Below, in pieces: positions 1 to 64,000 of a stretch of DNA of 64,000 nucleotides. The notes under the pieces were generated by a model. That model worked only from the letters and a program-made list of their open reading frames with translations, had not been told where the DNA came from and ran no database searches. Origin of the DNA: an uncultured Candidatus Saccharibacteria bacterium (lineage in GTDB: Bacteria > Patescibacteriota > Minisyncoccia > Phycocordibacterales > UBA918); contig CAZWYM010000001.1 of the NCBI GenBank assembly GCA_964638425.1, forward strand, positions 74,441-138,440, in the 5' to 3' direction. A program made the translations under genes and the position numbers. The first letter of the stretch is position 1; each line of letters starts with the position of its first letter.

Positions 1-718
1 TTGCGGGAAGCTTTTTACCATACTCGGTTTCACGTGTATTAGTCCAGTACCCGTCTGTTGCGTACGCAAATGTACCCAACACATCAAATGGTGATGAGAT
101 CTGGTTACCAATGACCTCAGTCGCTACCTTTGAGGTTGCGACATTTGTTTGGAGGAGTGTTGAGCTTGAGTACAACTTCACGACAACTGATTGCGCTCCA
201 GCAAACGTAGCGTCAGTGAGACCGAATCCTGCAGTGTAACCTTTCAAGATTCCAAGACCGGTGTCGTATGAGACGACCCCGAAGTCTTCAGCACTCAGTG
301 TGCCAATCGGAGTTGCTACTCCAGCACTTGCCGTCCATGTACCAGAACGATTACCCCCTTGGTAATTATCTGACCAGGTACCCGACATAACCCCGCTTGT
401 TGCGACAGTTCCAGTGATATGGAAAGCTGTCTGTGGTGTTACTGCATCAGCAGTCGCGGTGTAATTTGCATGAATATCGATGATATTATTTTGCATGTCT
501 CCTGAGGTAATGACCCATGTGTAGACAGGACTGACCACAGGACTTCCCCCAAATCCAGTAATGCTTCCTGCATTATTTTGGGTGAGTGTCATACTGTGTT
601 CATAGTCAGTACCAAGGTAATTGACTGCAATAGTGTAATTCCCCGTAGCGTTCCACGTTGGCACTTCTGCAGCATGTGCAGTGAGTGACACTCCGAACGG
701 CAGAACGAGAAGTGACAT
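1..718 (-). CDS. hypothetical secreted protein; the ORF runs off the window's left edge, so its C-terminal end is missing
   Basis: Minus-strand ORF with ATG at ~716-718 followed by a signal-peptide-like N-terminus (MSLLVLPFGVSLTAHAAEVP...). Not in the ORF track because it has no stop inside the window. Confidence 0.4.
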   Translation of the reverse strand, partial: MSLLVLPFGVSLTAHAAEVPTWNATGNYTIAVNYLGTDYEHSMTLTQNNAGSITGFGGSPVVSPVYTWVITSGDMQNNIIDIHANYTATADAVTPQTAFHITGTVATSGVMSGTWSDNYQGGNRSGTWTASAGVATPIGTLSAEDFGVVSYDTGLGILKGYTAGFGLTDATFAGAQSVVVKLYSSSTLLQTNVATSKVATEVIGNQISSPFDVLGTFAYATDGYWTNTRETEYGKKLPA

Positions 719-914
719 GATGGCTAACTTTGAGAAGATTGTTGATTTCATAATTATGCGAATGTTATGTTTTGTAATACTTGTTGTGTTCTTAAGTAAT
801 AGAAAGCACCGACCTCTATTCATGCCGACAATGTTCCCACACGATTACACGGTATACCCATTTTTTGTGGTGTAATATACAACTTCAAACAAGACTCAAT
901 ACTGCCTCATGCAA

Positions 915-953
915 TTCTTAAAAGAGCGCTTCAAGGAAGCGCTGTTTTAAGAA
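915..953. terminator. inverted repeat/hairpin (17-bp stem, 1 mismatch) downstream of the SOUL gene stop
   Basis: ttcttaaaagagcgcttc aagg aagcgctgttttaagaa; A/T-rich flanks. Confidence 0.5.
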
Positions 954-993
954 TTATTATTGATGATTATCTTTGAGGTACGGTCGGGTCTTC

Positions 994-1611
994 TTAGTTT
1001 GCTACCTCTACCAAGACCTCATTGCGATTCATCCACGGTGGAGTCCATGGCGCGTTGTATCCTGCGTATGCTACGCCTCCAGTGACCACTACCCCATCAC
1101 GCTTGAGCGCTTCGAGTAACGCTCCTTGTTTTTCTTTAATTCGGGCATCAGTGCGATACCAAGAAAAGCGCATAACCGCAAAAGTCTTTTCAGGAACGAC
1201 GACGAGCTTCACGCGAGGATCAGTCGGAGTAGGAAGTGTTTCGTATGTATATGAACGAGGCATACCAAACGAGACCGTTCGAGAATCCCCTTCTTCTGCG
1301 ACCATCACCGGTGCGGTCATCGCGATGCTTTCACCTTTTTCCACAACAACAGGCGCCGTCATAGCGATACTTTCTTTTTTAACATTGCCTCCAAAGATAT
1401 ACGAAGCCACAATACTGAAGCCCTCGCTCATTGATGATTCAAGTTGTCCACGCACCGTGGTCTGCGCAACGATGTGTTCGGGGTATTTCCGAAGTTCATA
1501 CCCTTCCATTTTCTTCACAACCGTATAGTCTGCTTGTTCAACGCGAGACCCAAAGAACCCCCACACCGACCACAAAACAACCACCACCAAAATAAGAATA
1601 AATATTTTCAT
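994..1611 (-). CDS. SOUL/HBP heme-binding family protein
   Basis: N-terminal TM/signal, then a SOUL-like core (ADYTVV...YELRKY..., C-terminal YNAPWTPPWMNRNEV). Internal duplicated segment ESIAMTAPVVV/ESIAMTAPVMV. Confidence 0.65.
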   Translation of the reverse strand: MKIFILILVVVVLWSVWGFFGSRVEQADYTVVKKMEGYELRKYPEHIVAQTTVRGQLESSMSEGFSIVASYIFGGNVKKESIAMTAPVVVEKGESIAMTAPVMVAEEGDSRTVSFGMPRSYTYETLPTPTDPRVKLVVVPEKTFAVMRFSWYRTDARIKEKQGALLEALKRDGVVVTGGVAYAGYNAPWTPPWMNRNEVLVEVAN

Positions 1612-1639
1612 TAGCTAACTATATCACTGATTCCAATCT

Positions 1640-3613
1640 CTACTTTTTCAATCCAAAATAACGAGTAAAAAGTAGGGGAGTATTATCTGCAGTCACTCCA
1701 TCTGCGGTGATTGGGAGTTGTTCAGAACGAACTGGCCATGGAAGCGGTAGCACTCCTGTAAATGGTTTGTCTCCAAACAGCACATCTGCGACCCCTGCAC
1801 CTTCGCTTCCCGGAAGCCACGCCATCACCAAAGCATCGAACGAAGCGACTTCACGCTCAATCAAAAGTGGCCGTCCCGATACAATCACCACAACAACCTT
1901 GTCACAGGTTGCTTGCAAATTGTGTATCGCACGTAGATCTTCCTCATCGAGTATAGGATACGCTGTATCTCCCCAACCTTCTGCGTATGGTTTCTCTCCC
2001 ACGACCGCTATACCAATATCAGCCTTCTGTATAGAAGAAGGAAAATTTCCGAGACGATCATATTCTACTTCTGTAGCTTGGTTAGCTCGTGCTTGAATCC
2101 CTGCCAAGATAGAGGTAGCGCCTTCGAGCCAGTTTCCATCAACTCCTTGCCATTCAATACTCCACGCTCCCATCTGTTTACCCACGTTATCAGCAGCACT
2201 ACCAGCAACGCGTATGCGTTGAATGTTCGGAGTGAGCGGTAAGAGATTGCCCTCATTTTTCAAAAGGACTAATGATTGTGCTACCGCATCACGCGCAAGT
2301 GTATGGTGCGTTGGGTGAGTGATTGGATTACGTGTCGCAGAGGCCTCCTTCTCATCGAAGAGTCCGAGTGCAAACTTAGCGTACAGAATTCTTCCCACAG
2401 CCTCATCAATACGCTCGTCTGATACAAGACCGAGTCTATTAGCCCATTTCATATGTCGTGCAAACGTCTTGTAGTCAAAGGGTAACATAACCATGTCGAC
2501 GCCAGCGTTTACTGCAGATACGGTGGCAAAAAAAGTATTCACGCTTCCCTCGTGAACACCATACCAATCAGACACCACGAATCCTTTAAACCCGAGCTCC
2601 TGTTTCAATATGTCAGTGAGTAAATGTTTCTGAAATACCATTCGCTCATCCCCCCACGTATTGAGACCAACCATGATGCTTAAAGCCCCCGCATTCACGC
2701 TTTCAGTAAAAGGTGGCAAATATACATCACGAAGAAGGTTTTCGTCAGCAGGTGTCACGCCTTGATCAATTTTAAAATTTTTATTCAGGGAGGTATTCCA
2801 GCCCATATTGCCAAGACCAAGGTAGTGCTTCGCAGTTGCGAGTACAAATATATCTGTATCCAATGGGTCAACATTTTTCTGAAGTCCTTGCAGATACGCG
2901 ACCCCAAGCGATGAGACGAGTGTCGGGTCATCGGAGAACGCCTCATAGACACGACCCCAACGAATATCCCGTGGCTGGTCAAGATTAGGAGCAAAATTCC
3001 AGTTTACTCCCGTCATTGCGAGATCCTCCGCAGTCGCGTTCGCCACCGCCTGTACGAGTGTAGGATTATTGGTTGCCCCAAGACCAATTGCGTGCGGAAA
3101 GACGGTGACTCCTAATACGTGTGCGTGCCCGTGTATCGCATCGGCTCCATACAAAAGCGGGATACTCAGTCGAGACTGCTTTGCGCTTGATTGGTAGGAG
3201 TCAGTCATTGCTTTCCATCCTGCCACCGTATTTTCTTCGGGCTTAGAGCCGGAACCACTGAGGAGTCCACCGAGGTAGTAGGTATTGATATCGCTTTGTT
3301 TCTGGATGCTATTTTTCTCTATCAAGGTCATTTGCCCAATTTTTTCTTCGAGCGTCATGTATGACAAAAGATTTGCCACACGCTCCTCAACAGGCTGAGT
3401 CGAGTCTAGATACAGAGCATCTTTAGGAGGCGTAGGCATGATTGGGTGCATATCAAAAAAATCAGTTTGTACAAAGACAAAAAAAACGACGAGTAAAATC
3501 GCTACTGGAAACAGAAAAAATCTTAACCTTCCCTGTATTTTAAGAGCTTTCACTCTTATAGTATACATCGCTCTCAGCGTAAACTTTGTTTTATATACGA
3601 CCCAATCTCGCAA
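1640..3613 (-). CDS. glycoside hydrolase family 3 (beta-glucosidase/beta-hexosaminidase-like), N-terminal membrane anchor
   Basis: GH3 N-terminal domain motifs (GADAIHGHAH, GVNWNFAPNLD, RDIRWGRVYEAFSDDP) plus a GH3 C-terminal domain. Alternative start at ~3568. Confidence 0.8.
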   Translation of the reverse strand: MRDWVVYKTKFTLRAMYTIRVKALKIQGRLRFFLFPVAILLVVFFVFVQTDFFDMHPIMPTPPKDALYLDSTQPVEERVANLLSYMTLEEKIGQMTLIEKNSIQKQSDINTYYLGGLLSGSGSKPEENTVAGWKAMTDSYQSSAKQSRLSIPLLYGADAIHGHAHVLGVTVFPHAIGLGATNNPTLVQAVANATAEDLAMTGVNWNFAPNLDQPRDIRWGRVYEAFSDDPTLVSSLGVAYLQGLQKNVDPLDTDIFVLATAKHYLGLGNMGWNTSLNKNFKIDQGVTPADENLLRDVYLPPFTESVNAGALSIMVGLNTWGDERMVFQKHLLTDILKQELGFKGFVVSDWYGVHEGSVNTFFATVSAVNAGVDMVMLPFDYKTFARHMKWANRLGLVSDERIDEAVGRILYAKFALGLFDEKEASATRNPITHPTHHTLARDAVAQSLVLLKNEGNLLPLTPNIQRIRVAGSAADNVGKQMGAWSIEWQGVDGNWLEGATSILAGIQARANQATEVEYDRLGNFPSSIQKADIGIAVVGEKPYAEGWGDTAYPILDEEDLRAIHNLQATCDKVVVVIVSGRPLLIEREVASFDALVMAWLPGSEGAGVADVLFGDKPFTGVLPLPWPVRSEQLPITADGVTADNTPLLFTRYFGLKK

Positions 3614-3658
3614 GTCCGTATACGATTATCTCAACTGGGGTTGAGGCTTCAGTGTTTC

Positions 3659-4321
3659 TTATTCAAAACTAATAGGTATCTCAAGCGCATCATCATGCTC
3701 AGGCAAGCCCGATGGATTGTCTTTACGGAAAATAATTGCCCCGCGTGTATAGGGGGTATCTTCTGGAAGCGTGTACATGACGGTACCAGTGAATGGGACA
3801 AATGATTCGGTCATCCAATCACCTACTGCTGTGGCATGTCCTTCTCCAATAATCTTGCCATCCCAGTCCACTACGATGAGTGGAAATGAACCTTCAAAGA
3901 ACCAGTACCCACGCGCTTCGCCAGACACTGTAATGGGATTCCCCACCGCAACTTGCGTACGGGGACTTGCTACTCGAATCAAATCACTCTTTTCATTTTC
4001 AATCACTGCAACGGGTACGTCCTCGATACTATTATTTTCCTTATGCTCAGGTAATTCTGTCTGCAGGAAAAAATAGAGCGTGACGACTATGAGTACCTGA
4101 AGGGCTACCGCTACTAGTATTCGTAAGATGCCTGTAGGTGAAGCAATCCTCCTTGAAACATACAATGGGAACACAAGCACGAATATAACGCTTGCCAGCA
4201 CCGTAACGATAAGCAGGTTTGGACCCTCGGGGTCATCGAGTGACACGAGCATCGTCCGCGAACTCACCATTGCGGTCACCCACAAGATGAGTAATGAAAT
4301 CTCTTTTGATTTGAAGTACAT
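3659..4321 (-). CDS. hypothetical membrane protein with beta-rich C-terminal domain
   Basis: Three predicted TM helices followed by a soluble domain; no diagnostic motif. Confidence 0.4.
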   Translation of the reverse strand: MYFKSKEISLLILWVTAMVSSRTMLVSLDDPEGPNLLIVTVLASVIFVLVFPLYVSRRIASPTGILRILVAVALQVLIVVTLYFFLQTELPEHKENNSIEDVPVAVIENEKSDLIRVASPRTQVAVGNPITVSGEARGYWFFEGSFPLIVVDWDGKIIGEGHATAVGDWMTESFVPFTGTVMYTLPEDTPYTRGAIIFRKDNPSGLPEHDDALEIPISFE

Positions 4322-4333
4322 AGTTCGATACTG

Positions 4334-4552
4334 CTAGTCCGGAGTTTTTTCATCAAACTCCTTTTGCATTCGTTCCATCCATTGGACCTTGTTTTCACCT
4401 GTACGCTCTTCCATGCTCATAATACTCGCTTTGTGTGATTCATCAGACATCATGTGTGGCATGGCTTTCCCGACAATCTCCATGAGGGTATCGCCAGAAA
4501 ACTTCTCCGTGCAAACTCCTCCCAATTCCGTGCATATAAATGTTTTACTCAT
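4334..4552 (-). CDS. DUF1059 family small protein
   Basis: MSKTFICTELGGVCTEKFSG... N-terminus is typical of DUF1059. Confidence 0.55.
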   Translation of the reverse strand: MSKTFICTELGGVCTEKFSGDTLMEIVGKAMPHMMSDESHKASIMSMEERTGENKVQWMERMQKEFDEKTPD

Positions 4553-4572
4553 ACAGAAAGTATACCAAATCC

Positions 4573-5151
4573 TTAACGAGCTTCTCCTTCAAAATCAGGT
4601 TCAACAATTCCCCACCGCATACTCACTGGGTCAAGCTTTAAATATGCACTTTTGCCGACGGATGGTTGCGTCGTCATCGGTTCGCCATCTTCACGGACAG
4701 CATAATTAACGACTATCACATGTATATGACGAGGATTAGGACTCTGTGTAATATTCTGTGGCGCTACACGGTCCCCGAGCAGGTACCCATCCGAACCTGT
4801 ATATCCTTCCTCTGTATTGAGAGCAGCAACAGCATAAAACATGGTGCCGCTTCCCCCTGTCTCCTGTGTAAGCAAAAAAACGACATCCTCACGACCATCG
4901 CCATTTAAGTCGATAACTAAATCATTCCCAAAATACCGAGTCACTGTTTTTGAAGCTGAACCTGGGGCTATCTCCGTTTCTGCAAAGCCGTTGGTGAGGC
5001 GTACTTGTTCACCTTCTATTTCATATGCAATATTTTTATAATCAGACGGAAGGGCTACTGGTGCTTTAGGAGTGCTGTACTTCTGTACGATAAAAAAACT
5101 CATCGCTAGAATTACGACAATCCCTGAAATGAGATATCTTCTTTTTTCCAT
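4573..5151 (-). CDS. hypothetical membrane-anchored protein (FG-GAP-like DLNGDGREDVV motif)
   Basis: The track ORF extends to 5247. The internal Met (MEKRRYLISG...) at 5149-5151 is preceded by the same 20-nt leader found upstream of the DUF1059 gene, so this shorter start is preferred. Confidence 0.45.
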   Translation of the reverse strand: MEKRRYLISGIVVILAMSFFIVQKYSTPKAPVALPSDYKNIAYEIEGEQVRLTNGFAETEIAPGSASKTVTRYFGNDLVIDLNGDGREDVVFLLTQETGGSGTMFYAVAALNTEEGYTGSDGYLLGDRVAPQNITQSPNPRHIHVIVVNYAVREDGEPMTTQPSVGKSAYLKLDPVSMRWGIVEPDFEGEAR

Positions 5152-5265
5152 ACAGAAAGTATACCAAATGTGTAATTTTCCTTCTAATTTAGGGTCATTT
5201 CCATTGAAATAATTTGAACGAAACACGCAACAAACTTTTTCCTTCAATGTGTTGTTTTATACAGT

Positions 5266-5466
5266 ATGGAAAAAGTAACACTGAGATTATTTTGGACGTG
5301 TATGATTGCCTGTGCGAGTTGCGCAGTTATAGGGATATGGTTTGAAGAACGAGTCCCTGAAGCATTTTTTAAAGCTATGGCAACGCTCTTTATCATTGGC
5401 CTCGCAAACTTTCTCGTTTGGGCGCCTATGATGGTGTACCGGTTTCTGAATAAACAGCCACACTAG
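5266..5466 (+). CDS. small two-TM membrane protein (hypothetical)
   Basis: 66-aa ORF with two hydrophobic helices, in an otherwise gene-free gap. Confidence 0.3.
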   Translation: MEKVTLRLFWTCMIACASCAVIGIWFEERVPEAFFKAMATLFIIGLANFLVWAPMMVYRFLNKQPH

Positions 5467-5503
5467 AAGAGATGGTGCATGGTACTTTTTAGTTTTAGGG
5501 ATA

Positions 5504-5911
5504 CTACTTCTCGGACTTACTACGGGGTAACGAATCACCCGTTCGTAAAATCTTTTCCATTGTCTTCCCTTTTGCGAGTTCATCTATGAGCTTGTCCAGA
5601 TAGCGAACTTCACGCATAAGGGGCTCTGTAACTTCTTCCACACGGACTCCGCAAACTACACCGGTTATTAACGTTCGCAGTGGGTTCATTCGTGGCGCCT
5701 CGTCAAAAAATGTTTCGAAGGTGACCTGCTTCTTTATTTGTTTCTCGAGCGCTTTTTGGGTATACCCCGTTAGCCAACATATGATTTTATCAACTTCTTT
5801 TTTCGTACGTCCTTTCTTCTCCCCCTTAGCAACATACAAAGGATACACACTCCCAAATATCATCGCATATACTCTTTTTATTGATGCTGGGTTTTCTGTT
5901 TTCATATTCAC
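5504..5911 (-). CDS. DUF2200 family protein
   Basis: Motif [32 protein letters not shown] is characteristic of DUF2200. Confidence 0.6.
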
Positions 5912-5942
5912 AATGCTATCACGACCTACTCTTCCCCTAAAA

Positions 5943-5996
5943 ACTACCGAATGGTTGCGCCGGGGATTTCCTTGAGGTACTGCTCCGTAGCGAGCA
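5943..5996. repeat. degenerate direct repeat, a copy of the 3' end of the gene at 7194..7748; left boundary of the fic cassette
   Basis: About 53 bp, ~5 mismatches and 1 indel versus 7193..7245. Confidence 0.7.
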
Positions 5997-6015
5997 ACTA
6001 CGCCACTCGTGTGTA

Positions 6016-7086
6016 CTAACTTAACAATTTGAGCAATGCCTGATTGGCAAAGAAGTGGTTTCGACCGACTTTCATTGAACGTAGGACCCCCGCTTCAGAA
6101 AGTTGCAGCAAGTACTTGCTCGCTGTGGTGTAGTGAATGTTAATTTCATTTGCCAGCTTGGTAGGAGTAATGACTGGGTACGAGAAAAGTGCTTCTAGCA
6201 AGTCAGCTGAATAAATCTTAGTGTGGTTGGTCTTAATGTTTTGTCGAAGCTCATGATGAAGTCCTACAATAGCATTGAGTGTCTCTTTGGTTTCTTTGGC
6301 TTGCAAATAAAAACCTTGAAGCATGAAGGCAATATATTCTTCCCAAGCACCTCCTGAAGTGACCGCTCGAAGTAATCGATAATATTCAGCACGATTCTTA
6401 TTAATGTAGCCACTGATAAAAATAATAGGTAGGTCGAGTACTCCATCCTTAACAAGTTCAAGGACCATCAAAATACGACCAGTACGTCCGTTACCATCGA
6501 GGAAGGGGTGGATTGATTCAAACTGTTGATGTGCTATTGCTGCCCGAATGAGTGGATCAATATCCGTATTTTCATTTACAAAATGCTCCCAATTACCAAT
6601 GAGTTCAGGGATTCTGTTTTGCAAAGGCGGTGTGTAGAGTATCTCACCAGTAGTTGAGTTGGCGATGTGATTTTGTTCACGACGATACATACCACCACCG
6701 GTGAGCATAAGTTGTTCGTGAACGCCCAAAATTGTGCGGTTACTGATACCAATGTCAGGCATGTTCTTCATCCCCCAAAATAGGGCCTGTTGATACTTAA
6801 GTACTTCTTTGTTTGGCTTACTCTGCTCATCTGCAGGTAAAAGCTGATTTTCGAGAACATTCGCAACTGTGGTATTGATATTCTCAATGCCTGAAGACTC
6901 GACTGATTCTTTAATGAGTAGCGGTGAAGTAAGTAAAAGTGGGTTCGGAATCTGTCCAGAAGCACCCTTGAGTTCTGCTAATTCCACTCGGGCCTTAAGC
7001 AACAATTCTGAAAAAACCTTATAATCTATGGTTTTTTCAGGTGGAAGCATGGCCAAATCAATTGGATATATTGGATTAAATGACAT
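6016..7086 (-). CDS. fic: Fic/DOC family protein (putative AMPylator) with C-terminal wHTH
   Basis: Canonical Fic motif [12 protein letters not shown]. Confidence 0.85.
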
Positions 7087-7192
7087 ATTGCTACCAATAT
7101 ATCAGTTTTTTTGATTTTTTACCATATATTGAGGTGGGTATGTTACTTTCACCTATGTAAGGCTATCAAGACCAACTCTTTGCACTTTAAAG

Positions 7193-7245
7193 ACTACCAA
7201 ATGGTTGCTCCGTGGATTCCCTTGAGGTACTGCTCGTAGCGAGCA
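7193..7245. repeat. direct repeat, the authentic 3' end of the 7194..7748 CDS; right boundary of the fic cassette
   Basis: Matches 5943..5996. Confidence 0.7.
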
Positions 7246-7748
7246 TCGGCAAGGCGGAGTTTGTAGTGTATGCGGGTGATGACGATTGCGTATGTCTTGC
7301 CGAACGTACCGCGGATGGTGGAGCGTATCTCAAACGAAGCTGTTTTACCTGCGGGTATTTTTGCATAGTGCACTGTACCGACGGTAACTTGCAGTACCCC
7401 TTCTCCACGAACGCGCACATCAGCAGTAGCAATCCTCCCTTCTGCAGTTCCCTCAATCTGGTACATGAAGCCCGCTACCTTCTTCCCCGAAGCAATGGAG
7501 ATAGGAATGAATACATCTCCGTCCTTTGCGGTAATCTCTATCTCAAGGTACGACGTTCCAACGAGGGTGTCGACTGCATCTTTCTGCTTCACCCGTTCTG
7601 CGCGTCCTTGATTCTTTTTTACCTTTACACCAATGAAAGGATCCTTCCCTTCCAGTTTATTCGCCTCTATTAATTCACTCTGGAGTACTTTGAGCTTCGC
7701 GTTTAAATCCTTCACTAGCTTTTTAGTATCACTTGGTACTTTTTTCAT
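7194..7748 (-). CDS. hypothetical protein
   Basis: 184-aa ORF; no recognised motif. Confidence 0.5.
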   Translation of the reverse strand: MKKVPSDTKKLVKDLNAKLKVLQSELIEANKLEGKDPFIGVKVKKNQGRAERVKQKDAVDTLVGTSYLEIEITAKDGDVFIPISIASGKKVAGFMYQIEGTAEGRIATADVRVRGEGVLQVTVGTVHYAKIPAGKTASFEIRSTIRGTFGKTYAIVITRIHYKLRLADARYEQYLKGIHGATIW

Positions 7749-7993
7749 ACTGTAATTATAGAATATGAAAAGTCCCCTTCATGCATGCTGTGGGAATAAG
7801 GTTAGGTTGGTGAGAGTCGAGCTACGGTATATTTGAACCAGAGTGTCATCTTCTACATACCGAGTTCCATACCACGACAACGCTCCACGGTATGGCGGTC
7901 GTAGAGGTCGATGTAGTACTGCTTGTCTTTGAGGTGGGTTATCACCTCAATATTTTATTCCTCTTTTAAGATATTTCCAGTTGCTGAAAATAT

Positions 7994-8563
7994 CTACTGA
8001 TACACGCACAAGCTATTGAATATAGGGTACAACACCTCAAATAACTGACCAAGGATGAGTCCCATAAACGATGCGTACAGAACTAGAATTATATACGAGT
8101 CCTTACCTTCATTTGCATTGCGAAATGATTGTAGAACTCCTACTTTATCAAACTCACGCTTTGCATTAGGATCACCAAAAAGTTCTCGATACAAACGCAC
8201 TCCGAAGGTAACACCAATGAAAATAATACTGATACCAATCAAACTTTGTAGAGAATCATCTGCAACTCTCTTGCTGATATCTAGCGCGCAATACGACTGA
8301 GCAATAAAGAGAATAAGGGATAATCCTGCTCCAATCACCATCAACGATCTGAACACTGCCAGAGCTGCTAGGGACCACGTAAACAAGGAAATGAACGCGA
8401 GTCCGATCAGAGAAAAGGTAAGAAAGATTGTGCTCACCTGCTTTTCCCAGTGAGCGAATGCAAATGAAGTTAGTATTACTGTGACTACGTATAGGACAAA
8501 CAGTACAGTAAATTTTCTGTCAGTCTTCATTCTGTGCAGTATGTATTTTATCTTCTTCAGCAT
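7994..8563 (-). CDS. 5-TM membrane protein; paralogue of 21695..22243
   Basis: Start codon is 2 nt after the KAP NTPase stop. Shares IAQSYCALD / MAQTYCDLQ and C-terminal SLCVYQ / GLCMY with the other paralogue. Confidence 0.5.
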   Translation of the reverse strand: MLKKIKYILHRMKTDRKFTVLFVLYVVTVILTSFAFAHWEKQVSTIFLTFSLIGLAFISLFTWSLAALAVFRSLMVIGAGLSLILFIAQSYCALDISKRVADDSLQSLIGISIIFIGVTFGVRLYRELFGDPNAKREFDKVGVLQSFRNANEGKDSYIILVLYASFMGLILGQLFEVLYPIFNSLCVYQ

Positions 8564-8565
8564 AA

Positions 8566-11500
8566 TTAAGATTCATTCTTCTCCGTCACATTATGAGATT
8601 CTACCTTTTCCCAATAACTTTTTTCAGTCGCACTAATCCTTCCATCAGGTTTTAGTTGCAATAGAAAATCAACAACTGATTTCTTCCCCCCGTTACTCCA
8701 CGAATCTAGGGCAGAAGCAACGTCTTCGTAGTCCTTCTGATATTGACTGAAGGACGGCTTCAACGTTAGTAAATTACTAAATGCCAAATCCAAAACTTCC
8801 TGAGAGTGACCATCTCTGATCATACAAAACAAGCTGAAAATATAATCCTTTTGCAGAGTCTCTTGTAACTCAGAGAAAAATCCAGTAACTACTTTAAGCG
8901 CAGAGGAATTTACTGTAGCTAAAACTTTACCTGGTTGTCTCAAAAATTCTAATGTTGACTTAACTATTTCTCTCTTCTTTTCTATGCTCAAAAAGTCTGC
9001 TTTTTCAAAGAAAAAATGCCCTACTTCGGATGTTTCAAGACTATCCTGGTTAAGTAATTCGATTACTTGCTTTGACACTAACTCCTTTATTGCAACATCA
9101 TTGTTTTTATTAATCTTGTCGGCAACAAAGTCATACATCTTCCTTCTACCCGCAATCCCAATAGTCGGAGCCTTGTTCAGTATTTTTTCAACTATTTCTG
9201 CCCTTGCATAATCTTTAGGCTTCAATGTAGCAATAAATTCTATCGCCTGAAGAGGATCTTGGGCAATTAGTACATCAAGTATTTGAAGTCTAGTTTCATC
9301 AGAAGAAAAATCATATATCACCTTAGTAAAATCTGGTTGTGACAAAACTCTTGGTTGAATGTTTGGTAAAAATTCGGTCACTAATGTTTGAGCATAAGTG
9401 ATTTTCCAAAACGTGAAGAACTCACGGACCGCAACCGCATTAGCATTTTGTAAAAACTGTACAAATAGTTGTTGCGCTTCGGTTTTCTGTGGATCAACAA
9501 GACTACTTCTTAGATAAATAAGTATAAGAGATAGGGTCTTACGCTTTTCCCATAAAGGAATCGCGTTGAAGGTTTGAACTATGTTTTTTATAAAATCAAC
9601 CTTATCTGCGGGCAAAAGTAATTTCAAATCTACTCTGAAAGTAACCAGCAAACCGAGAGCTTCCTTAAAGAATTGTTCTTTTTCTTCAGTAAAACCTGAA
9701 ACTGCTTGATTGTGTGCAATAGTAATTTCAGTAAGTTTTTTGAAGAGTTGAGGAAAGACTTTCTTCTCTATTACCATATCACTCAGGTCAGTCAACAAAG
9801 CTTTCTTTGTACCAAAGTTTTCTAGTGAAGCTGTTTCAACAATCCGTTCAATACTTTTTTTCGTAAGAAACTTGCTTTTATCATCGATTCCAACAAAAAG
9901 ATTCAAGATGTCGTCTCTTACGGAGTAATGTTCCTCAATAGCTTGTGCAATATTCAAAACATGTTCATTTGTTAGTAACTGCTTTTGCTTTACTAGGTTT
10001 TGCAAAATGCTCTTAACAATTGCTATTTCGTTAAAATTTTTAAACTCTTCGGTTGCAGAAAGTGCCAGAACATAACGGTCAAGAATATTCTTTCTAATAC
10101 GAGAATCAAGATTGGGATCCGCAACTACAAAATCAAAAATCACATCAGTTGGCAACTTCTGAAAAGAAGGCCAAACTTTACCATCAAGTAAGCCCGCGAC
10201 AGTATTTATATAATCTCTACTAGTCAGATTTAGCTCACCAAGAACAGTTAACTGAGTTTTAAAAATGGTTGTAACTACATCAATTCCGTGATTTTTATAC
10301 TTGTTGAGGATTGAAATAATGAACTCAAGCAAAGTTGCCTTGTCTGTTTCTGCCTCTATATGAGTTTTTGCCGTAGTTTCATTTCCTTCTATGAGAGAAA
10401 GCCTGATGGACTCATCATCTGTAAGAAGGTCGGAGATAACAGGTTTCTTTAGGTATATAAATGGTTCAGCATCCTCAACAGTGATTCGACTGGTCTCAAG
10501 CATGAAATTCTCAAACTCCTCACGAAAAGGCGGTTCTTCTGCAACCACTACTTTCCTATACGTACCAAGTATCTCTTCAGGTGCATACCAAGATTTTTTC
10601 AAGTTTTGAAATGCCTCGGGGTACTTATGCATTAGCACAAGTACTTTTGCCATATATGCAATATTATTAGAAACAATATCCTTAACCTCAGTATTGAAGG
10701 CAACAAGAACTGCAGAAATTAAATTGTTAATAAATTGTTTTATCTCTCGAGGATTGTTAGAAAATGCAGACTCTATAACCAAGTACACATCATCATTTTC
10801 TAAATAATTTTTAATGTCTCCTGTTTGTTTGATCTGTTCTTTCACGAAAGTACGAATGTCGGTATCAATATATTCCGGAGTCCAAACAACAACATTGAAT
10901 ATCTTTCTTAAAAACTCGTCGGCTAACTCAGCGCTAGGAGCTGCCTTTTTAATTGCTTCAAAATCACATGGGACGAGAAAAACAACATTCTTACCTTTTG
11001 CGTCCACGTCTTTAATTTCAAGAAACGTTTTTAGAGTCGACAGGACTTCCGTAGCAACTTTAGAGTCAACACGGTCAAGATTGTCTATAACAACCACAAC
11101 TCTATTGGTCTTAATTTTTGATAACTTTAAAATCCGTACAAAAGATTTCTCAAATTGTTCGGGAGAACTTAACTGTGATTTTGAGGAAGTTATCGGAGAA
11201 ACCATAATAATCTTTTTGAAGTCCTCCCCAAGTACTTTCTCTATAATTAAAGCAATTGAAAGTGCCAACGAAAAACTTGTTCCGGCCCAAAGTTTCCATT
11301 GTGTGGCAAGATCAGGGAAGACTTGCCACGTAAACAGACCAATTATTATTAGGAACGGCAGCGACAAAATTGCCACCTTCTTCAAATAACCCCAGGAGAT
11401 GGATACCTTTTCGCCTACAGTTTCGCTCAGAGAAAAATAAAGTTCCTTCTCAAGCTTATCAATTTCATTTTTATTTACTTGCAAATCCTTTGCTATCTGC

Positions 11501-11781
11501 AGGAGCAACTGTCTTCTTAAAGAATCTTTTTCGTATTTCCAAGCATCAAATTCAACTATTGTTCCTCCCTCAATACCCTCATCTTTGAGTAACTTAACGA
11601 TTGTACTTTTTCCTGTACCCCATCGACCAAAGAGACCGATGGTATGAACACACGTGTCGCTTTCTAAAATAGATTTAAGTGCCGGTGCAACGCTCTTGTG
11701 GTAGAAATCAAAAAAGTTTTTAGACTCCTTACCAACAGGAGCATCCTTTAAAAAATTAAACTGTTTTGATTTGTTATCCAT
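8566..11781 (-). CDS. KAP family P-loop NTPase
   Basis: Walker A GRWGTGKST. Two TM helices inserted within the NTPase domain (LPFLIIIGLFTWQVF.../SFSLALSIALII), which is the hallmark of KAP NTPases. Walker B/DdLDR-like VVVIDNLDR. Long helical C-terminal region. 15 nt downstream of hsdR. Confidence 0.8.
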   Translation of the reverse strand: MDNKSKQFNFLKDAPVGKESKNFFDFYHKSVAPALKSILESDTCVHTIGLFGRWGTGKSTIVKLLKDEGIEGGTIVEFDAWKYEKDSLRRQLLLQIAKDLQVNKNEIDKLEKELYFSLSETVGEKVSISWGYLKKVAILSLPFLIIIGLFTWQVFPDLATQWKLWAGTSFSLALSIALIIEKVLGEDFKKIIMVSPITSSKSQLSSPEQFEKSFVRILKLSKIKTNRVVVVIDNLDRVDSKVATEVLSTLKTFLEIKDVDAKGKNVVFLVPCDFEAIKKAAPSAELADEFLRKIFNVVVWTPEYIDTDIRTFVKEQIKQTGDIKNYLENDDVYLVIESAFSNNPREIKQFINNLISAVLVAFNTEVKDIVSNNIAYMAKVLVLMHKYPEAFQNLKKSWYAPEEILGTYRKVVVAEEPPFREEFENFMLETSRITVEDAEPFIYLKKPVISDLLTDDESIRLSLIEGNETTAKTHIEAETDKATLLEFIISILNKYKNHGIDVVTTIFKTQLTVLGELNLTSRDYINTVAGLLDGKVWPSFQKLPTDVIFDFVVADPNLDSRIRKNILDRYVLALSATEEFKNFNEIAIVKSILQNLVKQKQLLTNEHVLNIAQAIEEHYSVRDDILNLFVGIDDKSKFLTKKSIERIVETASLENFGTKKALLTDLSDMVIEKKVFPQLFKKLTEITIAHNQAVSGFTEEKEQFFKEALGLLVTFRVDLKLLLPADKVDFIKNIVQTFNAIPLWEKRKTLSLILIYLRSSLVDPQKTEAQQLFVQFLQNANAVAVREFFTFWKITYAQTLVTEFLPNIQPRVLSQPDFTKVIYDFSSDETRLQILDVLIAQDPLQAIEFIATLKPKDYARAEIVEKILNKAPTIGIAGRRKMYDFVADKINKNNDVAIKELVSKQVIELLNQDSLETSEVGHFFFEKADFLSIEKKREIVKSTLEFLRQPGKVLATVNSSALKVVTGFFSELQETLQKDYIFSLFCMIRDGHSQEVLDLAFSNLLTLKPSFSQYQKDYEDVASALDSWSNGGKKSVVDFLLQLKPDGRISATEKSYWEKVESHNVTEKNES

Positions 11782-11796
11782 AATTAAATTTCGAAC

Positions 11797-14700
11797 TCAG
11801 ATATTTACCGTATACACGCTAGTCTTATTATCAACATAACTGTCGTAAACATGCGAATAGACCTTCTGAGTTTTATCTTCACAGTCTTCTTCTGTATAGG
11901 TAGGCTCAGGCAAGTTGTCATACAAAAGAGCGCGGATAGTGACCTTAACATCAGCACGAGTCTCTTCCTTTTTCTTCCAGTCGAGCGCAAGTTTCTCCAT
12001 ACGAAGCTTTATTACCAACTCCTTCGCAACCACTTTCACTTGATTTACTTCGTCTGGATTGAGGTTCTCTTTTTTGAGCAAGTCAAAAATAGCCAGCTCT
12101 TCCTCAGATAGGTTCTCTGCAATTGCACGACTATCTTCCTCGCTTAGATCCTTAGCGAGCTCTACGAGCTGGTCAAAGAACGACTCAAGATCATGCGAAC
12201 CAGCGTTGTATTCATGCAACAGTCGATTGAGGCGATCAAGGAATGCCTTGCGTAGCTTATTCTTTCGAACCATCTCTTTTATCTTCTCTTCCAATTCAGC
12301 ACTTAATTCCTCAGCTTCAATATTCTTCGTGTCTGAGTCATCAAAAAACTTCTTGAGTGCTTCAAAGTCTATCTTGCTTAGGTCTTTTAGGTTTGGTTTA
12401 TCTTTAATGACGTACTCACCGGCACGGATAGAACGGTCGAGCAGATCCTCAAGATCCTTCTTAACCTGAGACACGTCAGTCTCCTCGTCGATAACTTCAC
12501 GGATACGGGAAGCAATAACCTTATACGCAGTCACCTCGTGGTAGAAGTCTTCTGCCTTTGGTTCTGGGAGAACAGCTTTGTAGTATTTGAGTGCATCACC
12601 TGAAAGTTCGAGGTAGCGTTGCTTAGTTTGTTCATCGACAAGGATGCGGTTGGTAAATACGTCGACGAGACGGATCTTTTCAATATCCTTTGCTTCGAGT
12701 AAATCATTGATATTGAGGTCGAGCAACTTGAGGAATTGTCGAGTCTGAGAAACACTTGCAAAGAGGATTTCTACTAGCTCATCCTTATCTTTAATAATCT
12801 CGTCATCACCATCATTCGAGACAGCATAAATAGCGAGTGCTTTCTGGAGGTTTCGGAACACACCAATGTAGTCAACGATAAGACCGTTAGTCTTTCCCGG
12901 ATACACACGGTTTGCACGAGCGATAGTCTGCATGAGCGTATGGTTCTTGAGTGGCTTATCAAGATAGAGCGTTGAAAGGTTTGGCACGTCAAAACCAGTC
13001 ATCCACATAGCACATACGAAGACAATCTTGAGGTTATCGGTAGGCTCTTTGAATTTAGTTTCCAAGTCCTCGTCAATCATACGAGCACGGATCGGACGCA
13101 TATCGATGTCAAACTCCTTCATGTCATCAATTTCGTTCTGGCTTTGACTGACCACTACCGCCATATCAATGTCCTCGTATTTAGATATCTGCTCACGAAT
13201 AGACTCCTTTTCGTGTTCGTCTTTTGCTTTTGAGACAGCAATATTAAGCTTTGCAATGTACCGTTGCATTTGTTCTTTTACCTTCACGTACATGCGAATA
13301 GCTGTCTTCTTATCAATAGACACGACCATCGCTTTACCGTTGTATCCCCGTGAGGTAAAGTGCGTCACAATATCTTCCGCAACCTTATTGAGACGATCTT
13401 CACGAGAGATGAGGTGGTAGAAAGTTGAAAACTCCTGCTCAAGTTTATCCTCCTCATCAGAGGTAAGGTCGTAGTAATCCATTACCTTCTCAATATCCTT
13501 CTGGATATCAGTATTAGTATTCTGAAGTTTTGGAACACGGTTCTCATAGAAGAGCGGTACTGTCGCACCGTCCTCTACAGACTGTGCAAAATTGTATGTT
13601 GAAACATAGTCTCCAAAGGTTGAGCGGGTCTTTTCTTCACCATCCATAATTGGCGTACCAGTAAAGCCAATGAATGAAGCGTTCGGAAGTGCAATACGAA
13701 GGTTTTTTGCAAAAGTATCGTATTGGGTACGATGCGCTTCGTCAGCCATTACAATAATGTCATTTCGTAGATTGAGTTCAATGGGTTCGTTGAACTTCTG
13801 AATCAAAGTGAAGATATGGCGATGATCCTCAGCAAGTAGTTCTCGGAGATTTTGAACAGAATCTGCATGCACTTCTTTATCTTTCTCAGCTCCACAGTCA
13901 ACAAAGTTCTTGTATATCTGTTTATCAAGCTCACGACGGTCAGTAATCAGCACAAAAGTGAAGTTACCATGCATCTTTCTGAATACCTTCTGCGACAAGA
14001 AGAGCATTGAGTATGATTTTCCTGATCCTTGTGTGTGCCAGAACACCCCAAGACGACCTCCATTTTCTTCACGATGTTCAATACGCTGAAAAGCTTTATT
14101 GACCCCGAGGAACTGGAAGTATCGAGCAACAATTTTGGTGAGTTCGCCACGAGAGCCATCAAATAATGTGAAGTTCTCAACAATATCTAAAAGTCGTGAC
14201 GGCTCACACGTACCACGAAGTACAATGTCGAGACTTACGCCACCCTCTTCACTCTCGTCATTAATCTTCTTCCATTCATTAAAGTGCTCATAGGCAGAAG
14301 TAAGGGTACCCACCTTACTCTCAATACCATTTGAAATAATGATAAATGCGTTACACCAAAAAAGCTGAGGAATGGTGTCCTTATAGTCACGAATATTTTC
14401 TTGGTAGGCATTGCGGAGATTCTTGTGCGAAGCTTTCAATTCAATGAGCACTAACGGCAACCCATTTACAAAACCTATAAGATCAGGGCGACGCTTGTGG
14501 AGTTCGCCAGTGATCCACATTTGAGATACGAGAAGGTAGTCGTTTTTTGAGACATCATTAAAATCAACAACTTTGATATTGATGGTCTCTATCGCTCCAC
14601 GATCGTCACGGACCTCAACTTTGACACCATCTTTTATGAGTTTATAGATATCAGCATTCGCATTTACCAAACTCATTGATGAACGGTCACGAGTAAGCTC

Positions 14701-14922
14701 ATCAATAGCTTGAATAATGGCTTCTATTGGAGCATCAGGGTTAAGTCTCTCGAGAGAGGGCTTTAGGTACTTCGCCAAAATAACCTGCCCTTGATTATCA
14801 CGACCTAGGAGTGCGTCACCCTCATCAGAGTATCCATTAATAAAATTTTTAACACCCCAAAGTTCGCCAAAGATTTTGACAGCTGTTTGCTCTATGAGGT
14901 TGTCTTCTGAAAATTCGTTCAT
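11797..14922 (-). CDS. hsdR: type I restriction enzyme R subunit (HsdR)
   Basis: SF2 helicase motifs WHTQGSGKS and DEAHR; size 1041 aa; overlaps hsdS by 4 nt. Confidence 0.9.
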   Translation of the reverse strand: MNEFSEDNLIEQTAVKIFGELWGVKNFINGYSDEGDALLGRDNQGQVILAKYLKPSLERLNPDAPIEAIIQAIDELTRDRSSMSLVNANADIYKLIKDGVKVEVRDDRGAIETINIKVVDFNDVSKNDYLLVSQMWITGELHKRRPDLIGFVNGLPLVLIELKASHKNLRNAYQENIRDYKDTIPQLFWCNAFIIISNGIESKVGTLTSAYEHFNEWKKINDESEEGGVSLDIVLRGTCEPSRLLDIVENFTLFDGSRGELTKIVARYFQFLGVNKAFQRIEHREENGGRLGVFWHTQGSGKSYSMLFLSQKVFRKMHGNFTFVLITDRRELDKQIYKNFVDCGAEKDKEVHADSVQNLRELLAEDHRHIFTLIQKFNEPIELNLRNDIIVMADEAHRTQYDTFAKNLRIALPNASFIGFTGTPIMDGEEKTRSTFGDYVSTYNFAQSVEDGATVPLFYENRVPKLQNTNTDIQKDIEKVMDYYDLTSDEEDKLEQEFSTFYHLISREDRLNKVAEDIVTHFTSRGYNGKAMVVSIDKKTAIRMYVKVKEQMQRYIAKLNIAVSKAKDEHEKESIREQISKYEDIDMAVVVSQSQNEIDDMKEFDIDMRPIRARMIDEDLETKFKEPTDNLKIVFVCAMWMTGFDVPNLSTLYLDKPLKNHTLMQTIARANRVYPGKTNGLIVDYIGVFRNLQKALAIYAVSNDGDDEIIKDKDELVEILFASVSQTRQFLKLLDLNINDLLEAKDIEKIRLVDVFTNRILVDEQTKQRYLELSGDALKYYKAVLPEPKAEDFYHEVTAYKVIASRIREVIDEETDVSQVKKDLEDLLDRSIRAGEYVIKDKPNLKDLSKIDFEALKKFFDDSDTKNIEAEELSAELEEKIKEMVRKNKLRKAFLDRLNRLLHEYNAGSHDLESFFDQLVELAKDLSEEDSRAIAENLSEEELAIFDLLKKENLNPDEVNQVKVVAKELVIKLRMEKLALDWKKKEETRADVKVTIRALLYDNLPEPTYTEEDCEDKTQKVYSHVYDSYVDNKTSVYTVNI

Positions 14923-16100
14923 GATTTTATTTCTAATTTACCGGTGACCAACTGTGGAAGAATCAAGTCACGTGACTTGATCAGTATTTCGTTCTGTTTC
15001 TCAAGTTTATACTTTAAAACAATACATTCTCGCACCTCTCTACCAAATTTATCTGTAACTTCAACTGGCGGAACATTCAATTTCTTTGTCATAAATTCAG
15101 GCCAGTGTCCTTTGTAGTCGTTGAATGAGATTAAGTTTTTTGTTGCAAAATGCAACCAAAATACATTCCTATCATCTAATGGGAGAAAAGGTAAAACATT
15201 TTGTATTGCAGAAAATGCAAACATTATTAAATTTTGATAACAAGTATGATTCGCAAATACAATTATTGGATCGTCTGTCGAAGCTACAACACTCGGCTCA
15301 TCATTATGATAGCCAATTATCCCTGACCTACCTTGATCTAAAACTGGCACTTTACCTGTAGGTTTAACAGTTTTATTTTCGTATCTCCTGCCAGCTGAGA
15401 CTCTTTTAATCACATCTTCTACTCTCTTTACTTCCCAGCCATCAGGAAGACCATCATTCCCAAATCTTATTTTTTCAGACCCAGGAAAACGAAAATTTAC
15501 AAACCATTCAGTATAAATTTTTTGAGCTAGTGTCTCAAGAATGTAGATGCGACGTTTGTTGTTTTCAATTAAATCATCAAAAAGGGACAAAGTTGAAGCA
15601 ATTGCTTTTTGAGTCTTCAATGGAAGATAATCAACATTGAGATTTTCTAGTTCACTCCCTCTGATTCCAGCTGCAGCTACCTGCATCACCAGTGATTGGG
15701 TTTTAGCTTTTCCTCTAGGAGATGAAAAGTAATAGTAGAAGAAATCAGGGTTTGCAATATCTTTTTTTAATCGCACTCTTATAAGGTGCGACTCGAAGGT
15801 TGTCTGACGTGTTGTCCCTTTAAAAATTGAACATTTACCAGCGCCTTCTGCCACTAATGACTGTCTTGCAAAAAGTAGATCGCCATCCATAAGTAGACTG
15901 TTCGCTTGCTCCTTTAACGTTAACGGGGCAAGCTCCATCCCAATAGAATCGTATATCTTGTCATACTTAAAAATCTCACCCATATTCACCATAGGAAAAC
16001 CTGAGCCTCTTACTCTCTTCGGCTTACTCACGCCATTACGAGAGGGGATTTCGTAAAGATCACCGAATCGTATTTCTTTTGTTTCTTGATTGATCTGCAT
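14919..16100 (-). CDS. hsdS: type I RM specificity subunit (HsdS), two target-recognition domains
   Basis: Position between hsdM and hsdR; two-TRD architecture with conserved central and C-terminal helices. Confidence 0.8.
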   Translation of the reverse strand: MQINQETKEIRFGDLYEIPSRNGVSKPKRVRGSGFPMVNMGEIFKYDKIYDSIGMELAPLTLKEQANSLLMDGDLLFARQSLVAEGAGKCSIFKGTTRQTTFESHLIRVRLKKDIANPDFFYYYFSSPRGKAKTQSLVMQVAAAGIRGSELENLNVDYLPLKTQKAIASTLSLFDDLIENNKRRIYILETLAQKIYTEWFVNFRFPGSEKIRFGNDGLPDGWEVKRVEDVIKRVSAGRRYENKTVKPTGKVPVLDQGRSGIIGYHNDEPSVVASTDDPIIVFANHTCYQNLIMFAFSAIQNVLPFLPLDDRNVFWLHFATKNLISFNDYKGHWPEFMTKKLNVPPVEVTDKFGREVRECIVLKYKLEKQNEILIKSRDLILPQLVTGKLEIKS

Positions 16101-16104
16101 ATTA

Positions 16105-17640
16105 CTATTCTAATCCCAAGAGATTTCGAAAATTATTCAAAATACTCTTTTCAAGAGAACGTGCCTCAACAGTAAGTTTTTCAAACTCGGTGTAAAGCTC
16201 TCTTGCAGACGTTTCAAAATCCTCATCTGAAATATCCGATTCGACAGTTCCTACATATCGACCTGGATTTAGAGAGTAACCAGTATCGGCTACTTCTTGG
16301 ATTGTAACGACCTTACAAAACCCCTTTACGTCTTCATATTTAGCTAAAGTTTGCTCGCCACGATACCTTCGTACAACGTCAGTAATCTGCTGTATTTGTT
16401 CATCAGTCCATTCACGATGTGAACGATCGACTTGGGTGAAGGTATTTCGTGCATCAATGAAAAGAATTTTGTCTTTACGCTCAAGATACCTCTTACCTTT
16501 GTCGAGAAACCAGAGAGTTACAGGAAGAGTAACGTTATAAAACATGTTTGGACCAACAGAGACCATCACATCAACAACATTGTCATCAACAAGCTTCTTA
16601 CGAATTTCTTTTTCACTATTTCCAGCATCACTGGCAGAGTTTGCCATAACAAAACCTGCACGACCTCCATCTTTGAGAGCGTTCAGGAATATTTGTATCC
16701 AGAGATAGTTACCGTTATCTGTACGTGGGAGACCGTATGAAAATCGGGGATCATCTTTGATACGTTCTTTATCAATACCATCTACATTGAATGGTGGATT
16801 TGCCATTGCAAAATCAAACTTTCCGACAGAGCGGTGTAGATCTTCGTAGTAAGTGTTTCCCTGACGTATATCTCCAGAAAGACCATGAATAGCGAGGTTC
16901 ATCTTAGCAATACGAACTGTCTGATCAGTCTTTTCTTGCCCATAAATAGAAATCTCTCGTGAGGCTTTTTCTTTTTTTCCATTTTCAAGATGACGCTTAA
17001 TGAACTCAAGGGACTGCACAAACATACCTCCTGAACCACAAGCAGGATCGTATATCTTTCCTTGATAGGGTTCAAGAATTTCTACGATCAACTTTACAAT
17101 CGATGTCGGAGTAAAGAACTCTCCACCACCCGAACCGTCTGACAGCGCGAACTTGCCGAGAAAGTATTCGTAAATAAGACCGAATGCATCGCCTTCAATT
17201 GTGTCGGGGATATGATTTAGATTTTTGAGAAGCGTAACAATTGCAGAATTGTCGAGCAGGTTGTAATTTTTCGGAAGAATGCCTGCGAGGTCTTTGTTTG
17301 ATGTTTCAATTTCCTTCATTGCATCATTAACTGCCTTTCCCATATCCGTTCCTTCTGGAAGTGCAATGAGATACGAAAAACGAGCGTGCTCAGGAACGAA
17401 AAGCACAGCTCGTGATTGATAGTCCTCAGGAGTGATAGGTCTCTGACGTTTAGAAGTAGACGTCTTTGTCTCAGCTTCAATTTCTTTCTGTGCAACAGTG
17501 AATTTTACGTCAGCGAACTTGAGAAAAATAAGACCTAGAACTGGCTCAGCAAACTCGTTGAGACGCAAAGAAGAGTTGGCTCGAAGATGATCTGCCGCCT
17601 CCCATAGTTTACTCTCAAGTTGTTTGATGTCTGATGCCAT
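16105..17640 (-). CDS. hsdM: type I RM N6-adenine DNA methyltransferase (HsdM)
   Basis: HsdM N-terminal domain, SAM motif, and catalytic NPPF (ANPPFNVDG). Confidence 0.9.
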   Translation of the reverse strand: MASDIKQLESKLWEAADHLRANSSLRLNEFAEPVLGLIFLKFADVKFTVAQKEIEAETKTSTSKRQRPITPEDYQSRAVLFVPEHARFSYLIALPEGTDMGKAVNDAMKEIETSNKDLAGILPKNYNLLDNSAIVTLLKNLNHIPDTIEGDAFGLIYEYFLGKFALSDGSGGGEFFTPTSIVKLIVEILEPYQGKIYDPACGSGGMFVQSLEFIKRHLENGKKEKASREISIYGQEKTDQTVRIAKMNLAIHGLSGDIRQGNTYYEDLHRSVGKFDFAMANPPFNVDGIDKERIKDDPRFSYGLPRTDNGNYLWIQIFLNALKDGGRAGFVMANSASDAGNSEKEIRKKLVDDNVVDVMVSVGPNMFYNVTLPVTLWFLDKGKRYLERKDKILFIDARNTFTQVDRSHREWTDEQIQQITDVVRRYRGEQTLAKYEDVKGFCKVVTIQEVADTGYSLNPGRYVGTVESDISDEDFETSARELYTEFEKLTVEARSLEKSILNNFRNLLGLE

Positions 17641-17645
17641 AAATG

Positions 17646-17849
17646 TTAAATACTCTTATCCAAAAATTTAATGATGTCTTCCTTGCGGTAACGTCGGTCT
17701 TTGCGAGTACCGAAGCGTAGCGCCTTAAGAATTCCTTTGTTGTCCCACTTGCGAAGCGTGTTCGGATGGCAATTTAGAACATCACATGCCTGCTGTAATG
17801 TCAGGATATCCGGTAACTCCAAAAGCTTCTTTTCGTGTTTCGTTGGCAT
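17646..17849 (-). CDS. excisionase/MerR-like HTH DNA-binding protein upstream of hsdM
   Basis: LTLQQACDVLNCHPNTLRKWDNKGILKALRFGTRKDRRY is an HTH_17-like sequence. Confidence 0.55.
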   Translation of the reverse strand: MPTKHEKKLLELPDILTLQQACDVLNCHPNTLRKWDNKGILKALRFGTRKDRRYRKEDIIKFLDKSI

Positions 17850-17902
17850 AATGCTAACTTAACACAAGTTTACATCACATTTTAAGAAAGATAAACTCGC
17901 AT

Positions 17903-18502
17903 TTAAGCTGTATTTTCAACGATTGCCTTTGCGAGATCGTTAAATTCAAAGGGTTTTATAGCGTGCTTTTCTAGACGAGCCAGAGAGATACTGTTGCCAT
18001 TCTTCGATAGCTCCTTAAGGTGGTCTCTTGAAAGAACATAGAAACACCACTGACTAAGGTCGACGATATCGAGAGTGACATGGTCTTGGTGCTTAAACAG
18101 TGCAAGAACATATACATCAGATTTGTAGTCAGCAACCCTGCTAAGCTCTGATTGCTTCTTAACAGCGTCTGAGTAATACAGTTCTGTTGCCTTAAGCCCA
18201 GACCAGAGAATCTTTGTAAATTGATTTTGATCCCAGTCTTGAATATATGAGCAACACTTCACCTCAATCTTTGTATTCTGATACAAAACATCGTAGTCTC
18301 CCCAAGGACTACGAACATCGATCTCTTTATTCTGTTTGAGTGCGTTCTCGACTAGAAATTCTGCGAGTGCACCTCGAAGTACATTTGAGTTAAGGCTGGA
18401 AAAGCCGTACTGCCAGAACTCTAATACGTTGAAAGATTTTTGTCCTGAGTTTTTAAATGTCTCAGAGCCCGAAAGTTTTTTCACTGGAAGTTTTTTATAC
18501 AT
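17903..18502 (-). CDS. hypothetical protein with a putative PD-(D/E)xK nuclease-like motif
   Basis: GDYDV...EVK spacing resembles a restriction-endonuclease-fold core. Lies upstream of the RM operon. Confidence 0.35.
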   Translation of the reverse strand: MYKKLPVKKLSGSETFKNSGQKSFNVLEFWQYGFSSLNSNVLRGALAEFLVENALKQNKEIDVRSPWGDYDVLYQNTKIEVKCCSYIQDWDQNQFTKILWSGLKATELYYSDAVKKQSELSRVADYKSDVYVLALFKHQDHVTLDIVDLSQWCFYVLSRDHLKELSKNGNSISLARLEKHAIKPFEFNDLAKAIVENTA

Positions 18503-18544
18503 GGGAGAAATTAAAATACCAGCATTTTATAATGAAAACCCTCC

Positions 18545-18967
18545 CTACATTACCTTTTCAAGTATCGTGAAGAGGCCTTGGGAGGTGAACTTTGCCCAGC
18601 TGTTTGGCTTGAGGTCTTTGGTCAGAATTATCGTTCCTTTTGCAGTAATGCGTTCTCCGTCTCTGAAGTCTGCCATGCTTCCTGCACCTGCTCCGAAATT
18701 AACCGCGTAGTATTCACCCTCATCGGTATGAATGCCAAACGCGCAGTCCGCTGTGACGGTACCCCCTGCAACAGGTGGTAGACATACGTACGTTCCCGAA
18801 AGTGTTACCGTCTCTGCCTTCTGTGTTACGTTCTCACCTTTTGTCTCTACACGTTCCTCGCTAGGTGTACCTCCGTTTGGAGTCGAAGTACTCCCCTGCC
18901 TCAGACTGCTATACCCCACAAATAAAACAACGAGTACCACCGCACCGATGAGTATGTTTCGATTCAT
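18545..18967 (-). CDS. hypothetical secreted protein
   Basis: N-terminal signal/TM segment; Gly/Thr-rich. Confidence 0.4.
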   Translation of the reverse strand: MNRNILIGAVVLVVLFVGYSSLRQGSTSTPNGGTPSEERVETKGENVTQKAETVTLSGTYVCLPPVAGGTVTADCAFGIHTDEGEYYAVNFGAGAGSMADFRDGERITAKGTIILTKDLKPNSWAKFTSQGLFTILEKVM

Positions 18968-18984
18968 ATAAAAAGTATATCAGA

Positions 18985-19022
18985 AACCCCAACGCGAAGC
19001 GCTAGCTTCGCGTTGGGGTTTC
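18985..19022. terminator. perfect palindromic hairpin (aaaccccaacgcgaagc gctagc ttcgcgttggggttt)
   Basis: Seen directly; between two minus-strand genes. Confidence 0.45.
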
Positions 19023-19041
19023 TCCACGTTGGTCAAACTTA

Positions 19042-19082
19042 AAAAATAATCCCGAAGGTCGCCATGGCGACCTTCGGGATTA
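19042..19082 (-). terminator. rho-independent terminator of the DUF1653 gene
   Basis: Hairpin aatcccgaaggtcgcc atg gcgaccttcgggatt followed by a T-run on the minus strand. Confidence 0.6.
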
Positions 19083-19092
19083 TGGGCGTATC

Positions 19093-19446
19093 CTACGGAT
19101 ACATTTCGTTTCTGATTTTGGTCAGCACCTGTGTGACGGCTGGGTCGGTGACTTTCGTGAAGCGTGGAAACTTTCTTCCATCCTTCTCTACATCACCCAT
19201 CCACATCTCAAGCGGACGGTTATCGAAACACGGAACACCAAGTTCTTTTGAAGCCTTGTACACAGAAGCTTCATACAAAGGACGGTACACAATGAAATGT
19301 GCTTCACCGGGGCGAGGGTCGTCTTCGGTGTGGAAACCGACACCTATCACCTCATAGGCATAATTGTTTACCAATCTGTTTGGGTCGTGCTTGTAGTGGT
19401 AGTAGAAGCCAGGTTCAGGCACTCGTTGTGGCATGGGTAATGACAT
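19093..19446 (-). CDS. DUF1653 family protein
   Basis: GFYYHYKHDPNR...YEVIGVGFHTE pattern. Confidence 0.5.
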   Translation of the reverse strand: MSLPMPQRVPEPGFYYHYKHDPNRLVNNYAYEVIGVGFHTEDDPRPGEAHFIVYRPLYEASVYKASKELGVPCFDNRPLEMWMGDVEKDGRKFPRFTKVTDPAVTQVLTKIRNEMYP

Positions 19447-19556
19447 ATATTTCTCCTGTTTGGGTTGCTCTGGGACAAGACTAACCTAATTACATTCCTT
19501 TGAAAAGTTCAGTGGCTTTAGCCCACAGGGTTACCCTGTGAGTGACACGATTGATG

Positions 19557-20150
19557 TTATTTCTGGAATGTCTTGTACTTTTCAATAAGCTCCTTATATC
19601 CAATTTCTTTAACTAACTCAATTGCCCGGGCGTACCCTGGTGGTAAATTGTCCCGACCGAAGTCTAGCGGCTCTTTATCAAACAGTCTTTGATACATTTC
19701 ATACAGCATGGCATACAGAAGTATATGGTTCCTAGATACTGGTTCTTCACCTGCATATTGCGTTTGTGCATAATCCCAATACTGTTGATTATCTGTGACT
19801 AGAAAAATATGCAGTAATTCATGAATGATTAAATCCAGAAATTTTTCGTCAGACCATTGTTTATTCTCCTTATTCCACATCGGAAGAAGAAACGGAGTAG
19901 ACATCGCTTGTAGTCCTGCTCCAAAAACGAAACACTCCAAGTTACGCTCGGGGACTTTCCCTGTTAGATCAGCAAGGTTAGCAATTATATGTTTCGATGA
20001 GTCCGCTTCGCTCCAGATTCCTTCCCAGTACTTGAGAGTAGACTTAACTTCTTCCATAGATGGATACTCAAGACCCTTCTCTAAAAATAATGCTCTCCGT
20101 CCACGATCAAGAGGGTACGCGTAAATGAATGATAATTTTGGTAAATCCAT
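19557..20150 (-). CDS. hypothetical protein with HExxH (HELLH) putative zinc-metallopeptidase motif
   Basis: IIHELLHIF motif is the only diagnostic feature. Confidence 0.35.
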   Translation of the reverse strand: MDLPKLSFIYAYPLDRGRRALFLEKGLEYPSMEEVKSTLKYWEGIWSEADSSKHIIANLADLTGKVPERNLECFVFGAGLQAMSTPFLLPMWNKENKQWSDEKFLDLIIHELLHIFLVTDNQQYWDYAQTQYAGEEPVSRNHILLYAMLYEMYQRLFDKEPLDFGRDNLPPGYARAIELVKEIGYKELIEKYKTFQK

Positions 20151-20157
20151 ATAATCA

Positions 20158-20583
20158 CTATGCTTTCGGATTAAATTCTACAATCCACTCAATACCGTAT
20201 TTGTCTCTGAACATTGCGAAGGCTTCTCCTTCAGCGCTGTCATCCATCGGTACTTCTACTTCTGCACCAACAGAAAGCCCTTTGAATATCCTTCCCGCTT
20301 CTTCTCTACTCTCAGCATCTACAAAGATTTTACTTCTGTTTTCGCTTTCACTTACCTTCCCCATGAATGAGGGTACGTCATTTCCGACGAGCATTGTGCC
20401 GTTCCCTATGGAGAGTACGATGCGCATGATTTTGTTTGCGTCTTCATCTCCGACTGGGAATTCAGGAGTTGCAATATCTTTGAAACGGGTCACCTTCGAA
20501 AACTCACCACCAAACACTGACTGATAAAAAGTAAACGCCTCTTCTGCGTTGCCATTAAAATTAATCCACGGGTTTATTGTCAT
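20158..20583 (-). CDS. VOC/glyoxalase-like (PhnB-like) family protein
   Basis: MTINPWINFNGNAEEAFTFYQSVFGG... is a typical PhnB/VOC N-terminus. The track ORF extends to 20661; the Met at ~20583 is preferred. Confidence 0.6.
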   Translation of the reverse strand: MTINPWINFNGNAEEAFTFYQSVFGGEFSKVTRFKDIATPEFPVGDEDANKIMRIVLSIGNGTMLVGNDVPSFMGKVSESENRSKIFVDAESREEAGRIFKGLSVGAEVEVPMDDSAEGEAFAMFRDKYGIEWIVEFNPKA

Positions 20584-20763
20584 ACGTGTAAGTATACAAT
20601 ATTTAGGATAGTGTAACCTTCCCAGATGTATTGGACGATGCCGGAAAACTTCTCTATCCAACTTCCACAGAAAAACCTCCGACAGCCATTTTGCTCATAT
20701 CAAACGGCATTGGCATGTCTACATTGGCGTATTTTTCATTGAAAAATTCCATTACTTTTTTAT

Positions 20764-21045
20764 TTACTTGGTTTCTCTGGGTTTTATTTTATAGGTAATG
20801 AAAGAAAACCAGATAGTATCACTTGCTTTTGCTCCGGTCAGTTTGGTAAACGAGAGTGGTGCTGGCATACCATGCGACGCTTTCTTTGAAAGCTCTTCTC
20901 CTATACATTCTTTATAATCTAAAGCTCCAAAACGCTTCCACACCTCCTCCGCCTCACGAGCCATCTTCTTGTACTTGGCGATGTTCTTTTTAGGAATAAC
21001 GAGTACAAACCCATCTACATATGTTGCAGTTTGCTTTTTTGTCAT
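20764..21045 (-). CDS. DUF1428 family protein
   Basis: ATYVDGFVLVIPKKNIAKYKKMA...FGALDYKEC matches the DUF1428 pattern. The upstream extension to 21141 is probably not translated. Confidence 0.55.
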   Translation of the reverse strand: MTKKQTATYVDGFVLVIPKKNIAKYKKMAREAEEVWKRFGALDYKECIGEELSKKASHGMPAPLSFTKLTGAKASDTIWFSFITYKIKPRETK

Positions 21046-21694
21046 ATCCTTAAATGATAGCAGATCTGTGTTTAAAAGTGAGTTGCGTTTCTCCAGAGCG
21101 CTGCCAGACTTGGAATCTCTCTCATTACATGAGCAGTACACCTTGTCGATATTTTGTTTCCTTACATCACAAAATATCTGGCAAGGTCTTCGAGGTCAGG
21201 GACTCGTCCCGCTTTTTCTAGTTCACTTCGTTCACAAGAACGCTGGACGCGGCTCGCTGTTTCGTCGCAAGCTCCTCATATCGCTCCGCCGTTCGAGTCC
21301 CTGACTGGCTAGCAACGACAAAGGCCACAGACGTATTCACGTTTGTGGCCTGTCGATTGCTGCCAGTCAGGGACTCGAAGCTTACAGCTTCAGTTCAGGT
21401 TGTATGATATTTTCTTTCAGAAAATCTCGACAACCTCCTTAAAAGTCTCCCAGACTTTTAAGCCCCAATAAAATGCGAATGAGGCGTGTCCTAGAGCCGA
21501 ATGAGTGAGTGTGAAAGAAAATGTGTTGAGTTTCCACAGAGCGCTGGCCGTCTCGGGCTAGAACCGTAGGTGACCAAGCCCAGCTTGACGGAATCAGCTC
21601 ATTTTACACTACCTTACCGACGCGTCTCGTGCATCTCAAAAAGTGACAAAAGTGACACGGAACAGCCTGTAATAGTTACAGTCATCTGTAACTA

Positions 21695-22243
21695 TTAGTA
21701 CATACAAAGACCCGAAATAATTGGCGTTAGTACTCTATAAATACAAATAAGGTAGAACAAAACAAAGAGAATATATGCAATTATGGTCAATCTGCTTTCC
21801 CATGATGAGCCACCTTTCTCAAACCGCTTCCTATGCTCTTTGTATGCCTCCTGAAATTTTGTAATGAAATCGTAGGAGATAAAGACGAGTCCTGTACCCC
21901 ACAAGAACGTGAGGGCTTGGAGTCCTTCAGGTGTTTGGCTTTGGAGATCACAATATGTCTGTGCCATAAAAATGAGCACACCAAATCCAACGCTTGCATG
22001 TAGTAAGGCTTTGTATACTGCATAGCCAGATACAAGCATGATGACAGTGAGGACAAATCCAATGGAAGAAACAGCGACAATAGAAAGACCAGAAAGAAGT
22101 TGGTGATTGAAGTAGTTGTTGTCAGCAAATATCAGAGCAGTAAAAAGAACCGCAAAGATGAGCGGTACTAATTTCTCCTTATTAAACCCAAGTTTCATAA
22201 GTCCAACTATACGCCCACAATACGAGTCTGCAACTATACCCAT
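21695..22243 (-). CDS. 5-TM membrane protein; paralogue of 7994..8563; last gene of the LexA-TIR-caspase operon
   Basis: Overlaps the upstream gene by 10 nt; shares conserved blocks with 7994..8563. Confidence 0.5.
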   Translation of the reverse strand: MGIVADSYCGRIVGLMKLGFNKEKLVPLIFAVLFTALIFADNNYFNHQLLSGLSIVAVSSIGFVLTVIMLVSGYAVYKALLHASVGFGVLIFMAQTYCDLQSQTPEGLQALTFLWGTGLVFISYDFITKFQEAYKEHRKRFEKGGSSWESRLTIIAYILFVLFYLICIYRVLTPIISGLCMY

Positions 22244-22932
22244 TCTTCGGCCCGAGCATATTCAATCCTTGTTTTTGCGCCATCGAGTATCTTGTCATCG
22301 AGGGAGACTAGCGGTGGTTTCCCTCTCGCTGAGTACTCCAAGGTCTTGAATAGGTACCCCAGAAACGATCCTGTGTATCTACAGCACCGAATGCAACATC
22401 GTATTTTGTCGGGCACCTCGTCCTCATATCCTTTCCAACGATACATTTGTGGGTAACGATCTATCCAGTCGTCAGTAATGAATGTCACCCACTTTATAAG
22501 TTCCTCTTGAGCGCAGACGTTACCCCTTTGACCCAATCGCACCAAACGAATCACCATGCGATCTTGAATGTGTTTGTCGCGGTCATCTGCTGGCGAAAGA
22601 AAAACATACAATTTCTCTTTATATCTCTCAAGGATCAAGTCAACTTCTGTCTGACGTCGGTACGGTCGTGCCTGTTTATATCGATAGCGAATCCATCTTT
22701 TTTGATACTCACGGGAAATGTGACGAGTTAAAGAGTCCCAATCAATACTATTGTTTTCGTTACGTAAGTTCTGTCGTGCATATTGGTACACAGGTTTTGC
22801 ATGTATAAAAATCCACGAGCTAGTGAGTGCCGGTGGTTGCTTCTCGTCAAGAGCCTGATTAAGTAATGCAATAGCGGTACAAAAATCCATAAGTGCCCAT
22901 TTGGGACACTTATATTTTACCTTCTGAAACAA
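22234..22932 (-). CDS. hypothetical protein with CCxRCC cysteine cluster
   Basis: 232-aa ORF overlapping the caspase-like gene by 23 nt; contains DKIRCCIRCCRYTG; no recognised fold. Confidence 0.45.
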   Translation of the reverse strand: MFQKVKYKCPKWALMDFCTAIALLNQALDEKQPPALTSSWIFIHAKPVYQYARQNLRNENNSIDWDSLTRHISREYQKRWIRYRYKQARPYRRQTEVDLILERYKEKLYVFLSPADDRDKHIQDRMVIRLVRLGQRGNVCAQEELIKWVTFITDDWIDRYPQMYRWKGYEDEVPDKIRCCIRCCRYTGSFLGYLFKTLEYSARGKPPLVSLDDKILDGAKTRIEYARAEEWV

Positions 22933-23857
22933 GTCTCCAATAGTGGTATCCGAGAGCCGTTAACTTACAGGATTTTGAGTTTTGAGCTGCGTAATACATG
23001 TGTTCTTCCCCGACAGGGACAACTAGTCCAATGCTCACAAATTTCTGTAAATTTTTAAGGACAGCAACCTTTTCAGGTATGGCAATATCTTTATTATCAA
23101 ACTCATACGTAGGGTCTAATGCGTATTCTTGTTCAGGCGTTGGAAAATACTCTGTTATTTTTCTAAGCGTCTCTGTAGGAACAGGAGGATTTATAGTTCT
23201 CAATGAAGTGAATCTAGTTACATTAGTCTTAAAGACTGGACGTTGATCCCAAGGACCAAGCGCTTGATCAATGTAAGCATAAACACTTCCAGGAGTTATA
23301 TGACCCCTTAAGTCGGCGGCACCTCCTTGCAATGCATCAATAAGCAAACTAGTAAAAATTCCATGACCATTAATCTCCAAAGCAACTTCGCTATCACGAC
23401 TGGCAGTTAGAACAACTACACCTTCAATAATTTGAGTTGTCGGTGCGGTAGTTCCTGTAGTGACAGGTGAACCAAATGAACCTGAATGACAACAGTCAAG
23501 AATGATTATCTTGTCCTTTGATTTAGATTGGTTTGCAATAGTAAGAATTTGATCCATCGAAACACCCTCATCATTTAGTTTGTAATCTGGGGTTACTAAG
23601 TAACCACCAAGAGTGTTCAGGTACCCATGACCTGAAAAATATAAGAGGGCAATATCGCTATCGCCAGCAAAAAGCTCTTTAATCGCCGTCATAAGATCAG
23701 ATTTTGTTGGAACATCAGTCTCAAGTCTGACATCGAAGTTAGGTGATCCATCACCATTCTTGCTGATAGTATTTGCAAAAGCTGAAGCGTCATTAATGCA
23801 CCCTGTTAGAGGCGATTGTGGGTAGTTATTAATCCCAACTACAAGCGCTTTTCTCAT
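22910..23857 (-). CDS. caspase-like peptidase C14 (metacaspase/orthocaspase-like) with a C-terminal domain of unknown function
   Basis: KALVVGINNY...L.GCINDA start; catalytic His in YFSGHG; catalytic Cys in IILDCCHSG. Confidence 0.8.
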   Translation of the reverse strand: MRKALVVGINNYPQSPLTGCINDASAFANTISKNGDGSPNFDVRLETDVPTKSDLMTAIKELFAGDSDIALLYFSGHGYLNTLGGYLVTPDYKLNDEGVSMDQILTIANQSKSKDKIIILDCCHSGSFGSPVTTGTTAPTTQIIEGVVVLTASRDSEVALEINGHGIFTSLLIDALQGGAADLRGHITPGSVYAYIDQALGPWDQRPVFKTNVTRFTSLRTINPPVPTETLRKITEYFPTPEQEYALDPTYEFDNKDIAIPEKVAVLKNLQKFVSIGLVVPVGEEHMYYAAQNSKSCKLTALGYHYWRLVSEGKI

Positions 23858-23858
23858 A

Positions 23859-24230
23859 CTACAGTTTGTTGATGAATGACTTTATATTGTCCCAATTCCA
23901 AACATTAACAAGACGACCATTCAAAGAAGATGGAAGCATAGGTCTATCTGAACCTGTATACATAAGCATTACTGGTACTTTTTCTTCGTTCGCAGTCTTA
24001 ATTTCATACAATTCACCAGTCGCCCGTGGTGTGTTGTTACTGATAAGCGCAATCATTCCGTCACAACCCTTAATTTTTGTTCGACATTTAGACTCCCAAT
24101 CTGTTTCCCACGGTGTTTTTACGGACATATCTACAAACTCAAATGGTGAGTTGTCATTTTTTGCTTGACCTACAAGAAAGTCACGGAACTTTTTGTCTTC
24201 AACAGCGAATGCAATAAATATTCTTTTCAT
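23859..24230 (-). CDS. TIR-like domain protein (DUF1863/MTH538-like)
   Basis: RIFIAFAVEDKKF...MIALISNNTPRATGELYEIKTANEEKVPVMLMY follows the DUF1863 TIR-like pattern. Confidence 0.6.
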   Translation of the reverse strand: MKRIFIAFAVEDKKFRDFLVGQAKNDNSPFEFVDMSVKTPWETDWESKCRTKIKGCDGMIALISNNTPRATGELYEIKTANEEKVPVMLMYTGSDRPMLPSSLNGRLVNVWNWDNIKSFINKL

Positions 24231-24251
24231 AATATGTTGTGGTTAAATCAA

Positions 24252-24491
24252 TTAATGTTTTGTATCTTTCGGTGGGTTTGGGTCCTTGCCGTAACTATCC
24301 TTGTCGGTAATCGTTCCGTCTCTTTTATGTATCACATGCTCAACTTGTCTAGACCTCGCCTCTTTTATTGATTTATCAATGGCCGTTTCTTTGGTATGAG
24401 AACTTACGACCGGTTTCGATTGATTTTCGACTTTGGTTTCCCACATACTTCTATCCTTATTGTATACGGTATGAATATTTCTTTTGGTCAT
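24252..24491 (-). CDS. DUF2188 family small protein
   Basis: ...VIHKRDGTITDKDSYGKDPNPPKDTKH C-terminus is characteristic. The track ORF extends to 24548; the Met at 24491 is preferred. Confidence 0.6.
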   Translation of the reverse strand: MTKRNIHTVYNKDRSMWETKVENQSKPVVSSHTKETAIDKSIKEARSRQVEHVIHKRDGTITDKDSYGKDPNPPKDTKH

Positions 24492-24496
24492 AATAT

Positions 24497-25114
24497 TTAA
24501 TACAGATCTGATGGAAGTATCGCAACAACAACTCCTTGGATCTGACAATTATCGGTTAATATGATTGGTCTATACGTTTTATTGGATGATTTTGGTCTTA
24601 GGATCACCGCACCATCAGCTCTTTCAAAGTATTTGAGAGTTGTCTCATCATTGATGAGGGCAACAACTTTATCTCCAGTCTCTGCTGACTCTTGCTGTCG
24701 AATGAGTAGAAGGTCACCACTATTGATACCAGCAAGATTCATCGAGTCGCCCATAGCACGCAAAAGAAAATAAGTAGAACCACTTCTCGCCATCTCAGTT
24801 GAGACTGGAATGTAGTCTAAAATATTTTCCTCGGCTAGCATTGGAGTACCACACGTCACTGCACCTACTAGGGGTACGTCAATCGTGTTAACTGAATTAT
24901 TGAGCCTCGGGGATGTTAAGACGAGACTTCGCCCGCTTCGCTTCACAAGTCCTGCTTTTTCTAAGCGATCAATTACTAGACTGGCTGATCGGGGTGATTT
25001 ACCGCCAGTAACCTCATTGATCTCCTGTAGGGTAGGGCTTTTGCCATACGTAGTAATCTTGTTGCGGATAAGTCCAAGGGCTTTCTTGTCTTTGTCACTG
25101 AGATTATTTATCAT
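24497..25114 (-). CDS. lexA: LexA repressor (wHTH + S24 peptidase)
   Basis: N-terminus ALGLIRNKITTYGKSPTLQEINEVTG...PRSASLVIDRLEKAGLV is LexA-like. S24 Ser-Lys dyad (GDSM, TTLKYF). Confidence 0.8.
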   Translation of the reverse strand: MINNLSDKDKKALGLIRNKITTYGKSPTLQEINEVTGGKSPRSASLVIDRLEKAGLVKRSGRSLVLTSPRLNNSVNTIDVPLVGAVTCGTPMLAEENILDYIPVSTEMARSGSTYFLLRAMGDSMNLAGINSGDLLLIRQQESAETGDKVVALINDETTLKYFERADGAVILRPKSSNKTYRPIILTDNCQIQGVVVAILPSDLY

Positions 25115-25174
25115 GGTATAAATAGTATAACAAATGCTATACAATCCAGCAAACAGTGCTAAAATTAGGATACT

Positions 25175-25843
25175 ATGAGTAATGAATCAGAGAAAGAATA
25201 CAAAGTACAGATACCTGAGAGTCTACTCTCTTTCACGCAGTTTCCTGATCTCTCTGCTATTCAAAAGTCACTTAAGCCAATTTTTGAACAACGTGAGACT
25301 TTTCTAAATTTAGCTAAAAGTATGAAGCCAATTGCAGATATGGCTGTACAACTCCAGAAGCGGTACAAGCAACATAATTCTCTTACACGTGAAATGGTTA
25401 TTCCGTATCACCGACCTGTTGAGTACAAAATTTTGGATGAGCTGAGAAGCATCAATGAAAACCAACAAGAGATAACCAAAAATCAGCAAGCTATACTTGA
25501 TCTCCGTGAAGATGGTGTCGATTGTATCATTTATGATGTGGGGGATGGATCACTCTCACATGTGCTGGGTGGGAGTAATTTTTCGTACGACATGACGAGT
25601 GATGGAAAACGAAAGCAAATGTTTGAGATACTGTTTCGGACTAGGAAGTATGTAAATACAAATGACTTAAAGGAGTCATTGGGGTGTCCGTCAACACAAG
25701 CGGTGGCAAAGATTGTACAGACGTTTAATGCCTACGCGAGTGACATGCTTCGGCTTAACGGTGAAAAACTTATTCAAGGGAGGAAAGGTTCTGGCTATCG
25801 AATTAATCCGAAAATAAGAGTTGAGAGCAGTCGAAATTATTAG
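25175..25843 (+). CDS. hypothetical protein; first gene divergent from lexA
   Basis: 222-aa ORF with its own downstream terminator. Confidence 0.45.
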   Translation: MSNESEKEYKVQIPESLLSFTQFPDLSAIQKSLKPIFEQRETFLNLAKSMKPIADMAVQLQKRYKQHNSLTREMVIPYHRPVEYKILDELRSINENQQEITKNQQAILDLREDGVDCIIYDVGDGSLSHVLGGSNFSYDMTSDGKRKQMFEILFRTRKYVNTNDLKESLGCPSTQAVAKIVQTFNAYASDMLRLNGEKLIQGRKGSGYRINPKIRVESSRNY

Positions 25844-25872
25844 GTGGACATCAAGGTGAGTGGATAATACAG

Positions 25873-25905
25873 AAAACAGCCTTTTAAAATAAGGCTGTTT
25901 TCATT
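25873..25905 (+). terminator. rho-independent terminator
   Basis: aaaacagcctt ttaaaataa ggctgtttt followed by a T-run. Confidence 0.6.
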
Positions 25906-25931
25906 TATCGACTCCATCTGGTGTCTATTAC

Positions 25932-27269
25932 GTGACTAGGTATCTATTTGCTTTGATAGAGCCATATCAACATAAGCAAGTAGTTATGAAGAAACTAATT
26001 TGGCATACCGCACAGAAACGAGTGAACGATCTTGTTCCGCAAGAAATTAATCCCCGCAAGATCACTGACGTACAGATGAAGGCTCTAACTGTGAGTCTGA
26101 GGAAATTTAATCTAGTGGAAATACCAGCTATTGATGCTGACGGTACTATCCTCGCTGGACACCAGCGTATCAAGGCACTCCAGCTCTTGGGTCGAGGAGA
26201 AGAGTTAATTGACGTACGAGTACCAAACCGCAAACTCACTAAAAAGGAGTCAAAGCAGTATCTCATCGGCTCAAACAAGCTTGGTGGCTATTGGGACTAT
26301 GATCTTCTCAAGGCGTTCGATATGGACACTTTGTCTTTTGCTGGCTTTGAGTCAATGGAACTAGCGAAGTTTTGGGATGAGGACAACGCTACCAAGGATG
26401 ATGACTTCAATGTAGAGAAGGAGCTAAAGAAGATTGTTATCCCAAAGACTAAGCTCGGCGATATTATCCATCTCGGACGGCATAAGCTCATTTGTGGTGA
26501 CTCCACAAAACCTGAAACTCTTGCACGACTCTTTGGTAATGAACGAGCGTCGATGATTTATTCAGATCCAGTGTACAACATAAAAATTAATTACGACGGT
26601 GGTATTGGTGGCAAAAAAGATTATGGTGGCAATGTCAATGATTCTCGTACCTTTGAGGAATACAAGACATTCATCAAAGATAGCTTGAGTTCCGCACTAG
26701 CAGTCTCAGACCCGAATACTCACGTCTTCTACTACTGCGATCAAATCTATATAGGACTGATTCAGGAGGTATACCGATCACTAGGTATTGCCAATAAGCG
26801 AGTGTGTTTGTGGCTTAAAAATTCTCAAAATCCTGTCCCGAAAGTATTTTGTAACAAGGCATATGAGCCTGCTGTTTACGGTGTGCGTGGTAAACCTTAT
26901 CTCGCAGGTAGTATTCAGGATTTAAACGAAGTTCTCAATAAAGAGTTTGGAACTGGTAATGAACTAGTTGCACAAGTTGATAGCTTTCTTGAAATATGGA
27001 CTGCCAAACGACTCTCTGCTAAAGACTATCAGCACGCTACGTCTAAACCCATCACACTCCACGAGAAAGCGATTAAACGCTGTACCAAACCAAACGACAT
27101 TATCCTCGATAGCTTCCTTGGTTCTGGTAGTACGCTTCTTGCCGCTGAACAGCTGGGTCGTCGAGTGTATGGCTGTGATCTTGAACCGAGATTTTGCGAT
27201 CTCATCATTAACCGCTTTGAAGCTCTGACTGGCACAAAGGTAACTGTTGAACACTATGAAGAAAAATAA
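25932..27269 (+). CDS. ParB-like nuclease domain fused to N4/N6 DNA methyltransferase (phage-type orphan MTase)
   Basis: ParB/Srx N-terminal domain (LAGHQRIKAL), DPPY-like motif SDPVYN, SAM motif DSFLGSGST. Alternative start at 25986. Confidence 0.8.
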   Translation: MTRYLFALIEPYQHKQVVMKKLIWHTAQKRVNDLVPQEINPRKITDVQMKALTVSLRKFNLVEIPAIDADGTILAGHQRIKALQLLGRGEELIDVRVPNRKLTKKESKQYLIGSNKLGGYWDYDLLKAFDMDTLSFAGFESMELAKFWDEDNATKDDDFNVEKELKKIVIPKTKLGDIIHLGRHKLICGDSTKPETLARLFGNERASMIYSDPVYNIKINYDGGIGGKKDYGGNVNDSRTFEEYKTFIKDSLSSALAVSDPNTHVFYYCDQIYIGLIQEVYRSLGIANKRVCLWLKNSQNPVPKVFCNKAYEPAVYGVRGKPYLAGSIQDLNEVLNKEFGTGNELVAQVDSFLEIWTAKRLSAKDYQHATSKPITLHEKAIKRCTKPNDIILDSFLGSGSTLLAAEQLGRRVYGCDLEPRFCDLIINRFEALTGTKVTVEHYEEK

Positions 27270-27669
27270 ATACCAAGAGCAGTTTCTCCTAGAGCTAGCC
27301 AAAGTACCGATTGTTCAAGTTGCGTGCGAAAAAACAGACTTATCACGCAATACGATATACCGTTGGCGGAAAGAAGACGTTTCGTTTGCTAAGAAAATGG
27401 ATCAAGCACTAGCTGATGGCGTGGCTTTGGTAAATGACATGGGTGAAAGCCAGCTTCTTACCCTGATTAAGGAAAAGAACTTCCCAGCGGTGCGCTTTTG
27501 GCTCAATAAACGTCATCCAGCATACAAAGACAAAATTGAAGTTACGACTAAAGAGGATATTGAAGCACTAACGCCGTCACAGGCAAAGATTGTAAGGCGA
27601 GCTCTTAAGCTCGCTTCAATTACCAAAACCACTTCCATTAAAAAGATAAATACTAAACATCATGAATAA
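27247..27669 (+). CDS. putative terminase small subunit (HTH)
   Basis: Small basic HTH protein immediately upstream of the terminase large subunit, overlapping it by 8 nt. Confidence 0.45.
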   Translation: MNTMKKNKYQEQFLLELAKVPIVQVACEKTDLSRNTIYRWRKEDVSFAKKMDQALADGVALVNDMGESQLLTLIKEKNFPAVRFWLNKRHPAYKDKIEVTTKEDIEALTPSQAKIVRRALKLASITKTTSIKKINTKHHE

Positions 27670-29152
27670 AATTATTCCCAACGCACTGGTGAACAAGATG
27701 CTGAAAGACCGTCTGATCCGTACATCTATCACCAAAGACAGTTTCCTCTACTTCTTCCACTTCTACTACGCCCACTACGTGAAGTACGAAACGGCAGACT
27801 TCCAAAAAGAAATTATTCACCATCTTGAAAGTAGTCCTACTGAGAACTTCTACGTTGTCGCTTTTCGTGGATCAGGTAAATCCACAATGGTTACCACCGC
27901 CTATCCAATATGGGCAATCCTCGGTAAACAACAAAAGAAGTTCTGCATTATCTTCTGTCAGACACGGGCACAGGCGAAGCAACACATGATGAACATCCGC
28001 ACTGAGCTTGAGGGAAACGATCTGCTTAAAAAAGATCTTGGTCCGTTCCAAGAAGAGAGTGATGAATGGGGTTCGCATTCACTAGTATTCAGAAAACATG
28101 GTGCTCGGATTACGGTTGCTTCGAGCGATCAGAGTATTCGTGGACTCCGCCATAACGAACACCGACCCGACCTTATCATTTGTGACGACGTTGAGGATGT
28201 ACAATCTACCAAGACTCGCGAAGGTCGGGAGAAAACCTATAACTGGCTTCGAGGTGAAGTAATTCCATCAGGTGATAAAAAGACTCGGCTAATTATTGTT
28301 GGAAACCTTCTCCATGAAGATTCTCTTCTCATGCGTATTAAAGAGGAGATTGGAAAAGGAAAAGCCAAGGGAGTATTCAAGGAGTACCCGCTTCTCGATA
28401 AAAATGATGTCTGTCTTTGGACTGGGAAATACATGGACGTAAAAGATATCGAGGACGAGAAGCTCAAAGTTGCGAGTGATATCTCGTGGCAACGTGAGTA
28501 TCTCCTTCGAATTATTCCAGCAGAAGATCAGGTTATCTATCATGATTGGATACAGTACTACGATGAACTTCCTCCAGTGAGTCATCGTGCTTTTCGTGGT
28601 CGGTATGCAGCCGTTGACTTGGCTATATCTGAAAAAGATTCAGCAGACTATACCGCTCTTGTGTCGGCGCACATTTATGGACGACGAGAGAAGTTGCGCA
28701 TATACATTCTCCCCAATCCAATAAATAAGCGACTCAATTTTCCAGCACAAGTCGATTTGCTAAAAGACTACAAACTTACCTATATGCCGAGTAGCTATGA
28801 TCTTATGTTTGTAGAGAGTGTTGCGTATCAAGAAGCACTTCCGCAGATGCTTGAGCTACACGGGATTGACGCTGAAGCCATAAAGCCAAAAGGTGATAAG
28901 CGAACACGATTATCGCTCACTTCGACTTCAATAAAGGCAGGTGTCATTAAGTTTCCTCGGCAGGGATGCGAGCGCTTGATAGAACAATTGGTTGGATTTG
29001 GAGTCGAAAAACACGACGATCTGGCAGATGCGTTTTCACTGCTCGTAAATGCTACACTTAAAAAACATATGGACGAATCTACGTGGTTAATGGCAAGTAT
29101 GGAGAGTACTCTTTTCTACAGTGACTATATTGATGTTGAAACAGGTAAATAA
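27662..29152 (+). CDS. phage terminase large subunit
   Basis: Walker A AFRGSGKST; ATPase plus C-terminal RNaseH-like nuclease layout with acidic residues (DDLADAF). Confidence 0.8.
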   Translation: MNKIIPNALVNKMLKDRLIRTSITKDSFLYFFHFYYAHYVKYETADFQKEIIHHLESSPTENFYVVAFRGSGKSTMVTTAYPIWAILGKQQKKFCIIFCQTRAQAKQHMMNIRTELEGNDLLKKDLGPFQEESDEWGSHSLVFRKHGARITVASSDQSIRGLRHNEHRPDLIICDDVEDVQSTKTREGREKTYNWLRGEVIPSGDKKTRLIIVGNLLHEDSLLMRIKEEIGKGKAKGVFKEYPLLDKNDVCLWTGKYMDVKDIEDEKLKVASDISWQREYLLRIIPAEDQVIYHDWIQYYDELPPVSHRAFRGRYAAVDLAISEKDSADYTALVSAHIYGRREKLRIYILPNPINKRLNFPAQVDLLKDYKLTYMPSSYDLMFVESVAYQEALPQMLELHGIDAEAIKPKGDKRTRLSLTSTSIKAGVIKFPRQGCERLIEQLVGFGVEKHDDLADAFSLLVNATLKKHMDESTWLMASMESTLFYSDYIDVETGK

Positions 29153-29157
29153 CGTGG

Positions 29158-30192
29158 TTACTCACACTGCGGACTCTTTGTTCGTTGGTATGAAGCAAGG
29201 AGTTCCTCAAGTGAGTTAAAGGATTTAAGATTTGAAGCACTGAGACTTTTCCAGCCATCACAATCTTCAGGATAGTAGTATTTCGCACTGTAATGTGAGG
29301 AAGTGTAGTATTTCGTTCCAGAAGTATTTGATACTGGAACGGCTGTATTTGTCTGTGTGTCCGTCTCAACCGCTGTTCCCGTAAGCGGATCACCGTCACA
29401 TGTATTCGATGACCATAATCCTTTTTCGGAGCTACGTGCACTTTCTTGTGCCGATTTAAATTCTGCCTGATATTTATACGCTACGTTGTATGTGTACTCA
29501 TACGCATATCCTTCTGTAATCATGTGTTTGTTGAAGAAAAGTCCATCATCTCGAAATACATACACAAGGAGTCGTCCATATTTATCACGAGTATCTTGCG
29601 TGGAGTCAGATTCAATACGCACACTCTTTCCTAAAAGGAGCTGTTTTGCCATGTTAGATGCTTCTTTTCCAAAACACTGCACGGGCTTTCGTGGATCAAC
29701 TGTTTCAGGCGTATCAATACCAATGAGTCGGAGTGTTTCAATGACTCCGTCTTTACGAATTTTAATAGTATCTCCATCAACGACATCAGTAATTGAATAA
29801 GTATCACCGTTTGTAACGGGTTGTTCTGTTGGAGTAATTTGAGAGGTGTTGTCGCCAGTTTGAACATTTGTATTTAAAACAGCTGGTGAGTCGGTACTTT
29901 CCAATACTTGTTCTTGCTGTGTTTCTCCCTCACTTAAAATGGATTCTGATTCAGTTACTTGCGTCTCAATGATTTTGTTCTCGCTCAATTCTCTCGGTTG
30001 TGTCGGTTCACCAAAAATATTTCCTATGAGACCGATTATAAAAAGAGTAATAAGTGCCAAATATATTGGATGTCGTTTCATCCATCGTATATACGATTTC
30101 TCTGCACCTGAGGTGCTTTGTGTTTGATCTGTATTCATAATGTGCTTGATAGGACTTAAATTTAAAGTAGCGAGATACAAAAAGCCCGCCAC
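29158..30192 (-). CDS. thermonuclease (SNase-like) family protein, membrane anchored
   Basis: DGDTIKI...RLIGIDTPE...GRLLVYVF...NKHMITEGYA matches SNase motifs. Confidence 0.75.
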   Translation of the reverse strand: MAGFLYLATLNLSPIKHIMNTDQTQSTSGAEKSYIRWMKRHPIYLALITLFIIGLIGNIFGEPTQPRELSENKIIETQVTESESILSEGETQQEQVLESTDSPAVLNTNVQTGDNTSQITPTEQPVTNGDTYSITDVVDGDTIKIRKDGVIETLRLIGIDTPETVDPRKPVQCFGKEASNMAKQLLLGKSVRIESDSTQDTRDKYGRLLVYVFRDDGLFFNKHMITEGYAYEYTYNVAYKYQAEFKSAQESARSSEKGLWSSNTCDGDPLTGTAVETDTQTNTAVPVSNTSGTKYYTSSHYSAKYYYPEDCDGWKSLSASNLKSFNSLEELLASYQRTKSPQCE

Positions 30193-30280
30193 GGGTAGAG
30201 GGCGAACCCTCTCGTACCAGTTTCCCGATACGGCCTATCAAGCAACCCCATGACGGGTTTTTTATGCTTGATAGGACTTT
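30144..30280. repeat. 15-bp direct repeat tgcttgataggactt (30144-30158 and 30266-30280) with an inverted copy at 30233-30246, in the nuclease/recombinase divergent region
   Basis: Seen directly. Confidence 0.5.
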
Positions 30281-30476
30281 TCGCCATGCCTCGGATAACT
30301 CTGAGGTTTAGGCTACTTCTATATATTCTGTTGTTGCACAATGATAACAGATTTTGCTACCGATTTACACCTTAACGCACAGATGCTGTTTTGTTAAGAG
30401 TATGACGCGAGTATGCGTCGTTTATCTAGTTCTGCATAGACTATGCACCACTGATGGTTCTGTCATTAATGGTCGT

Positions 30477-31826
30477 ATGGAAACACAAGTGATTAACAAT
30501 TTCGGTGTTAAGACGGAAGTACCGGCCACACCAGTTCGCTACGTCTTGTATGCGAGAAAAAGTACCGAAGATTCCAGCGAGAAACAAGCACTTTCAATCG
30601 ACTCTCAAGTCAAGGAAATGCTCGCAATTGCAGAGCGTGAGGGGTTAGACATAATTGATATACGGCGCGAAGCACACTCCGCAAAAGACTCCGGGCAACG
30701 ACCAGTCTTTAATGAGATTTTAAGAGATATAAAATCAGGAAGATACAACGGAGTGGCAACGTGGAGTCCGGATCGCCTAAGTCGTTGTGGGGGTGACTTA
30801 GGTTCACTTGTTGATCTTATGGATGAGAAACATTTAATTCAAATCAGGACATATGGACAGACATTCACCAATACTCCAAGTGAAAAGTTTTTACTGATGA
30901 TCCTGTGTAGCCAAGCTAAATTAGAAAATGACCAAAAAAGTATCAACGTGAAGCGAGGACTTAAGACCAGAGTAGAAATGGGATTGTGGCCTGCACCGGC
31001 ACCAACGGGGTATATCAAAGAGAAACGGATGGACAGAAAGTGCGAGACTTTGATAGATCCAGACAGAGGTCATATTATTAAGCAAGTATTTGATAAAGTC
31101 GCATACGAAAAATGGAGTGGTCGAAAAGTATATAACTGGCTAAAATTTGATTTGAACTTTAAAACAGCTGGAGGGAACAAAAATCTTTCGTTGAGCAATA
31201 TATTTGTAATACTTCAAAATCATTTCTATTACGGTGTATTTGAATATCCAAAAAAAAGTGGCAACTGGTACAAAGGAAAACATGAACCGCTTATATCAAA
31301 AGAACTCTTTGATGCAGTCCAGATGCAAGTAAAGAGTCAGTTTGTCCGATCTGAGAATAAAGAGTTTGCATTCACCAAGCTCATGACATGCGGACTCTGT
31401 GGTTCAGGTATCTGTGCTGATGAGAAGTTCAAGAAACAGAAAAATGGGAATGTGCATCGACACGTATATTACGGGTGCACCAAATCAAAAGACAAAAACT
31501 GCAGGTGTGGCTATATCAACGAAATTGATCTTCTCAAACAATTTGAAGAGCTGATGGATAAAATTGATATAGATGAGATAGGTATCAAACAAAAATTGAA
31601 AGAAGAAGTGGAACGATTCAAAAAGTTCCAGAGAGTACTACTAGGAAAACCAACTCAAGTGACCGTTGAGGAGGTTGATATACGAAATTATGCAAAATAT
31701 TTACTCAGGGAAGGTAAGGATGTAGAGAAGAGAGAATTGCTAGGATGCATAAATAATACAATATATTTAGCAAGTAAAATAATAACTCTACAGATGAGTA
31801 AAAATTGCTTTATTATTGAAGAATGA
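30477..31826 (+). CDS. large serine recombinase (resolvase/invertase catalytic domain + recombinase domain + zinc ribbon)
   Basis: YVLYARKSTEDSS...LSIDSQ catalytic region; ATWSPDRLSR; C-terminal CGLCGS...YYGC zinc ribbon. ORF opens at 30354; Met at 30477 chosen. Confidence 0.8.
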   Translation: METQVINNFGVKTEVPATPVRYVLYARKSTEDSSEKQALSIDSQVKEMLAIAEREGLDIIDIRREAHSAKDSGQRPVFNEILRDIKSGRYNGVATWSPDRLSRCGGDLGSLVDLMDEKHLIQIRTYGQTFTNTPSEKFLLMILCSQAKLENDQKSINVKRGLKTRVEMGLWPAPAPTGYIKEKRMDRKCETLIDPDRGHIIKQVFDKVAYEKWSGRKVYNWLKFDLNFKTAGGNKNLSLSNIFVILQNHFYYGVFEYPKKSGNWYKGKHEPLISKELFDAVQMQVKSQFVRSENKEFAFTKLMTCGLCGSGICADEKFKKQKNGNVHRHVYYGCTKSKDKNCRCGYINEIDLLKQFEELMDKIDIDEIGIKQKLKEEVERFKKFQRVLLGKPTQVTVEEVDIRNYAKYLLREGKDVEKRELLGCINNTIYLASKIITLQMSKNCFIIEE

Positions 31827-31861
31827 ACTCAATCAAAGCAAACATGTTGGAAATGATTGAC

Positions 31862-32359
31862 TCAATTATTTTTTTGCAAAATTGATAATCGGTCTGCGTA
31901 GTGTATTCGTACCAAACTCACCACATACGATGCGAGTGTAACTGCACCTATCGCAATACCTACACTACCAACAACATCTATGCTGTGATGTACATTTGCC
32001 AGTACGCGAGAAATGCCAACGCCGACAGCAAGTATCGCAAGTACTACTCCAAGAACTTTATTCTCCGTGTACACGAGGGCAGAAATTGTGGCAACCAGGA
32101 GCGTGTGCTCCGATGGAAAACCATTGTCGGGTATATGAGCAATGAGGGGTTGTATATTTTCAACCACAAAAGGACGAGGGTTGGAAATGAATAAACTAGC
32201 AAGTCGTCCCAGTAGAAAGGCTATAGGGAGTGCCACAATCACTCTTCCTACAAAGATAATTCTTCTCTGCGTAGGTAGTATCAGAAGAAATACAATTCCC
32301 GTCAGCACAATGCCTACGTGTAGTTTGGTTGCGAAGAAAACAGTGATTGCATCCATCAT
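31862..32359 (-). CDS. PAP2 family phosphatase (undecaprenyl-diphosphatase-like)
   Basis: PAP2 motifs PSEH and SRVLANVHHSIDV. Confidence 0.7.
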   Translation of the reverse strand: MMDAITVFFATKLHVGIVLTGIVFLLILPTQRRIIFVGRVIVALPIAFLLGRLASLFISNPRPFVVENIQPLIAHIPDNGFPSEHTLLVATISALVYTENKVLGVVLAILAVGVGISRVLANVHHSIDVVGSVGIAIGAVTLASYVVSLVRIHYADRLSILQKNN

Positions 32360-32360
32360 A

Positions 32361-34289
32361 TTATTTGGTCGAAAATAGTCTCAAACTATTGAGAATAACA
32401 ATAAGTGCCATTCCTGAATCTGCTGCAATGGCAACGACAAGATTCGACATACCGAAAATTACTAGTATGAGAAATACGACTTTCACACCCAGAGCGAGAG
32501 CGATATTTGCTCGAATGACAGACATGGTCTTTCGTGCAAGCCGTATTGCATATGGAATGGTTTCCAAGTTTCCTGAAAGGAGAGCAATATCAGCAGTCTC
32601 TATTGCGACATCAGTACCCCCTGCACCAATTGCAAAGCCCACATCAGAAAGTGCGAGTGCCGGTGCGTCATTAATGCCATCGCCCACCATTGCAATGGTC
32701 CCGTATGTCTGTTTTTGTGTTTGCACAACTTCCACCTTTTCCTCAGGTGAAAGAGACGCGTGAATATCCGTAATACCAACGGTCTTTGCCACAGCTGTAG
32801 CACTGTGCACGTTGTCTCCCGTAAGCATAGAACTCTGCACCCCGAGACGCGTGAGTGATGCGATTACACTTTGTGCTTCCTCACGCACAACGTCAGAGAT
32901 ACCAATGGCACCAATGACCTGTTTTCCTTCTGCAACGAGGACGACCGTCTTACCCTCTTTTTCTAGACGTTCTACGTCTTGCATGAATACACCGTCTTCA
33001 ATCCCATACTCACGCATCATTTTTGTGTTGCCTATGTAGTTGTGAGCATCACATATCGAACACTCTGCATGCCCGCCCTTACCAGCGACATTTTCATACG
33101 TATGCATAACGTGTGGAATAATGTTCTGTTCTTTTGCATACGTGAGAATAGATTCTGCGAGAGGATGTGACGAGAATTGTTCAATTCCTGCTGCATCAGC
33201 AATTACATCGTCCTTACTATGATCGCCGAATGTTACGACATCAGTGACACGGTGGCGACCGAAGGTAAGGGTGCGTGTTTTATCGAATGCGATACTTTTT
33301 AGTTTTGCGAGCTTCTCAAGATACACACCACCCTTTACGAGTACTCCATGTCGCGATGCTCCTCCTATTGCTGATGCAATAGCGACAGGTGTGGAAATCA
33401 CGAGTGCGCACGGACAGGCGATTACCAAGAGCACCAATGCGCGATACAGCCATGTATCAAATGATTGACCAAAGAGAAATACTGGCACTGTTGCAACGAG
33501 CATTGAAAGAACGACGACCGCTGGCGTGTAGTACCGAGCAAACGAGTCGATGAACGCTTCGGTGGGTGCTCTTGAAGCTTGCGCTTCTTTCACCAATGCG
33601 ATAATTCGAGCAAACATGGAATCATCGCTTCTCTTCACAACCATGACCTCGAGATATCCTTGGATGTTCATTGTTCCTGCAAAGACGGTATCTTTCACCT
33701 GTACCTCAACAGGAGCAGATTCACCGGTGACCGCTGACGTATCAATGGAGGATGACCCTTTCGCCACAGTTCCATCAAGCGGTATCTGCACTCCGGGTCG
33801 GACGACAACAATTGAACCTACGGTGACGCTCTCAACAGGAACAATAGTTCCATCAAGAAGCTCTGCTGTTTTTGGTGAACGTTCTATGAGCGCAGCAACG
33901 GCACGCTTCGATCGCTCAATGCCAAAAGACTCAAACAACTCAGAAAGTGAAAATAGAAATATGACTGCGGCTGCCTCACCATATTCACCAATATACAAAG
34001 CGCCAATCGAAGCGATGACAACGAGAAAACTAATATTAAGAAATCGCTGTTTCAGGAGTCCTCGCACTGCACTACGAACTACAAACACTGACCCTACCAG
34101 TATCGATAGAATATAGAACACCGTGCTCCATCCTTGGGAAAGTGAAAACGAGCTCAAAAAACCAACTGCCAGCAGGAGACCAGCAATGGGTGTAAGTGTC
34201 TTGAGTATCTGCGTAGAGGAAAAGAAGTTAGTCTGGTGAGATGATTCGTCATGTTCACAATGGTCGCATCGTGTATGTTCGTGTGCCAT
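32361..34289 (-). CDS. heavy-metal (Cu/Zn-type) P1B-type ATPase
   Basis: His-rich N-terminus, TM CPC motif (ACPCALVISTP), phosphorylation loop FDKTRTLT, hinge VGDGINDAPAL. Confidence 0.9.
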   Translation of the reverse strand: MAHEHTRCDHCEHDESSHQTNFFSSTQILKTLTPIAGLLLAVGFLSSFSLSQGWSTVFYILSILVGSVFVVRSAVRGLLKQRFLNISFLVVIASIGALYIGEYGEAAAVIFLFSLSELFESFGIERSKRAVAALIERSPKTAELLDGTIVPVESVTVGSIVVVRPGVQIPLDGTVAKGSSSIDTSAVTGESAPVEVQVKDTVFAGTMNIQGYLEVMVVKRSDDSMFARIIALVKEAQASRAPTEAFIDSFARYYTPAVVVLSMLVATVPVFLFGQSFDTWLYRALVLLVIACPCALVISTPVAIASAIGGASRHGVLVKGGVYLEKLAKLKSIAFDKTRTLTFGRHRVTDVVTFGDHSKDDVIADAAGIEQFSSHPLAESILTYAKEQNIIPHVMHTYENVAGKGGHAECSICDAHNYIGNTKMMREYGIEDGVFMQDVERLEKEGKTVVLVAEGKQVIGAIGISDVVREEAQSVIASLTRLGVQSSMLTGDNVHSATAVAKTVGITDIHASLSPEEKVEVVQTQKQTYGTIAMVGDGINDAPALALSDVGFAIGAGGTDVAIETADIALLSGNLETIPYAIRLARKTMSVIRANIALALGVKVVFLILVIFGMSNLVVAIAADSGMALIVILNSLRLFSTK

Positions 34290-34297
34290 ATAAATGT

Positions 34298-35110
34298 TTA
34301 ATTATTATGTGTGTAAATTCTTTGATCGGTACTGAGTCTTTTTTGAAATTCTCGCAAAATAAAGAGACTTACGTCATCCATCGTAGTATGCCCACCACGA
34401 AACGGTTTTTCAATGACTTGAATGAGTCGATAGATGTACATAAACAGGTAGGAAATGAAGCCGAGTAAAAATGCCGATTCGATGGAACCCTCTGTCTTCA
34501 GAAACAAGAGCAGACCGATGACACCAAATATCAATGTCGTTGCTAATGTATGTGCTGAGGGAAGAAACATTGTGCGTTGAATGTGGTACACACGCAACAC
34601 ATGTTTACGTAAGAGCGACTGCTCATTTTCAAGTCGTACAATGTAGTTGGCGGGCATACCCAGTGCCTCCATCTGAGAGAATTGGTTTGATAGCGCATTG
34701 ATAGAATCAACACATGGTTGTAAATCATGATGTCCTCCTTGATGTGATACCCCTGAAATAAAATCTTCAGTAATTCGCTGCAACACTTGTCGTGTACTTT
34801 CTAAGTCAAAAGTAGAATTTTTCTGCTTAAACACAAGTGCCTTTTCGTAGATACTCTCTAGTGTTGAGCGAAATTCAACTGGAAATTTATCTGCTTCCTT
34901 ATAATCTGCAATAATGCCCGAAAGAAGAAATCCTATGATAAATACCACACCACCAATAGCACTCGTGAAAAGTGCGTTGAGTGTGAAGATTTCCAATCCA
35001 AAGTAGTGAATGCCCGCTTTGACAAGAAGTAGTGCACTTACCCCGATTACGGTAAATACACTGACTGAGGAAATCAATGACGTGAGTGATTCTTTATTCT
35101 CGGTATACAT
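34298..35110 (-). CDS. hypothetical membrane protein (possibly bestrophin-like)
   Basis: Four TM helices with a cytosolic helical domain; assignment is weak. Confidence 0.35.
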   Translation of the reverse strand: MYTENKESLTSLISSVSVFTVIGVSALLLVKAGIHYFGLEIFTLNALFTSAIGGVVFIIGFLLSGIIADYKEADKFPVEFRSTLESIYEKALVFKQKNSTFDLESTRQVLQRITEDFISGVSHQGGHHDLQPCVDSINALSNQFSQMEALGMPANYIVRLENEQSLLRKHVLRVYHIQRTMFLPSAHTLATTLIFGVIGLLLFLKTEGSIESAFLLGFISYLFMYIYRLIQVIEKPFRGGHTTMDDVSLFILREFQKRLSTDQRIYTHNN

Positions 35111-35113
35111 ATA

Positions 35114-37264
35114 CTACTCTGAAAAATTATTCTCTTGTAATAGTTTTCTTAGTGTCCTTGAGTAGATTGTTACATCGTATTCATCTTTAAGTTTTGCAGA
35201 GAGGCCTAGAGCCAGATCCTCGTGCTTTTGGGCCATAATCGCCTCACGAATAAACTCCTTGGCCTGTTCAAAAGCAATGAGTTCTGGATTTGTGCGTTCG
35301 AGCACTTCGACAATATATAGGTAACCATTTGCCTCGAATGGTCGACTGATTTCCCCGACTGCGGTCGCCAATACTTCTGCGTGATATCCGTGTTCGGAGA
35401 ATTCGCCGAGCAATTCATTACTCTCAGACACCCATCCGTTCACTTCTCCTCCGTTCGTCTTCGTCTCCTCGTCTTCAGAATATTCGTTTACCACAGTGGC
35501 AAAATCGCTGGCTTCACCAAACGCACCGGGCACGAGTTTTTTATATGCCTCTTCTGCCTTATTCATTGCCTGAGTGTGTTCCTCTTCCGATTCGCCAGAA
35601 CGGATCGCAATCTGCCGCACGCGCGATTTCGGCGGGAGCATAAGTTGATCTTTCCTTTCATCGTAAAAGGCACGCAGTTCAGCGTCATCAACAGTGATTT
35701 TTTCGTCAACTTCTTCTTGCTCGAGCATCTGCGCGAGCACTTTGAGTTTCATTTCATCTATTTTTTCCTGCGACTTTGTTTGTGAGACTTTAGTAATACT
35801 GTCTTCATAAATGAGCATTCGTTCAATAATGCGTTCAACCAAATTTTGTTTCCCCTCAATGCCAGTGTATGTGGCTAGAAATGATGAAGGTAATTCTTGA
35901 TACTCACTCCAAAAATCACCGAGTGTTAACTGTTTGCCGTTTAGTGTCACGAGCACACGATCGGCATTGTCAGCATAATATTTCTCTTCAGTAGTTCGAT
36001 ATACTTGATCAAAGATTTCTGTCCATACTTCATCAAAGGCCCGTTGCCGTGGTGGGTTTTTCTTTGTCACTTGTGCAATAGTAAATCCGTCACTCGTTTC
36101 AAGCACATCACTTATCCTACCTACTTCAAGACTGAAGAGCGTTGACTCGTATGTAGTATCCTGTGACGATCCTCGCGCGATTGTATGCGGTTCCGACGTC
36201 AGACCATCCATCTGTTCTGTCATTGGTGGAAATCCTGCTCCAGAGCGGATTGCCGTTATGAGCGCGAGAGCACGCTCTCGCGCCTGTTCTTTGTTTGAAC
36301 CTAATGGGATATGAATCTCATTCACCTCAATCTGCTCTGGAATGTTAAAACTCTGTGCGTTCTCAGTGTAATATGCAAGTAACGAATCTTCAGTTGGTTG
36401 CGGAGCAGCGAGAATTCCCATATCTCTTGTGATAGATGCTCTTTGTTTCAGTGAAGCAATGTAATCTGCAACAAATGTATCCTCATTCGCATTTTTCAAA
36501 GTATCTTCTATTTCTTTTCTTACATCGGTGAGCGTTCGATCACCAAATGTCTCTTTATTTGCTTCATAGTATGCCTGTATATCGCCCTCACTGACGCCAA
36601 GTTGACCCTCGTGCATTTGCGTATGTAACTCATCAAGATTTATTTCCTCGGCAATATGTTGCATCGTGTGTGAAAATCCATCTCCTTGGTCTGGCTGTTG
36701 TGTTGCTTGCCCTTGCTGTACTAACGTATCACTTACCATGTCCTCGAGTATTGATGCATATCCGTTAGGTGTGCGTAGTCGCTCCTGCGCTGACTCATCA
36801 CTTACAAGTGTTTTGAGGTGCTCCTCAACATCTTCTATAGTAATTTGACCACCACTCCACGTCACGAGAACATTTGGTGCTGGTGGATACGGAGCGAAAA
36901 GAATGTCTTTGAAAAATACCGCGATTGCTAAAATCAGCACGAACGCTCCTATAACTATTTTTCTTTTCCAAAATGGGCGTTGCTGTGAGAACGGGGCGTC
37001 TTCAGTATCTGAAACATCTACGGATACGTCTGGTGTTGCTATATTGCTTGGTTCATTCGGTGTCTGGATACTATTTATTTGATTGGTAGATTCTGTACGT
37101 ATTTGACTATCATCAGACGACATATCTGACGACAAGGGACTCTTGTTGTCATCAGTAACGGAAGATACACCAAGTGCCACTCGCATATCAGCCCACACTT
37201 GTCGCCACGTATGGGAACGTGTCGGTACTGTTTCATTATTTTTGTATTCTTGATTGTCAGACAT
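35114..37264 (-). CDS. membrane-anchored peptidyl-prolyl isomerase/chaperone of PpiD/SurA type (two parvulin-like domains)
   Basis: N-terminal TM; two parvulin-like segments (…FTIAQVTKKN…, …GYLYIVEV…). Confidence 0.55.
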   Translation of the reverse strand: MSDNQEYKNNETVPTRSHTWRQVWADMRVALGVSSVTDDNKSPLSSDMSSDDSQIRTESTNQINSIQTPNEPSNIATPDVSVDVSDTEDAPFSQQRPFWKRKIVIGAFVLILAIAVFFKDILFAPYPPAPNVLVTWSGGQITIEDVEEHLKTLVSDESAQERLRTPNGYASILEDMVSDTLVQQGQATQQPDQGDGFSHTMQHIAEEINLDELHTQMHEGQLGVSEGDIQAYYEANKETFGDRTLTDVRKEIEDTLKNANEDTFVADYIASLKQRASITRDMGILAAPQPTEDSLLAYYTENAQSFNIPEQIEVNEIHIPLGSNKEQARERALALITAIRSGAGFPPMTEQMDGLTSEPHTIARGSSQDTTYESTLFSLEVGRISDVLETSDGFTIAQVTKKNPPRQRAFDEVWTEIFDQVYRTTEEKYYADNADRVLVTLNGKQLTLGDFWSEYQELPSSFLATYTGIEGKQNLVERIIERMLIYEDSITKVSQTKSQEKIDEMKLKVLAQMLEQEEVDEKITVDDAELRAFYDERKDQLMLPPKSRVRQIAIRSGESEEEHTQAMNKAEEAYKKLVPGAFGEASDFATVVNEYSEDEETKTNGGEVNGWVSESNELLGEFSEHGYHAEVLATAVGEISRPFEANGYLYIVEVLERTNPELIAFEQAKEFIREAIMAQKHEDLALGLSAKLKDEYDVTIYSRTLRKLLQENNFSE

Positions 37265-37269
37265 ACCTA

Positions 37270-38385
37270 TTAGGGATTATTGATCGACGGGAAGACAGAC
37301 GCATTTTCTCCGCCATCAAGGAGTTTTAGATTTACCTGATCTCCAGGCTCAACAACATACATCTTCACTCGGGGAATAACCTGCTCCATTCGCTCTAGGA
37401 ACAGACGATTTCTCGTAATACCCTCACCGTAGATGCGACTGTTTTGCTGATATTGTGCAAGCATCGTGTCAAATCCAGCACCTAGACCGCGAGCGTTGTT
37501 AATCTCCGCTTTTGCGGTACTTGTAGCCTCAGTCAGTAGTTTTTGTGCCTGCCCACGCGCTTCAGGCACAACACTATTTCTGTACCCCTCAGCCTCGTTC
37601 ATCGCTTTCCCTTTATCTTCGCGAGCGCTCGCCACATCTCGAAATGAATCGGCAACTTCTTCAGGAGGATATGCTTTTTGGAAGTTGACGTTTACGATGC
37701 GCACGCCACTTTTATATTCGTCGAGAAGTCGTTGTGCCTCTTGACCAAGTGCAAGTAGAACCTGCTGACGATCTGTCGTGAGTATGCCATCAACGGATGT
37801 CCGTGTGCTCACTGAAGTTACTGCGGCGCGTATGGTATCACGCACAATTTGATACGGTTCATACTCAAGTGTGAAAAGGTACAAAACCGGATCAATTATC
37901 TGATATTGAACAACAACTTCATAATCCAGAATGTTAGTGTCACCGCTCAGCACTTGGAGCGTTCCTGCTTTTCCTGCGTGTTCAGGGTGTTCTGGCTCGC
38001 CAGTTTGTAAGCCGACACTCTCACGGCGAATTTCTGAAGTGTTTACCACAAGCTCGCGTTCAAGTGGCCACGGGAGGCGATAGTGAAGTCCTGCCGTAAC
38101 TCGCGGGTTCACCACCTTGCCAAAGCGTGTCACCACAGCAACTTCACCTGATTTAATCATGTATATTCCAGATAGCAGGTATACAGCCAGAATCGCTAGC
38201 ACAAATAACGTAAAAGCACGTTGTGGGCGTATGTGTGAAAAAGCTGCACGCATATCTCTCATCGTGTCCGAATCGGAATGTATAATCTTCACCGTCACCG
38301 ACCAAAGATAGGTTGACATGTACAACACAGCAAAAATTATTCTGCGTATATATTTTGTACTGTTTCCTTCGTTATTATTTTCCAT
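37270..38385 (-). CDS. SPFH/band-7 protein, HflK-like
   Basis: SGEVAVVTRFGKV..., SGDTNILDYEVVVQY, ADSFRDVASAREDK. Confidence 0.7.
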   Translation of the reverse strand: MENNNEGNSTKYIRRIIFAVLYMSTYLWSVTVKIIHSDSDTMRDMRAAFSHIRPQRAFTLFVLAILAVYLLSGIYMIKSGEVAVVTRFGKVVNPRVTAGLHYRLPWPLERELVVNTSEIRRESVGLQTGEPEHPEHAGKAGTLQVLSGDTNILDYEVVVQYQIIDPVLYLFTLEYEPYQIVRDTIRAAVTSVSTRTSVDGILTTDRQQVLLALGQEAQRLLDEYKSGVRIVNVNFQKAYPPEEVADSFRDVASAREDKGKAMNEAEGYRNSVVPEARGQAQKLLTEATSTAKAEINNARGLGAGFDTMLAQYQQNSRIYGEGITRNRLFLERMEQVIPRVKMYVVEPGDQVNLKLLDGGENASVFPSINNP

Positions 38386-38398
38386 AGTATGTTACTAA

Positions 38399-39334
38399 TT
38401 ACGGATTGAGGTACTTAAGGAGTTCCGAATCGGAAGGAAGAATGAGTGTCGTACCAGGCGTGATAATCTTGTCATACGACTCAAGTGTACGTAGGAATTG
38501 ATAAAAGCCAGGATCTTTTCCAAATGCCTGCGCATATATACGAATGGCTTCCGCTTCACCTTCACCCTTTGTTTTACTTGCTTCTTCTTGTGCCTTAGAG
38601 AGCAATTGAGTTTTCTCCGCATCTGCCTCTGCACGAATTTTTGTCGCCTCTTCAGTTCCTTCGGCGCGAAGTTGGCGTGCAATTTGTTGCCGTTCAGCCC
38701 GCATTCGCTGGAAAACGCTTTGTCTGTTTGCCTCAGGGAAATTTATCTGCTTCAATCGCACGTCGGTCACACTGAAGCCGTATTCCTTGGTACGATCGTT
38801 CGTTTGCTTTGTCAGATTCTCAAGCATTTGCGAAAGTTGTATCTGGGATGGATCAGTTGAGACGAGGTTGGAAAGTTCGTATTGACTGAGTGCAATGCCC
38901 AGTTCAGAAATCATAATGTCCGAAAGACGCGAAGCTGCACCCTGATTATCTCGGACACTTCTGTAGAATTGCACAGGATCTTGAAGTTGCCATGTTGCAT
39001 ATGCTTCAACCAATACATTTTTCTTGTCTTTGGTAAGGAACTCCGATTCGCCAATCGTAAATATTTGTGTTCGCCGATCAAGACGAGTGACACTCTGAAT
39101 AGGATCAGGCAACTTGGCATATAAGCCTGGTGCGGTAATTGTCCTGACCGGATTTCCGAACTGCGTTACGATGGCATATTGAGTCGTATCAACTTGAAAC
39201 GCAACAAGAAAAGAGACGAGCAGGGTCATAAAAATTCCGAATATCAGAATGTTTCTGCCACGAGAATGTGAGCGATGCATGCGTGAGGGTTCTCCGGCGC
39301 CAGCTGTCATTGTCTGTGTAGTGTGTGTTAACAT
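38399..39334 (-). CDS. SPFH/band-7 protein, HflC-like
   Basis: QYAIVTQFGNPVRTITAPGLYAKLP... with a coiled-coil C-terminus. Confidence 0.7.
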   Translation of the reverse strand: MLTHTTQTMTAGAGEPSRMHRSHSRGRNILIFGIFMTLLVSFLVAFQVDTTQYAIVTQFGNPVRTITAPGLYAKLPDPIQSVTRLDRRTQIFTIGESEFLTKDKKNVLVEAYATWQLQDPVQFYRSVRDNQGAASRLSDIMISELGIALSQYELSNLVSTDPSQIQLSQMLENLTKQTNDRTKEYGFSVTDVRLKQINFPEANRQSVFQRMRAERQQIARQLRAEGTEEATKIRAEADAEKTQLLSKAQEEASKTKGEGEAEAIRIYAQAFGKDPGFYQFLRTLESYDKIITPGTTLILPSDSELLKYLNP

Positions 39335-39356
39335 AAAGGTATAATTTTAAAAGTTA

Positions 39357-40862
39357 TTAATTTTGATTGCCAATCCAGATATCAGTAGCGTTTGTCTGTA
39401 CTTGCGGATCAAGGATAAATTTTTTACTTTCTGGTAACACTTGTTCCAACATTTCAAGATAGAGACGAGTCCTCGTTACTGCAGGCGCAGTCTGGTAGGC
39501 AATGAGTTTACTGCTAAACTGCGTACTCTCCCCAGTCGCAATTCTGATTTTCCTCTCCTTCTCTGCCTTTGATTCGGTAACGAGCTTGGCAGATTCGCCA
39601 CGGGCGAGGGCAATGGTCTCATTTTTATACGCGAGTGCTTCGTTAATGTATGTACTTTTGTCCTCACGTGCACTTGCGACATCTCGAAATGCATCAGCAA
39701 TCTCCTCTGGAGGAGTAATCGTGACTAACTCAACACCAACCACATCTATACCAAATATGTCCTCGGCAATACGCTTGCGTACACGTTCTCGTGCGTCTGA
39801 GAGGATTAACCCTCTCCCATCAGTGAAAAGTTTGTCTGCTCCTTGTTCTGATACTACTTGCCGAAAAGACGTCTCAACCTCTTCCATTAAGAACTGATCA
39901 GGATTTGTGGCGGCAAAAAGATACTGCTTGATATCAGTGACACGGTACTGAACTGCAAGTGAAGCTTCAACAAGATTATTATCACCACTCAGCACAAGAA
40001 GTTGAGGAGTTTTCGCTGAAATCACCGCGCCAATATCGTGGAGTGTAATTTGATCAAATAGTGGTAGTCGCACATGAATGCCTGGTTGAACCACCTGTAT
40101 AACTTTCCCAAAGCGTTGGACGACCGCTTGCTGACCAAGTGGTATCGAGTAGATGCTGGCTGAAACAACAAACAGTACTGCGAGGAATCCTCCCAGTAAG
40201 GATACGTGCGTACCCTTGAGGTGATATTTCGGATGCAAGTATCGTTCGGGTTCCAAAACACGTTGCTGTTTGAAAGCTGCGAGCGCAGCAAGACCAATTT
40301 CCAAGCTTGATACGACGATAAGTACGACGACAACGGCTGCGGCGATACGATCAAGAGTAGGAAAACCAATCAATGCTGCAATAAGTCCAATAACAATAAG
40401 TGCTGAGGCGTAGAGATCCATCCGTGAGTGGTATCCACTTGCGATAAGACTCAGTGATTGCGTTGCCTGACCAACATATTCTTTATATCGAGCAGTGAAG
40501 TACGTTATGCCTATGGTAACAAAGGCTCCGAGAGTCACAGGCCAGATATTTGTGAGGTCTGGCAGCTCTCCAATCCCTGACACGTCCCTAAAAATATCAA
40601 ACGCTGTATACATCATGAATACGGACACCATAAGTGCAAGTCCATTTTCAACTATACCCACTCGTTGTTGTGTAGAGAAACTACGTCGTGACATAAATAA
40701 TCCCACAAGAACAACACCTGACACGAACACATCGCTCACCGAGTGCCATGCACTCGCTCGGAGCGCGAGACTTCCCGATACTGCACCGAGCAAAAATTTC
40801 ATGAGCACAAGGCTCAATTGTGCAACAATCGTTATGAGGATGGTTTTTTCTTTTCTATCCAT
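39357..40862 (-). CDS. fusion of a CDF-type cation-efflux membrane domain and an HflK-like SPFH domain
   Basis: N-terminal ~220 aa with CDF signature SLALRASAWHSVSD and 6 TM; C-terminal VVQRFGKV...ADAFRDVASAREDK. Confidence 0.6.
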   Translation of the reverse strand: MDRKEKTILITIVAQLSLVLMKFLLGAVSGSLALRASAWHSVSDVFVSGVVLVGLFMSRRSFSTQQRVGIVENGLALMVSVFMMYTAFDIFRDVSGIGELPDLTNIWPVTLGAFVTIGITYFTARYKEYVGQATQSLSLIASGYHSRMDLYASALIVIGLIAALIGFPTLDRIAAAVVVVLIVVSSLEIGLAALAAFKQQRVLEPERYLHPKYHLKGTHVSLLGGFLAVLFVVSASIYSIPLGQQAVVQRFGKVIQVVQPGIHVRLPLFDQITLHDIGAVISAKTPQLLVLSGDNNLVEASLAVQYRVTDIKQYLFAATNPDQFLMEEVETSFRQVVSEQGADKLFTDGRGLILSDARERVRKRIAEDIFGIDVVGVELVTITPPEEIADAFRDVASAREDKSTYINEALAYKNETIALARGESAKLVTESKAEKERKIRIATGESTQFSSKLIAYQTAPAVTRTRLYLEMLEQVLPESKKFILDPQVQTNATDIWIGNQN

Positions 40863-40894
40863 ACACGTTACATTAAATTAATAAAGGTACGATA

Positions 40895-41626
40895 TTAAAT
40901 GTTCTCAAGTACGGCGCGCAATTCGTCACGCACGCTATTGAAATCAGATATTCGTGATGACTCAAGTATCTTACCCTTCGGCAGATCGTCACCGAGTGGG
41001 TTGACTGGAGCACCATTTTGAAATAATGCATATTGCAAGTGGGGTCCCGTTGAGATTCCAGTGGACCCTACATACCCGATTATTTCCCCCTGTGTAACCT
41101 GACTGTCGCGCTTCAATTCAGCTGCAACCTTTGAAAGGTGTGCATACTGACTCTTATAACCATTTGCGTGTGTTATCTCAACACTCTTTCCGTATGCATT
41201 GTCTTTCCATCCAGCAAGTGAGACTGTTCCGTCAGCAGTTGCATATACAGGGGTGCCTTCAGGTGCACCATAATCAAGTGCTCGGTGTGGCTGCACAACA
41301 CGAGTCACGGGGTTCACACGACTTTGACTGTATCCAGAGGTAATAGCACCAAACGCGAGAGGTGTCCGCAAAAATGATCGGGCAAGCGCGATTCCTGATT
41401 CGTCATAATACGCTCGTTCATCACCTTCACCAAACAAGAATGCCCAGTAATCTGTATCACCGAGTCGCGCACGTGCAGCGATAATATTTCCATCACCTGC
41501 AGATACACCATTGAGAGAACGCTGTTCGTAGACCATGTCAATCCAGTCACCTTGTGCGACATCAGCAGCAAAGTCAATGTCCCAACTATACAGATCTACC
41601 AGATTCATAATAGTATTGTCACTCAC
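40895..41626 (-). CDS. M23 family metallopeptidase (LytM domain)
   Basis: HRALDYGAPEGTPVYA and HLQYALFQNG (HxxxD/HxH motifs). Confidence 0.8.
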   Translation of the reverse strand: MSDNTIMNLVDLYSWDIDFAADVAQGDWIDMVYEQRSLNGVSAGDGNIIAARARLGDTDYWAFLFGEGDERAYYDESGIALARSFLRTPLAFGAITSGYSQSRVNPVTRVVQPHRALDYGAPEGTPVYATADGTVSLAGWKDNAYGKSVEITHANGYKSQYAHLSKVAAELKRDSQVTQGEIIGYVGSTGISTGPHLQYALFQNGAPVNPLGDDLPKGKILESSRISDFNSVRDELRAVLENI

Positions 41627-42147
41627 CCCTGATCAAGGGCGTCTAAGTAAAATATTCCTGTAATGGGAACTTTCACGACTCGAGTCGTTACATCGTAGGA
41701 GATTGGCTCTGTCTTTGCCAAAAATCCATCCACGGACCGCTCAATAACGAGTAGGTTCTCTTCGTCGAGAGGATATTCAACCGCAGCGAGTACCTTTTCT
41801 GCAAAAACTACCCTGAGCACACGCCCAACTTGGATCTTGTTGAAGTCATAGATATCTTGTACTGCGTCAAATATTGTGCGTGCATCTTCCTTTTGAACAT
41901 CTAACTCTTCTAACACCGTATAGAATGTGTCATCAGAGCTGATAGGTCGTTCCACGACTTTAATAGTAGACGATGAGACTTCATCACCTCGTGTAGTTTC
42001 TCTAGCGAGAGTAGTTTGTGTGGTAGCATCGGTAGTATATGACAATGGTGATACATCGAACTTTGAGTACACATATCCAAAAATCAGAAACACCACTATC
42101 CCGACAAGAATAATGAGACTGAAATGTGTGCGTTTAATAATTTGCAT
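41623..42147 (-). CDS. membrane-anchored protein resembling the N-terminal region of M23 peptidases (possible split gene)
   Basis: ATGA overlap with the M23 ORF; TM plus linker region. Confidence 0.45.
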   Translation of the reverse strand: MQIIKRTHFSLIILVGIVVFLIFGYVYSKFDVSPLSYTTDATTQTTLARETTRGDEVSSSTIKVVERPISSDDTFYTVLEELDVQKEDARTIFDAVQDIYDFNKIQVGRVLRVVFAEKVLAAVEYPLDEENLLVIERSVDGFLAKTEPISYDVTTRVVKVPITGIFYLDALDQG

Positions 42148-42790
42148 AATACTTTATAGTTGCCTTTTCGGTGATATCAGCAACCCACTTTTGCGCTTCT
42201 GCCTGAAACTTCTCTTGTTTCAACTGCTCTCCGACTTGGGTTTTTACATCTTCAAGACTTACATCCTTCGGTGGAGTAATTTTATTTTCAGTGATGTACG
42301 CATCTATCTCTTCGGGAGAAACCTGCACTTTCGTTGCCAAGAGTTTCTCAAGCTTTAATTGTGTTTCCAACTGTGCACGCAACTGATCCATAGTCATTCC
42401 CTGTGATGCAAGCGCGTCCTCAAGTGTGCCTCCCTGCGTAGCGACCTGCGCTTCAATTTCCTTTATTTTTGTATCAACGGCACTCGTCTCAATGGTGATT
42501 CCGTTCTTTGCAAGCTCCGTTTCGATAAGTTTTTTATCTACCATTGCCTCAAGCGCTTGTTTGCCGCCTTGCTTTTCAAGTTCCTGTATAAGTGCTAACC
42601 GACTAATGGGACTGCCGTTCACGGTAGCCGCCACAAGAAATCCGTTGGAAAAAAGTAGTGAAAGCACAACAGCGAGAACTGCCGTCCCTAATGCAATTAG
42701 AAGCAATTTAGATTTTTTGAATTTAAAACTCATGTAGCCAGTTTTCTCCTGTGGTACAACTACGGTTTCTGATGCAGTACTGTTTTCCAT
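42134..42790 (-). CDS. SurA N-terminal domain-like periplasmic chaperone
   Basis: TM/signal, then VNGSPISRLALIQELEKQGG...; helical chaperone-domain pattern. Confidence 0.5.
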   Translation of the reverse strand: MENSTASETVVVPQEKTGYMSFKFKKSKLLLIALGTAVLAVVLSLLFSNGFLVAATVNGSPISRLALIQELEKQGGKQALEAMVDKKLIETELAKNGITIETSAVDTKIKEIEAQVATQGGTLEDALASQGMTMDQLRAQLETQLKLEKLLATKVQVSPEEIDAYITENKITPPKDVSLEDVKTQVGEQLKQEKFQAEAQKWVADITEKATIKYYANY

Positions 42791-42804
42791 ATTATGTGTG
42801 ATGA

Positions 42805-43551
42805 TTAGTTTTTAAGAGCCCCCTCTAATATCTTTTTGAAATCTTCATATCCTCTTGGATTTTCTATCTTTTTGCCGTTAAGGAAAAAAGATGGAGTGCC
42901 TTGGATATTTAGCTTTATCCCAGCGTTCCTGTCGCGTTCAATGCGGTCTTTAACCTCCTGTGATAACACGTCTTGCTTAAATTTCTCCATATCAAGGCCA
43001 AGTTGTTGCGCATATTCCTCAAAAATCTTTGGTTCGGGAGTTTTCTTTTCGCCCCATGCACTTTGGTTTTCAAAAACCATATTGTACATTTCCCAATATT
43101 TTCCTTGTTTGCCCGCAGCCTCTACAGCTGATGCGGACGTCATGCTGTTCCTATGGCTCGGAATTGGGAAATATCTGCTGACAAAGGCTACCCTGTCGCC
43201 ATATTCCTCGGTCAGGCGCTTAACAAGAGGGAAATACGCTCCACATGCCTCACATTCAAAATCAAGATACTCCACCAAAGTTACTTTCGATTCTTTGTTT
43301 CCTTTAATCCAATCATCAGTCTTGATGGAAAAAGGGTCACTTGTAGGAGTGGGAAGAGTAGTAGTAGGTTGCAATGACCTAAGTCCAATAATGCCTCCAA
43401 TACTTGCTACCGCAACAAGTGTAATTGCCACTATTTTAATCCATTTTGTAGCCGTCCCTGAATGATGTTGTTGAGTCTTTGCAAGTTGCTTTTCTTGTCG
43501 ACGCAGTTCTCGTCGTTCGCGTTTTGTGAGTTGCTGATTTTTCATGTTCAT
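42805..43551 (-). CDS. DsbA-like thioredoxin-fold protein, membrane anchored
   Basis: CxxC motif CEAC in a thioredoxin-like context. Confidence 0.7.
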   Translation of the reverse strand: MNMKNQQLTKRERRELRRQEKQLAKTQQHHSGTATKWIKIVAITLVAVASIGGIIGLRSLQPTTTLPTPTSDPFSIKTDDWIKGNKESKVTLVEYLDFECEACGAYFPLVKRLTEEYGDRVAFVSRYFPIPSHRNSMTSASAVEAAGKQGKYWEMYNMVFENQSAWGEKKTPEPKIFEEYAQQLGLDMEKFKQDVLSQEVKDRIERDRNAGIKLNIQGTPSFFLNGKKIENPRGYEDFKKILEGALKN

Positions 43552-43571
43552 GCGTACCTCTGTATGATTAA

Positions 43572-44645
43572 TTATTTTAATTTTCCCGGTTCGACTGCAC
43601 GGTCGTATCTTCGTCCATCAAAAATGATTGTCGGGATTTTAATGGTTTGAATTTGCTCTTCTACAATTAACTTCTGTCGAATGAGACTGGCCTTTACTGT
43701 TTCAGAATTTGACTCTTGTCGGATTTCATTGAGTTGCGATTCCGAATATCCAATATCGATAAGCCATGAAAGAAGTGTATTTTCAGCCTCCGTTGCGGTA
43801 TAGACCGTATTAAATTTAATTTGATACGCCACATTGTCAGAGTCTTTGCCGGTAAAAATCTTTTCTAGTATTTGCCAATCAGTAGGTATGTTCGCGTTCG
43901 CCAACGGGTATCGTTTCATTGCCTCTAAATAACTCGCAATGAGCCACGAGTGTGGAAACCTGTATCCATCAGACTGCATTGAATCGGGTATCGGATATAC
44001 TAAATAGGTAAGATTGTATCTGTCGGCAAACCCTGTTTCTTTGATGTTGCCAAATAATTTTGCGCAAAACTTGCAGCTCGGATCAATGACCTCCAATGCT
44101 GTCGATTTATTTTGGTCGAACGGCTTGTAATAGGTATTTGAATTTACAACAAACTCTTCCGCATTCCATGTTTTTAGTCTGTTTGGAATTCTACTGACGG
44201 TTTCCCCGAATGTGAGTACACCGTCTTTTACCCACGCAATTACATTTCCCTCCTTGAGAGAAAGCCAAAATCCTGGCTTACCAGAAGTTACACCACATCC
44301 TGCACCTGCTAATGAGCACGACTCTGGATTGTTAGGGTTGCAGGTATCGTAGACGAATAGATTGAGACCACTGTTCAGTACCACCACAAGGCTCCATACG
44401 CTCAAAATCACAAAAGCCCATGCAAAAGTATTGGCCCAGCGGTCGATGTACTTGGCCAATCTCGGTCGTGTGAGAATAAATTTTCCCATTAGTCTACTCT
44501 TTATCTCCTCCTGTACACTTATATCGCACGGTTTGAATGTGAGTTTTCGAAGTACGCAACCCCACGCTTTTTTAGCCAGAGTCCGATAGGATGCTGAAAA
44601 GACACCAAGAATTCCAAAAATTACAAATGCAACTATACAAAACAT
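43572..44645 (-). CDS. membrane protein with thioredoxin-like C-terminal domain (CKFC)
   Basis: Two TM helices, loop cysteines, C-terminal DPSCKFCAKLF. Confidence 0.45.
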   Translation of the reverse strand: MFCIVAFVIFGILGVFSASYRTLAKKAWGCVLRKLTFKPCDISVQEEIKSRLMGKFILTRPRLAKYIDRWANTFAWAFVILSVWSLVVVLNSGLNLFVYDTCNPNNPESCSLAGAGCGVTSGKPGFWLSLKEGNVIAWVKDGVLTFGETVSRIPNRLKTWNAEEFVVNSNTYYKPFDQNKSTALEVIDPSCKFCAKLFGNIKETGFADRYNLTYLVYPIPDSMQSDGYRFPHSWLIASYLEAMKRYPLANANIPTDWQILEKIFTGKDSDNVAYQIKFNTVYTATEAENTLLSWLIDIGYSESQLNEIRQESNSETVKASLIRQKLIVEEQIQTIKIPTIIFDGRRYDRAVEPGKLK

Positions 44646-44651
44646 AGAAGT

Positions 44652-45860
44652 TTAAGAATGAGCAATTATTGCTTTAAGGATTCCAGTAAATTTTTCAACT
44701 TGTTCCTTGGTATTGTGTAGTCCCAACGAAACTCGCACGAGTGGCGGATGATCTTTTAGGTTTTTCAGATAGTAGTGACAACAAAAGTAACCGCTTCGCA
44801 CCATGATGTTCTGGGATGAAAGAAATATGGCCAAACGATGAGCATCAATTTTTTCAGAATAGAAACTCACAATAGGTGCGGGTTTAGTGTTAACCAGTTT
44901 GATTGTTGGTATTTCAGTCAATGCATCAAACAGGAGCTTAGATACGTTTTCCTGATGGACGTCTTTGTTCTGATTTTCAGGTCGGTAACTTTCATACCAC
45001 TTGATTGCTGCACCTAGGCCGATAATCCCAGCAAAATCTTGCAGACCTATTTCTAGACGACTATGCAGGTCTTCGTCGGATGAAACAAGAGAATAGTTAC
45101 TCAACGCTACATCTTCAACCATTCCACCACCAATAAAATTGATATCCAATTCTTTTACGAGCGAGCGTTTAATAACTATCACGCCAAGACTGGGTCCATA
45201 GAATTTATGACCAGAAAAGAATAGTGCATCAAAGTCACATGCACGCAAAAACTCTTTCTGGTGGCTTATCCCTTGTGCCGCGTCTATAAGGACAATGCCA
45301 CCGTCTTTGTGAGAGTCATTAGCAATATCTTTCAAGTTACATAGTTCTCGGCCGTCGATGTTTGACATGCTATTTAAGACAGCGACTGCTCCTGAAAGAT
45401 TGCTTGGGTCATATTCTAGTGACCCGTCTTCTTTCCGAGGTAAAACTATTCTTGGTATGTGCAACCTTTTTGCAGTCGCAATCGTCGAAAGAAAAACAGA
45501 GTTATGCTCAATCTCGGATGTAACAATCTTTCCGAATTTCGGTGGTAACTGACCAAGAACAAGATTAATGCCGTACGTGGTGTTGAGTGTAAATGCTACG
45601 GTATATTCTGAACTTGACTTGCCCAAAAATGTCAGTATTTGCTTTCTGGTTTCATTAATTTTCTCATCCACCTTGATACCCCAGTCATATTTTACCCGAC
45701 CCCCACAAGCATTGTATGTAAGGAAGTATTCGACCACTGCGTCAACAACTGGTTGAGGTCGCAATGTTTGACAGGCTGAGTCTAGGTATATCAACTTTTC
45801 GTCCAAATACTGAAAACCTTCCACTCCCGTTAACGTTTGACGTGCTTTGAATAACTTCAT
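44652..45860 (-). CDS. class V aminotransferase / cysteine desulfurase family (SufS/CsdA-like)
   Basis: PLP-lysine motif SGHKFYGP. Confidence 0.75.
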   Translation of the reverse strand: MKLFKARQTLTGVEGFQYLDEKLIYLDSACQTLRPQPVVDAVVEYFLTYNACGGRVKYDWGIKVDEKINETRKQILTFLGKSSSEYTVAFTLNTTYGINLVLGQLPPKFGKIVTSEIEHNSVFLSTIATAKRLHIPRIVLPRKEDGSLEYDPSNLSGAVAVLNSMSNIDGRELCNLKDIANDSHKDGGIVLIDAAQGISHQKEFLRACDFDALFFSGHKFYGPSLGVIVIKRSLVKELDINFIGGGMVEDVALSNYSLVSSDEDLHSRLEIGLQDFAGIIGLGAAIKWYESYRPENQNKDVHQENVSKLLFDALTEIPTIKLVNTKPAPIVSFYSEKIDAHRLAIFLSSQNIMVRSGYFCCHYYLKNLKDHPPLVRVSLGLHNTKEQVEKFTGILKAIIAHS

Positions 45861-45877
45861 ACAAGGTAATGTGCCAC

Positions 45878-46651
45878 TTACTTACTCTGCAGAGCAGCAT
45901 CAATTTGTTGCTTTATTGATGCAAGTGGTTGTGCACCATTTATAGGAGACGTTTTTCCGTTTGGCGCAATGATAATACTCCATGGCGTACCTCTACCACC
46001 TGTCGCAACGGCATTAGCAATTTCACTTTGTATATGCTCGTCATACTTTCCGCTTTGTCGACACGTATTGAATGTACTTGTATTAAGTCCGATTTCACCT
46101 GCAATTTGTGGGATGACTGTTTCGATATCAGTGCGATTATTGCTGAGTGTCAGTTCGAAGTACCTATCAGCGAACTTCCAGAACATATCGTTGCCTCCTT
46201 GCTCGTTTGCGCATTCAGATGCCACCGCTACAGCCTGTGCTTTTACAGGATGTAATTGTTCAAGTGGGAATTGTCTAAATACCCACGCGACGTCACCTGA
46301 AGCTTTGTACGTATCCATAATCTCATTCATCGTATTGTGGAACTGCTTGCAGAAGGGGCATTCGAAATCAGAATATACAACAATTTTCACCGGAGCATCA
46401 GGATTCCCTTTGATATGATCTTTTTCTGTCACTTTCGCCACAGCAGTTGTGTTGTCGGCTTGTTGCTCAATACCTTGCGCGATTGGATTTGTGTTTTTCT
46501 GTGGTGATGTTGATGTTGTACCACCGTTTAAAAGAACCGCACCAGCAATCAATCCACCTGCAATAACTACGGCAATTGGCATGAGATACGGCTGTATCCC
46601 ACGAGTCAGTTTCTGTGTTTGCGATTGTGTTTGTGTATTATTATCGTCCAT
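45878..46651 (-). CDS. DsbA-like thioredoxin-fold protein, membrane anchored
   Basis: CPFC motif (DFECPFCKQFH). Confidence 0.7.
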   Translation of the reverse strand: MDDNNTQTQSQTQKLTRGIQPYLMPIAVVIAGGLIAGAVLLNGGTTSTSPQKNTNPIAQGIEQQADNTTAVAKVTEKDHIKGNPDAPVKIVVYSDFECPFCKQFHNTMNEIMDTYKASGDVAWVFRQFPLEQLHPVKAQAVAVASECANEQGGNDMFWKFADRYFELTLSNNRTDIETVIPQIAGEIGLNTSTFNTCRQSGKYDEHIQSEIANAVATGGRGTPWSIIIAPNGKTSPINGAQPLASIKQQIDAALQSK

Positions 46652-47027
46652 ACCATTTGTTTAACCACTCTTTCATCAGCGTTATCTCTGATGTTTGAGT
46701 ACTTATAATATCTTCCGCCTCTTTTTTGATTTCAGGTCGCTTTGTCGCAGTGACTACTGCTTTTGCCATATTGACTGCCCCTTCATGGTAGGCAATCATA
46801 CCTTCAAGAAAAGCAATGTCTTGTGCTTCGCCACTTTTTGCTTGCAATTTCTCGGCCGCTTCTGTCAATGTGACGTCCTTCTGCATTTTTCCATACACTT
46901 CAGATGGGGCTGTGGCTTCGGTTAGTGAATCTGTGATGTCTTCTGTATCTGAATCCAACATAAAACCACTCCCAATTCCTACCGTAAATGCCAACACTCC
47001 AATGATACCCACTACTTTTATAGACAT
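46641..47027 (-). CDS. DUF305 family protein
   Basis: MIAYHEGAVNMA motif. Confidence 0.6.
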   Translation of the reverse strand: MSIKVVGIIGVLAFTVGIGSGFMLDSDTEDITDSLTEATAPSEVYGKMQKDVTLTEAAEKLQAKSGEAQDIAFLEGMIAYHEGAVNMAKAVVTATKRPEIKKEAEDIISTQTSEITLMKEWLNKWYGR

Positions 47028-47089
47028 ATCTACAAAAAACTACACGGATAATGACTCTCAATATGAAGAGAATCAAATATTCTGTGTAG

Positions 47090-47500
47090 CTAAAAAAGCT
47101 TTGGGTTCAAGATGCCTCTTGAGAAAGATTCCTTGAGATAATTATAGGTGAATTGATTTTGAGTCGGAGAAAAATATTTCCGCAACGATACAATTATGCG
47201 AGGGGGATTGAAAAAATTATGAAGTGCTTTTGAGCCAAAGAATAGCAATAAACAAATGAGAAGCATCAGTGGAAGCGTCTCTGATGTTGCGGTAAACATA
47301 TGTTGCCACGCTTCTATATGCTCGATAGGGTTCATGGTACATACCACCGCAGTTTGATTCATGAGTGGACAACCGAATATGGGCATATCCATAGTGCTCA
47401 TATTTTTTACGTGCCCATACACAAAAAGTAGCGGAACAAAGAAAGAGAGGAGAAAGACTATCCCTATTACTTTTTTTACAAATGATGTCTTAGAAAACAC
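47090..47500 (-). CDS. hypothetical membrane protein with Met/His/Cys-rich segment (possible metal binding)
   Basis: HVKNMSTMDMPIFGCPLM...VCTMNPIEH. Confidence 0.35.
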   Translation of the reverse strand: MFSKTSFVKKVIGIVFLLSFFVPLLFVYGHVKNMSTMDMPIFGCPLMNQTAVVCTMNPIEHIEAWQHMFTATSETLPLMLLICLLLFFGSKALHNFFNPPRIIVSLRKYFSPTQNQFTYNYLKESFSRGILNPKLF

Positions 47501-47544
47501 TTCATAAGTATAGCAAATAATCTTTAAATTAAAACACGTCTCAC

Positions 47545-48285
47545 TTGAGTTTGTTTTTTAAGAAACAAGGGTGGGTGCTACAATATCTCAATATGGAGTC
47601 TGTATATGTTGCTGTTGCATTTACAGCTGGTTTGTTACCAGCTCTTTTTTGGTTATGGTTCTGGTTACGTGAAGACAGTTACCATCCAGAACCAAAAAGA
47701 CTGATCGCGTCGGCATTCATAACAGGTATGCTTATTGTTCCACCAGTCCTTTATTTAGAAAAAGAGGCCATGGCACTCTATACCGATAACTCTCTTGTAG
47801 TTGTTTGGGTAATGATTGAGGAAATTTTGAAATATTCCGGTGCACTTATTGTTGTATTATGGAATAGAGCTGTTGATGAGCCGATAGACACCATCATTTA
47901 TATGATTTCTATAGCACTCGGTTTTGCTGCGCTTGAAAATGCACTGTTTATCTTTAATCCACTTTCGTCAGGAGAGTACACCAATGCCCTGATTACAGGA
48001 AGTTTTAGATTTTTGGGATCAACTCTACTCCATACGCTTGCCTCTGGAACTGTCGGAATCTTTATGGCTTTAGCTTTTTACAAGAGAGACTTCATAAAGA
48101 TATTCTTGGCCACATTTGGGCTACTTGTTGCCATTATCTTACATGCATTGTTCAATCTTTTTATAATGGATGCAAGCGGACAAACTGTATTGGTAGTATT
48201 CATGTTTGTGTGGATCGGTATTGTTATTTTAATGCTTTCCTTTGAGATTGCTAAAATGATAGAAAAAAAGCATCGACTGAGCTAG
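47545..48285 (+). CDS. prsW: PrsW family intramembrane metalloprotease
   Basis: EEILK, FAALENALF and HTLASG motifs; multiple TM helices. Confidence 0.7.
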   Translation: MSLFFKKQGWVLQYLNMESVYVAVAFTAGLLPALFWLWFWLREDSYHPEPKRLIASAFITGMLIVPPVLYLEKEAMALYTDNSLVVVWVMIEEILKYSGALIVVLWNRAVDEPIDTIIYMISIALGFAALENALFIFNPLSSGEYTNALITGSFRFLGSTLLHTLASGTVGIFMALAFYKRDFIKIFLATFGLLVAIILHALFNLFIMDASGQTVLVVFMFVWIGIVILMLSFEIAKMIEKKHRLS

Positions 48286-48296
48286 TGGCACTAAAA

Positions 48297-48323
48297 AACC
48301 ATCCAAAAATGGATGGCTTTTTA
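48297..48323 (+). terminator. rho-independent terminator after prsW
   Basis: aaccatcc aaaaat ggatgg followed by ctttttag. Confidence 0.55.
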
Positions 48324-48411
48324 GTTTGGATACTGCTCTCAGCAGGTATGCCATTTCAGAATAGTCCTCGGGTGGTCTCGACGCGTCTCGTGCGCGATAA
48401 CCTACCTCGAG

Positions 48412-48486
48412 TTGGCTGCCAGACTTGGACTCGAACCAAGATAACATCCTCCAGAGGGATGCGTCCTACCATTAGACGATCTGGCA
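48412..48486 (-). tRNA. tRNA-Gln (anticodon CTG), CCA encoded
   Basis: Hand-folded cloverleaf: acceptor TGCCAGA/TCTGGCA with U1:A72 and G73, D-stem GTCT/GGAC, anticodon stem CATCC/GGATG with loop CTCTGGA, T-arm CTTGG TTCGAGT CCAAG. Confidence 0.8.
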
Positions 48487-48722
48487 GCGCTTTGAACAAA
48501 CAATATTTTCTTTCAACCGAACGAATGAAGGCTGTATGGTTTCCATACCATTAGACAAGAAGACGAACTGGCAATGGAAACGCTCGACGTGGGTCGAGCG
48601 AGAATAGCCTATCATATTTTAGTGAGCTACTCTAGCTCCTATATGGCGGGTTATTAAACTTAGGTGTTATCTGGATTGTCCTGTATACTCCTGTGTCGTT
48701 TAGTAGCTAAGTATATATACAT

Positions 48723-48854
48723 ATGACAGACGAAACTAAAGAAGTAGTCGGAGAAGCGGTTGCTACAGAAACAGAGACTCCAGTTGAAACAGCAGAAGTT
48801 GCTTCTGAGGTTGTAGCTGAAACAGCAGAAGTTGTTGTTGAAAAGGCGGAATAA
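48723..48854 (+). CDS. possible 43-aa acidic small protein with internal ETAEV repeat
   Basis: ORF below the track's length cut-off, followed directly by a strong terminator. No obvious SD. Confidence 0.25.
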   Translation: MTDETKEVVGEAVATETETPVETAEVASEVVAETAEVVVEKAE

Positions 48855-48868
48855 CTTCCGTTTTGCAA

Positions 48869-48906
48869 CGCACGAAAAAACACCCCTTGGGGTGTTTTTT
48901 CGTGCG
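48869..48906. terminator. bidirectional rho-independent terminator
   Basis: cgcacgaaaaaacacccc ttgg ggtgttttttcgtgcg. Confidence 0.7.
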
Positions 48907-48923
48907 TTCTTTAGTCGTTCCTA

Positions 48924-49196
48924 TTACGCCTTACTCTTCTTGAAACAATCGATACACTTCAAGTTCGATGTATCGCGTGGAGAAAATGGGAGTGAGGTAA
49001 TCGCAGCACTGCATCCACTACACTTCCAGTCACCTTCGAAGCGCGGCTTATCTCCTCCTTGTGTCTTTGGAGCAGTACTTCCCTTTCCCTTTCCGTGACA
49101 GTCGCGACAGAGGAGTCCGTCGGTGCGTCGTGGTTCAAATGGTAATTCAGTAATTGCTGAGTTACATCCGCTACATGTCCAATTTCCTTGATGCAT
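48924..49196 (-). CDS. tandem zinc-ribbon small protein (two CxxC-x17-CxxC units)
   Basis: Two repeats of WxCSGC...ITxLPFxPR...LxCxDC. The overlapping ORF at 48959..49252 is judged spurious. Confidence 0.5.
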   Translation of the reverse strand: MHQGNWTCSGCNSAITELPFEPRRTDGLLCRDCHGKGKGSTAPKTQGGDKPRFEGDWKCSGCSAAITSLPFSPRDTSNLKCIDCFKKSKA

Positions 49197-49404
49197 AATC
49201 TAAACTTATTTCGTAAGTCCTCTAGTATACTCCCCTCCCTGCGATGATACAAAAGTGCCCCTTAATAGGGGCGTAAATACTACTTTTTTTGAAAAACTAA
49301 AAAATTGCTTTAGATGCGAGGCAGACAAAGAATTTGAAGTGAAACGTACATAGGTACGGTGAGCTTCAAACTACTGCAGTCTAACGACGCAGATGAAGTG
49401 ATTT

Positions 49405-51075
49405 TTAGTTTTTGCTCTCGTAGGAGGCCTTGATGAAGGCGGTAAACAAAGGATGCGGACTCAAAGGACGCGCATGGAACTCTGGATGGAATTGCACGCC
49501 AACAAAGAATGGGTGGACCTCACGAGGAAGTTCCATAATTTCCATGAGCTTTTGGTCGGGCGATGTTCCTGAGAAGACGACCCCTTTAGCACTGAGACGC
49601 TCAACGTACGCTGGATTCACCTCGTAGCGGTGACGATGACGTTCGGTAACCTCAAGCGCTCCATAAGCACGCGCAGCGATACTTCCCTTCTTGAGTGAAG
49701 CGGTGTATTCACCGAGACGCATGGTGCCTCCCATTTCGCCTCGTGCAATCTTCTCCTTCTGGTCGGGCATCACACCAATGACGAGATGTTCTGCGTTCGG
49801 ATTTATTTCCTCGGTACTCGCATCCTTAAGCTTGAGAATGTTCTGTGCATACTCAAGAACAGCGAGTTGCATACCATAGCAAATACCGAAATACGGGATG
49901 TTATTTTTGCGGACATACTCAATCACATTGAGCTTCCCCTCGATACCGGTAGTACCAAATCCCCCAGGGATGAGTACCCCGTCGTACTCTTGCAAGTTCT
50001 TCAACTTCTTCTTATCTGAGAATGAAACAGAAGAAATGTAGTGAATCTCTGGCTTGAGGTGGAGCGCGTACGCTGAGTACTTAATTGCTTCGAGGACTGA
50101 GAGGTACACATCCGATAGGATGAAGTCACCCGAATTAAAGTACTTCCCAACAACGGCAATCTTCACCACGTCCTTTCCGTTCTTTGAACGCTTCACAAAG
50201 TTCTTCCAGTTGGTGAGGTTGGATGGTTTCTTTTTCTTGATACCGAGCACGTCGCAAATACGAAGTGAAAGATCGTCTTTTTCAAAATTCACTGGGACGT
50301 CGTACACACTCGCTACATCAGGAGCTGAGATAACATGCTCAGGCCGTACGTTGCAGAAGCGTGCGATTTTTTCCTTTCGCTTCTTATCGAGTGGTACGGG
50401 ACCACGTGCGAGGATGAAGTCTGCAAAGACGCCCGTGCTGTTGAGGATGCGTGCGGCGGTTTGGGTAGGCTTTGTTTTCATTTCGCCGATGCTTCCCGGG
50501 ACAGGAAGATAGCTCACCATAACGACTGCAACTGAGTCGGGCATCTCTGTCTTCATCATGCGGACAGCTTCAAGGAAGAGTACGTTCTGGTACTCGCCCA
50601 CTGTTCCACCGATTTCGATAGTGGTGACGTCTGCGTTTGCTGTTTCGGCAGCCTTCTTGATACGACGAATCACCTCCTCAGGGATGTGTGGCACTACTTC
50701 AACGTTGTGTCCTCCGTACTCGAGGTTGCGCTCCTTCCTGATGACGTCTTGGTACACGCTCCCCGTCGTCATGTAGTTGATGCCAGGAATATTGGTATTG
50801 AGGAAACGTTCATAGTTCCCCATGTCTTGGTCGGTCTCGAGACCATTCTCGAGGACAAACACTTCACCGTGTTCGGTAGGGTTCATGGTTCCTGCATCGA
50901 CGTTGATGTATGGATCAATTTTGATTGAGGTAACGGTAAGTCCTCGCGCCTGAAGGAGAAGCGCTATTGAAGAAGAGGCAACACCCTTCCCCACTCCACT
51001 CATAACGCCACCGACGACAAATATGTACTTATGTTCTTTTTTCTTTGGTGTTTTCTGATTTTTTTTGACTGCCAT
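49405..51075 (-). CDS. pyrG: CTP synthase
   Basis: Synthetase domain (YIFVVGGVMSGVGKG) and glutamine amidotransferase domain (GICYGMQ). Start chosen at MAVKK...; the track ORF extends to 51144. Confidence 0.9.
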   Translation of the reverse strand: MAVKKNQKTPKKKEHKYIFVVGGVMSGVGKGVASSSIALLLQARGLTVTSIKIDPYINVDAGTMNPTEHGEVFVLENGLETDQDMGNYERFLNTNIPGINYMTTGSVYQDVIRKERNLEYGGHNVEVVPHIPEEVIRRIKKAAETANADVTTIEIGGTVGEYQNVLFLEAVRMMKTEMPDSVAVVMVSYLPVPGSIGEMKTKPTQTAARILNSTGVFADFILARGPVPLDKKRKEKIARFCNVRPEHVISAPDVASVYDVPVNFEKDDLSLRICDVLGIKKKKPSNLTNWKNFVKRSKNGKDVVKIAVVGKYFNSGDFILSDVYLSVLEAIKYSAYALHLKPEIHYISSVSFSDKKKLKNLQEYDGVLIPGGFGTTGIEGKLNVIEYVRKNNIPYFGICYGMQLAVLEYAQNILKLKDASTEEINPNAEHLVIGVMPDQKEKIARGEMGGTMRLGEYTASLKKGSIAARAYGALEVTERHRHRYEVNPAYVERLSAKGVVFSGTSPDQKLMEIMELPREVHPFFVGVQFHPEFHARPLSPHPLFTAFIKASYESKN

Positions 51076-51076
51076 G

Positions 51077-51997
51077 CTATACACTGAGATACCGAGCAAT
51101 TGCGAGTGTACTTGATGCTGTACCAAGGACAATACCTGAACCAACGAGAACGAAGAAGAGGTATCCGAAGTTGGTCACAAAGTACGTGAATATATTAAAT
51201 GAGAAGAATGCTTCTGTGTGTGGGCCAAGCCAGAGGACGGTTGGGTACAAGATGAGGAGTGCAACGACGCCTGCAATAAGACCATACATAATCCCCTGCA
51301 ATACGAACGGACCACGGATGTACATGTTGGACGCTCCAACGAGTCGCATGACACCTATTTCCTCGCGTGAGGTATAGATGGTGAGACGAATAGTATTAAA
51401 TGCAATCAAGACTGATGAGATGATGAGAACAATCATGGTGATGTAGCTCACTCGCTCGACGGTATTGATGATGTTGGTGAGCTTGTCGATGGCGTTCTTG
51501 TTTTGGTTGAAGTTGATACGGTCGATAAGTGGTGACTCTGTTGCTTCTATATCGCGATGCTGTTCGAGGAAGAGTGCAATGCTTTCGTACTGAGAAGTCT
51601 CCTTTGCGCGGATTGAGAGTGACGCTCCGAGTGGGTTCTCGCCGAGTTCTTCGAGTGCTTGGATGGTGAGCTCGTCGTTCTTGTGTCGTTCACGGAATTC
51701 ACGAAGCGCATCTTCACGTGAGGTGTACACCACTGCTCGTACGTCTGGGAGCGTCTCGATAGAAGTCTTCAAATCGAGCACTGCTTGTTCTTCTGCAGTC
51801 GTCACCATGTAGACATTGATGTCTACCTTATCCTTCACCTGTACGAGTGACGCATTGAGAAGCTGTCCTAGGAGTATCATCGCTCCGACGACGGTGAGTG
51901 TAACGGTAATCACAAAAATGGCTGAGAGCGAAACGAACGCACTCCGCCAAAACCCAACAAACCCTGCACGAATAATTCGTTTGAGACTCGTAATCAT
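51077..51997 (-). CDS. ftsX: cell-division permease FtsX
   Basis: FtsX topology immediately downstream of ftsE. ORF opens at 52033; Met at 51997 avoids overlap. Confidence 0.7.
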   Translation of the reverse strand: MITSLKRIIRAGFVGFWRSAFVSLSAIFVITVTLTVVGAMILLGQLLNASLVQVKDKVDINVYMVTTAEEQAVLDLKTSIETLPDVRAVVYTSREDALREFRERHKNDELTIQALEELGENPLGASLSIRAKETSQYESIALFLEQHRDIEATESPLIDRINFNQNKNAIDKLTNIINTVERVSYITMIVLIISSVLIAFNTIRLTIYTSREEIGVMRLVGASNMYIRGPFVLQGIMYGLIAGVVALLILYPTVLWLGPHTEAFFSFNIFTYFVTNFGYLFFVLVGSGIVLGTASSTLAIARYLSV

Positions 51998-52004
51998 AAC
52001 TATA

Positions 52005-52688
52005 TTAAAGCACGTACTTACCCTCTGCGTCATCCCTTACTATCCGACCTTCATCCATCGTGATGACTCGACGACCAAGTGCATCAATAACGCCCTTATT
52101 GTGGGTCGTCATAATGACCGTTGTGCCGAGATCGTTGATTTTCTTGAGAATTTGAACCACCTCGTATGTCGCAATCGGGTCGAGGTTTCCTGTTGGTTCG
52201 TCGGCAATAATCATGTCGGGCTGGTTCACAATCGCTCGCGCAATAGCGACACGCTGTTTCTCCCCTCCTGAAAGCTCATGGGGGAAATTCCATACCTTGT
52301 CGCCAAGGTCGACGAGTTCGAGTGCTTGTGGCACGTTTTCTGCAATTTCTGCATCGGTGCGACCGTTCGCCTCCATTGCAAAGGCAATATTCTCATACGC
52401 GGTTTTGTTAGGAAGGAGTTTGAAATCCTGAAATACCGTTCCAATCTTTCTTCGGAACTTTGGGAGCGCCCCTCGTGAGATGGTGTGGATGTCGAGTGAC
52501 TCAAAAAAGACCTGCCCCTTTGTCGGAGAATCTTCAGCAATGAGCATCTTAAGGAGGGTCGTCTTGCCCGCTCCTGAGTGTCCGACGAGCGACACGAATT
52601 CACCTGGAGCTACCTGAAACGTTACTTCTTGGAGTGCAACCGAACGTCCACCGTTGTAGATTTTCGAAACGTTATCAAAGTAAATCAT
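52005..52688 (-). CDS. ftsE: cell-division ATP-binding protein FtsE
   Basis: Walker [13 protein letters not shown] signature [14 protein letters not shown]. Confidence 0.85.
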
Positions 52689-52701
52689 ATACTCTTCTAT
52701 T

Positions 52702-53595
52702 TTAACCTAACTGGGTCTCTGAGTCTATAAATATCTGAATATCACCTTGTAATACCTTCTCAATATCGCGCACCTCTGTGTCGGTGCGATGATCTTTTAC
52801 GAGCTGGTACGGATGGAGTACGTATGAACGTATCTGACTTCCCCATTCAATCTTGAGAGTCTTCTCTACCGACAAGCCCTTGAGCTCGCGCTTGTGTTGC
52901 TCTTCTTCAAAGGCGTATACCTTTCCTGCGAGGAGTGCGAGTGCCTTCTCTTTGTTTTGTTGTTGACTACGCTCTGAAGAAACGTGCACTGAAATTTTGG
53001 TCGCGAGGTGTGAGGCACGCACTGCGGTCTCGCGTTTGTTTACGTTTTGCCCTCCTGCTCCTCCAGCTTTTGCATAGGTAATCTCTATATCGTCGTCATG
53101 TAGTCCAACCTCCTTTACGTCGTCAATACGTGGTGAGATTTCAACAAGTGCAAAGGAGGTCTGTCGCTTCGCGTTTGCATTGAAGGGAGAGATACGCACC
53201 AAGCGGTGCACCCCCGACTCGAGTCTCAGTGTCCCGTACGCTTCTTTTCCTCCTATTTCAAATACGACGTTGCGGTATCCATTGTGGTCGTTTGTATTTG
53301 AATCAATAATCGAAACTGACCACCCTCTCCCCTCAGCATATTTCTGGTACATCTCTACAAGCATCCGCGCAAAGTCTTCTGCATCGTCTCCTCCTGCACC
53401 AGCAACGACGGTAACGATTGCGTTGTTCCTGTCGTACTTCCCCTTCCCGTCTTTTTCTGCCTTGAGTGTTTCAAGTTCCTTAAACATTGCCTGCGCTTCC
53501 TTGGGGTTGTTCCAAAAATCAGAGCGCACCATTGCGTCTTCAATTTCCTTTATTCGTTCCTCAGGCGAGAGTGACATAGAATATGAGTATACCAC
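52702..53595 (-). CDS. prfB: peptide chain release factor 2 (N-terminally short; GTG start)
   Basis: SPF tripeptide (RISPFNANA) and GGQ motif (AGGQNVNK). No in-frame CTT TGA frameshift site seen. Confidence 0.8.
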   Translation of the reverse strand: MVYSYSMSLSPEERIKEIEDAMVRSDFWNNPKEAQAMFKELETLKAEKDGKGKYDRNNAIVTVVAGAGGDDAEDFARMLVEMYQKYAEGRGWSVSIIDSNTNDHNGYRNVVFEIGGKEAYGTLRLESGVHRLVRISPFNANAKRQTSFALVEISPRIDDVKEVGLHDDDIEITYAKAGGAGGQNVNKRETAVRASHLATKISVHVSSERSQQQNKEKALALLAGKVYAFEEEQHKRELKGLSVEKTLKIEWGSQIRSYVLHPYQLVKDHRTDTEVRDIEKVLQGDIQIFIDSETQLG

Positions 53596-53710
53596 TTAAT
53601 CCTTACCAAGCATTTCGTTGCTTTTACAATGCGAAAGGAACATTATTTCCTCCTTTATTTCTTGACATGCGGTACCAAAGAGATACTGTGGATAGAGAAA
53701 GGAGACGACC

Positions 53711-53929
53711 ATGACCAAGCTCACATTTAAACCTCTTTCGAGAGGACGGTACCGATGTAATCAAACAGGAACAATCATGACACAACGGCAAATTCTTGCC
53801 TACGTATCTGGCTTCCTTGCTACGGGACATGAAGTGAAGATTGCACCAACACACTCCCCTTCACCAAACGCACCCGCGGAGGAAAAGAAACAAGACCATC
53901 CATCAAAATACAGGACAAAACATTCATGA
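53711..53929 (+). CDS. small hypothetical protein
   Basis: 72-aa ORF with SD-like AAAGGAGA 8 nt upstream and a hairpin terminator at ~53945-53975. Confidence 0.35.
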   Translation: MTKLTFKPLSRGRYRCNQTGTIMTQRQILAYVSGFLATGHEVKIAPTHSPSPNAPAEEKKQDHPSKYRTKHS

Positions 53930-54144
53930 AAATACGACCAACGGACACTCTCAAGTGTCCGTTTCTTTATAAAAAATACCCCCGCGGTGGGTATTTATGT
54001 TTTTGACGTCAGCTCACTAATTCGCTTACGCTCAAAAGTGGCTCCTGTCCGACCTCGCGGTTTTGGCATTATAAATAGCCAAAACATCGCTCCGGTTCTC
54101 AAAGCTAAAAAACAACACGCAGGTGTTGTTTTTCTTTACGCCTT

Positions 54145-54162
54145 GAGCCATCTCCCGGGATT
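54145..54162. repeat. direct copy of the 3' 18 nt of tRNA-Thr(GGT)
   Basis: gagccatctcccgggatt is identical to 54301-54318. Confidence 0.7.
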
Positions 54163-54256
54163 GGCGTCCAACTCTAGTTCACTACGTTCACAAGAGTTAC
54201 CTGCCCGCGGTTTGCTGTTTCGTGACATTAGGAATAATGTCACTCACATCGCAAAC

Positions 54257-54276
54257 CGTTCAATCCCGGGAGATGT
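54257..54276. repeat. inverted partial copy of the tRNA-Thr(GGT) T-arm/acceptor 3' end
   Basis: ccgttcaatcccgggagatg. Confidence 0.6.
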
Positions 54277-54301
54277 CTCCCTCGTCATTATATTCCTCGT
54301 G

Positions 54302-54374
54302 AGCCATCTCCCGGGATTGAACCGGGGACCTCATCCTTACCATGGATGCGCTCTACCGACTGAGCTAAGATGGC
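54302..54374 (-). tRNA. tRNA-Thr (anticodon GGT)
   Basis: Acceptor GCCATCT/AGATGGC, D-arm GCTC AGTCGGTA GAGC, anticodon stem CATCC/GGATG with loop ATGGTAA, T-arm CCCGG TTCAATC CCGGG. Confidence 0.8.
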
Positions 54375-54518
54375 AATAGTACAGTGTGAAGGTGGTTAAA
54401 AATTCATTGACATAGGGAGTGTCAATTTAGGACCACTATAGGTATGGTCAACGCCCCTCACACTGCGATAGAAGAATACCAAAGTTTTCACTGAAAACAA
54501 AACGTATCGATACCTAGA

Positions 54519-55361
54519 TTAGAGGGAAAGTTCATTCATCCGAGCAAATGTAAATCCTTCGTCTTCCAATGCATCAAGGAGATTGGTGTAATATTCTTGA
54601 TACTTTTCGGCACTATGCGCAGGACCATCTGCAAAATCTTGTGGGTGCAACATAATAATGCAGTAGGTACTTGTCTCAAATCCAACCTTGCATGATTCCA
54701 CAATTTTTTCTGGGGTAAGAAGCGAATCTGTATCATAGTTAAATGTAGATGTGTCGTAATCGAATTGCCCTTTCCCTTCCGATGAGAGGTGTGTGAATCC
54801 GAGTTCATGGAGGGCCTCTACGGTACCTTGCGAATGTACGTTAAACGGAGGAATCCATGTCACAACAGGCTCTTCCGTAACCCCACGTAGCACTTCTAAA
54901 CCAAACAAGATGTGTTCGCGCGCTTCTTCTTTTGTGTATGTACCAAACTCTGGATGGTTGCCATATTCTCCTCCATCGTGTGTTAGCCCATGTAGTGCAA
55001 TTTCATTACGACATGCCGTGGCTTTAAGAAAAGCGCTCAGTGCTTTGTCATCATTAAGACCTAACGGAATGAGTCCTAGAGTAAGTGGTATGTCACGCTT
55101 CCCTGCATCAGTGATCATTTTTTCGCTTGTTTCCCTCCATGAGTAGGCTTGAATGTCGTCAATACGTAGTACGACTGTTTTATCACTCACCGTTCCCTCA
55201 AGTGGTATACAGGTTTTATTAATAGAAACATCGACTGGTAATACACCAGAATTACTGAAAAAAGCAACATAAATAACTCCTGCAACCATTCCTCCAAACA
55301 CGGCAATAATACCGACGAGACGGAGTGCTTGTGTAAATTGTTTTAAAAGTGACGGCTTCAT
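54519..55361 (-). CDS. polysaccharide deacetylase (NodB-homology) family protein, membrane anchored
   Basis: RIDDI (TFDDG-like) and HGLTHD motifs. Confidence 0.6.
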   Translation of the reverse strand: MKPSLLKQFTQALRLVGIIAVFGGMVAGVIYVAFFSNSGVLPVDVSINKTCIPLEGTVSDKTVVLRIDDIQAYSWRETSEKMITDAGKRDIPLTLGLIPLGLNDDKALSAFLKATACRNEIALHGLTHDGGEYGNHPEFGTYTKEEAREHILFGLEVLRGVTEEPVVTWIPPFNVHSQGTVEALHELGFTHLSSEGKGQFDYDTSTFNYDTDSLLTPEKIVESCKVGFETSTYCIIMLHPQDFADGPAHSAEKYQEYYTNLLDALEDEGFTFARMNELSL

Positions 55362-55449
55362 GAATGTACAATATATAGTATCATTCTAAAAAGACAATCA
55401 GGGAAGATTGTTTGATACTGAGGTATATATGTACTAGAGTAATTTAGTT

Positions 55450-55522
55450 GCCGTTTTAGCTCAGTTGGTAGAGCATTGCATTCGTAACGCAAAGGTCCGG
55501 AGTTCGATCCTCCGAGACGGCT
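55450..55522 (+). tRNA. tRNA-Thr (anticodon CGT)
   Basis: Acceptor GCCGTTT/AGACGGC, D-arm GCTC AGTTGGTA GAGC, anticodon loop TTCGTAA, T-arm CGGAG TTCGATC CTCCG. One A31/C39 mismatch. Confidence 0.75.
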
Positions 55523-55632
55523 CATGAAGTAAATGAGGGGTCTCGGATATATGTTTCAATATATACCTAGGATCGAAAAGGATGTCGGGATTTTCTCCCG
55601 AAAATACCATACAACCTGAACAGAATCTGTAA

Positions 55633-55656
55633 GATTCGATCCTCCGAGACGGCTCA
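55633..55656. repeat. direct partial copy of the tRNA-Thr(CGT) 3' end (22/24 nt)
   Basis: gattcgatcctccgagacggctca versus 55501-55524. Confidence 0.7.
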
Positions 55657-55734
55657 GAATAAAGCCTGGATATAGCGTTGCAAAATATGTATAGAACGGC
55701 TATACTCATCGCTATCGCATGTGTTGATACATTT

Positions 55735-55808
55735 GCGGTGGTAGCTCAACTGGTTAGAGCACCCGCCTGTCACGCGGGAGGTTGCGGGTTCGAGTCCCGT
55801 CTACCGCG
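55735..55808 (+). tRNA. tRNA-Asp (anticodon GTC)
   Basis: Acceptor GCGGTGG/CTACCGC, anticodon stem CCCGC/GCGGG with loop CTGTCAC, T-arm GCGGG TTCGAGT CCCGT, discriminator G. Confidence 0.85.
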
Positions 55809-55816
55809 CAATTAGT

Positions 55817-55848
55817 AAAACGGCAATTTCAAACGAAATTGCCGTTTT
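55817..55848 (+). terminator. hairpin terminator after tRNA-Asp
   Basis: aaaacggcaatttc aaacg aaattgccgtttt. Confidence 0.55.
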
Positions 55849-55989
55849 ACGTTATGAGCGGTAGTTTCAAATGTGTGGGACACATTTGAAAAGGGGCTCG
55901 AAGAATCTGAGCAGGCTCTGCGAAGAGTGTACTGAACAAAACAATTTCGAGATATTTTCCTTAAAATATGGGATAAGACGCCAAGGATT

Positions 55990-56185
55990 GGTCACGAGTT
56001 GCTAAGTATTATTCGAAGCAAAGCTTCTTAAATCCTAAGCACTCTCGACTCCACCTCGACTCTACCTCCTGCCCCGCAGGCAAGTCTGCGGTTTTCAATC
56101 CTTGCCGTCGAAAAACTTAGTACACAAAACACCAGATGTGTATCTGGTGTTTTGTGTACTTGTGTCGACGGCAAGGATTGAAACG
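55990..56185. repeat. structured repeat element X (~190 bp): GC motif, inverted tRNA-Met 3'-end arm, 42-bp palindrome, direct tRNA-Met 3'-end arm
   Basis: Homologous (~75% by eye) to element Y at 57372..57560. Outer arms at 56097-56112 and 56162-56184 equal the tRNA-Met 3' end. Confidence 0.65.
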
Positions 56186-56293
56186 TACCGTTTCCGTTTA
56201 GGTTGTATGATACTTTCCTCCTTCGGTCGAAAGTATCGACAACCTTTTCAATCCCTGACGTACTCTTTCCCAAAGAGTACTCCCTCGCCAGTC

Positions 56294-56316
56294 AAAAACC
56301 GCCGTGAGGCGGTTTT
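56294..56316 (-). terminator. rho-independent terminator just after the tRNA-Met 3' end
   Basis: aaaaaccgccgtgaggcggtttt. Confidence 0.6.
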
Positions 56317-56321
56317 ATTTG

Positions 56322-56394
56322 TGTCGACGGCAAGGATTGAACTTGCGACCTTATCTTTATGAGTGATATGCTCTACCAACTGAGCTACGCCGAC
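56322..56394 (-). tRNA. tRNA-Met (anticodon CAT; elongator or Ile-lysidine type)
   Basis: Acceptor GTCGGCG/CGTCGAC, D-arm GCTC AGTTGGTA GAGC, anticodon loop CTCATAA, T-arm GCAAG TTCAATC CTTGC. Confidence 0.75.
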
Positions 56395-56603
56395 AGGTGA
56401 ATGCGCGAGCGAAATAAGAATATGTATATTCTTATTTTCGAGCAAATGAAATCTGTATGGTTCCCCTACGAGTGAGGAAGGGGGTGAAAATTTATTTTCA
56501 CCCATTTTCCGAACGAAGTCGGCGGAAGCTTTGCTTACACCGACATACACATAATGTGCGTGTGCAAGAATACCATTAGATATCCTTCCCTTCAACCTTC
56601 TTA

Positions 56604-57281
56604 TTATCGCATTGATAAAATTGTTTCCGCCTTCACTATATCTTCTGGGTATCCTATTGGAATCCAGAATTGCTCCTCAACTACCGCAACAGGATACTCC
56701 CGCGCATACCGCTCAATCACTTCAGTGAGATAATACTCGCCATTGACTGGATTTGCTGGTTCAAATTGAAATATACGGTCATCGAGAACCATGACTCCTG
56801 TCGAAACGAGATTAGAAGGAGGGTGTGTCGGTTTTTCAACAATTTCTGAAAGTGTTCCATCTGGGTTACGCACGACTACTCCGAAACGCTCTGGTGTATC
56901 ACTTGTTTTTGCGAGCATACCCCGACTGTATGATGCGACGCGTGCAATATCATCCTTGCCGTGGATATCGTCGGCAAACATAAAAAGGAAACGTCCCTTC
57001 AGAAGGTCTTTACATAACCAAAGTGCTCGCGCTGTTCCATCTTGCTCAACTTGCTCGATATAGGTTACCTTCTTCCCTTGGAATTCAGAACCGTAATATT
57101 CACGGATTTGGTCACCTAGATAACCCACCACAATGATAAGCTCGTCGACAGCGCTCGGGAGCGCATCAATGATGTGATTGAGGAGTGGCTTCCCCGACAC
57201 AGGAACGAGTGGCTTAGGAGTATTTTCTGTAAGCGGGCGGAGACGTGTCCCCTTTCCTGCTGCTAAAATGACGCATTGCAT
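56604..57281 (-). CDS. sugar-phosphate nucleotidyltransferase (NTP_transferase family)
   Basis: N-terminal VILAAGKGTRLRPLT signature. The track ORF extends to 57596; ATG at 57279-57281 chosen. Confidence 0.75.
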   Translation of the reverse strand: MQCVILAAGKGTRLRPLTENTPKPLVPVSGKPLLNHIIDALPSAVDELIIVVGYLGDQIREYYGSEFQGKKVTYIEQVEQDGTARALWLCKDLLKGRFLFMFADDIHGKDDIARVASYSRGMLAKTSDTPERFGVVVRNPDGTLSEIVEKPTHPPSNLVSTGVMVLDDRIFQFEPANPVNGEYYLTEVIERYAREYPVAVVEEQFWIPIGYPEDIVKAETILSMR

Positions 57282-57371
57282 ATACTCGTATTTATAGCAT
57301 GAAAGCATAAAACAAAAAAACACCCCATACGGGGTGCTTTTTGTAACGTGTTGCGAGAGGTGTGGAATCGA

Positions 57372-57560
57372 CATCGAGTTCCTAAGTATTTTTCGCAAAC
57401 TCAAAATACTAAGGACTTGTCGGCTCACCTCGGCACTTACCCCCGCCCCGCGGGCGTGCCTGCGGTCGTTCGATTCCAGACATTTTCGCAGAGAATACAA
57501 AAAGATCTGCATAATGCAGATCTTTTTGTATTCTTGTTGCGGAGCCTGGAATCGAACCAG
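57372..57560. repeat. structured repeat element Y; second copy of the X family
   Basis: T-arm-like inverted arms gttcgattccag (57468-57479) and ctggaatcgaac (57547-57558) around a 41-bp perfect palindrome (57493-57533). Confidence 0.65.
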
Positions 57561-58008
57561 GGTCTGGAGGTTATGCTTACCTGCTACAATTTTCATTGCT
57601 CAAGCGATAGCTTGATTTGTGGTCTGGACTATACCTTCATCTTTCTTAAAAAAGTTAAGATGCCTACCATCTAGTCTCTACACCTTCCCATCACTTTGAT
57701 GGGCTTGGCTCGGTATTGCCATGTGCTATACGCACGAAGGTTTCACCGAATTTGGCAGGATTCCATAGAGCATTTCTGCTTTACGAGCCCAATTGAGCCT
57801 CCCGAGGTACCTCTCCTCTACTCCGCGATGATGTGTTTGCTTACCTCTCCTCGTCCCTACTTGAACAAGTGAGGGCGGAAGAATGAATTTATTCATTCTC
57901 TACGTACGAACGCAGTTCAAGCAAGCTTTGCTTACAGGACCTGTTCTTCTACTCACCTCAAAATAATGAGTACACATGAATGTACCGCATGTTTTGAATA
58001 TACGCAAA

Positions 58009-58611
58009 TTAAATAACCCCGAATTCTTGGAATACACGTTCGAATCGAACAAGTGTTTCTTGCGCCATTTTGCGGGTGAGGATGAAGTCGCTTCCAGCGT
58101 GAGCAATTTCATTTCGGACTTTGTGTGCCTCCCATGCGTCTTGAATTGTGGTAAATGAATGTGGATTTGCCATCTTTAGTTTCTCCCCAACGCTCTGCCC
58201 GACATACCCTGCATTGGTAAGCGTCTCATCGAGGAAAATGTCTGCTTCAATGATTCCCACTCGCCATGACTCAGGATTGTTTTCGGTAAGGTGTGCTTTG
58301 ATGAGGCTCCATCTTGAATTCTTTGAACCAACGCGTTCGTGGTGCATCGCCCAGTGATGCTCTGCTTCGTGTAATTGGTGGTGTTCAATCTCATGCAACT
58401 GCCCATAGCGAATTTTTGCATAGATATACCCTACAAAGAAAAGAAGCGATAGGAGTATTGCAATGACTGAATAGATGTTCCACCAGTGTTGGAGTGTCGT
58501 AAGAATAGAATCCCAATCACCCCCAAACAGCTTCTCATACAAAAAGCGAAATATACTCTCGATATCGAGTCCGTATGTTTGGTACAGAATGTCGTTTTCG
58601 TCTGGTGTCAT
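58009..58611 (-). CDS. hypothetical membrane protein with His-rich segment
   Basis: One TM helix; HEIEHHQLHEAEHHWAMHH. Confidence 0.4.
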   Translation of the reverse strand: MTPDENDILYQTYGLDIESIFRFLYEKLFGGDWDSILTTLQHWWNIYSVIAILLSLLFFVGYIYAKIRYGQLHEIEHHQLHEAEHHWAMHHERVGSKNSRWSLIKAHLTENNPESWRVGIIEADIFLDETLTNAGYVGQSVGEKLKMANPHSFTTIQDAWEAHKVRNEIAHAGSDFILTRKMAQETLVRFERVFQEFGVI

Positions 58612-58628
58612 GTGATGACCACTTCTCC

Positions 58629-60068
58629 CTATGCAATCCCCTTCTCTTTATCGTAGATTTTTTTTCCGAAATCAAAGAGTCGTTCATCGCCGGCGTGTGG
58701 TGCTATATATTGTACCCCAATTGGGAGCGCAATTCCTTCTCTCTCTACAGTTCCACTAGGAATAGAAATAGCCGGAACTCCAATGAGGTTTGCGGGAACG
58801 GTAAATATATCAGCGAGGTACATAGATAGAGGATCTTTCTTCTCACCAATTTTAAATGCTGGTGTTGGTGCTGTTGGTGTCATGATGATATCGACATCTT
58901 TAAATACAGCGTTGAGTTCATCACGCATCATTGTACGAACAAGTTCTGCCTTTCCGTAGTACGCATCATAGTATCCAGCAGAAAGTACGTACGTTCCGAG
59001 AATAATTCGTCGCTTTACCTCTTCACCAAATCCTGTTGCGCGGGTCTTCATATAATCTTCGAGGAGTGTGTCGCCCTCTACACGAAGTCCAAAACGCATA
59101 CCATCGTATCGTGCAAGGTTAGAAGATACCTCTGCTGGCATCACAATGTAGTACGCTGCGAGTCCCTGCTTCATGAGCGGAAGTGACACGTCGATAACTT
59201 CGTGCCCTTGCGCGACGAGGTCTGCAACGGTTTTATTAAAAACTTCGAGAACATCCGCATCCATTCCCTCCCCGAGAAAATCACGTGGTATACCAATGCG
59301 ATACTTTTCCTTTGCTGAAACTGGCGGGAATGTATCTTCTTCAATTGTCGTTGCGTCGAATCTATCCTTACCACTCATCACCTCAAAAAGAATTTCTGCA
59401 TCACGTACTGAGTTTGTGAACGTCCCTGCTTGGTCGAGTGATGAACCCATCGCAATGAGACCGTGTCGTGAAATTCTTCCATATGTCGGTTTGAATCCTA
59501 TGTTCCCACAGAAACTTGCGGGAAGGCGTACCGAACCTCCTGTGTCAGTACCGAGCGCTGCGACTGAAGCACCCATAGCGACCGCAGCACCTGACCCACC
59601 TGAAGAACCTCCTGGTACGCGACTCGTGTCGACAGGGTTTTTAGTCATTCCGAATGCAGAATTTTCTGTTGATGAACCCATCGCGAACTCATCAAGGTTT
59701 GTTCCTCCCATAAAGATAACTCCCTGCTCCTTCAATCGAGCGATTACTGTTGCATCATAAGGAGCAACATAGTTTTCAAGCATTTTCGATGCTGCAGTTG
59801 TTCGCTTTCCTTGTATGAGAATATTGTTTTTGTTTGCAATCGGCATTCCGAGGAGCATCGGCGCTGACTCTCCTTCTTTTGCATAGCGCTCAGTTGCCTC
59901 TTTTGCTCCTTCTTCTGCATCATCATACACTTCAAGAAATGCGTGAATGTCGGCATCTTGCGCATCAATAATTGCACGCATATCCTTGTACGCTTGGAGT
60001 GGAGTGTATGATCCCTCTATGAATTTTTTTCGAAGTTCGGTAATTGTCATACTATGATTTTTCGCCAA
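58629..60068 (-). CDS. gatA: Glu-tRNA(Gln)/Asp-tRNA(Asn) amidotransferase subunit A
   Basis: Amidase signature GGSSGGSGAAVA. Start may be MTITEL at 60050. Confidence 0.9.
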   Translation of the reverse strand: MAKNHSMTITELRKKFIEGSYTPLQAYKDMRAIIDAQDADIHAFLEVYDDAEEGAKEATERYAKEGESAPMLLGMPIANKNNILIQGKRTTAASKMLENYVAPYDATVIARLKEQGVIFMGGTNLDEFAMGSSTENSAFGMTKNPVDTSRVPGGSSGGSGAAVAMGASVAALGTDTGGSVRLPASFCGNIGFKPTYGRISRHGLIAMGSSLDQAGTFTNSVRDAEILFEVMSGKDRFDATTIEEDTFPPVSAKEKYRIGIPRDFLGEGMDADVLEVFNKTVADLVAQGHEVIDVSLPLMKQGLAAYYIVMPAEVSSNLARYDGMRFGLRVEGDTLLEDYMKTRATGFGEEVKRRIILGTYVLSAGYYDAYYGKAELVRTMMRDELNAVFKDVDIIMTPTAPTPAFKIGEKKDPLSMYLADIFTVPANLIGVPAISIPSGTVEREGIALPIGVQYIAPHAGDERLFDFGKKIYDKEKGIA

Positions 60069-60345
60069 TGATTTTCTTTACCTTTACGTACTGTCCGTCT
60101 CGTTCTGGAGCAAGGTTGAGGAGATCTTCGGTGTACTTACCTGCTTCATGCGGCTGTCCGTCTTCACGCATCACGTTGTAGAGTGCACCCACGACTTTTT
60201 TCTCCTCACTACTTCCGGTGATTTCTTCAATTTCGCTCACGTACCCGAGAATACTCGTAATATCATGTGCAATATTTTCTGCTTCAGCATCGCCAATTTC
60301 AATACGGGCGAGCTTTGCTAGGTGCGCAACATCTTCTCGTTTCAT
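60052..60345 (-). CDS. gatC: amidotransferase subunit C
   Basis: 95-aa acidic protein directly upstream of gatA; LAKLARIEI...ILGYV pattern. Confidence 0.65.
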   Translation of the reverse strand: MKREDVAHLAKLARIEIGDAEAENIAHDITSILGYVSEIEEITGSSEEKKVVGALYNVMREDGQPHEAGKYTEDLLNLAPERDGQYVKVKKIIGEKS

Positions 60346-60387
60346 AATGAGGGTATAGTAGCACTACGTAACTAAACTCGCCACTTT

Positions 60388-60451
60388 ATATCAAGTTATA
60401 TCAAGTTTTGAACATACATCATAACGTACGGCCGTACGTTATGATGTATGT
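60388..60451. repeat. tandem 10-bp repeat (atatcaagtt x2) followed by a perfect 18-bp-stem palindrome
   Basis: acatacatcataacgtacg gc cgtacgttatgatgtatgt, between the ligA stop and the gatC start. Confidence 0.6.
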
Positions 60452-60500
60452 TCCGTATTATGTTAAAAGATACACGTAGGGTCAAAGAACTCATCACTCG

Positions 60501-62549
<2,049 letters not shown>

Positions 62550-62742
62550 TCAGTTTCAGAGTTGTAACATAACCAATCATTCAAAAAGCAGAAAGCAGGC
62601 GTCGTTTGATCTCCATAGGAGCTTAAAGAATTGAGGAAAGTTCGAGGCGAAACAAGGTTTTTGAATGAGACGTACATAACGTACGTTGAATGAAAAAAGC
62701 GCTGTTTCAACAAAGAAATTTGCCAATTCTTTAGGCTCCTGG

Positions 62743-63309
62743 TTAATAGACTTGGGTGTATTCGCGCTCCACCACCCTCCCCCCTCCCGCAATACTCGCA
62801 CACGTCACATTGTACCCACGTGACTGCACCACAGTACACACAGACCCTGCTGGGCAATCTCCACTTGGACGCATATTAACTCCATTTACGGTTACAGGGA
62901 CAGGATTTGTTGCGTTATAAAATTTATAAATACTCATCTCAGTACATATTTCTGGACTCCCCCAACTAAATCTGAATCGCTGTTCGCTTCCGCTTGTAAC
63001 ATTTCCCGAATTTAAATCTGAAGCAGATGGCTTATCGAAACACGGAATGCTCGTTCGCGCTGTTGTCCCGGTGACAACTTGGTTGAATTTATTATTTACC
63101 TGATCTTGGTATACAGCGCACTCCATACCAGCACTCGCTGCTTGAAAGGCAACTTCAGAAACAACAGCAATCCCAGATAACTGGAATTGCTTCAGAGTGA
63201 CATTGAGAAGTGACGAACTCACTCCCAGAAGGACACCCATAAGGAGGAGTGTGATAAGAAGTGTAATACCATCTTGATTACCATTGATGCGTGTTGGTTT
63301 AATCTTCAT
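62743..63309 (-). CDS. type IV pilin-like/pseudopilin protein
   Basis: N-terminal GITLLITLLLMGVLLG hydrophobic segment directly downstream of a pilin gene. Confidence 0.5.
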   Translation of the reverse strand: MKIKPTRINGNQDGITLLITLLLMGVLLGVSSSLLNVTLKQFQLSGIAVVSEVAFQAASAGMECAVYQDQVNNKFNQVVTGTTARTSIPCFDKPSASDLNSGNVTSGSEQRFRFSWGSPEICTEMSIYKFYNATNPVPVTVNGVNMRPSGDCPAGSVCTVVQSRGYNVTCASIAGGGRVVEREYTQVY

Positions 63310-63880
63310 AGCGTTTGTAATGATTATATACCCATGACTGCAACTTGATGCTTCGTGCATTCCCAGAAGCTCCGAAAATCTTTGCATCCCACGTCACTTC
63401 AACCGTAACGGGTACCCACTCGTTGGTCGATGGTCCAACAAATACCTTTCGAGTAAAGAGCGAATCTACTCCCCCGGCTTGATAATTGTAAGCTCCCGTT
63501 GCACTTACTCTTAACTTACATGCATTGTTACTCCCACATGTTTCAAAGGCTTTACTGACGACGTCAAATGCGCACCCGTTTGTATTTTTACAATCACTGA
63601 CCAAATTACCGTACCAATTCCATGTATTCCCTCCTGGATCGGTATCATACGCATCGAGCGCATCACTATCGCGCAATTCCCGAACTGCCTCAATTGCTTC
63701 TTGCGCAAGAAATACTGCAGTTACTTGCTCGTTTGCAAAGTATGCGTTTTGGATCCCCTTCTGAGCAACCGTCATCGGGCCAATAATCACGAGGAGGAGT
63801 ACTGTAATAGCAACGAGGGTCTCAACAAGGGTAAATCCTGAGTGATGTGTGTTACGTGTTTTTATTGAAGTTGTGTACAT
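63299..63880 (-). CDS. type IV pilin (class III signal peptide)
   Basis: Prepilin motif SG/FTLVETLVAITVLLLVI. Confidence 0.7.
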   Translation of the reverse strand: MYTTSIKTRNTHHSGFTLVETLVAITVLLLVIIGPMTVAQKGIQNAYFANEQVTAVFLAQEAIEAVRELRDSDALDAYDTDPGGNTWNWYGNLVSDCKNTNGCAFDVVSKAFETCGSNNACKLRVSATGAYNYQAGGVDSLFTRKVFVGPSTNEWVPVTVEVTWDAKIFGASGNARSIKLQSWVYNHYKRYED

Positions 63881-64000
63881 ATGTGTTATATAACATCGAG
63901 ACGACGTCCCACCATGTGCGTTTGAATATTGAAGTCAGTATTGGTATCCAAGCCGTTATTGACATGTCCTTTGACGGACAAGTCAGCGGTTGGTTGATTT

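Follow-up and report, generated by a model that had tools for sequence, protein, structure and literature searches.

The window, the whole stretch of 64,000 nt analysed here, comes from an uncultured Candidatus Saccharibacteria bacterium and contains four tRNAs with five units (V, W, X, Y and Z) behind them, with exact T and T′ repeats. Read in the sense of the tRNA, a unit comprises a tRNA segment running from the T-loop to the 3′ end (T), sometimes extended into the trailer or terminator; a hairpin or terminator; the inverse complement of T (T′); a body of ∼100 nt; and a second T. Two of the units, X and Y, had been described in an earlier note as a pair of structured repeats at 55990–56185 and 57372–57560, and both are present there.

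Units W and X form an array anchored by tRNA-Met (CAU) at 56321–56394 on the minus strand, on which all parts of the array lie unless stated. W (56186–56262) has a diverged, split T′ (56246–56261) and a V/W-type body (GGTTGTCGA...CATACAACC). A copy of the tRNA-Met 3′ end at 56165–56183 acts as the distal T of W, the proximal T of X and the X right arm; 56157–56182 matches the tRNA-Met 3′ end (56316–56341) at 96% identity. The X hairpin (56119–56160, assigned to neither strand) has a perfect stem of 19 bp and is terminator-like on the minus strand, and is followed by T′ (56094–56111), which lies within a stretch (56093–56111) perfectly reverse-complementary to the 3′ end of tRNA-Met. The possibility that T′ copies the 5′ strands of the tRNA was rejected: at the G5·U68 pair of tRNA-Met, T′ has A, the complement of U68, not G. 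The X body (55991–56093) forms a three-way junction of helix Pa and helix Pb (CTTAG hairpin), closed by T′ and the distal T (55977–55990; 13/14 nt matching the tRNA-Met 3′ end), with fold z-scores of -5.3 and -4.5; it scores 104.3 bits with the covariance model R1, of which X itself is a seed member, and shares 90.5% identity with a Saccharibacteria copy across 74 nt.

Unit Y belongs to an intron-containing initiator tRNA gene that is absent from the ARAGORN output and from the earlier note. The 5′ exon (57796–57827, minus strand, as are the following features) and 3′ exon (57537–57575) of this tRNA-fMet (CAU) are separated in the anticodon loop by a group I intron (57576–57795), identified by a match to Rfam RF00028 above the gathering score (72.1 bits against 50), with the exon ending in U and the intron in G, and by in-silico splicing, which gives a tRNA-Met(cat) of 71 nt, mismatched at C1xA72, whose sequence is exactly that of the intron-less gene in locus L123. 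The intron, missing in L123, L124 and L125, is a side feature outside the repeat family. The last ∼21 nt of the 3′ exon (57537–57557) form the proximal T of Y, followed by a hairpin (57492–57534, assigned to neither strand) with a perfect 21-bp stem, a 1-nt loop, and an A-tract and T-tract within the stem. Next come T′ (57469–57481), which repeats the T-loop and T-stem of tRNA-fMet in inverted form (TCTGGAATCGAA) and pairs with 57359–57370 in the predicted fold; the body (57371–57468), a diverged three-way-junction family member (fold z-scores -2.7 and -3.5; 79.3 bits with R1, Y itself being in the seed alignment); and a decayed copy of the tRNA-fMet 3′ end as distal T (57351–57370; CGATTCCACACCTCTCGCAA). 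After the distal T, CACGTTAC and an intrinsic terminator (57315–57342) weakly resemble the sequence 3′ of the tRNA in L123; this terminator, which scores 13 for similarity to that of L123, compared with 5 for the proximal hairpin, is probably the original tRNA-fMet terminator.

The likeness between X and Y, previously thought to extend over their full length, holds as homology for the ∼100-nt body, while the palindromes and T-arms are alike in layout and not in sequence. A full MAFFT alignment gives a mean column identity of 76% over 233 columns, and both conserved blocks occur exactly twice each in the window, against 0.02–0.03 expected by chance. The bodies (55991–56092 and 57373–57468) are identical at 63/96 positions by MAFFT and 73.7% identical over 99 nt by BLAST (E 9e-11); identity is 25/52 in the palindromes and 7/14, 9/19 and 11/21 in the T-like arms. 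The palindromes are perfect, as reported, with arms of 19+19 nt in X (56119–56160) and 21+21 nt in Y (57492–57534). The arms called T-arm-like are genuine tRNA 3′-end pieces, without sequence homology between X and Y: the right arm of Y (57537–57560) is the true 3′ end of the intron-split initiator tRNA-Met gene, and that of X is the duplicated 3′ end of the adjoining tRNA-Met. Both units look like old copies, diverged and partly decayed, and are probably inactive.

Units V, W and Z (within 54144–56262) combine the X/Y layout with other bodies. Behind tRNA-Thr(cgt), V (55524–55656, plus strand) consists of a split T′ and a V/W-type body and, at 55635–55656, repeats 22 nt of the tRNA 3′ end with 100% identity. 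Behind tRNA-Thr(ggt), Z (54144–54300, minus strand; fold z-score -8.4) has a 21-nt loop, T′ (54258–54279), a body and a 20-nt, 100% copy of T (54144–54163), and must be transcribed with its tRNA because no terminator lies between them. A degenerate X-family body behind Z (53995–54112, minus strand; R1 22.6 bits, E 0.004) retains a visible AACCGGAG...CGAGGTCGG signature. An orphan array at 21195–21440 (minus strand), where ARAGORN finds no tRNA, contains a V/W-type body (21398–21435), a tRNA-Gln-like T (21358–21379), a terminator, T′ (21292–21313), a hybrid body and a partial T (21195–21205), with an R1 match at 21196–21306 (39.9 bits, E 1e-7). X and Y are accordingly not a two-copy repeat, with a third and a degenerate fourth copy found by R1 in the window and 44 true copies, sharing one body motif, in metagenomes.

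The X/Y family apparently constitutes a previously undescribed set of structured, non-coding insertion modules of ∼130–190 bp in candidate-phyla-radiation (CPR) bacteria, and no description of it was found in the published literature searched. A same-strand tRNA lies just upstream in all 33 copies having a tRNA on the retrieved piece, at a distance of 90–150 nt, or of ∼230–300 nt for the second unit of an array. The tRNAs concerned have at least 12 identities, and one copy follows a tmRNA (L145). The frequencies given for these loci are biased, because the loci were chosen for containing the motif. Downstream of 71 tRNAs, T′ was found at 30, a second T at 27 and both at 20, compared with neither in any of 71 upstream control regions. 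T′ is complementary to the 3′-terminal 11–22 nt of the tRNA, and the direct repeats cover 14–60 nt from the tRNA 3′ end, in some copies including trailer or terminator sequence. Their 5′ junction is fixed (GTGAC|CGA in seven copies, with perfect repeats of 20–21 nt) and their 3′ end varies, reaching the discriminator base or the trailer or continuing through the terminator, in spans of 20–60 nt. A single body subfamily occurs at Val, Gly and other tRNAs with T and T′ matching each, copies sharing a contig have their nearest relatives elsewhere rather than in each other, and donor-type T′ copies occur in L162, L155 and the second element of L165. Numerous copies have decayed, lie nested or are orphaned; the family loci share no conserved protein gene as a neighbour, and the 130–190-bp units contain no ORF.

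A scan of a genome collection with a 19-base block, which proved subfamily-specific, gave one true copy (Saccharibacteria, L122); another match, in Acidobacteriaceae (L121), is a chance occurrence to which R1 gives no match. Scanning viral contigs with a 14-base motif produced chance matches only, and two viral matches of the specific gapped motif do not align with the family, nor do L136 and L169. Against Rfam 15, the X and Y bodies gave nothing at E<=5 except hairpin-type miRNA noise, and 14 loci with well-conserved family members gave no match at E<=0.5; known self-cleaving ribozymes, tmRNA, Y-RNA-like and other families were discarded as candidates on the lack of an Rfam match, and a by-eye mapping of the hammerhead onto the junction strands did not fit.

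The description of the repeats as structured is well founded, with strong covariation across an alignment made by MAFFT and not fitted to structure. The body folds into two hairpins, with T′:T pairing closing a three-way junction. Paired cells amount to 88.9%, compared with 32–41% when partners are slid by 1–3 columns; 17/35 pairs change on both sides, double-sided changes occupy 119 cells against 42 in shuffles, and the covariation score is 0.251, against 0.103 for shuffles and 0.03–0.09 for slid partners. One base pair occurs as AU, GC, CG and UA. The helix between T′ and distal T is retained in L143 even though the segment there is not tRNA-derived. The tRNA-sense strand folds better in 32/33 copies, and counts of G.U versus A.C in the helices (27 vs 25) carry no strand signal; the folded strand may be RNA or single-stranded DNA. 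Further copies, covariation among them and the lack of an Rfam family, the points on which the earlier note had made its proposal depend, have thus all come out in its favour.

Judged from genome comparison, the units are demonstrably horizontally mobile. A copy in a Paceibacteria-like genome is 90% identical to one in a Saccharibacteria genome. No exact-protein match was found for the NTP-transferase of the window, and relatives were reached via homologues; the closest, L123 (91% amino acid identity in the NTP-transferase), has the identical tRNA-fMet without Y and, in a stretch 91.8% identical to W over 146 nt, carries W without X, while Z is missing in L123, L124 and L125. X, Y and Z are therefore insertions. 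In L154, one of a tandem pair of tRNA-Glu genes is cut after G53 by a unit and left unrestored, with its 3′ stem sequence ∼190 nt downstream. L133 and L149 (after tRNA-Arg), considered as an empty/filled pair, each carry a different unit. The proposal of a MITE-like mobile repeat that captured tRNA 3′ ends is therefore borne out in spirit, given the 33/33 linkage to tRNA/tmRNA genes, presence/absence among close relatives and flanking repeats that equal tRNA 3′ ends, although the units are not classical MITEs.

We consider it probable, with some reserve, that the units are non-autonomous integrative modules, each supplying the tRNA with a fresh 3′ end while the previous end is displaced. A unit of T, hairpin, T′ and body would enter the tRNA gene at a fixed T-loop point (positions 55/56 for the X/Y family, 53/54 for the V/W family), where the element-borne T would make the tRNA complete again, and the original 3′ end would move downstream and persist as the direct repeat; repeated insertions would generate arrays such as W+X. 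This would follow the logic of integrase-type islands in tRNA genes, minus an integrase on board, and since the units carry none, the enzyme would have to act in trans. Scanning the 48 ORFs of the window yielded no tyrosine integrase, transposase or reverse transcriptase, the only recombinase being a large serine recombinase 24 kb away, and no integrase lies between T′ and T at any retrieved locus. Cleavage of a BstBI-like TT^CGAA site was rejected, as many target T-loops are TTCGATT, TTCGAGT or TTCAATC. Points against integrative modules are the lack of an assignable recombinase, the occurrence of one body subfamily at several different tRNAs, and the lack of a terminator ahead of Z; known T-loop integrases also have, to our knowledge, no need for an inverted site copy. 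More speculatively, T and T′, clamped by the hairpin, might together restore the target site as a duplex within an intermediate of single-stranded DNA, in the manner of CTXphi attP and integron attC; this would account both for the presence of an inverted copy and for the conservation of the fold on a single strand. Carried further, the units could be cassettes of an unrecognised single-strand recombination system at tRNA T-loops, which we regard as unlikely: the folded T-hairpin-T′ would play the part of attC or CTXphi attP, and the tRNA T-arm that of attI or dif, with a CPR recombinase inserting, stacking and exchanging non-coding structured cassettes behind tRNA/tmRNA genes, each essential tRNA gene surviving because the element always brings its own tRNA 3′ end.

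Several known classes of element share part of this layout. Tyrosine-integrase islands and prophages likewise target the 3′ part of tRNA/tmRNA genes with a junction in the T-loop, as in Ms6, whose attP core sits in the T-loop of tRNA-Ala (PMC1762012); in tRNA-targeting islands the target is regenerated and a fragment displaced (PMC4383910, PMC9897764), the carried 3′-end copy regenerating the gene and the displaced fragment staying as a direct repeat, with tandem arrays at one tRNA and an identity block of variable 3′ extent. Unlike these islands, the units measure 130–190 bp, have neither integrase nor ORF, carry an inverted site copy (T′) beside a hairpin, and possess a conserved body whose hairpins covary; a single family of bodies serves many tRNAs. 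Assessed as by Islander, every unit has a regenerated tRNA with a second T, that is, a split and restored tRNA or tmRNA (the latter in L145) with a displaced fragment, the tRNA-Glu of L154 being an unrestored split, but an integrase within the element is lacking. In CTXphi-type IMEX and integron attC sites, two inverted target-like copies can fold into a one-strand duplex site, the integrated copy lies between direct target repeats, arrays form, and structure is conserved over sequence. T-hairpin-T′ can form a predicted imperfect hairpin of two inverted half-sites, of which one strand folds better, a resemblance drawn from layout; unlike those systems, the units target the tRNA T-loop rather than dif or attI, and carry no genes and no XerCD-binding or R/L-box consensus. 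The R″/R′ boxes of attC have the consensus GTTRRRY, which the T-loop sequences GTTCGAA and GTTCAAT do not fit, and no IntI-like gene was found in the window.

Small size, lack of coding capacity, abundant hairpins, multiple copies, presence/absence between strains and an enzyme presumably supplied in trans are shared with MITEs, Correia, RPE, REP/BIME and PATE repeats. The units differ in their low copy number per genome and their strict target and orientation specificity; where MITEs have fixed terminal inverted repeats and target-site duplications of 2–10 bp, T′ and T vary by copy, being copied from the 3′ end of a local or donor tRNA, and the direct repeats span 14–60 nt. No related autonomous IS was found among the 48 window ORFs or next to copies in the retrieved loci. 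IS200/IS605-derived PATE have similar subterminal hairpins at both ends, insert 3′ of a tetranucleotide without duplication and have a TnpA/TnpB partner; the left hairpin of the units is variable and tRNA-derived, long direct repeats are present, and neither TnpA nor TnpB was found in the window. CIMEs (att-flanked, integrase-less ICE derivatives), satellite integrative elements and tycheposons also lack an integrase and have att-like repeats at tRNA genes and partial-tRNA arrays, although these are kilobase-scale deletion derivatives with gene remnants, whereas the units have a compact conserved fold and no known parent element.

A functional structured RNA arising from the tRNA transcription unit, with mobility secondary, is a rather doubtful account but one with several observations behind it. 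T′, body and T would then form the three-way junction, its closing helix copying the acceptor/T-arm end of the neighbouring tRNA, and the RNA would be excised by tRNA-processing enzymes or toggle between pairing the tRNA 3′ end and the spare T, controlling tRNA maturation. Strong covariation, the better folding of the tRNA-sense strand, a unit orientation that is always that of the tRNA, the retained helix in L143, the lack of a terminator ahead of Z, and a second T whose 3′ end often falls precisely on the discriminator base, as does that of a mature tRNA, all suit such an RNA. A folded single-stranded DNA site nevertheless predicts fixed orientation and covariation equally, and methods that look for RNA motifs also recover recombination motifs of folded single-stranded DNA (PMC5737381). 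Between tRNA and T′, 18/21 first units have a hairpin resembling a terminator, with a T-run and no room for a promoter, which counts against simple co-transcription with the tRNA; moreover, units are dispensable, being absent from identical tRNAs in close relatives, many of the copies have decayed or are nested or orphaned, and the family has neither an Rfam match nor a conserved neighbouring protein gene.

The directly repeated partial tRNA 3′ ends are also the classical footprint (PMC4383910, PMC9897764) of larger integrase-carrying phages, plasmids or islands, and an accessory island in the window encodes a serine recombinase; it is nevertheless improbable that the units are scars of such elements, repeatedly integrated and deleted, with bodies as left-over attP arms, as 44 loci show uniform small size and complete architecture, one conserved body with compensatory changes occurs at at least 12 different tRNAs, no integrase lies between T′ and T in the retrieved loci, and att scars do not feature inverted tRNA-end copies. 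Slightly more improbable still is a small retroelement, in which T′, being complementary to the tRNA 3′ end, would serve as a primer-binding site or would be cDNA of that end, and T copies ending at RNA 3′ ends would stem from reverse transcription of tRNA or pre-tRNA. The complementarity of T′ to the terminal 11–22 nt, direct repeats whose 3′ boundaries match those of the mature tRNA, of a short trailer or of the terminator T-run, and A-tract/T-tract terminators that could self-prime accord with this, but no reverse transcriptase was found in the window, T′ lacks a CCA complement and T copies lack CCA where the tRNA gene encodes none, donor-type copies show T′ to be inherited and not regenerated per site, and any step-by-step cycle needs extra assumptions to arrive at the order observed. 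The direct orientation of X and Y, 1.4 kb apart, had suggested recombination sites bounding a cassette of tRNA-Met and the NTP-transferase gene; this, like a purely local duplication, is very hard to sustain, since Y belongs to tRNA-fMet and X to tRNA-Met with arms matching their own tRNA, dozens of unrelated loci carry the family, gene order is unchanged in relatives without X or Y, and the bodies are just 66–74% identical.

CPR bacteria have tiny genomes with mostly single-copy tRNA genes, yet here one or two modules stand on most tRNAs of one cluster; in metagenomes, from groundwater among others, the same ∼100-nt fold follows a tmRNA and tRNAs of at least 12 kinds. As integrative modules, the family would represent a compact, gene-free case of restoring a tRNA while displacing its old end, with the inverted target copy as an addition that known tRNA-integrating elements do not need. 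The pseudo-tRNA 3′ ends, orphan tRNA fragments and long palindromes that the units leave in CPR genomes also mislead tRNA annotation and island finders and interfere with assembly. If the inverted copy builds a folded single-stranded att site, the principle of CTXphi and integrons would extend to tRNA genes, pointing to a trans-acting recombinase with a programmable target that would be usable as a small integration tool.

The analysed DNA comes from the chromosome of a CPR bacterium and carries housekeeping genes for GatA, LigA, RF2, FtsX and CTP synthase, with an NTP-transferase whose nearest homologues are annotated as Paceibacterota or Kaiserbacteria. Two repeats described in an earlier note, X (55990-56185) and Y (57372-57560), are real, with a mean column identity of 76% and two best shared blocks that each occur exactly twice in 64 kb (∼0.02 expected), but they had been mis-delimited: likeness is confined to a body of ∼100 nt (63/96 identical positions by MAFFT; 73.7% over 99 nt by BLAST), while the palindromes and T-arm-like arms, common in position and not in sequence, are just ∼50% identical. 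The arms of X derive from an elongator-type tRNA-Met (56321-56394), whose 3' end is matched at 96% by the right arm (56157-56182) and, as an exact reverse complement, by the ‘inverted arm’ (56093-56111), with a third copy at 55977-55990. The right arm of Y is the 3' end of a tRNA-Met(CAU) split by a group I intron (220 nt; 57576-57795, minus strand; Rfam match at 57611-57805, minus strand) in the anticodon loop of the initiator tRNA, between positions 33 and 34. Excising 57576-57795 gives a 71-nt tRNA-Met(CAU) that exactly matches the gene of the closest relative, which has no intron, and that shows C1xA72, a mismatch characteristic of initiator tRNA in bacteria; the interrupted gene was not reported by ARAGORN, and the intron is missing from three close relatives with an identical mature tRNA sequence. 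The proposal that X and Y delimit a cassette of tRNA-Met and the nucleotidyltransferase gene is therefore wrong, the arm of Y being a tRNA-fMet end and that of X a tRNA-Met end. Read in the tRNA sense (the minus strand), X and Y share the order T (tRNA 3' end), perfect hairpin, T' (reverse complement of T, final bases ...TCGAA), body, second T and terminator.

The same layout recurs with other bodies elsewhere in the tRNA cluster. Unit Z lies behind tRNA-Thr(ggt) and comprises a 21-nt loop, then T' (22 nt), a 94-nt body and T (20 nt, 100% identical); unit V lies behind tRNA-Thr(cgt) and has a split T', then its body and T (22 nt, likewise 100% identical); tRNA-Met bears two tandem units, W first and X second. 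V and W have a common body type, GGTTGTCGA...CATACAACC, and X and Y another, and all five units are predicted to form a three-way junction closed by T':T pairing (z-scores -2.7 to -9.7).

Comparison with three syntenic contigs of relatives (L123, the closest, L124 and L125) indicates how these units arose. The L123 NTP-transferase has 91% amino acid identity to that of the window, and directly behind its identical tRNA-fMet come CACGTAACG and a terminator, which leaves L123 without Y and without the intron; it holds W (91.8% identity over 146 nt) and not X. Y is also missing from L124 and L125, and Z from all three relatives; going by these contigs, X, Y and Z are evidently insertions. Behind the decayed distal T of Y, the window has CACGTTAC and then a terminator nearer to the L123 terminator than the proximal hairpin is (score 13 vs 5), a likeness that fits, suggestively only, a distal T representing the displaced original tRNA end. 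With body identity of 66-74% and decayed distal T segments, X and Y are apparently old copies.

At tRNA-Asp (window 55801-55900, plus strand; L123 7000-7100), a terminator followed by an inverted copy of the gene's own 3' end is present in the window and 3/3 relatives, and in L125 this tRNA carries a complete V/W-type unit with T and terminator perfectly duplicated (∼60 nt). The tRNA terminators of the window and loci L123-L172 are long near-perfect palindromes of the bidirectional type, with an A-tract before the stem and a T-tract after it, often reaching into the tRNA acceptor end.

Further copies, sought in metagenomes with a gapped motif taken from the X/Y hairpin, were found at 46 loci, 44 of which align with the family and two of which fail to; one more copy, in a Saccharibacteria MAG, shares 90.5% identity with X across 74 nt. 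Wherever a tRNA lies on the fetched piece (33/33 loci), the motif is downstream on the same strand, at 89-149 nt, or 264-295 nt if second in an array, and the tRNAs concerned are Gly (three anticodons), Thr, Gln, Lys, Arg, Glu, Val, Ser, Trp and Ala. Of the loci outside these 33 and the tmRNA locus described below, most run into a contig end or have a tRNA end that is decayed or bears an intron. In most loci the tRNA is matched by both T' and the second T. Among 71 non-redundant tRNAs in motif loci, the 300 nt downstream hold T' (at least 12 nt) in 30, a second T in 27 and both in 20, with neither in equal-sized upstream controls (0/71); these frequencies are inflated because the loci were picked for the motif, the contrast with the control being unaffected. 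One body subfamily (83-90% identity) occurs behind several tRNAs, Val(gac) and Gly(gcc) among them, with T and T' fitting each; its specificity might change through extension of the hairpin on a template, recombination at the common T-loop, primer-binding-site-like regeneration from tRNA, or homology-driven uptake by natural transformation.

Several loci show additional arrangements. An X-family unit lies behind a tmRNA gene (L145 931-1500, minus strand), with a 32-nt perfect direct repeat including the encoded CCA and 11 trailer nucleotides. Eight loci (L127, L135, L137, L148, L156, L160, L164 and L172) have a second small conserved hairpin inside T', just upstream of the body, with a variable stem and loop consensus AACTGCTT/AATTGMTT; it divides T' into acceptor-complement and T-arm-complement halves and looks like a separate module. 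At L150 (1469-1800), a decayed tRNA-Trp is directly followed by T' and three nested or partial bodies, which suggests that units insert into one another, and at L142 (1640-1930) a whole unit, made up of T, terminator, split T' and small hairpin, recurs in tandem after the body with a near-identical terminator, indicating tandem integration or unequal crossing-over.

The body consensus in the tRNA sense is AGNCGGAG-(variable hairpin)-CGAGN'CGGGGTCGAGAGTNCTTAGKATTTT-(variable loop)-AAAATACTTAGN'AACTCGTGAC, then CGAWTCC. Scored on a MAFFT alignment fitted to no structure, 88.9% of cells pair, as against 32-41% with partners slid 1-3 columns; covariation across copies, a check proposed for the repeat, gave 119 cells changed on both sides vs 42 in shuffles, one body pair takes four forms (AU, GC, CG, UA), and RNAalifold independently predicts the two inner helices. 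A known Rfam family does not account for the repeat, none in Rfam 15 matching the body, well-conserved members included. A covariance model of the body, R1, found extra copies on the same contigs as motif copies and, in the window, a third copy (21196-21306; 39.9 bits) as well as a degenerate fourth (53995-54112); the scores of X and Y themselves are not independent, both being in the seed alignment. With arms that are tRNA 3' ends, relatives without units and a covarying fold, the suggestion of a mobile structured repeat with captured tRNA ends proves essentially right.

Covariation alone does not separate folded RNA from folded single-stranded DNA, as Weinberg et al. agree, and integron attC sites came up in an earlier RNA-motif search (PMC5737381). 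G.U and A.C counts are equal in the annotated helices, and the tRNA-sense strand folds better in 32/33 copies (-52.1 vs -43.2 kcal/mol); therefore one strand matters. A terminator-like hairpin and T-run lie between tRNA and T' in 18/21 first-in-array units, where a promoter would not fit, which argues against routine co-transcription; this terminator is absent from unit Z, which must be transcribed together with its tRNA. Many copies are decayed, nested or orphaned, and close relatives are without units; such decay and dispensability are easier to square with selfish DNA than with a needed RNA.

On its 5' side, the repeated tRNA segment has an edge fixed to the exact nucleotide, at GTGAC|CGA (T-loop positions 55/56) in seven copies, all perfect repeats of 20-21 nt, and at 53/54 in the V/W type; its 3' edge varies from the discriminator base to a few trailer bases or farther, giving 32 nt with CCA and trailer (tmRNA) or ∼60 nt with the whole terminator. 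At L154 (1-345), an X-family unit cuts the first of two tandem tRNA-Glu genes after G53 without restoring it, the 3' stem sequence being found ∼190 nt downstream. This unit still has a tRNA-Gly(tcc)-type T fragment, as if moved from a tRNA-Gly site. Units at L162 and L155, and the second of those at L165, have a T' of foreign tRNA-Gln type, from which T and T' evidently travel with the element. Site-specific integration at tRNA genes has a signature (PMC4383910, PMC9897764, PMC1762012) in which the junction is fixed in the T-loop, the identity block extends variably to the 3' end, the gene is regenerated and a fragment is displaced, and we infer that the units bear it. Since they carry no enzyme, one must act in trans.

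The window has just one recombinase, a large serine recombinase (30354-31826, plus strand; Resolvase, Recombinase and Zn-ribbon domains), 40 nt from whose gene start lies a LOOT RNA (30197-30314, minus strand; RF03000, 94.8 bits) that, from adjacency, could be linked to the recombinase or its attachment site. Both lie in a probable accessory island (∼6000-31800) with Fic, a type I R-M system (HsdS, HsdM, two ∼1050-aa ORFs), a caspase-domain protein, a LexA/S24-like protein, a DNA methylase, a helicase-like protein and SNase, GC falling to 0.37 at 8-12 kb. The island also holds an orphan array (21195-21440, minus strand) of two units around a tRNA-Gln-like 3' end, unlike the window's own tRNA-Gln(ctg) and with no intact tRNA upstream, which may be an attachment site that was carried along or has decayed.

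A T-loop sublocation class of tRNA integration sites was reportedly described by Williams in 2002, and in CTXphi and integron cassettes a single strand exchange is followed by replication. More speculatively, a single-stranded circle-equivalent, T-hairpin-T'-body, could fold so that T:T' forms a duplex identical to the target, with the hairpin capping one end and the body the other; one strand exchange in the T-loop and then replication would give T-hairpin-T'-body-T, and repeats of both steps would yield arrays. This folded single-strand model, itself speculative, is the sole reading found that gives T' a role. No description of the family was found in Rfam 15 or the full-text literature searched, a statement that holds for those libraries only. 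The units work like tRNA-gene-targeting integrative elements but lack their on-board integrase and add an inverted target copy, and the family is accordingly filed as such elements reduced to a structured, gene-less module.
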